DNA from: a virus
Lineage: Duplodnaviria > Caudoviricetes
Strand: one strand, 5' to 3'
Virus record (IMG/VR): IMGVR_UViG_3300007545_000014
Coordinates: 1 to 31,154 of that record
DNA: 31,154 bases
Numbering within the stretch: the stretch's first letter is position 1; every line of letters starts with the position of its first letter. The notes beneath the pieces are model-generated. The model saw only the letters and a program-made list of their open reading frames with translations. It ran no database searches and had not been told where the DNA came from. The position numbers and the translations under genes were made by a program. Below, piece after piece: positions 1 through 31,154 of the stretch.

Positions 1-465
1 ATCTGGAAGCAGGTCGGTGAAGCGACCAAAGCCGAAGACGACCACCAGCGTCATCAGGCTCTTGAAGTCATCCTAAAAGATTGCTTGAAGAAGGTCAGCG
101 ACTACAACCAAAACCAGACGCTCAAGCGTGACTCGTACGACCTCCACCTCTCAGTCTACGCAGGTCGCTTCGCTGGTCTGTACTCCTATGGCTCAGACCG
201 ACTCGCTGGCATCCGCTACCTCTCGTTCTACGAGGTCAGCCGTGAGTGCTACAGCCCAGCCGAAGGCGGTTGCTGGTACGACCGCCACACCCTAGTCGCC
301 ACCTTCCCCGTGAGCCACTTCCTGAACTACGGTGAGCGGGACTACGATGTGCTCCTAGCCGTAGCCGCTGGTGAAGCCGCTCGGATGGAACTCAACTACG
401 ATGCCATCCGACTGGAGACCTTCCCAGCCGAATTCCAGACCCTCCGCACCCCGATTTACCAGTAA
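1..465 (+). CDS. Hypothetical phage protein, 5'-truncated by the window edge
   Basis: Frame 1 is open from base 1 (IWKQVGEATKAEDD...) to TAA at 463-465, so the track's start at 85 is probably internal. Codons are biased to C-endings. The C-terminal part (YEVSRECYSPAEGGCWY) resembles the 'YGGPEEGGW' family of small phage proteins (from memory). Confidence 0.7.
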   Translation: MWKQVGEATKAEDDHQRHQALEVILKDCLKKVSDYNQNQTLKRDSYDLHLSVYAGRFAGLYSYGSDRLAGIRYLSFYEVSRECYSPAEGGCWYDRHTLVATFPVSHFLNYGERDYDVLLAVAAGEAARMELNYDAIRLETFPAEFQTLRTPIYQ

Positions 466-497
466 GCCTGACCCCCTCAATAGTCCACCCCAGTTAG

Positions 498-519
498 CCT
501 CAGGTAGCCACTCCTGAGG
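498..519 (+). terminator. Hairpin downstream of the first CDS (possible terminator or processing site)
   Basis: CCTCAGG(498-504)/CCTGAGG(513-519) stem with an 8-nt loop. There is no U-tract, so terminator function is uncertain. Confidence 0.3.
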
Positions 520-582
520 TCTAGCCGTGTCTACATACCAACTAGACCGTCCTAGCCGCTCCAGAGACCAGCCAGACCCTTT

Positions 583-899
583 AAATCCATATGTGAACTG
601 ATGTTCAGTATGGGTTTTGAACCTGTTGATGGATTCGGAGGCTTTACCCCATAAGGAACGGTTCATTTCCGACTGAACCCTGATAACCTGACCAAAGATG
701 TCACCTTAAGGGGGCGGGGGGGGTGGCTCTTTTACTATTGGTTCGTTTTTTTATCAGGTTCACTCAGACATTTTTTATTCGCAAATAGCGAACAGGAAAA
801 CTTTTTTAACCCTTAGAGCATTTTAGGCTTGACTCAATTTTTTTTCACCCCCCTAGTACCCCCTGTTATTTACCCCCTCAGTCCCCCAATTCTGGGGGA
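583..899. other. Structured non-coding region with hairpins, a G-run, T-tracts and C-tracts (candidate packaging, terminus or origin region)
   Basis: Hairpin at 583-617, six TGAAC/GTTCA motifs, G5CG8TGG at 710-726, several T5-T8 tracts, four C5-C6 tracts at 848-887 and hairpin TCCCCCA/TGGGGGA at 882-899. No convincing ORF. Confidence 0.45.
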
Positions 900-977
900 A
901 GGGATTTCGATGAATTAGAAAGAATTGGTTTGACTATAAGAAAGTACTTGAACATACAGCAGGAGTTCTTTGACTTT

Positions 978-1049
978 GCCTTGTTAGCACAGCGGTAGTG
1001 CGTCTGTTTTGTAAACAGAAGGTCGTAGGTTCAAATCCTACACAAGGCT
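978..1049 (+). tRNA. trnT: tRNA-Thr(UGU)
   Basis: Acceptor GCCTTGT/ACAAGGC; anticodon arm TCTGT-TT TGT AA-ACAGA; T arm GTAGG TTCAAAT CCTAC. No encoded CCA. Confidence 0.93.
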
Positions 1050-1055
1050 TACTTT

Positions 1056-1171
1056 GCGGGGTCGTTTTTGTTACGAGTACATTATTAGCAGAACCAATGG
1101 TTCAATGGTTTAAAACACGGTCATAGGAAGTTCTGAATATAGTACGAGGGGTTAGACTCCCCTCCCCCGCC
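1056..1171 (+). ncRNA. tRNA-like RNA with an extended arm replacing the anticodon arm (mini-tmRNA-like)
   Basis: GCGGGG(1056-61)/CCCCGC(1165-70); TCGT/ACGA hairpin; long arm GTAC/GTAC, TATT/AATA, CAGAAC/GTTCTG; T-like arm GAGGGG TTAGACT CCCCTC. It sits in the tRNA array with the same short T-rich spacers as its neighbours. Confidence 0.7.
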
Positions 1172-1177
1172 CTTTTA

Positions 1178-1249
1178 CGACCTATAGTTCAACGGATAGA
1201 ACACCCGCCTTCTAAGCGGGTCATCTAGGTTCGATTCCTAGTGGGTCGA
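1178..1249 (+). tRNA. trnR: tRNA-Arg(UCU)
   Basis: Acceptor CGACCTA/TGGGTCG; anticodon arm CCCGC-CT TCT AA-GCGGG; T arm CTAGG TTCGATT CCTAG; A20 identity element in the D loop. Confidence 0.93.
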
Positions 1250-1253
1250 TTTT

Positions 1254-1319
1254 GACGCATTAGTTTAAGTTGAATTCCGTTTATCGGAGGAAAGAGGTTA
1301 AAGTTCCTCTTATGCGTCC
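1254..1319 (+). ncRNA. Shortened tRNA-like RNA or pseudo-tRNA with a TTA-centred mini anticodon loop
   Basis: Perfect 7-bp acceptor GACGCAT/ATGCGTC; reduced D arm without GG; arm TCCG-TTTAT-CGGA; T-like arm AAGAGG TTAAAGTT CCTCTT. Confidence 0.6.
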
Positions 1320-1323
1320 TTCT

Positions 1324-1394
1324 ACCCTGATGGTGTAACGGTAGCACAGGAGTTTTTGGTACTCCTTGTCGGGGTTCAAATCCCTGTCAGGGTT
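1324..1394 (+). tRNA. trnQ: tRNA-Gln(UUG)
   Basis: Acceptor ACCCTGA/TCAGGGT; D arm TGGTGTAACGGTAGCAC; anticodon arm GGAGT-TT TTG GT-ACTCC; T arm CGGGG TTCAAAT CCCTG. Confidence 0.92.
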
Positions 1395-1399
1395 CTTTA

Positions 1400-1472
1400 G
1401 GGATTGTAACTCAATGGTTAGAGTAGTCGCCTTTTAAGCGATTTGTTGCTGGTTCAAGTCCAGTCAGTCCCA
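1400..1472 (+). tRNA. trnK: tRNA-Lys(UUU)
   Basis: Acceptor GGGATTG/CAGTCCC; anticodon arm GTCGC-CT TTT AA-GCGAT; T arm GCTGG TTCAAGT CCAGT. Confidence 0.93.
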
Positions 1473-1477
1473 CCTTC

Positions 1478-1550
1478 ACGGCAGTAACTCAATTGGCAGA
1501 GTGTCTGCTTTCCAAGCAGGATGTTGCGGGTTCGACCCCCGCTTGCCGTA
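1478..1550 (+). tRNA. trnG: tRNA-Gly(UCC)
   Basis: Acceptor ACGGCAG/TTGCCGT; anticodon arm TCTGC-TT TCC AA-GCAGG; T arm GCGGG TTCGACC CCCGC. Confidence 0.9.
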
Positions 1551-1555
1551 CTTTC

Positions 1556-1628
1556 GGGCGTGTAACTCAGCGGTTAGAGTGGAGTCTTTATAAGGCTTAA
1601 GTCGAGGGTTCGATTCCCTTCACGCCCA
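1556..1628 (+). tRNA. trnI: tRNA-Ile(UAU)
   Basis: Acceptor GGGCGTG/CACGCCC, discriminator A; anticodon arm GAGTC-TT TAT AA-GGCTT; T arm GAGGG TTCGATT CCCTT. Confidence 0.9.
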
Positions 1629-1633
1629 CCTTT

Positions 1634-1718
1634 AGAGGGGTGGCAGAGAGGTTTATTGCTCCAGTCTTGAAAACTGGCGTGGGGAAACCCACCGTGGGTT
1701 CAAATCCCACCCCCTCTG
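1634..1718 (+). tRNA. trnS: tRNA-Ser(UGA)
   Basis: Acceptor AGAGGGG/CCCCTCT, discriminator G; anticodon arm CCAGT-CT TGA AA-ACTGG; long variable arm GTGGG GAAA CCCAC; T arm GTGGG TTCAAAT CCCAC. Confidence 0.93.
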
Positions 1719-1722
1719 CCTT

Positions 1723-1771
1723 TCGACATATTGCTTGACTCTTGTCGATTCATCGACCAGATATCGACATA
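1723..1771 (+). promoter_or_regulatory. Candidate operator/promoter: four TCGA-core repeats around a TTGACT -35-like hexamer
   Basis: TCGACATA at 1723 and 1764, TGTCGA at 1743, TCGACC at 1753 and TTGACT at 1735-1740. No clear -10 element. Confidence 0.45.
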
Positions 1772-2169
1772 TGAACGAGAAAGAACTCTCTATAGCCTTA
1801 GGTCTTTCAAAAGACATCTTACGCCAATTTCGCTCATCTTATGAGGAAGTTGTTCATTGGACACGCATTGAATCTAAGCGTCCTAAACATCTCTGGGAGA
1901 TTTCTTGGACAGAGGAAGGTGTTCGTGCTCTCAAGGAAAATATCGGCTTCAAGGAGGTCGATTTGACTGTTTCCCCTGCGGAGAAACAGGGAACAGTTTA
2001 CTGCAAATACAAGAATCCCCGTGTAATCGGAGTGGTGATTGATGGCAAGCAGGAAAATGTAATTTGCCGTGAATCGACCAAATTTGGCATTGGTATGGCA
2101 GTCAAGGTACGCTGGGACGGTGCTCGCTGGGTTGTTACCCGCCACCCTCGCTTTATCGGTAAATATTAA
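1771..2169 (+). CDS. Putative HTH/winged-helix DNA-binding protein (132 aa)
   Basis: The ATG at 1771 gives MNEKELSIALGLSKDILRQFR, an HTH-like N-terminus, followed by a beta-rich C-terminal part. The track's TTG start at 1735 lies inside the repeat element. Confidence 0.6.
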   Translation: MNEKELSIALGLSKDILRQFRSSYEEVVHWTRIESKRPKHLWEISWTEEGVRALKENIGFKEVDLTVSPAEKQGTVYCKYKNPRVIGVVIDGKQENVICRESTKFGIGMAVKVRWDGARWVVTRHPRFIGKY

Positions 2170-2177
2170 TTTTTATT

Positions 2178-2771
2178 ATGGCACAACCTAACAAACAACC
2201 ACCTGTTGAGTTCAGGGGGATGACTGGTAACGATACTTTCTCAATCCACACCCCGCAAGGCTCTAAGTGGGCTAAGGTTGGTCAGTCTGTTGGCGGTTAC
2301 CTCATCAGCGGGTACGACACCAAGACGCAGAACCTGCAAATCACTCAAAGCGGAAGACACTACACCATCCCTATGGGGGGTAGCATCATCACGGAGTACA
2401 AACCTCCTTCGGCTACTATTGAGCGTCCTTACACAGTAGACCCCACCGAAATGATTCCTCTTGAAAGACCTATTGCTAAGGATGCTGTGGTTGGGGCTGG
2501 GGCTACAAGCAACTGGGAACAAGAATTTGTTAACTCGCAACATTATAAGTTTAAGCCAGAAGAGGTAGACAAGATTATTGAGAACTCAAAAAAGAGTTCC
2601 TATATGACTGAAGAGCAAAAGAAAAACATTATGTCGCTAGAGGCATATCATAAAAATATTGCAGAAAAGAAAATTCTTCCAGACACAGACTATTATATCC
2701 CTAAGCGTTCTGATGATGGTAGCGTTGATTTTGACATCTTTAAATATAAACCACAAGGAGAGATTCAGTAA
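2178..2771 (+). CDS. Hypothetical protein with an N-terminal PilP/GspC-HR-like beta domain
   Basis: 197-aa ORF with an AT-rich leader. The pattern VEFRG..FSI..SKWAKVGQSVGGYLISGYD...LQI..GR..TIPM resembles PilP/GspC homology-region domains (recognised by eye). Confidence 0.55.
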   Translation: MAQPNKQPPVEFRGMTGNDTFSIHTPQGSKWAKVGQSVGGYLISGYDTKTQNLQITQSGRHYTIPMGGSIITEYKPPSATIERPYTVDPTEMIPLERPIAKDAVVGAGATSNWEQEFVNSQHYKFKPEEVDKIIENSKKSSYMTEEQKKNIMSLEAYHKNIAEKKILPDTDYYIPKRSDDGSVDFDIFKYKPQGEIQ

Positions 2772-2772
2772 T

Positions 2773-3468
2773 ATGGCAAAGAAAGCGGCAAAAAAACCTG
2801 TAGCAACAGACCCTATATATAATTACGGTTGGATTGATAATGAGATTATTGAAATGAACCAAGAAGGGTTCACGGATGCAAACACTCAAAAAAATCTGTT
2901 AAGACATATGCTTGCTGAGGGTGGTCCGAAAATGCGGATGAAAGAAACATACAACGGGACTCCAGAAGAATACTTCACAAAGATGTATGGTGCAAAAACT
3001 ACTGCTGGCAAAAACCTAGGAAACAAGACAGATGCAGATGCTGTTAAGTATTATGGAAGAGGGTTCATTCATCTTACTGGAAGATACAACTACGAGCGTC
3101 TTGCTAAACTAACTGGAATTGACATCGTCAATAACCCAGACCTTGCGGCAGAACCAGCGAACGCTCGTAAGATAATGTACGCTTATCTTAAGGATAGAGC
3201 AAAGACACATAAACTAGACCTCAACAATCCTGAGCATTTGCACAAAGCAATTGCACCAAAAGAGAATTGGCAACAACGACAAGCCCGTGTTCTTCCTATT
3301 TCAGATATGGATTATTCTGTTAATGTACCAGTCCCTCCAAATCCAAATCCACAACCTCCAGCAGACCGCACAGGAAAAACCCCTCTAGGTCAAAGAATGA
3401 CATATGCTCAATTCCTAAAAGAGCAAGGCGGTGGCATAACGCCAGACACAACTCCACCCGCTAGATGA
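2773..3468 (+). CDS. Glycoside hydrolase family 19 (chitinase-like) endolysin or peptidoglycan hydrolase
   Basis: GH19 signature NLGN..DAVKYYGRGFIHLTGRYNY...GIDIVNNPDLAA, with a candidate catalytic Glu in HMLAEGG. The start is likely the ATG at 2773, just after the upstream TAA. Confidence 0.85.
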   Translation: MAKKAAKKPVATDPIYNYGWIDNEIIEMNQEGFTDANTQKNLLRHMLAEGGPKMRMKETYNGTPEEYFTKMYGAKTTAGKNLGNKTDADAVKYYGRGFIHLTGRYNYERLAKLTGIDIVNNPDLAAEPANARKIMYAYLKDRAKTHKLDLNNPEHLHKAIAPKENWQQRQARVLPISDMDYSVNVPVPPNPNPQPPADRTGKTPLGQRMTYAQFLKEQGGGITPDTTPPAR

Positions 3469-5066
3469 ACCTAACGCCTCACCCAGTTCTATTGATGCCT
3501 ACCACGGAAGATGTCCGTAGGTTGGTTGATAAGGTTGGTGAGGAAAAAACGGCTGAAATTCTTTCCATCCGAGAGGATAAAATCCTTGCGGAGAAACTAG
3601 ACCCTTACAGGCACGGGTTTGACCTTCCTCATTGGCTTGAAGCAGATGAGATGCTTAAGAAAAACAACGAAGTTCTTATTCTTGGTGGAAACCGTGCCTC
3701 TAAAACAGAGTGGGCGGCAAAGCGTGTAGTCCAAACCTTGATTAACACAAAGGATGCTAGAGTGTGGTGTCTGCACACGACCAATCAGTCGTCAATTCAG
3801 ATGCAACAGAATGTTATCCATAAGTACTTGCCATCTGAGTTCAAGGATTTGCGTAAAAACAAGGTTCAGAATGTATCGTACACGCAAAAAAACGGTTTTT
3901 CTGACAACACTTTTATTCTACCTAACAAAAGCCAATGCTTCTTTATGAATTACGCTCAAAAGCGTGATGTTATTGAGGGTGGCGAGGTAGATTTGATTTG
4001 GTGCGATGAATTAGTGCCTTTAGATTGGATTGAAACCCTGAGGTATCGTATTGTTACTCGTTTTGGTAAGTTAATCACAACATTCACACCAATCACGGGG
4101 TACAGTAGCGTTGTAAAAGAGTATGTAAGCGGTGCTAAGATACTTGAGCACCGTAAAAGCCCGCTCTTGCCAGATAACATCAATGTGAACGGATGCCCAA
4201 GGGGTCATATGCCTTATAAGGCACAATCTTATGTTCGTCCTGCTGGCGTTATGTGGTTTCACAGCGAACTTAACCCGTACAACCCATTTGAACAGTTAAA
4301 GAAGACTCTGATGGGCAAGAAACCTTACGAAGTTAAGATTCGTGCGTATGGTTGGGCTGACAACATCAGCGGTAGTCAATTTCCAAGATTTACCCCAGAG
4401 GTCAATATTATTAAGTCAGAAAACATTCCAGTCGAGGGTACTAACTATATGGTTGTAGACCCTGCTGGTGCTAGAAACTGGTTTATCATCTGGGCAAAGG
4501 TAACACAAGACGGGGATGTCATTGTCTACAGAGAGTTCCCAGACGAATCAGAGGGCGAGTGGGCGTTACCTGCTGGAGAGCCAGACGGGAAGGCTGGAAC
4601 AGCCCAAAGAAACGGAGCAGGACGCTCACTAGCCGACTACAAGCAACTTATTCTAGACCTTGAGAGCGGAGAAGAGATATCTGAGAGATATATCGACCCC
4701 CGTGCAGGTGGAACTAAGGCTGTAACAGAAGATGGAGGAGTTACTTTAATTGATATGCTTGATGACGGGGAAGTGCCTATGCATTTTATCCCAGCCGCAG
4801 GAATTAGGATTGAACAAGGCGTTACTTTAATTAATGACGGCTTTGCCTATGATATGTCCCAAGACATCAGCCCGTTGAATAAACCTAAACTATACATCTC
4901 AGACAAATGTCAAAATCTAATATACTGCATCAAGGAGTGGACTGGTCAAGATGGCGACAAGGGAGCAACGAAAGACCCAATAGACTGCCTTCGATACCTA
5001 ATGACTATGAATCCTGTTTACATTTCGGACAGCACAATGCGTGGAACGGGTGGAGGAAGTTACTAA
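3465..5066 (+). CDS. terL: Terminase large subunit
   Basis: Walker A-like ILGGNRASKT, Walker B LIWCDE, coupling motif TFTP, and RNase H-like nuclease acidic motifs VVDPAG, YIDP and KDPIDCLRY. It lies upstream of the portal. Confidence 0.93.
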   Translation: MNLTPHPVLLMPTTEDVRRLVDKVGEEKTAEILSIREDKILAEKLDPYRHGFDLPHWLEADEMLKKNNEVLILGGNRASKTEWAAKRVVQTLINTKDARVWCLHTTNQSSIQMQQNVIHKYLPSEFKDLRKNKVQNVSYTQKNGFSDNTFILPNKSQCFFMNYAQKRDVIEGGEVDLIWCDELVPLDWIETLRYRIVTRFGKLITTFTPITGYSSVVKEYVSGAKILEHRKSPLLPDNINVNGCPRGHMPYKAQSYVRPAGVMWFHSELNPYNPFEQLKKTLMGKKPYEVKIRAYGWADNISGSQFPRFTPEVNIIKSENIPVEGTNYMVVDPAGARNWFIIWAKVTQDGDVIVYREFPDESEGEWALPAGEPDGKAGTAQRNGAGRSLADYKQLILDLESGEEISERYIDPRAGGTKAVTEDGGVTLIDMLDDGEVPMHFIPAAGIRIEQGVTLINDGFAYDMSQDISPLNKPKLYISDKCQNLIYCIKEWTGQDGDKGATKDPIDCLRYLMTMNPVYISDSTMRGTGGGSY

Positions 5067-5260
5067 TGGAACTTTATTTTCCTTGCTTACTTCCAAGAAA
5101 AAAAGCAATGCTTTGTTCTGGACTTTCAAGAACCCTTCTTGAACAACTTGCTAAAACGGGTGTTATAAGAACATATACCACAAAAGGCAACCATAAACGA
5201 TACTTTCGAGACGACTTAATTAATTTTATTAATGAAAAAATACAACAACAACGCAGATAA
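5066..5260 (+). CDS. Small excisionase/MerR-like HTH protein (64 aa)
   Basis: The ATG overlaps the terL stop (TAATG). LLPRKKAMLCSGLSRTLLEQLAKTGVIRTYTTKGNHKRYFRDDL matches the HTH_17/Xis-type pattern (GxxRRY-like wing). Confidence 0.75.
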   Translation: MELYFPCLLPRKKAMLCSGLSRTLLEQLAKTGVIRTYTTKGNHKRYFRDDLINFINEKIQQQRR

Positions 5261-7439
5261 ATTTGTATTTGCAACGGATAAGCCTGATATTCCCTACTTC
5301 TATTCGGAATACCAGCGTTCTACGCAGAACGGAGGAAACACCGCTAACATAGCGGAAAATGACGACATAAGACTTGCTAGATGGGAAGGTCAGACGGATG
5401 ACGGCAAGAAGCACAGCGAAAACCGTATGAACGGTGATGGTGCATTCCCCTTTGAAGGTGCTTCAGATGTTCGTTGCAGACTTGTTGATAGAACGATTAA
5501 TGAAATAGTTGCTATCCTTATGACAACCTTTGATAGGTGTCAGATTAAGGTAAAAGGTACGGAATTCAACGATTCCGAAACAGCCGCTACCGCTAATGTG
5601 CTTATGTCTTGGCTTGTTGAGTCAAGACTGCGTACAGAACTGCGAAAAGAGGCTGAATTGCTTGCCCAGAACGGACTTCAATACGGATGGGCTGGATTAC
5701 ACATCCTGTGGGAACGAGAGATGTCTACACGCTTCCAGAAACTATCTATGGACGAACTTGTTCAGGCTGTTCAGATGGGAATGCAGAAAGACCCCAATAC
5801 GCCCCTCAAAGACCTCCCAGATGCCATTGTAGACCCTTCCAAGGAAGAGTTTGCTATGTCTTTAATCCAGATGTACCTTCCGACTGTTTCTCCTGCAACA
5901 GTTAAGAAGGCAATTAAGGAACTAAGAGAAACTGGAACTGCTCATATCCCAGAACCGTTTATTTCTAAGAACCAACCAAGTTTGGTTTCCTTAAAGCCAT
6001 ATGACGAGATTTCATTCCCGCCAGAAACGATTGATATTCAAAGAGCCAGAGTTATCTTCAGAAGAACTTATGTTACTGAAGTAGAACTTCGTACAATGGC
6101 AAAACAGTACGAATGGGATAACTCATTTGTTGAACAATCTGTTAATACCGCTGGTAAACAATCTAACTTCAACGACCCTAACCTTCTCCCTGCCGCCGCC
6201 TTGTTGAATTATCAAGTAAGCAGAAATGACCACTTGATTGAACTGGTTTACGCATATAGCAGATTGATTGACAGCGATGGCATTGCTGGAATCTATCAAA
6301 CAATCTTCTGCCCACAGTCTGGCAACGAAGAATACGCTTCGCACGAACTACTTGGAAGTGCTCAAAATAAGTATCCGTTTGTTATCTACCGCAGAGAAAA
6401 AATTAGAAGACCTATCTACGAAACCCGTGGAATCCCTGAAATCGCCCAGACAGACCAAGAGGAAGTCAAAGCCCAGCGTGACTCCGTGCGGGATAGAACA
6501 GCCTTCACAACGCTACCACCAGTCCTAGTAAAGAAGAGACTAAGTGGTATCAATAAGATTTCTCCGGGGGTTCATTTGCCTGTTACATCAGTTGATGACT
6601 ACAGATTTATGCCTACTCCAACTGGAGAGCCTAACACAGCCTTCGCCTTAATGGACAAGGTTGATATGGAGCATTGTGCGTACTTTGGACTTTATCATCC
6701 AAACATAATGCCTCAAAAAACTCAAACAACCCAGCAATTCCTTGTGAATAACTGGCTGGATGTCTGGAGTGAGGCTTTTTCTATGACATTCTCAATGATG
6801 CTCCAGTATATGGACTCAGCCGAGATTGAACAAATTACTGGACGCTCGCTTCCTCAGAACTTGAGTTCCATTAGCAATAATTATGACTTCCAAGTTAAAT
6901 ACGATGTTAGAGAACTTGATACTCAGTTTGTCATCGAGAAACTCAAAGCAATTACGCAATTTGTTCTCCCTCTTGATAGTGCAGGAGTTATTGACAAGAA
7001 CAAACTTGTTAAAGCGGCTATTGAGGCTATCGACCCTGATAAGGCAAAAGAACTCATCATCAACACGGCAACGGCTTCTCAGATGCTGTATAAGGAAATT
7101 CAATCTGACATCGGTCTTATGATGCTTGGAAACGAGGCTAACTATGTCGAAAACGACCCTTCAGCCCCGTCTAAACTCCAGTACCTGCAAGACATTATCT
7201 CTAAGAACCCCAAGGCACAGCAACAAATGCAATCCGACCAGCATTTCCGTGCCCTTATGGATAACTTCATCAAGAACCTGCAAATGTCCGTAAGCCAGCA
7301 ACAGAACAAGCAGATTGGTCGCACGGGAGTTACTCCTATCGCTGAACAGGCTGGGAATCAGATGCAACAACAGATTCAGCAAGCAGAGCAAATGCAAGCC
7401 CAGCAGGAAGCCCCTGAACAGCAAGGAGGTATGATGTGA
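5232..7439 (+). CDS. Portal protein (podovirus/P22-like)
   Basis: 735 aa, between terL and the scaffold. It has an N-terminal PFEGASD motif, a RGIPEI...Q.E.K...D segment and a Gln-rich C-terminal barrel-like tail. Confidence 0.88.
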   Translation: MKKYNNNADKFVFATDKPDIPYFYSEYQRSTQNGGNTANIAENDDIRLARWEGQTDDGKKHSENRMNGDGAFPFEGASDVRCRLVDRTINEIVAILMTTFDRCQIKVKGTEFNDSETAATANVLMSWLVESRLRTELRKEAELLAQNGLQYGWAGLHILWEREMSTRFQKLSMDELVQAVQMGMQKDPNTPLKDLPDAIVDPSKEEFAMSLIQMYLPTVSPATVKKAIKELRETGTAHIPEPFISKNQPSLVSLKPYDEISFPPETIDIQRARVIFRRTYVTEVELRTMAKQYEWDNSFVEQSVNTAGKQSNFNDPNLLPAAALLNYQVSRNDHLIELVYAYSRLIDSDGIAGIYQTIFCPQSGNEEYASHELLGSAQNKYPFVIYRREKIRRPIYETRGIPEIAQTDQEEVKAQRDSVRDRTAFTTLPPVLVKKRLSGINKISPGVHLPVTSVDDYRFMPTPTGEPNTAFALMDKVDMEHCAYFGLYHPNIMPQKTQTTQQFLVNNWLDVWSEAFSMTFSMMLQYMDSAEIEQITGRSLPQNLSSISNNYDFQVKYDVRELDTQFVIEKLKAITQFVLPLDSAGVIDKNKLVKAAIEAIDPDKAKELIINTATASQMLYKEIQSDIGLMMLGNEANYVENDPSAPSKLQYLQDIISKNPKAQQQMQSDQHFRALMDNFIKNLQMSVSQQQNKQIGRTGVTPIAEQAGNQMQQQIQQAEQMQAQQEAPEQQGGMM

Positions 7440-7714
7440 GCCTCCCTATCGAAATTATCAACGGTCTTTCCTTTGAAAAGGGGAATCCAACTTGGGGTGC
7501 TGTTATGCTTCTTATCAATGCCAGCATTGAATCAGAGGTTTCTGATGCACTTTCAAAGGATTCTAAGGGGGAAGACAGGGCTTGGCATTCAGGAAGAGCC
7601 TCTTCTTTAAGCAGTTTTAGAGACCTTCTTATACTCACACGGGATGAAGTACTTGCCGACCAAGGAAAAGCACCTGAACAGTATGATTCAGGCGAAATTG
7701 GCTTGGATAAGTAA
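7436..7714 (+). CDS. Small conserved protein downstream of portal
   Basis: 92 aa with a GTG start overlapping the portal stop. The helical RAWHSGRASSL motif resembles small post-portal (Bbp19-like) proteins. Confidence 0.7.
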   Translation: MSLPIEIINGLSFEKGNPTWGAVMLLINASIESEVSDALSKDSKGEDRAWHSGRASSLSSFRDLLILTRDEVLADQGKAPEQYDSGEIGLDK

Positions 7715-7808
7715 TCCTCTTGCAACAATAACTTTTTGCCTCTTAAAGGCTTCTAATGGTTCTGAGTCCATTCTAAAACTCTGTATATAGGACTTTAGAC
7801 CTTATCTA

Positions 7809-8828
7809 ATGAATACAAAGAATGATGCCGACCTTGGGACGGCTGAAAACAACCCCACGACAAACACCGAAAACAATTCCGCAGTTTTTGGTTTAAATGA
7901 AATCGCTGATATTATCAGCAATAAGTTCCTAGGCGGTGAGGAACAGAACGGGTCTCCTGAAGTCCAAGAAGGTCAGGAACAAGCGGAAGGTGAAAGCACC
8001 GCTTATGAACAAGATAGTGCTGTTCTTTCACAGGAAAATGAAACAACCGCTGACAATTCAGAATCAGAAGACTCCGAGGAAACCGAAGAAACCAAGTCTG
8101 ACGATGAAGAAATTGAAAGAGGTCTACCAAAGGGCGTTAAGAAACGCATCGATAAACTCTCTGCCAAGCGTAGAGAAGCCGAAGCGGAAGTTGAACGACT
8201 AAAGCAAGAAGTGGAACGATTGGAGCAAGAGGCTACCAAGCCAGCCCAAGTCCCAGATTCAAGCAACCCGTTCAGCCACATCCGTAGTATGGAAGAAATC
8301 AGCCGAGAGGCTGACCAAGCCAAACAAATTAGGCGTTGGTGCGAAATGAACCCTGATGGTGCTGTTGTGACAAAGTCAGATGGCGAAGAAGTAGAGTACA
8401 CGGCTGAGGACATCCGAAAGATTAAAGTTAAATCTATGGATGCACTTGAAGAACATCTCCCAAAAAGAGCACAGTTCCTTCAAGCGTACAATCAGTTTGA
8501 AGCGGTGGCTCAAAAGGATTATGTGTGGTGGAAAGACCGTTCCAGTAAGGAACGACAGATGGCAGAATCTTTCATCAAGGCATTTCCAGAAATACTTCGT
8601 GCACCTGACCATAAGTTAGTACTAGGTCACCTCATTACAGGCATAAAAGTCTATGAGAACCAGAAGAGAGTAACTACTCCTCAAAAAGTACTCGCACAAC
8701 CTAGGTCGTCTGCAAGCCCAGTTCCCCTGAAGAAAAATCAGGTTGCTGAACAGGTCGCAAAGCAACGATATGCGTCTTCTAACTCCCGTGACGATTTGAG
8801 CATAATCATCGCTAACAAATTCTTGTAA
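7809..8828 (+). CDS. Capsid scaffolding protein
   Basis: Very acidic N-terminus, then GVKKRIDKLSAKRREAE coiled coil. It lies immediately upstream of the capsid gene. Confidence 0.85.
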   Translation: MNTKNDADLGTAENNPTTNTENNSAVFGLNEIADIISNKFLGGEEQNGSPEVQEGQEQAEGESTAYEQDSAVLSQENETTADNSESEDSEETEETKSDDEEIERGLPKGVKKRIDKLSAKRREAEAEVERLKQEVERLEQEATKPAQVPDSSNPFSHIRSMEEISREADQAKQIRRWCEMNPDGAVVTKSDGEEVEYTAEDIRKIKVKSMDALEEHLPKRAQFLQAYNQFEAVAQKDYVWWKDRSSKERQMAESFIKAFPEILRAPDHKLVLGHLITGIKVYENQKRVTTPQKVLAQPRSSASPVPLKKNQVAEQVAKQRYASSNSRDDLSIIIANKFL

Positions 8829-8850
8829 TCCCCAAACCTATATAACTACT

Positions 8851-9882
8851 ATGGCAAATCTCCTAGAAAAAGACATCTCCTCTGGAAAAAGAGAAGACCT
8901 CGCTGACCTCATCGCACTCGTTGATGCAAAGGATACTCCTTTCACATCGATGGCAAAGAAGGGTTCAAAACCTGGAAATACACTTTTCAGATGGCAAGCC
9001 GATTCACTTCCTACACCTAAGACGACTGGTACAGTCGATGGTACGGATGTGACCTCCTATGACAACTATGTCAAGGATGGCGGCGTAACCTATCGTGCTG
9101 AACTCAGCAACTACATCCAAATCTTCCGCAGAGCCGTCCGTGTGTCCCCGCTTACGCAGGACATCGCTACGATTGCTGGGGTTCGTGATGAACTCGCTAA
9201 CAATGTCGCTAAGGGCATTCAGGCTATCAAGCGTGATATGGAAGCCACAATGTGCTCCAACAACGGTGCTCAGGCTGACGCTGGTGGTTCAACCCCCTAC
9301 CTCACCCGTGGTCTTAACAAGTGGCTTCAGCCAATTGCTACGAAGGACACAACGCTTGCTGTTCCTGACACCTTCTGTACGCCTACGGCTAACCGTTCTA
9401 CGGTTGGAACTGCGGCTCTGACTGAAACGGTTGTCCAGAATATCCTCACGGGTATCTACAGCCAAACTGGTCAATACAGAGACTATGACGCTCTCGTTGG
9501 TACTGCTCTTAAGAGAGCCTTTACTAACCTTGCGTTTACATCTACCCAAGGCTCAGGCACAGCCCCGATGACCGCTATCAGAACCCTTAACCGTGAGTCG
9601 GACGCTTCGTCCTACATCTCTTCGGTTGATGTGTTTGAAGGCGATTTCGGTAAACTTCGTCTGCACCCGTCACACTATCTCAATGCTACTTCTGGCGTTG
9701 GCTCGACCTTTGCTGGTTATGTCATCCCGTTTGACCAAGTTGAGATTCGTTATGGCGGCAATGTCGCTGGAGTTACTGCTCTCACCAACAACGGTGGTGG
9801 CGAAGCCCGAATGATTGAAGCAGTTGCTGGACTTTGCGTCTACAACCCGCTGGCATTTGGCGTGTTCGACTTCACCGCCTAA
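8851..9882 (+). CDS. Major capsid protein (DUF5309/SU10-like, HK97 fold)
   Basis: 343 aa with REDLADLI...DTPFTSM...FRWQAD, NYIQIFRR, IKRDMEA and FEGDFG motifs. The codon bias is consistent with high expression. Confidence 0.9.
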   Translation: MANLLEKDISSGKREDLADLIALVDAKDTPFTSMAKKGSKPGNTLFRWQADSLPTPKTTGTVDGTDVTSYDNYVKDGGVTYRAELSNYIQIFRRAVRVSPLTQDIATIAGVRDELANNVAKGIQAIKRDMEATMCSNNGAQADAGGSTPYLTRGLNKWLQPIATKDTTLAVPDTFCTPTANRSTVGTAALTETVVQNILTGIYSQTGQYRDYDALVGTALKRAFTNLAFTSTQGSGTAPMTAIRTLNRESDASSYISSVDVFEGDFGKLRLHPSHYLNATSGVGSTFAGYVIPFDQVEIRYGGNVAGVTALTNNGGGEARMIEAVAGLCVYNPLAFGVFDFTA

Positions 9883-9889
9883 TCAGACA

Positions 9890-10252
9890 ATGGCTGACAT
9901 CATTCAAGACCTAGCGGAGGTTATCCCCCCTGAATTAAGAAACAGGGTTAGGGATGAACTTCTGCGTGGGTGGAGAATGGAAGAAACTAAGGCATATGCC
10001 GAAGCGAAACAGTCAGCCATTTTTAACCACGCCAACGAAGCCCGAAGCATCGATGGTGTTGGTCAACTAAAGGCTCGGATACCCCAAGCCGCTTTCCATT
10101 ACTGGGGACATCGGCTGGGGTACGAGTGCTGGGATGATGATTCATTTCTCAGAGAATTTCTTCGGGACAATCCAGAAACTGCCGTTTCCAATTACGCCAA
10201 GCGTACTTGCGTTAACGGCACAATTTTCACGGCTGACGGTTATCTCACATAA
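9890..10252 (+). CDS. Hypothetical protein downstream of capsid (120 aa)
   Basis: ATG at 9890, 7 nt after the capsid stop. Contains ARIP..AFHYW...GYECWDD..FLREFLRDNPE, and its stop overlaps the next ATG. Confidence 0.75.
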   Translation: MADIIQDLAEVIPPELRNRVRDELLRGWRMEETKAYAEAKQSAIFNHANEARSIDGVGQLKARIPQAAFHYWGHRLGYECWDDDSFLREFLRDNPETAVSNYAKRTCVNGTIFTADGYLT

Positions 10253-11019
10253 TGAGAACTGCAAACTTTTCACAAATCCTCTTTGACGCTCTCCAGTATT
10301 CTGGAAATGACCGTCACAACATCACCGCTGAGACATTCGCTCAGTTCCGTGATTTTGCATCCGCAAGGATTCGTGAGGCTTGGGAAACCATTCAATGGGC
10401 AGATGTTTGCAGACTTGTAGAGTTCACGACAACAACTGACGCTAACGGGGTTGTTTCTTTCTCTCCAGCGACAGAAGCAGATGAGATTCTTGCTGTCTAC
10501 ACAAAGAACCCTCAAGAGACCACACAAGCGGTTCAAGTGCCATACCAGATATACGACAGCGGTTCTGTCCGTAAAATTATCATTGGAAATGGCATTGTGT
10601 CAGGTTGGTACTTGTACAGAAAAGACTGCATCACCCTTGAGGGGGAGTTGTACAGCCCTACCGTAGTTTATTATCAAGGAGTTCAGGTCTACTTTGACTC
10701 TGGCTCAGGTACTGGAACATACACTCCAGTTCTTGGTAAGCCTCACGCTGGCAATTTCTACACTTGCACGGTTGTATCTACAACTGTTGGGCAAAACCCT
10801 AACACGCATCCTGCGTCTTGGACAAAGATAGAGATACCGTATATCTTCTCTGCGTTTATGGCTTGGGGGGCGGCGGCTAACTGGCTTGTTTCTGAGGGTC
10901 AGATTCAAGAAGCACCAGTAATTGAAGCCAAGGCTAAGGAAGTAATTGAGCAGGAATACGATAAATTCCTCAATCAACAAGGACAATACGGCAAACTAAA
11001 TATAACCAGAACTTACTAA
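10252..11019 (+). CDS. Putative head-tail adaptor (tail tubular protein A-like) with an inserted carbohydrate-binding-like module
   Basis: Position after the capsid genes; helical N- and C-termini (IREAWE...W; IPYIFSAFMAWGAAANWL..EGQ). The internal Y..TVVY.QG.QVY...FYTC...NP..HPASW segment resembles CBM5/12. Confidence 0.65.
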   Translation: MRTANFSQILFDALQYSGNDRHNITAETFAQFRDFASARIREAWETIQWADVCRLVEFTTTTDANGVVSFSPATEADEILAVYTKNPQETTQAVQVPYQIYDSGSVRKIIIGNGIVSGWYLYRKDCITLEGELYSPTVVYYQGVQVYFDSGSGTGTYTPVLGKPHAGNFYTCTVVSTTVGQNPNTHPASWTKIEIPYIFSAFMAWGAAANWLVSEGQIQEAPVIEAKAKEVIEQEYDKFLNQQGQYGKLNITRTY

Positions 11020-11022
11020 TTT

Positions 11023-11325
11023 ATGGCAATCATCTCAACATCATCTCCGTTCCTGCGTAGTTATACGACTACTCAGACGGCTTTAAGCACTACTAAGATT
11101 CAAGTGCTTACCCTTCCACCTGACATTACTACCAAGCGTATTATTGTTCTTGTGCAGAACACATCTGCTACTGAAACCGTACAGGTTATGGGCAACGCTA
11201 CTGATACAGTTGGTGTTGTTCTTCCTCCGCAGTCTCAGTTCTCAATTGATAACTATCAAGGCGTTCTTTACGCTGTGGCTAACGCTGGTACACCTGCTAT
11301 CAACATCACTATCAGTACTGTCTAA
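11023..11325 (+). CDS. Small beta-rich virion protein
   Basis: 100 aa, Thr/Val-rich, with an R..VLVQN.S...V..G.....G..L.P pattern typical of small phage jelly-roll proteins. Confidence 0.65.
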   Translation: MAIISTSSPFLRSYTTTQTALSTTKIQVLTLPPDITTKRIIVLVQNTSATETVQVMGNATDTVGVVLPPQSQFSIDNYQGVLYAVANAGTPAINITISTV

Positions 11326-11639
11326 TGGCTATTGAGTTCACACAATACGCTGACTCCGTAGGTAAACAGCAAGCAAACTTTCTTGCTTATTCTGCTGTAT
11401 CAATTGACAGAGCCAATGGTGCTATTGATTGGGGCTGGAGAGCATCCACACAGCCGTTCTTTCTCAAGAACATTGGCGTTGGCAACTGGGGTCTTGTTAA
11501 TCAAACAACAAGTGCATACGCAGTTTGTGTGGTGCAAGGCACTAATGTTTCGTATTTCTCTGGTATGGCTAGTTCTGGAACTGATAAATACAAAGTTAAA
11601 CTTACTGGGAGCAGTCTTTCAGACTTTAACATTGGATAA
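11325..11639 (+). CDS. Hypothetical (probably virion) protein, 104 aa
   Basis: TAATG translational coupling at both ends. Confidence 0.65.
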   Translation: MAIEFTQYADSVGKQQANFLAYSAVSIDRANGAIDWGWRASTQPFFLKNIGVGNWGLVNQTTSAYAVCVVQGTNVSYFSGMASSGTDKYKVKLTGSSLSDFNIG

Positions 11640-11815
11640 TGTATACAATAAACACTCCATATAAAGGCTTTGCTGGGTTCACCCTTGACGGAAAAACAAC
11701 TGTCATTGGTGCAGTTGAAGCGAATCAACAGTTTGATTGCATTGATGGCGTTCAGATGTTCTTTGGTAAAACCCTAGCAGAACTAAACACGGCAATTGAG
11801 GATTCTATCGCCTAA
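11639..11815 (+). CDS. Hypothetical protein, 58 aa (absent from the ORF track)
   Basis: MYTINTPYKGFAGFTLDGKTTVIGAVEANQQFDCIDGVQMFFGKTLAELNTAIEDSIA*. It fills the gap exactly, with TAATG overlaps at both ends. Confidence 0.75.
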   Translation: MYTINTPYKGFAGFTLDGKTTVIGAVEANQQFDCIDGVQMFFGKTLAELNTAIEDSIA

Positions 11816-12243
11816 TGAGTATTAACCTGTCAGTCGGTGTTATGATTCCTACGAATGTCGTAGAAGTCGGTAACGAAATTACGGCTGACCAGTTAGCGGC
11901 TATCACAAGTGCATCTGCACCTACATCTGCTAATCCTTTTATAACAACATCTGCCCTTCCAGCCGCAGGAGTTACAAATAACAAAGCACTAGCCAATGCA
12001 ATTGCGGCTTCAATGTGGTATACTTTTGATGGCTATGATTGGATTAGGGCAACAAATACAGGTATCGTAAACGCAAGAGTTCTTTCTGGTGATGTAAGTA
12101 GTTCTGGCATTTCAGATGGCACTTCTTTTGTAACAGGCTTCCCGCCTTTAATTCTTACAACTTCTCTTGTATCTAATGCTGATTGGTTCGTAAGTGTTAA
12201 TGGAACGCTTTCTGATTTTAGAATTATGAATCAAATTGTTTAA
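11815..12243 (+). CDS. Putative virion or fibre-associated protein, 142 aa
   Basis: TAATG-coupled, Ser/Thr/Ala-rich, with an AAIT.A.APTSANPFIT motif seen in phage fibre-like proteins. Confidence 0.65.
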   Translation: MSINLSVGVMIPTNVVEVGNEITADQLAAITSASAPTSANPFITTSALPAAGVTNNKALANAIAASMWYTFDGYDWIRATNTGIVNARVLSGDVSSSGISDGTSFVTGFPPLILTTSLVSNADWFVSVNGTLSDFRIMNQIV

Positions 12244-12246
12244 CCT

Positions 12247-12384
12247 ATGTTTACCGTACTTTTATCCCTTACAGTCATTGCCCTAGCCTTCCTAGGAGGC
12301 TTCTACGCTGGCATTAAGAATGCTAAGTCGGAGAAGGTTTCTTGGGGCAAGGAAATGCTCAACAAACTCAAGTCTAAAGACTAA
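12247..12384 (+). CDS. Small single-pass membrane protein, 45 aa (absent from the ORF track)
   Basis: MFTVLLSLTVIALAFLGGFYAGIKNAKSEKVSWGKEMLNKLKSKD*. Hydrophobic N-terminus and Lys-rich tail; the stop overlaps the next ATG. Confidence 0.75.
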   Translation: MFTVLLSLTVIALAFLGGFYAGIKNAKSEKVSWGKEMLNKLKSKD

Positions 12385-14015
12385 TGCCTAATGAATACCA
12401 AAAGGATGGAGATATAGCGTTTATCGGGCTTAACAGCCGTGATAACCCTAGTGCTCTGCCTCAAGGTATTGTTAGTAAGTCTCAGAATTTCAGATTAGAC
12501 CGTGGTGTTGCTACTGTTAGAAAAGGTATGCAACGCAAAACTATTGGTGCTATTGTCGGTCAAGTTATTTATGGCGTAGGTACATACATTGACAATACAG
12601 GTCAGGAAATTATAATCTGCGTTGTTACTGACGGCTTGTATAAATACCATCCACAAACCGAAACGCTGTCTGCTAAGATTAGTTTCCCAGCAGGAGAAAC
12701 GATTACCACTCAAGATGGATGCGATGTCGTAGCGGCTATGGATAAGGTTTACATAAGCCGTGGAAGAGCCAAGCGTCCATTGGAGTGGGATGTTACAACT
12801 GTAACAATAACAGCACTTCCTTCATCGGCAGGTACTGGACACGAATTCCCAAGTTCAACAGGTTTGCTTTATTATGCAAATCGTATGATTGCACTTGGTT
12901 CGCACCACACAGTAACAACTACTGAAAGAGACTACGATACTGTTTCTGTTAGTAACTTTTTAGATTTTTACAATTGGGATGCTGTTGATGCTTTTACTAT
13001 AAACAGCGGTAGCAATGACCAAGTTGTTGGAGTTGCTCCGTGGACGCTTAATGAGTTCTTGGTGTTTATGCGTAACAGTATATTTTACATCAATGTAGGA
13101 GATGACAGATATGCTACAGGAAATGGTCTTTCGGCTACATCTTACATAAAAACGCTTGCAACGGATATCGGTTGTTCTGCCAGAAAGTCTGTTGTACAGG
13201 CTGGTGGTGGCGTTTTCTTCCTTTCAGATAACGGAGTTTACTTCCTGCAACCTCAACCAGCCTCTGCGGAGTCTATGAAGTTGCTCACAATGGCTGACCC
13301 TATTTCATCCCCTATTGATGATGTTATCCAACGAATTAACCGTACTTACGCTCACCGTGCTGTTGCAACCTACTGGAACAATAGGTACTATCTTGCCGTT
13401 CCGCTTGATTCCTCTGTCGATAATAACGCTGTTTTGGTATATAATTTTATATTAAAACAATGGGAGTCAGTTGACACATACCCTGCTGGATTTGATATCT
13501 TTGCGTTTGTAATTGCTAAAAAAGACAATAAAAGGCGTTTATTTGGTATTGATACAGACCAAGGTGTTTTCTTAATGGAACAACTTAATTGGGATGAGTA
13601 TCAAGACTGGGCAGTTGGAGACCCTAATGCTGGTACTCCAATTCTTCCTTTTTATCTTCCTTCAACGCTAACTACATCATCTTTTCCGCAAAATGCTGTT
13701 AACTCAATTTTGAAAACAAGGCGTTATTCGTTTAACAGCATTGGAGACAAAAGGTATAGCACAATAGAAACAGAAATTGTATGCGATGCTGGTTCTCAAG
13801 TGCTAACAACAGCAGAAACATTTAACCCAGACACCGTAACAAACATTGATACATTTGGTTCTGAGTTCACCGAAGACACGGCAAGAAGAATTCCTATAAG
13901 AAAAATAGGAACAGGATTGCAAGTTCAATATACATCTACAAATTTAAGACCATCGATAAGGTCTGCTTATGTGTACGCAACTATGCAAAAACAAAACAAC
14001 ACATCTAAACAATAA
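12384..14015 (+). CDS. Tail nozzle / DNA-stabilisation protein (P22 gp10 or tail tubular B-like)
   Basis: 543 aa, beta-rich. N-terminal F.GLNSRDNP..LP...S.N.RLD.G...RKG and GCSARKSV.....VFFLSDNGVY motifs are typical of podovirus nozzle proteins. Confidence 0.75.
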   Translation: MPNEYQKDGDIAFIGLNSRDNPSALPQGIVSKSQNFRLDRGVATVRKGMQRKTIGAIVGQVIYGVGTYIDNTGQEIIICVVTDGLYKYHPQTETLSAKISFPAGETITTQDGCDVVAAMDKVYISRGRAKRPLEWDVTTVTITALPSSAGTGHEFPSSTGLLYYANRMIALGSHHTVTTTERDYDTVSVSNFLDFYNWDAVDAFTINSGSNDQVVGVAPWTLNEFLVFMRNSIFYINVGDDRYATGNGLSATSYIKTLATDIGCSARKSVVQAGGGVFFLSDNGVYFLQPQPASAESMKLLTMADPISSPIDDVIQRINRTYAHRAVATYWNNRYYLAVPLDSSVDNNAVLVYNFILKQWESVDTYPAGFDIFAFVIAKKDNKRRLFGIDTDQGVFLMEQLNWDEYQDWAVGDPNAGTPILPFYLPSTLTTSSFPQNAVNSILKTRRYSFNSIGDKRYSTIETEIVCDAGSQVLTTAETFNPDTVTNIDTFGSEFTEDTARRIPIRKIGTGLQVQYTSTNLRPSIRSAYVYATMQKQNNTSKQ

Positions 14016-14017
14016 CT

Positions 14018-15163
14018 ATGGCTCAATTATCTAAAGGAGATACCTTTACAGACGGACAACAGGTTACTGGTGCTCGTCTCAATCAACTAGTCGATTCCGC
14101 AGTACTTTCTGTGGGTGCTATTACCGACCAAGCAAATATAACAGCAAATACAGTTGCATCTAACGACTCCGTGCTTTTGTACGATTTGTCGGCAACGGCT
14201 CTCCGTGAGGCTAATGTCTCTGATGTTTTAAATAGTGGACTTAATGCAACATTTGGTACTGTAATAACTAATACAGTTAACACTCTTACTGGTGATGACC
14301 TTCAATTAACATCAACAGATAAAACAATTGTTAATAGCAAGTCTTTTTCTTCCTCTGACGGTATTAATGTAACGGTATTTTCTACTGCACACGGTTTGCT
14401 TGCTAATGCAATTGTTTTAGTTTCTGCAACAGTTCCAGCCTATTCTGGTACATTTAGAATTTCTTCTGTTACTGCTGATGAATTTATATATGTACTTAAT
14501 ACTCCTACAACATTAAATAGCGGTACTTGTTCATATACAAAAAAGGCTTCTGTTTCTGTTAATGGAAATCTTGTATGTGAAAATATTTTTACAAACAGTA
14601 ACATTGAGGCTAGTGGTTCATTTTCAAGTAACGGTGTAGCAAACTTTAAAGGCACATTGCAAGTTAACGGAACTGTAGGTTATGTTCTTACTGAAATAAC
14701 AGAAGAAACAATTCCTCCATATACTTCTACTGTTACTGGAAATTTTGCAGCAATTTGGTCATCATTGCCATTTACAAAACCTGTTGGAGAAGTTTGGGTT
14801 TTTGAATTAAGATTTAATTATAGCAATGATACTGTTACTGGGGCTGGTGTTGGCGTTCCATTTGGATATGGCATTAGATATAGTTCAGAAACTGCTTTTA
14901 CAGGAACATATAAATCAGCAGAGCGTTTTTCTGCTTTTTCAACATCTGTAAGCATTTCTTACAATGGAGTACAAAGTAGAGTAGTGACTTGGAGTGAACA
15001 AGTTTCTACCGCTTTAACTAGTAATAATGTAGTTTTTGATACCTGCACAACCGCTTCTGTGGGGCAAAAAATGTTTTCTTCGACTGTTGGTATTTTTGCT
15101 GGATACCCATCAACCCCAATTGTTTCTTCTACTTTAAAAATCTATAAATATAAAACTGCTTAA
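14018..15163 (+). CDS. Tail fibre or spike protein
   Basis: N-terminal F.DGQQVTGARLNQL attachment-like motif, an FCCH-like segment (TAHGL...V.VS...AYSGTFRI..VTADEF.Y) and an AT-rich variable C-terminal domain. Confidence 0.7.
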   Translation: MAQLSKGDTFTDGQQVTGARLNQLVDSAVLSVGAITDQANITANTVASNDSVLLYDLSATALREANVSDVLNSGLNATFGTVITNTVNTLTGDDLQLTSTDKTIVNSKSFSSSDGINVTVFSTAHGLLANAIVLVSATVPAYSGTFRISSVTADEFIYVLNTPTTLNSGTCSYTKKASVSVNGNLVCENIFTNSNIEASGSFSSNGVANFKGTLQVNGTVGYVLTEITEETIPPYTSTVTGNFAAIWSSLPFTKPVGEVWVFELRFNYSNDTVTGAGVGVPFGYGIRYSSETAFTGTYKSAERFSAFSTSVSISYNGVQSRVVTWSEQVSTALTSNNVVFDTCTTASVGQKMFSSTVGIFAGYPSTPIVSSTLKIYKYKTA

Positions 15164-15591
15164 TGTTTTTTGATTTCATCATAGCATTTATCCGCACGAA
15201 CCGTTTAAAGGGTCGTAGGGAGTGTTTTGCTTGGGAGTCAGAATGCCTAGAAAATTACATAGTCTGGGCATTTAGTAAGAAATATTTATTTGTATCATTA
15301 ACAGATAGTAAGATTAATGGAGTAGGTGTAGCCTATCCTTTGCCAAACAAGAACACAGGAGATATAATTAGCCTTCTTCCCAGCGATGCGGATTTAGACC
15401 TTCCAGAGGCTTCTAGTGACCTTTGCGTTATGGATTGGATAGCACTAAATGCTCAAGGAAGAAAAGACCTTATGTCTCAATTTAACACCAGATTTCCTAA
15501 CTGGGAAAACCAAGACAAATATGGAATACAATTTGGAAAACCAAAACTTTTAACTAACAAATATATGAACCTCTTGAAAGGAATTAACTAA
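15163..15591 (+). CDS. Hypothetical protein, possibly GNAT-fold tail/core assembly factor (T7 gp13-like position)
   Basis: 142 aa, TAATG-coupled, between the tail genes and the ejection genes. Function is inferred from synteny only. Confidence 0.5.
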   Translation: MFFDFIIAFIRTNRLKGRRECFAWESECLENYIVWAFSKKYLFVSLTDSKINGVGVAYPLPNKNTGDIISLLPSDADLDLPEASSDLCVMDWIALNAQGRKDLMSQFNTRFPNWENQDKYGIQFGKPKLLTNKYMNLLKGIN

Positions 15592-15592
15592 T

Positions 15593-16492
15593 ATGGGAAC
15601 AGGACTAGAAGTATTGGCGTGGTCTTCGCTTGCTGGAACTGCGGCTGGAGCATTATCTAAACCTAAAAACATAAAAGCACCAGCACAACGCTCTTACCTT
15701 GGAGAAATGCAAGATGCTTTGCGTTCACAAGGACAGATTCAAGGTGACCTTATTGGTTTAGAAGGTCAATACACACCTCAATATCAACGCTTGCAACAAC
15801 AAGGACTTAGTGGTTCTCTTGGAAGTCTTGGAAGCCTGTACGGTGAGGCAGGAAGGATGTCTGGTGGGCTTCAGAGCGATTATCTTGGAATGCAGGGCGG
15901 TATCTATAATCAGGTTGGTCAAACGGCTATGCAGAACTACCAGCAATCTCTTGACTCAGGTACAAGGGGCATTTATGCATCTATGCAACAATCTGCTATG
16001 AACGACCTTAATGCTGGTCGTGGGCTTACCCCTCAGATGGAACAGTTCGCCCAGCAATCTGCTAGACAGGCTATGGCGGCTAGAGGTCTTTCTGGCAATC
16101 AGGCTGTTGCTCAAGAAGTTATGAACTCTTATCAACTTGGTCAAGCCCGTGAAGATAGGGCTAGACAGTTTGGTGGAGGGATGTATGCGGCTGGATTGGC
16201 TCAAACCCAGTCGGCTAATGCTATGTACGGTCAACCTCTTATGGCATCACTTAACCAGATGTCACCTGTTTCTTTAGTTCAAGGTGCTGGCACTCTTTAT
16301 GGTGGACTTGGTGCTAAATTGTTTACACCTGAATCTCAGTACAACGCTGGAATCTATGGTGCTAACCAGTCCAACAACACTCAAACAGCAATCGCTAATC
16401 AACAGGCTCAAGCAGGTTGGTCTGCTGGGCTTATGGGTATGGCTGGTTCTCTTGGTAAAGGATATCTTGAAAACGCTAACCTTGCTTCATAA
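15593..16492 (+). CDS. Putative internal virion / DNA ejection protein
   Basis: 299 aa, Gly/Gln/Ala/Ser-rich, with hydrophobic Gly-rich ends and a RQAMAARGL motif. First of three progressively larger genes. Confidence 0.7.
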   Translation: MGTGLEVLAWSSLAGTAAGALSKPKNIKAPAQRSYLGEMQDALRSQGQIQGDLIGLEGQYTPQYQRLQQQGLSGSLGSLGSLYGEAGRMSGGLQSDYLGMQGGIYNQVGQTAMQNYQQSLDSGTRGIYASMQQSAMNDLNAGRGLTPQMEQFAQQSARQAMAARGLSGNQAVAQEVMNSYQLGQAREDRARQFGGGMYAAGLAQTQSANAMYGQPLMASLNQMSPVSLVQGAGTLYGGLGAKLFTPESQYNAGIYGANQSNNTQTAIANQQAQAGWSAGLMGMAGSLGKGYLENANLAS

Positions 16493-16495
16493 TTT

Positions 16496-19400
16496 ATGGC
16501 TTCATCTTTTTCTCAATATCAAAATGGAATCCAGCCAGTTCAGGGAATTATTCAGGCTGGTGCTCAGATAGGTCAATTTTCACAATCTGGATTGCAGAAC
16601 TTTGGCAATGCTCTTGCTAACGGGATTGCTACCTACAACGAAAACCAAGGAAAAGCAGATTTGGTTAACGCCAAGGCTGGACAGATGGCACAGCAACTTC
16701 AAGGTTACTACGGGATGCTTAGTAAAGACCCTGAGTACGCTAAGTACGCTGAGCAGATTCTTCTTCCTCAGATTGAAAAACTTAAGAAGATTCCTGAACT
16801 TGCTCTACCTAAAAAGTTAGGACTTCTTGCTGGTGCTGAAGTTGCATTCAATGACTTCGGTAACTCCATCAAGATGTACGATACGATGCGAGCAAACCAG
16901 TTAAGACGAGACATTGGTCAAGGCGAAACGGAAATGGGTAACAATAGACTGGTTGGACAAAAGCCAGCGATTGCTAAAACCAAATGGAATCCAAACATCA
17001 GCGGGATAGAAAACTATAATGCATTCAGAGAACAACTTTCTAATGCAAGAAAGGCTGGGTTCACAGGAGACGACAATGACGCAATTTACAACTGGCTTGA
17101 AGATGTCAAAAATAATGCCGCTGACGGTGCGTTTGAAGGGCTTAGTCCTGAGCAATCTTACCAAATAAGAGGTGGTGTCCTTGACCAGATTTACGCTCTT
17201 CAGGAAAAACTAACCGCTGAACTTTCTGGAGCAACGCCATACGCTGGTGATGTAGAGCGTTCTGGAATGACAACTAAGGACTTCCTAAGTACAAAGACAG
17301 TTGTTACAGATGCAAGTGGTAAGCCTGTTTCCATTAACCTTCCTTCACCAAGTAAAGGCATTGATGTACTTAGGTTTGAGGATGGAAAAATTACTGGAAG
17401 AATTAACAGAGGTTCTGTTGCTAGATATGTAAATACAGAGCGTGGTCTTATCCGTGTTGAGGTTAATCAAGAATATCCTAGTGATATGCTTCCTGATTCA
17501 ATTCCAACTGCTGTTGCTCCGTCTGCTCCAGCACCTGTAGTTGTACCTCCACCTCCTTCAGCCTCAGTCCCTGCTCCAGCACCTGTACCAGCGGCACTCC
17601 CTCCTCCTCCGTCTGCACCTGCTCCTGTAGTTACTGCACCTGTACCTGCACCTGTACCTGCTCCTGCACCTGTACCTGTTATTCCCCTGCCCCCTCCCGC
17701 TCCAGCCCCAGCCCCTGCTCCAGCACCTGTTGTTAGAACCCCAGAAGCACTACCTCCTCCTCCGTCTAAGGCGGCAGAGGCAAAGCCTACTTCTAAGCCA
17801 GCAGGAAAAACCGATATCAGCGTTCAGGCTTATGCTAGGTCTCTTGGGATTAGTGAGGCTGAATTCACAAAGGCTGTTAAAGAATACGGAGTGTCTGCTC
17901 CTGAGTTCTACAAGCAACTTCAGAAAGATGCAGAATCAAATGGAATGTCTCCTGAGCAATGGTTTAAGACAATAAACACGCCTTCAACTGCTGATGCACT
18001 TCCTCCTCCTGAGTCTTCCGCTTCTGCTCCAGCCGCTCCTGAAGGACTTCCTGCACCTGAACCTAAGTATGTTGACCCTAGGTCTGCTGAAGGTCAAAGA
18101 GCAAGAATTCAAAGAAGAATTGAGCAAGGTGCTTATGCTGGCGATGACGGCAATCTCAGATATGACCTTGAGAAAGGAGACACAGCCGCAAAGGTAGCAA
18201 AACGGTTTGGTCTGTCTCTTAAAAAGGTTGAGGATTTAATGAAGGAAAGCGGAATTGACCGCAATAAATCAAATGTTGGTGACAGCATTATTCTTGGAAG
18301 TTCAACTATTGAAGGTGAAATGACAGAAGAAGAAGCCGCTGGTGTTTTAGGAGATGCTGGAACTACTGGAACTGCTGGACCTGCTGGTGCTACCGCTGGA
18401 CTTGAGTTAAAGCGTTCTTCAGCAAGTAGCCCAGAAGAAGCCGCACTTGTAAGAGAAGCGTGGGGTGCTGACCTCAGAAAACACGAAAAGGAAATTGAAG
18501 CATCAAAGAGAGCAAGGTCAGGTCTTAAAGGATATCTTGATTCAATAATTAAAGGCGGGAAACCTTATTATGGTGCTGAAACAAATATGACAGGCGGCTG
18601 GACTAATGATGAAGATTTTCTTGTTCCTGAGTTTGATAAACAATTTCCTGACTCGTTTTTCTGGGATTTTACTCCAGCAACAGACAGAGTTGAAAAAGGT
18701 AAGCGTGGAACAAGACCTGTTGAAAAAGACCAATTTAAAGGAGGTTTGCATTTTGACAACAACCTTAAAGAAACGGAAGCATACATAGATTCTTGGAAGA
18801 CAATTCTTCAAATTCAAAAAGATACAGGCACACACAGTATGTGGACTGGTGGTAGAGTAGGCAAACTAGCATTTGGTGAGCCGTGGGGTGTTACTGAAAA
18901 AATAAAAGCAAAAGAGGCTCTTGAGGCTAGAATAAAACAACTAGACGCTTCAATTCCAACTCTTGAAAAGAACTATGCATCTTTAAAGAAAACTCCTCCT
19001 TCATACGGAGATGTTAAAGCAAAGGTAATGGGCGAAACCGTTCCTGCTGGTGCTGGTATGGCTGATATACTTCCTTCTATGTCTGAAGTTCAGACAACGA
19101 TTGGAACTAGAGAGGTAACAAAAGACCTCACCACAGAAGAAAAGAAAACCCGTCTTAAGTCATTCCTTATGGAAAGATACAAAGACTCTGAAGGACGCAG
19201 TTATATTCCTTCTGGGTTTGATGCTATGTACACGGCTCTTCATCCTGAATCAGCCTTTAAAGTTATTGATACAGAAATTGGACCAATGTTCTGGGATGGA
19301 AACTCGTTCAAACAGGCACAAGTATCTGGCAAGCAAATGACAACGGCTGATGTCCGTGAGTCTAAGCGTGGAATCTTTGGTCAACAAACAGAAAAGGGAT

Positions 19401-19894
19401 GGATTCCAGAAGAAGTTGGACAGGAAACTGGCGTTTTCCTTGCTGGATTGTTCAACCGAAGCGATGCCGACTTAACTAAGTTTGACGAAATGGCTATCAA
19501 TAACGCATCAGGTCTTGCGGCTATCAGGGGAATCAAAGAAGTCTTGAAGATTCCTTTACACACTATTCCTATTGGTAAGAAGCGTCAGGAAGCCTACGGT
19601 AGAGTTCAGGTGTACATTGCCGCCCTTAAAGCCGCTATGAGAACCGACATCGTTGGCGTTGGTACTGTCTCTAACTTTGAACAGGCTATGATTGCTAAGG
19701 CAGTTCCAGACCCCTCAGAGTTCTGGAGACTTGATGATGCCGACTGGGGCAGAGTCTATGAAATTGAAAAGCGGCTTAAGAACCAACTTATCAATACAGG
19801 TGCTATGAAGGGTGTCACCGTGATGTTTAAAGAGCCAGAGGCTGAGAAAAATGTTGAAGCCGCCCTAAGAACTGGTAATAAGAACCTCAAGTAA
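16496..19894 (+). CDS. Putative ejection protein with a Pro/Ala-rich linker and a LysM domain (1132 aa)
   Basis: Gln/Gly-rich N-terminus, PAPAP region, and LysM-like YDLEKGDTAAKVAKRFGLSLKKV...NVGDSIIL at about 18161-18297. Confidence 0.7.
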   Translation: MASSFSQYQNGIQPVQGIIQAGAQIGQFSQSGLQNFGNALANGIATYNENQGKADLVNAKAGQMAQQLQGYYGMLSKDPEYAKYAEQILLPQIEKLKKIPELALPKKLGLLAGAEVAFNDFGNSIKMYDTMRANQLRRDIGQGETEMGNNRLVGQKPAIAKTKWNPNISGIENYNAFREQLSNARKAGFTGDDNDAIYNWLEDVKNNAADGAFEGLSPEQSYQIRGGVLDQIYALQEKLTAELSGATPYAGDVERSGMTTKDFLSTKTVVTDASGKPVSINLPSPSKGIDVLRFEDGKITGRINRGSVARYVNTERGLIRVEVNQEYPSDMLPDSIPTAVAPSAPAPVVVPPPPSASVPAPAPVPAALPPPPSAPAPVVTAPVPAPVPAPAPVPVIPLPPPAPAPAPAPAPVVRTPEALPPPPSKAAEAKPTSKPAGKTDISVQAYARSLGISEAEFTKAVKEYGVSAPEFYKQLQKDAESNGMSPEQWFKTINTPSTADALPPPESSASAPAAPEGLPAPEPKYVDPRSAEGQRARIQRRIEQGAYAGDDGNLRYDLEKGDTAAKVAKRFGLSLKKVEDLMKESGIDRNKSNVGDSIILGSSTIEGEMTEEEAAGVLGDAGTTGTAGPAGATAGLELKRSSASSPEEAALVREAWGADLRKHEKEIEASKRARSGLKGYLDSIIKGGKPYYGAETNMTGGWTNDEDFLVPEFDKQFPDSFFWDFTPATDRVEKGKRGTRPVEKDQFKGGLHFDNNLKETEAYIDSWKTILQIQKDTGTHSMWTGGRVGKLAFGEPWGVTEKIKAKEALEARIKQLDASIPTLEKNYASLKKTPPSYGDVKAKVMGETVPAGAGMADILPSMSEVQTTIGTREVTKDLTTEEKKTRLKSFLMERYKDSEGRSYIPSGFDAMYTALHPESAFKVIDTEIGPMFWDGNSFKQAQVSGKQMTTADVRESKRGIFGQQTEKGWIPEEVGQETGVFLAGLFNRSDADLTKFDEMAINNASGLAAIRGIKEVLKIPLHTIPIGKKRQEAYGRVQVYIAALKAAMRTDIVGVGTVSNFEQAMIAKAVPDPSEFWRLDDADWGRVYEIEKRLKNQLINTGAMKGVTVMFKEPEAEKNVEAALRTGNKNLK
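17495..17770 (+). repeat. Low-complexity Pro/Ala/Val coding repeats
   Basis: Recurrent GCTCCAGCACCTGT and CCTGCACCTGTA units encoding (A/V)PAP and LPPPP. Confidence 0.85.
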
Positions 19895-19895
19895 T

Positions 19896-22800
19896 ATGGC
19901 TGATATATACGCTGATACATCTCCCCAGTACTTTGGGGGCGAAGGTGCTAACTCTGTAACTCGCTACACAGGTGATGAAGACACAGATAAATACCTGAAC
20001 TCTTTGCCAGAGGATAAAAGAGCAGATGCTCTAAAGCGACTTACAGCCCCCCTTACGGGAGAAGAACTTGCTGAAAAGGCTAAAGACCCATATTACAAGA
20101 TGGATAGAAGTCAATTCTCTAGGTATCTTGGGTGGAAGAAAAACGAAGACAAAGGGATTTTAGACGACATTGGATTGCTTAGCGAAGGCGTTGCTCACAT
20201 CTTTGAGCAGATTGCTAAAACCGCTGGTTCTGTGGCAGACCATCCGTTGCAATCTTTGGCAAAACTTGGACCTTCTGGAGTTGAAGCGTTCTATCAAGGT
20301 ACAAGAAATATGTACGGAATGCTTGCTCAATCATCAGACCCTACAAGCAAGTTCTTTAGATTTAAAGCCGCTATAACAGGCGAAGATTCAGACGAGGGAT
20401 ACAGGCAGTATCAAGAAGCAAGAGAGTTTAATTTAGATTCAATTGACTTAGCAGAAGGAAAGAAAACCTTGTTAGTCAACAAAGATTACATCGACCACGA
20501 AATGACTCAGGCAATGAGTTATATTGCTGACCCCTCGTTGTTTATTCCTTTTGCCAAGATTGGTGGACTTGGGCTTCGTGCTATTGGTATGGGAGAGAAA
20601 GCCGCTATGCTTGCCGCCCGTGCAGGGGCTATCCAAAACAGACTAATTGGTGGTGCTCTTAAGTATGGCATTGGAAAACCAATTGAATTAATTGGCGGTG
20701 CAACAAGAGGAGTTATTGATTACGGAATCAACGCAGGTTCATTGGCGGCAGAAACCGTGACTGGTATGTCTGCTAAAGAAATTGCAACAACCGTCCGTAT
20801 GGGTTCGTTAGGAACTAGTGCGGCATCTCTTGCTGGACACTCTGTTCCTATTGTTTCTGACATCTCCAATGCTTATGTTGCTGGAGGTGTTGCACACGGT
20901 GTTGGTCAAGCACTTAGTGCTATTGGTGGTCAAATACAAAGAGGTCCAAGAGGATTCCTTTCTTATGCTAAGGCGGCTCTTGAGGCTGACAAGGCTATTC
21001 TTTCCCCTTCTGCACAGAACTTGCTTAAGGTAATTAATGCCGCTGACCCGCTTCTCTCATTGTCTGCTGACATAACAAAAGGTGCGGCTTACGGTGCTGT
21101 CATTGGTGGCGGGCTTGGCTACGGCAATAACGGTCTTGAAGGTATGTGGCAGGGTGCTGGGGCTGGCATTGCTCTTGGTGGCGTTGGTGGACTTGCTGGT
21201 GGGCTTCTCTCTAGAGCCACAGGTGCTAAGACCATTGAACGAGCAGACATAATGGCTAAGTACGCCATTGAGGGTGCTAAGGAAACAGGGAAACATCATA
21301 CTGCTCAAGCCTATGAATTATTCAGAAAGATTGGAGAGATGACAGGAACTAAGCCGATGATGGATGGCATTGTTGTCGCCTTTGACGGTCTTGCTCCTGA
21401 CTCTAGATTTCAATTCAGAAATGACGCTAACCACACTAAGTTCTTAGATGATAACGGATTTGATAGGAAAACTGGTATACATAAAACAGACCCTACAAAA
21501 CCAAAACAACTTTCTCAGTTTGAGCACATCAATATGGAAGGCGTTGTGATGGAAACAGCCGCTGATGGTCAGGTAACAATGCACATCAACACCACTAAAC
21601 TTTCAAAGGGTGCTAAAAAGGGATTCCGTGCTGGGACAGTTCCACACGAAATGCTTCACTTAATTCTTCGTAAGGCGGTTATGACTCCGCACTTTATTGA
21701 GAACCTCAAGCACGACCTTCTTGGCGTAAGAGACGCAACAGGTAAACTCCTTGAAGGCGGTTCTATCAACCCAGATGAAAGCAAGGCTTTCTTCAGGGAG
21801 TATATGAAGCGTACATACAACAAGGTTGATAAAAGCATTGACCCTACTGGACACGCCGCCGAAGCAAAGCGTTTGTCAGACCTTGCTGATAGGGCTGTTG
21901 ATGAGTACGAAAAGACAGGTCAAGCCACATTGACTGAGGCTACGGTAAATAGCAAAAAGCCTTTACTTGAACACCTTACTGAAGAGTTCGGTGCGTATTA
22001 TTTCCAAGAACTCGTTGGTGCTAAACCACCCGACTTCTTATTCTTTGCTGGTAAGTACGAAGGTCTTCGTGGAGTAATGGACAGAACGGTTAATAGATTT
22101 ATTGACCACTTTGAAAACAAACGCTCTGCCCTTGACCCACGGTTTTCGTTTAAACAAGGCAGGTCATTGTCTGAATCCTTCAGAGACAGTAGCGGGAAGC
22201 GAATCAGGGTAGGCTCTATTGACTATATGATTTCTGACTTCTTGAAGATGACTCAGAATCAAAACAGAACTGGACGAATTGACCTGACCTTGATGTCTGA
22301 TAAAGCCAGAGGAGAACTTATCCTCAGAAAAGGTCTTGACGACCTTGGTAGAGCAAGAGGGGCTAGAGACCCTAGAAAGAAAACAAGTCTCTCTAACGAC
22401 TTGCAACTAGGCAAGGCTGTTCACGCTGAACTTCTAGCCATTGACCCAGCAAGACAAACAGACGGTGCTGGCAATCTAGTTGGTCACTTGTCTGACAAGG
22501 ATGTTGCTGGACTTATTCGTGCTGGGCATATCTCACCTGCTATGGGTCAGAAGATTAAAACTCTTCAGGCTCTTGCTATGAATCCAGACAAATCAGTTTT
22601 TGAGTCTGGATACTGGGGTGCTACGCACACGGTAGAAACTGGACCAAATGTACCAAGAATTACTGGAGACGAAGTTCCTTTCACAAACAGACTTGGTGTT
22701 CTTCTTAGCGTTGACATAAAGGTTGGCAAGAATGGTAAGGTCTCAATGGTTGCACACACCCTTGACCTCAGGGTTAATAGCGAGAGGGCGAAAAATATGT

Positions 22801-25800
22801 GGTCTAATCCTTCGGTAAGAGACCTATGGAACGGAGATGTTATGCTGTTTGAAGCCGACTACATCAAGTATATAACCAATATGGGTAAAGATGTTGCTGG
22901 TGGAAAGGTTGAGTCATCTATCCTGTTGGACAACGGAGACGGCAATGGAGGAAAGAGAAGAGATGTTATGCATCAAGTTGCTGGCGTTCCCCTTGGTGCT
23001 GGCGATGTCTATGTTAATCATCCTATTGGCGAAATCTACTACGATGCTTTGAACGCCTACACGATGCTTTCAATTGGAAGAATGCAGGACATCCGACTAA
23101 CTGGAGAAAAGGTTCTTGGCTTTGACCCCAAGAATGCAATCCCAGACATCGGCAGAAACTTCTCACCTGCTGAGATGACCTACAGGGAAGCCCCTAATGG
23201 TAAGCATTGGGAGCACAAAACTGGCTACAGATTCCATCAGATTCTTGATGGCGAGGTCGTTGCCTACGACAGACGAGGTGAGCGTATTGGTTCATACGCA
23301 ACGCCAGAACAGGCTATGCTTGCTGGTAAGCAGAAACTCCAGAAGCAACAACAGGCTATGCACGAAGTTGCTCAGGATGTTAAGGCGGCTTATGACCGTG
23401 GTGTTCACTTCAGCCCTAGAGAAGAGTACGGAAGACAAAAAGCAACAGAAGAACTTCACGCAAGAGGATTTGCAGGAAAGTTTCGTGCTGAATATGTTGA
23501 GATGCTAAGAAGTCTTACTGAAGAATACAACGCAAAGATTAATAATCCTCAAGTAGACCCTAGATTTCTCAACGGAATCAGAAATAAAATGGAATTGATT
23601 CCAAAGATTTTGGAAAAGATTGATTCTAAGGCAGATTTGTTTTCAGAAGATTCGGTAACCCTAATTCAACACGCTGGAATCCCTGCAAGACTTGACGGTT
23701 CTTTTGGCTCTAATTCTGGCGGTCAGGCTTGGATGAGTATGCGTATTGGTGGCATAGATGCTCATATGAAGGGATGGGATAAGATTTATCCTATGACCTT
23801 CCGTTCTGCTCTTAATGACAGAATTCAGGTGATGCTTAGAGATACACCTAATATGACTCCTCAGCAACTGCGTAAGCGATTGCTTCAGTACGGCTCTAGA
23901 ACTGGAGAGCGTCTATGGGCTGAGGCTGAGGCTGTTGGATTTGTTGATTGGCTTGAGTCTAAGATTCAACCTACATACAGATTAACACGCAGGTACGATG
24001 CGGCTACTGGTGGCATTCTTCCGAGAGGACAGGAACATTCTCCAATTGCTACACCTAAGGGAGAAAATATGTCCGTATTAGACCCAAAGGAAATCACAGA
24101 TTTTCTTAAGAACAATGGCTTGTCGCTTAGGATTGATACTGGTGCTAAAGAACTTGGAGGATTGCAGACTGAGAATTATGTATTTGGTGGAACTAAAGGC
24201 GAGTATACTGAAACGCCTATTAGAATTGAACAGTCTCAATATCATCACGGAGTAAGAGGTCACTACGGACCTGATGTAGTTGTTCACACAAGAACAACAG
24301 TAAGATTCGATTCCGAAGGAAACAAATACCTATACATAGAGGAAATTCAATCTAACAATAGTGAAAGCATTCTTCCTCAAGGTGCTTTGAATAAAGAATC
24401 TCAAAAAATTCTGACAGAACAAAGAACAGATTTAGTTAAAAAACTTCAAGGGCTTCAAGAACTTGTAAACAAATACCCAGACCTTAAGGAAAGAGAACGA
24501 GTTCTTGAAGCCCTTAAAAATGGTGCATTTTATGACGAGGGCTTTGGCACTTCAATTCCGCTGATTAGTTATCTTTCTGACAACCAAAGAACTGGACAAG
24601 GAAGAAACACTACATCTAAAAAGGTTACAGCAAAAGAAAAAGAAGCAAGAAAAATTGCACTTGAAGTTGCTAAATTTATTGAAAGGAATCCAGACCTTAT
24701 TGTAAACCAATATATGCAAATGTTTGCCATAAGTAATGCAGACATTGGTCTTAGAAGAGACCCAACTGGACTTCGTCCGCATACACCTAAAGACGCATCT
24801 CACGAAAATGTAACTCGTACCCACCTGCTTGAGATTCTAAAACAACCTGACATTCTAAAAAACATAGCGGACCAATTTGTAGACCACAACATTAAATATT
24901 ATCAAGACGGATACAGCGATTTCAATAACGCCCAAGATGCTGGATTAAGACTTCAGATGAGCGATGGTAAGGTGTTCTATGCTAATCAGAGATTTAATCC
25001 TGCTTCAATTGGTGGTCCTAGAACAATTGCTGAATTCATAAGCAGAATTTATACTGACACATCTTCTGCTATTGCGGAAACTGCGTGGGAAACCGCCGAT
25101 GTCAAAAGGTCTAACCCAAATCCTGTTCCTAATTATGCAAGCCAAGGAAGACTTCATATTTTTGACACCTATGATGCTTACAGGGCTTATCACGGTTCTT
25201 TGATAGACCCCAATAATACACTTTACGGAGGTCATAGCCGTGCTTTATGGAATGTTCTAGATGCCGTTAACAAAGAGTTTGTAGAAAAAGATTCTTTGAT
25301 TTACAGAACAGCAAAACAGCAAGCGGAAGTGTACGGTGAAATCAAGAAACGAATTCTTGAGAAAAGAAAGAATGAAGGAAACACCAATAAAACCGTTGAT
25401 TTAGTTGAACTTGAAGCCGCATCTCCTCACACACTAAGTCGCAATATAGAAGCAATTGACAGAGAGTTCATTAAGCACGAAGAGGCTATGAAGAACAAAA
25501 AAGCCTACCCTCTTGAAGTCATCAACGAAAGAACCTTGGTTGCTTTAAAATCCCTGATTGTAGAATCTATCAGAAAGGGAATAAACACCCTTGTCCTTAC
25601 TCATCCTGACGATGCTCCTACTGTGTCTCAGATGAAATATATTTCTCGTACAGGATTGTATGGAAAAGCACTTCCTGAAATCTGGGGCGGTTTCCTTGCC
25701 AAATACGGAATCAAGATTCAGAAGTACGGCTCTACAGAAAGATTCCTTAAGGGTCTTGATGTCGCTGGAAACCCTGAAATTAAAAAACTGTTTGAGACTT

Positions 25801-28800
25801 TGTCTAATGCATCTGACGGTTCGTTTGATGCCAATAAACTTGTTCTTGATATGTATGAACAAGGCAAGGCTGGAAAACTTGACGCTAGAAATGTCGAGTA
25901 CATCTCAGGGAGTCTTTCCAGAGCCATTCACGAAGTCACCACTCCAAGACAAGGACAAGAAGATTTTAAGCAACTGGTCAATACGACAACTAAAGCACTA
26001 GATAAAAGAGTAAAAAATGGAGAAATTCCTAAGGAGTTCTATGACGCTTATGTTGAGGCTGTGAATGTTAAAATGGCTGAAAGCAAAGCCTTTGAGGAAC
26101 TGCAAAATAGCATTATGGATGCTCAGGCTCAAGCAAACGGAAAACAAATAATGTCCCGTGATGAAATCATCACCGCTATGGGTCTTGCCAGAGGAAACCA
26201 CATCGTACTTAACGACAAAATAAAAGCCGACTTTATGAGCGGAAAGGCTATGACATCCTATAGCGTTGCTGAAACGGATAGCCGTGGTGGAAGACGCTAC
26301 GACCCTTTTGGTCACGCATTTCAAAGAACATTTATCGGGAAGTATTTTAACGACAACAAGGATACGCTTCCAAAGGGAATGACAGTTGAATTCAAAAACA
26401 CACATCGTTCTGTTGGTGACCCTCAATACGGATTTACTCTTGAGGTTAAACAAGGGTTTCACAAAAGCGGAAAGCCTAACTTCATTGCTAACATACACAT
26501 TAATGTAGACGGAAACAAGGCATCCGTAGAAAGCACAGGCGTTGCTGAGTCAATGCGTGGCAAGAAACTTAATAATGTTTTGCTGTCTGAAGCCGCAGAA
26601 AGACTACGCTCTCAGGGCGTTAAGTATCTTGATGGAGTTATCATTGACCCAGAGAACAGACCTTACCACGCCCGTATGCGTACCATTGGGAACGCAGAGA
26701 GCCTTGGTAATGGCGGTTACTACGATGTAACCAGAAGTACTCTTGATAGGAACGCTTACTACAGCCCAGAGGAGAAAGAACTTAAAGGCAGAATTCAAAG
26801 CAGTTCTTCTTTAACTGAACTTAATTCTTGGCTTAGTGAACTAAGAGGTTCAGTCAAATCTTGGCACGAGGTTGAGATGCCTCAAAGCGTAAAAGACATT
26901 GCTGACAACCTCGATGTATTTACATCAGCCAGCAAAGACGATATGATGATTGCCTTAGAAAAGGCTTCTAGAAGCGACAGCGTTTCAAAGCAAATCTATA
27001 GCGATGTCGTAGAAGGAAGAACAAGTCTGACAGAGGCTACAAAAAAACTTCAGAAGCAAGGAGACTACTACACTTATAATTACGAATTGAACAATATCAG
27101 GAATACAAGAAAACAACTTGCCAAGCGTGTTCAAGAAGTAATGGGCAATAAGCGTAAGGTATCGGACACGGACGCTAGACGCTCCAATACTGGGGCTGAA
27201 AGAGAAAGCAGGGACACAAAATACTACAGCCCTAGCGACTACCAAGGAGGAGATGATTACTACAAACCAAAGAAAAACATCTTTGAATCAAAAGATGAAC
27301 AAGGATTATTAGTTCGCAGAGTTAGCGTTGGAAATGATGAAATTACTGGAAATCCAGACGCTAGGGGTAGCAAAACAAATCCAGACAATGTTGGATGGGA
27401 AGACATTGGTCACTACCCGCAAACAGGAAAAACAAAAGCAGATAATATTTGGGAAGCAAAGAACAGCGGTCTTTGGTATTGGAAAGACAACGAAGGTGTT
27501 AGAATGAAAAACCCAATGTGGGAATTGGACAGACCAGATTTTACGCATAGCGAATGGTTTGATAAATTTAAATATGATGACGATAGACCTAATATCTACG
27601 GCAGATATGAAAAGCCAAAGTACGATGAGAAAGGAAATTTACTTGAGAAAGGTAAACTGTCTATTTCTAGTGATTATAAACAGCCTATCTCTGATATGTC
27701 TGATGCTAATTTCTATAAAGATACTGTTGCTAGTTCACTTGGCGTTCCCGCTGACCACATAGACGCTTATCTGTTTGGTGCTAGTCAAAAAGTTAAGGCT
27801 CAAAGAGGCTATGGTATAAAAGACCAACTTCCTATTCATTTTTCTGTCAACGAAAACGACAAGGGCGGTCAAACCTATAACCAAAAAAGCCTGAAATGGA
27901 AGAAGGGATTCATTGGACGCTATGCGGCTGAGAACCCTGAGATGTCAAAAGAACTTAAACTTACATTTGAAACCGAAAAGGCTAGTGCAAGCAGAGGTAT
28001 GGCTGTGATGGCTGGAAGGGTTGCGGGTAAGAGCACACACAACCACTACCTTCAGATTACTGAGGCTGGTAAAGAGGTTGGTCACATCACTTGGAAGACT
28101 CAGATTGGAGCAAAGGATGGCAGAAAGATTTTCTCAGACCCTAGCGTCAGCGTTGAACCTGCATACCGAGGTAAGAATTACCAGCACCTGCTGTACTCTG
28201 AAGCCGCTGAACGAGCCAGAGCAATGGGTGCTACGGACTTCTTCCAGCGTATTGAAAACGACCTAGGTCTTCCGCTGAAGTCACAGGTCAGGACATTCGG
28301 AGAGAACTACTCTAAACTCCTAGACCAATACACGGGGCAGTATATGCCAGCCACTATGGATAACTTCAATAAACTGAAGTATCCTGAGATGGAGATTCAT
28401 AATACTGAGGCTGACGGCACGGTCAATATCGAGAAGCATAAGGGTCACGAACTCTGGGTGTACGCTTGGAGCAAGATTCAATCTGACAAATGGTACTCCC
28501 TGAACGAAAGGGATATGCTTGTCCTCCGTAAGTCTGAGGATATGCCTTGGTTCAAGAAGGCTATGGCATCGGCTGGAGGCTTTGTCAGGTACGCCACCGC
28601 TGAGGATTTAAATGACCTCAGAGGGCTTAGGGCAATCAGCCACGCTCCTGATACCCTTACGGGTACAGACATCACCACAGCCGAAGGCAGGGTGGTTGCT
28701 GAGGGTGCTGGAGGTCTTCCTTACCCTATGCTTCAGGCTGAAAGAGGAAGCAATGCGGCTTGGGCATCGCAAGGTGAAGGGTTTGTCAACCTAACTAACA

Positions 28801-29840
28801 ACGCTGTACAGGCAAACAAAGATGCGGGCAAAGGTGTTACAGCAATTATGCCTCTGACCTTCACATCTTACGAGAAGGCTAGAGCGTCAGTTCAAGGCTC
28901 TGAGTTCTACTACAATGTTTTTGACATCTTTAAGCGTGGTAAGATTGTCTCCGAAAAAGACCTTCGCATTGCGATGGCTGAAGCCGTTGAAAAAGTTACC
29001 ACGCATAAGGACAAAAAAACTGGGGAAGTTGTAATTGAGAACAAGCAGACTGATGCACTCAGGAAGATTGTTAAGGACAACAAGATGAATTATGATGAGT
29101 TGATTGCCAGCGTGATGCTTACCCTTGAAGACAGTAGCATTCAGAACTTTGGCACAAGAGCACCTATGATAGACGACTTTATGGGTGCTGTGTGGGACAG
29201 AGTTATGAAAGGTCTTAGCGATAAGAAGAAGCAGGAAGTTATGCGGTTCTTCCCTGAATGGGATGGCTCTAAAACGGCAGGAGCGTTCACGCTTGCTAAC
29301 CTCAAGAGCACAATGGGCAACACGCTTACAGATAGCCTTACAAAAGGACTTAAGTCTGGAGATGTCTACGGCATTATAAAATTCAATGACTTTGTAGAAT
29401 CTATGGACTCTGGTCACAGGTCTTATAACACAGGTATTGTTCAAAAGAACGGGCAGAAGCCTGAGATTCTGTTGCTCAAGAGACCTATCAATGTCCTAGA
29501 CCTGCACGAAACATCTATCTCTGCTAACTCTGGTGAGCGTAAACTTTCAGACCTTCCAAGTAATGTGCAGACAAACCTGCTTGGTATGAACAGCAACCCT
29601 TACGGTGCAACCAGAACCAAGGATGTTGGTCAGGTAGATTATAGGGATATGAACGCTAATTACAGCGTAAAAGAAAATTTTGCGGAGAAAGTCGCACCTA
29701 ATGGAAAGGTATTACAGGCTATCAACGGATACATCATTATGATTCAAGGAGACAAGTTCAAGGTCTATAACTCCCAGAAAGTTCAAGTCGGCATCTACGC
29801 TTCTGAACAAGAAGCCAAAAAACGAGCATTGAGGAACTGA
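19896..29840 (+). CDS. Giant polyvalent internal virion protein (3314 aa): Gly-rich hydrophobic region, zincin metallopeptidase, IEEIQS domain, two GNAT domains and further modules
   Basis: Single open frame. Contains hydrophobic GAVIGGGLG..GAGIALGGVGGLAGGLL, HEMLH (21645-21659) with downstream EEFGA (21981), YLYIEEIQS (about 24330-24353), and GNAT motif A-like V.E.MRGK.L...LLSEAAER and VEPAYRGK.Y..LLYSEAAER. Confidence 0.85.
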   Translation: MADIYADTSPQYFGGEGANSVTRYTGDEDTDKYLNSLPEDKRADALKRLTAPLTGEELAEKAKDPYYKMDRSQFSRYLGWKKNEDKGILDDIGLLSEGVAHIFEQIAKTAGSVADHPLQSLAKLGPSGVEAFYQGTRNMYGMLAQSSDPTSKFFRFKAAITGEDSDEGYRQYQEAREFNLDSIDLAEGKKTLLVNKDYIDHEMTQAMSYIADPSLFIPFAKIGGLGLRAIGMGEKAAMLAARAGAIQNRLIGGALKYGIGKPIELIGGATRGVIDYGINAGSLAAETVTGMSAKEIATTVRMGSLGTSAASLAGHSVPIVSDISNAYVAGGVAHGVGQALSAIGGQIQRGPRGFLSYAKAALEADKAILSPSAQNLLKVINAADPLLSLSADITKGAAYGAVIGGGLGYGNNGLEGMWQGAGAGIALGGVGGLAGGLLSRATGAKTIERADIMAKYAIEGAKETGKHHTAQAYELFRKIGEMTGTKPMMDGIVVAFDGLAPDSRFQFRNDANHTKFLDDNGFDRKTGIHKTDPTKPKQLSQFEHINMEGVVMETAADGQVTMHINTTKLSKGAKKGFRAGTVPHEMLHLILRKAVMTPHFIENLKHDLLGVRDATGKLLEGGSINPDESKAFFREYMKRTYNKVDKSIDPTGHAAEAKRLSDLADRAVDEYEKTGQATLTEATVNSKKPLLEHLTEEFGAYYFQELVGAKPPDFLFFAGKYEGLRGVMDRTVNRFIDHFENKRSALDPRFSFKQGRSLSESFRDSSGKRIRVGSIDYMISDFLKMTQNQNRTGRIDLTLMSDKARGELILRKGLDDLGRARGARDPRKKTSLSNDLQLGKAVHAELLAIDPARQTDGAGNLVGHLSDKDVAGLIRAGHISPAMGQKIKTLQALAMNPDKSVFESGYWGATHTVETGPNVPRITGDEVPFTNRLGVLLSVDIKVGKNGKVSMVAHTLDLRVNSERAKNMWSNPSVRDLWNGDVMLFEADYIKYITNMGKDVAGGKVESSILLDNGDGNGGKRRDVMHQVAGVPLGAGDVYVNHPIGEIYYDALNAYTMLSIGRMQDIRLTGEKVLGFDPKNAIPDIGRNFSPAEMTYREAPNGKHWEHKTGYRFHQILDGEVVAYDRRGERIGSYATPEQAMLAGKQKLQKQQQAMHEVAQDVKAAYDRGVHFSPREEYGRQKATEELHARGFAGKFRAEYVEMLRSLTEEYNAKINNPQVDPRFLNGIRNKMELIPKILEKIDSKADLFSEDSVTLIQHAGIPARLDGSFGSNSGGQAWMSMRIGGIDAHMKGWDKIYPMTFRSALNDRIQVMLRDTPNMTPQQLRKRLLQYGSRTGERLWAEAEAVGFVDWLESKIQPTYRLTRRYDAATGGILPRGQEHSPIATPKGENMSVLDPKEITDFLKNNGLSLRIDTGAKELGGLQTENYVFGGTKGEYTETPIRIEQSQYHHGVRGHYGPDVVVHTRTTVRFDSEGNKYLYIEEIQSNNSESILPQGALNKESQKILTEQRTDLVKKLQGLQELVNKYPDLKERERVLEALKNGAFYDEGFGTSIPLISYLSDNQRTGQGRNTTSKKVTAKEKEARKIALEVAKFIERNPDLIVNQYMQMFAISNADIGLRRDPTGLRPHTPKDASHENVTRTHLLEILKQPDILKNIADQFVDHNIKYYQDGYSDFNNAQDAGLRLQMSDGKVFYANQRFNPASIGGPRTIAEFISRIYTDTSSAIAETAWETADVKRSNPNPVPNYASQGRLHIFDTYDAYRAYHGSLIDPNNTLYGGHSRALWNVLDAVNKEFVEKDSLIYRTAKQQAEVYGEIKKRILEKRKNEGNTNKTVDLVELEAASPHTLSRNIEAIDREFIKHEEAMKNKKAYPLEVINERTLVALKSLIVESIRKGINTLVLTHPDDAPTVSQMKYISRTGLYGKALPEIWGGFLAKYGIKIQKYGSTERFLKGLDVAGNPEIKKLFETLSNASDGSFDANKLVLDMYEQGKAGKLDARNVEYISGSLSRAIHEVTTPRQGQEDFKQLVNTTTKALDKRVKNGEIPKEFYDAYVEAVNVKMAESKAFEELQNSIMDAQAQANGKQIMSRDEIITAMGLARGNHIVLNDKIKADFMSGKAMTSYSVAETDSRGGRRYDPFGHAFQRTFIGKYFNDNKDTLPKGMTVEFKNTHRSVGDPQYGFTLEVKQGFHKSGKPNFIANIHINVDGNKASVESTGVAESMRGKKLNNVLLSEAAERLRSQGVKYLDGVIIDPENRPYHARMRTIGNAESLGNGGYYDVTRSTLDRNAYYSPEEKELKGRIQSSSSLTELNSWLSELRGSVKSWHEVEMPQSVKDIADNLDVFTSASKDDMMIALEKASRSDSVSKQIYSDVVEGRTSLTEATKKLQKQGDYYTYNYELNNIRNTRKQLAKRVQEVMGNKRKVSDTDARRSNTGAERESRDTKYYSPSDYQGGDDYYKPKKNIFESKDEQGLLVRRVSVGNDEITGNPDARGSKTNPDNVGWEDIGHYPQTGKTKADNIWEAKNSGLWYWKDNEGVRMKNPMWELDRPDFTHSEWFDKFKYDDDRPNIYGRYEKPKYDEKGNLLEKGKLSISSDYKQPISDMSDANFYKDTVASSLGVPADHIDAYLFGASQKVKAQRGYGIKDQLPIHFSVNENDKGGQTYNQKSLKWKKGFIGRYAAENPEMSKELKLTFETEKASASRGMAVMAGRVAGKSTHNHYLQITEAGKEVGHITWKTQIGAKDGRKIFSDPSVSVEPAYRGKNYQHLLYSEAAERARAMGATDFFQRIENDLGLPLKSQVRTFGENYSKLLDQYTGQYMPATMDNFNKLKYPEMEIHNTEADGTVNIEKHKGHELWVYAWSKIQSDKWYSLNERDMLVLRKSEDMPWFKKAMASAGGFVRYATAEDLNDLRGLRAISHAPDTLTGTDITTAEGRVVAEGAGGLPYPMLQAERGSNAAWASQGEGFVNLTNNAVQANKDAGKGVTAIMPLTFTSYEKARASVQGSEFYYNVFDIFKRGKIVSEKDLRIAMAEAVEKVTTHKDKKTGEVVIENKQTDALRKIVKDNKMNYDELIASVMLTLEDSSIQNFGTRAPMIDDFMGAVWDRVMKGLSDKKKQEVMRFFPEWDGSKTAGAFTLANLKSTMGNTLTDSLTKGLKSGDVYGIIKFNDFVESMDSGHRSYNTGIVQKNGQKPEILLLKRPINVLDLHETSISANSGERKLSDLPSNVQTNLLGMNSNPYGATRTKDVGQVDYRDMNANYSVKENFAEKVAPNGKVLQAINGYIIMIQGDKFKVYNSQKVQVGIYASEQEAKKRALRN

Positions 29841-29842
29841 CG

Positions 29843-30145
29843 ATGAACGACAACCACGACTATGAAGTCCTTATTCAAGAACTCAAACGAGGGGGATGGA
29901 TTATGGCTATCTTCGGTGCTCTTGGTGCTTTCACTAGCCTTGTCCTCAGAAATGAAAAATACACTTTCTTTATATGGTTCAGAAAGATAGCGGCAGGTGC
30001 TGTGGTAGGCGTAATTACAAGCCTATCCTTGTACTCTGTGGACATAGAGCCTATTTATAAAAGCGTTCTATGTTCTATCGCTGGTTCTATTGCCCCTGAG
30101 TTGTTTGACTGGGTCAGAACCAAGGCTTTAGAAAAACTCAAATGA
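29843..30145 (+). CDS. Putative holin
   Basis: 100 aa with three hydrophobic segments (GWIMAIFGALGAFTSLVL; IAAGAVVGVITSLSL; SVLCSIAGSIA) and a basic C-terminus, after the virion genes. Confidence 0.7.
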   Translation: MNDNHDYEVLIQELKRGGWIMAIFGALGAFTSLVLRNEKYTFFIWFRKIAAGAVVGVITSLSLYSVDIEPIYKSVLCSIAGSIAPELFDWVRTKALEKLK

Positions 30146-30861
30146 GATATATAATAGCATCAATATTTTTATGCGGATGTGCAACCCAAGAGCCAATTGC
30201 TCCAGTAATAATCAACAACAAGGAGAAAGACCTATACATTGACAAAATCGAAGGAATCGTTTCTGAAGCGGCTTCTGCCCTTACTGCTGTCGCTCCTGCC
30301 ATTCCTGATGGGATTGCTAGAGAACTCGTTGAAGGGCAAGTCGCAAGACTCAGCGGGGTCAGCAAGCCAAAGCAAGAACGAGTTGAATCTTTTAGACGGA
30401 TGGTCGAATCAAAAGACCACAAGGCGGTCAAGAAGGACAAAGAAGAAGCGTTGAAGATTGATTCTGAGACTAGCGACCTGTGGGCTTTGGTAGAAGAGAA
30501 GGAGAACGCCATTGCTATCGCCCAAGCCATAGCCGACAATGCGGAGAAAGAGCGTCAAGTTGCTTTAAAAGAGAAAGCCCTATGGCAGTTTAGTACCACA
30601 GGGCTGGGGTTGTTTGTTGCAGGACTAACAGTAATTGCCTTTACGCCTTGGAAGACCAAGGGGTTAATTCTGATGGGTGGCGGTGCTTTGGCTATGGGTA
30701 GCCTCTGGATTTTTGACAGCCAATGGTTTGCTTGGATTGTCGGCACAAGTCTTGCAGTTGTAGCAACAGGACTTCTTTTCGTCTTTATTAAAAGTATTAA
30801 GAATCGCTACAAAAAGGACAGCCTCAAAGACGAAGCAGACGCAAAAGAGAATGAAGAGTAA
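30142..30861 (+). CDS. Lipoprotein with coiled coil and three C-terminal TM helices (candidate unimolecular spanin)
   Basis: Lipobox-like signal MRYIIASIFLCG-C, a charged helical central region, three TM segments and then KSIKNRYKK. It overlaps the holin stop (ATGA/TGA). Confidence 0.6.
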   Translation: MRYIIASIFLCGCATQEPIAPVIINNKEKDLYIDKIEGIVSEAASALTAVAPAIPDGIARELVEGQVARLSGVSKPKQERVESFRRMVESKDHKAVKKDKEEALKIDSETSDLWALVEEKENAIAIAQAIADNAEKERQVALKEKALWQFSTTGLGLFVAGLTVIAFTPWKTKGLILMGGGALAMGSLWIFDSQWFAWIVGTSLAVVATGLLFVFIKSIKNRYKKDSLKDEADAKENEE

Positions 30862-30863
30862 TC

Positions 30864-31142
30864 TCATTTCCAGAACTCCTCAGGGATGATGTCCATAAAG
30901 ATAGGCGGGTTCTCGCCTTGGTATGCATCAAAGATGTTCTTGTGCATAAACTCTTCAGCGGCATCGAAGTCCATCATATCTTCCTCCATCAAATGGGCGA
31001 TAATTCGCTCCGTTGAGTAGATGGCTTGATAGCCAGTCTCAGTCTTTGCTACGCCATAGAAAGCGTAGTCTAGACCATCAGCGGGAACGATGGATTCATC
31101 GAAGTCCTTGAGGAAGTTTTTGAGTTTATTATCGGATGACAT
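30864..31142 (-). CDS. Conserved hypothetical acidic phage protein (92 aa)
   Basis: ADGLDYAFYG...AIYS.ERII..L...M....AEEFM..NI..AYQGE.PPIF pattern, recalled from a widespread aquatic phage family. It converges on the late operon. Confidence 0.75.
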   Translation of the reverse strand: MSSDNKLKNFLKDFDESIVPADGLDYAFYGVAKTETGYQAIYSTERIIAHLMEEDMMDFDAAEEFMHKNIFDAYQGENPPIFMDIIPEEFWK

Positions 31143-31154
31143 AATTATTTTTTG

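Follow-up and report, generated by a model that had tools for sequence, protein, structure and literature searches.

The giant protein encoded by this phage DNA carries a short tag at the start of each of its eight C-terminal modules, and the chain is probably cut just before the aromatic residue of each tag by a zincin-type protease domain predicted within the same protein. Our case for this reading is a comparative one, drawn from related sequences: the variable second residue of the tag (X) changes in step throughout a protein and also tracks a residue in the zinc protease predicted within that protein, so that self-cutting at the tag is likely.

The window, i.e., the whole stretch of DNA that was analysed (31,154 nt), is a virus record of 31 kb, and related contigs reach up to about 43 kb. 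A single run of genes on the + strand includes an endolysin-like gene, a terminase, a scaffold, an SU10-type major capsid gene, a head-closure gene, three ORFs of 299, 1132 and 3314 aa, and a holin. Matches to virion genes beside the giant ORF include the SU10-type major capsid (E 5e-49), a weak one for the terminase (E 0.001), and scaffold, head closure and holin. The giant ORF is the largest of the run and the final one ahead of the holin, which is the usual place of podovirus ejection proteins, and from this position in the gene order we infer that the 3314-aa protein is a virion component that enters the host along with the DNA. The moderately hydrophobic segments in its N-terminal region are possibly a membrane or channel part. 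The gene is spanned over all 30 bins, without joints, by contigs from four of four metagenome runs, though these runs may be the source of the window; the 24 runs that contain the DNA are labelled marine metagenome, and may likewise be its source. A tblastn search with the peptidase core against 50,697 phage records gave no match, hence no cultured relative among them. The contig of one relative (L099) has been assigned by binning to the MAG of an uncultured Acidimicrobiaceae member; this is the single such match, is not taken as a host assignment, and may represent a binned virus, not a prophage. Upstream of the structural module, seven tRNA genes are clustered at 978–1720 (Thr, Arg, Gln, Lys, Gly, Ile-type with a TAT anticodon, and Ser), and the endolysin, which is glycoside hydrolase 19-like, is found at 2659–3468, upstream of the terminase and distant from the holin (29843–30145).

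Table 1. Features of the giant gene and its product. Coordinates refer to the window; for the tags, length and predicted mass are those of the module that the tag opens.
Feature	Coordinates	Strand	Length (aa)	Mass (kDa)	Remarks
Gene for polyvalent (likely ejection) protein	19896..29840	+	3314		No Cys
Conserved N-terminal region, aa 1-485	19896..21350	+			Gly-rich, moderately hydrophobic segments at aa 209-444
Predicted zincin metallopeptidase, aa 486-794	21351..22277	+			Lethal-factor/PPEP-like fold (AF2; VIA Z 5.1-7.8)
E548-G549	21537..21542	+			Start of predicted edge strand; 548 covaries with second residue of tag
HEMLH, aa 584-588	21645..21659	+			Zinc-binding motif
E696-E697	21981..21986	+			In invariant EEFGAYY helix; predicted third zinc ligand
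Putative WYL-like (Sm-fold) domain, aa 832-1088	22389..23159	+			Ends directly before tag 1; AF2 pLDDT 89.7 when folded alone
Tag 1, FSPAE	23160..23174	+	83	9.5	Module 1, aa 1089-1171; small beta-sheet + helix; paralogue of module 8
Tag 2, FSPRE	23409..23423	+	950	107	Module 2, aa 1172-2121; two conserved blocks flank variable insert
Tag 3, YSVAE	26259..26273	+	167	18.7	Module 3, aa 2122-2288; GNAT
Tag 4, YSPEE	26760..26774	+	155	17.8	Module 4, aa 2289-2443; mobile
Tag 5, YSPSD	27225..27239	+	205	23.6	Module 5, aa 2444-2648; mobile; invariant GH and GRxExP
Tag 6, FSVNE	27840..27854	+	218	24.8	Module 6, aa 2649-2866; GNAT, paralogue of module 3
Tag 7, YSLNE	28494..28508	+	389	42.9	Module 7, aa 2867-3255; mobile
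Tag 8, YSVKE	29661..29675	+	59	6.7	Module 8, aa 3256-3314; conserved C-terminal domain

In the window's protein the tag takes the form [FY]S[PVL]x[ED]. A first-pass annotation had listed eight copies and had described residues 1–1088 as free of the motif; all eight are found at the residue and nucleotide positions it gave, the stretch before them contains zero copies, and the module lengths agree (Table 1). It had also estimated less than one match by chance, which is in line with a mean of 0.33 in shuffled sequence, where eight copies were reached in 0 of 5000 shuffles. Every [FY]S[PVL] in the protein (8/8) continues as x[ED]. The post hoc choice of the motif was corrected for by freely choosing the best pattern of the same form in the protein and in each of 300 shuffles: the tag motif is the top scorer in the protein among all patterns of this form, and its score of 8.57 exceeds the best of every shuffle (maximum 8.17). 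Both pairs of paralogous modules had been said to start their similarity exactly at the motif. Modules 3 and 6 do so, aligning from their first residues (BLAST E 4e-9; HHalign 100%), whereas for modules 1 and 8, which are indeed paralogous (HHalign 99.2%), the statement was slightly overstated, since their alignment begins at residues 3–4, or at 11–12 by BLAST. Because of these two paralogous pairs, the eight tag copies are not eight independent events. The HEMLH and EE motifs lie upstream of all tags, as had been noted. At tag 1, the one tag seen against a predicted structure, pLDDT falls below 50 at aa 1091–1093 (AF2).

Relatives were gathered in four rounds (24 proteins, 55 loci, 38 loci and 92 proteins). 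The motif is conserved in these homologues, but the Ser at its second position is lineage-specific, not fixed as the first definition had it: the family-wide form is aromatic-X-P-x-[ED], where X is S, Q, M or K depending on the protein. Over 320 sites, picked by pattern, the conserved part is aromatic-X-P/V-x-E/D, and the preceding residues belong to the upstream module and vary.

The relatives also bear out the proposals that the motifs are true module borders and that the modules can be shuffled, as modules are gained, lost and swapped motif-to-motif. In the eleven closest relatives (P0003–P0012 and P0015), modules 4 and 5 and extra GNATs come and go exactly tag-to-tag: P0015 lacks module 5 only, P0009 lacks module 4 only, P0007 lacks both, and P0003 has one additional GNAT module. 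For pairs of proteins with different spellings of the tag (68 proteins, local alignments), 1896 of 5369 alignments start near a tag (−5 to +20) compared with 324–374 for random positions, and 1076 of 4485 end near a tag compared with 328–353. Library domains, found independently of the tags, fall between successive tags. Specifically, an ART-PolyVal domain (E 1.8e-18) occupies 2397–2557 in P0033, between tags at 2381 and 2582, and PHROG 2579 occupies 2325–2467 in P0014, with flanking tags at 2331–2470. The counter-case is a tag-like MKLQD within the ART domain of P0024, which is probably a chance occurrence. Tags are decayed at some junctions of close relatives (YAI, YAL or MAV), hardly any downstream tags exist in some members (P0017, L050), and the last module has no preceding tag in 38 of 64 members, 23 of which have a Pro-rich linker instead. 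The decay of tags and these 38 members count against a strict requirement for the tag. The Pro-rich linker lies within the last 100 aa of the giant ORF, for example in L041, L056, L043 and L015.

The spelling of the tag is a property of the individual protein. Tag 1 stands directly after the conserved core, following an invariant Asn, and its X is S, T, Q, M, K, H or R by protein. In 71 proteins the X of tag 1 predicts the X found downstream, with observed/expected counts of 82/5.1 for Q, 68/9.1 for S, 46/2.6 for M and 52/7.6 for K, and the first junction agrees with the downstream spelling in 37 of the 40 proteins (of 87) where both could be called. The Q and M spellings partly mix (14/4.6 and 11/2.7), and S-type proteins also use T. 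At least 24 changes of X fall on a tree of the core, for which 87 representatives with less than 85% identity were taken from the 134 proteins that aligned over every marker column. Tags are enriched downstream of the first tag (238 observed against 35.8 expected), with 24 against 19.7 upstream of it and 11 against 12.8 in the other ORFs of the same loci.

When a module is found in hosts of different spelling, its tag mostly follows the host. Among 590 pairs of homologous modules, which are not independent of each other and from which Q–M pairs are excluded, 413 match the spelling of their host, 26 have the same X and 151 do neither; for the Q–M pairs (n = 231) the numbers are 135, 73 and 23. 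Module 5 of the window is 56% identical to its counterparts in Q- and K-type hosts, whose cores are only 30–32% identical to that of the window, and it starts with YSPSD, YQPSE, FKPVQ or FMPDE before a common [QE]G[GS]DDY. In one fragment (P0113) module 5 is 81% identical to that of the window over half its length and has a K-type end tag where the window has an S-type one, which reads as a recent transfer with retagging. The concerted spelling, the retagging and an enrichment confined to the region downstream of the core therefore argue that a protein-specific factor must read all of a protein's own tags.

A candidate for this factor is the predicted peptidase. The AF2 model of aa 486–1180 (pLDDT 78.5) has two domains, the first of which shows the elements of a zincin fold, with strands at aa 504–508, 549–553 and 560–565 and with helices carrying HEMLH and EE. 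HExxH is intact in 87 of 87 representatives, which were chosen for an aligned HE, and H584, E585, H588, E696 and E697 are invariant in the alignments. In structural comparison with VIA, the catalytic domain of lethal factor (Z 6.1, rmsd 4.1, 135 aligned) and PPEP-2 (Z 5.4, rmsd 3.9, 134 aligned) are matched. All zincin fold matches have Z below 8, and the best of them come from Certhrax, edema factor and lethal factor, in each case from the N-terminal domain, which is regarded as catalytically dead. The protease PprI is matched weakly (Z 4.7), and Foldseek against the PDB returned nothing at E ≤ 0.001 for this model or for that of aa 832–1088.

In the model, residues 548–549 stand at the start of a sheet strand beside the HExxH helix. 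A first covariation scan (1001 columns, ten clades) was not significant by permutation (p 0.37–0.49), though residue 548, next to the invariant G549, was Glu in all four K clades. This column was chosen post hoc, and the hypothesis was then fixed before the later-found set of 92 proteins was analysed. Among 64 of these proteins, which partly share clades with the discovery set, Asp or Glu is found at 548 in 17 of 19 with K tags and in 3 of 45 with other tags. For ten independent pairs on the tree the tally is 6.6 in the same direction, 0 opposite and 3.4 tied (median p ~0.016). In a scan of 15,125 column-by-class tests column 548 came out on top, but a score like its own (≥0.65) was also reached by about 7 of 200 null traits, and the same scan yielded no determinant column for S, Q or M, nor for tag positions 1 or 3. 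If the spelling is taken from downstream tags only (40 of 87 proteins callable), residue 548 is acidic in 9 of 9 K-type proteins and in 0 of 19 of the Q/M type. Not every protein conforms: that of the window combines Ser tags with E548, and in P0054 and L066 the tags are of the K type while residue 548 is Ala. The sites thus appear to be coevolving with the protease domain in cis, the covariation being clear only for Lys versus other spellings. Together with the concerted spelling, this means that the tag behaves as a recognition site for the HExxH domain of the same chain would be expected to, a role the first-pass annotation had proposed.

The position of residue 548 also suggests where the cut would fall. 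The edge strand of thermolysin begins at Asn112, which contacts the backbone of P1′ and P2′, and S1′ is filled by bulky hydrophobic residues (accessible text of PMC12316308 and PMC9404851). Judged by topology, residue 548 may lie near S2′ as the counterpart of Asn112. If so, X would be P2′ and the aromatic residue P1′, which places the cut on the module border that was found independently. A complex prediction for the peptidase (aa 486–800) with Zn and a 36-aa peptide containing tag 5 had a score of 0.00, which speaks neither for nor against this arrangement.

Between the peptidase and tag 1 lies a domain whose model suggests a WYL-like fold. Among 48,161 chains compared with VIA, the top nine matches are WYL proteins with Z scores of 7.0–8.2, followed by Hfq/Sm proteins at 6.3 or less, though a Z of about 8 is not decisive; the best match is BrxR (Z 8.2, rmsd 3.5, 94 aligned). 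The likeness to WYL regulators such as BrxR, PafBC, CapW and DriD lies in this predicted fold, whereas aa 832–1088 differ from them in having large insertions, no HTH and no Pfam WYL match: no Pfam family, WYL (PF13280) included, reaches E ≤ 0.05 in window positions 22296–23159. The domain with this predicted fold is conserved across the family. It is speculative, on the basis of the modelled fold, that this domain might be a nucleic-acid-sensing trigger.

These observations suggest the following scheme. The giant protein would be packaged whole in the virion and delivered as one chain, its Gly-rich N-terminal part helping it to cross the envelope. The zincin would then cut before the aromatic residue of each tag and so free eight modules from the N-terminal body, namely two GNATs, two small paralogous domains and four others. 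Cutting at or after ejection is somewhat more likely than cutting inside the capsid, because the cargo must stay linked for packaging. The products would start with F or Y, which are bacterial N-degron residues, so they may be short-lived.

Alternatively, the tag could dock uncut in the zincin cleft or on the WYL-like domain and serve as a handle for threading, packaging or latency, with modules fed one by one through the tail. Such docking would account equally well for the concerted spelling and for the covariation with residue 548, and it suits the catalytically dead domains among the best fold matches. There is also a precedent in the N4 virion RNA polymerase, which carries a zincin-like domain and is packaged unprocessed (accessible text of PMC5512222). 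However, the five invariant residues of the putative zinc site point to catalysis, and the aromatic residue that stands first, right at the module border, is what one would expect of a P1′ site, and for these reasons we regard docking without cleavage as unlikely.

The tag might also be a recombination joint or structural cap, where short DNA identity promotes in-frame swaps and spellings are inherited by local copying. Crossovers do fall at or inside the tag, spellings follow clades, and synonymous identity is slightly raised at tag positions 1 and 2 (109/73.7 and 291/247). However, the acidic position has no synonymous excess (240/246), and the window's eight tag Ser codons (five AGC and one each of TCA, TCT and TCC) draw on both Ser codon families in one gene. 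This codon pattern points to selection on the tag peptide, not on a copied DNA element. Recent copying of tags at the DNA level was rejected as the main cause on the same mixed codons and on a synonymous identity between tag copies that is only slightly above codon usage. A joint would leave the covariation with a residue 540 aa upstream unexplained, and it can coexist with cleavage but not replace it; as the sole role of the tag it is quite improbable.

It is very unlikely that another protease, from the host or a phage maturation protease encoded off the contig, cuts the tags while the HExxH domain targets peptidoglycan (a role suggested for the corresponding domains of phi24B and crAss-like phages in the accessible accounts) or a host protein, for although the window has only 31 kb of the ~43 kb seen in related contigs, tags are not enriched in the other ORFs, structural genes included, and their spelling varies with a residue of the HExxH domain of the same protein.

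Self-cutting of this kind would work like the picornavirus 3C-type polyproteins, in which a cis-encoded protease cuts repeated motifs. The likeness consists of one ORF, an embedded protease and short repeated sites at domain borders; in contrast, the present case is an unrelated dsDNA phage with a metalloprotease, horizontally swapped cargo, and a delivered virion protein instead of a translation strategy.

The closer comparison is with phage polyvalent proteins, to which the 3314-aa protein belongs by several testable marks: disparate activities in one chain (a zincin-like domain and two GNATs, with ART-PolyVal in the relative P0033), a gene among the virion genes of a terminase-packaged phage, and a domain architecture that varies among relatives. 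Like the proteins of Iyer et al., 2017 (PMC5512222), it is giant and multidomain, is encoded with a terminase/capsid module and combines an HExxH + Glu peptidase with GNATs, and its relatives carry ART-PolyVal and ParB-like domains. None of the LPD Pfam families matches the 3314-aa protein. The accessible text of that paper describes the zincin-like MPTase as a hub of polyvalent proteins and proposes autoproteolytic domain release; unlike the present family, it contains no cleavage sites, junction motif, lineage spelling, covarying residue or WYL-like neighbour of the peptidase. DdrB of phage P1, the N4 virion RNA polymerase (PMC13434306), gp47 of phi24B and gp65/gp66 of crAss-like phages are likewise zincin-bearing virion proteins, and the accessible accounts of them describe no repeated tag or cut motif; DdrB undergoes processing ahead of packaging (accessible text of PMC5512222). 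In the literature on phage polyprotein processing, junction motifs, zincin and WYL we found no such tags described, with subscription papers little covered and with online alignments of PMC5512222 that may show the motif at the edges of domains. What is added here is the spelling matrix, the observation that transferred modules are retagged, a residue that is a candidate for setting specificity, and the WYL-like neighbour domain.

To the proposal of 2017, made without sites, that zincins cut polyvalent proteins, the family thus supplies predicted scissile bonds and a candidate for specificity. Its S, Q, M and K spellings are natural cognate and non-cognate pairs, and self-cutting can be tested with a recombinant fragment of ~700 residues, without a cultured phage. 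Even where the cargo has no library annotation, the tags already mark its domain borders objectively. If the tags are cut as proposed, this would explain how many anti-host activities pass a narrow podophage tail in one chain and how cargo is shuffled. A fuller picture, which we consider less likely than not, is that a widespread family of aquatic podophages carries its early effectors in a self-disassembling cassette: a WYL-like nucleic-acid sensor would activate the embedded zinc protease, whose five-residue recognition code would be private and would coevolve with the protease pocket like a key with its lock, and modules acquired from other phages would be retagged to the spelling of the new host protein. 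On that picture, the family would amount to a natural collection of sequence-specific proteases orthogonal to one another, and giant phage proteins could be parsed into their effectors by a rule.

As to the cargo itself, the GNAT call is based on Pfam PF00583 (24.3 bits, cut-off 20.7), and by analogy with the family as treated in the accessible text of PMC5512222 the two GNATs likely acetylate host proteins. ESM Atlas gave no named family for module 2 and no usable match for module 7, the modules other than the GNATs had no informative match in NCBIfam or PHROGs, and profile searches of PDB sequences gave nothing useful. Outside the giant proteins, a search for stand-alone homologues of module 5 returned three matches, all on ~1-kb contigs and read as fragments of the same polyprotein. 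The conserved blocks of module 2 lie at window positions 23748–24395 and 25488–26258 and contain an invariant H, GH, HxRxTxR, EExQ and THPDD; from these residues the module looks enzymatic. The idea that it is a split GNAT found no support (HHalign probability ≤1.3%), and the module is present twice in P0013, P0014 and L089. The small beta-sheet + helix domain occurs at 23160–23408, after the core, and again at 29661–29837, at the C-terminus. Of 158 family proteins, 113 possess the C-terminal copy, and the domain may serve as a handle for packaging or anchoring. Distant giants of 4000–6000 aa (L057, L060, L096, L098 and P0099–P0111) have the core in common, and several of them have repeated tags of their own, e.g., FSPAD or YSVYD, while P0025 repeats NMMVG.
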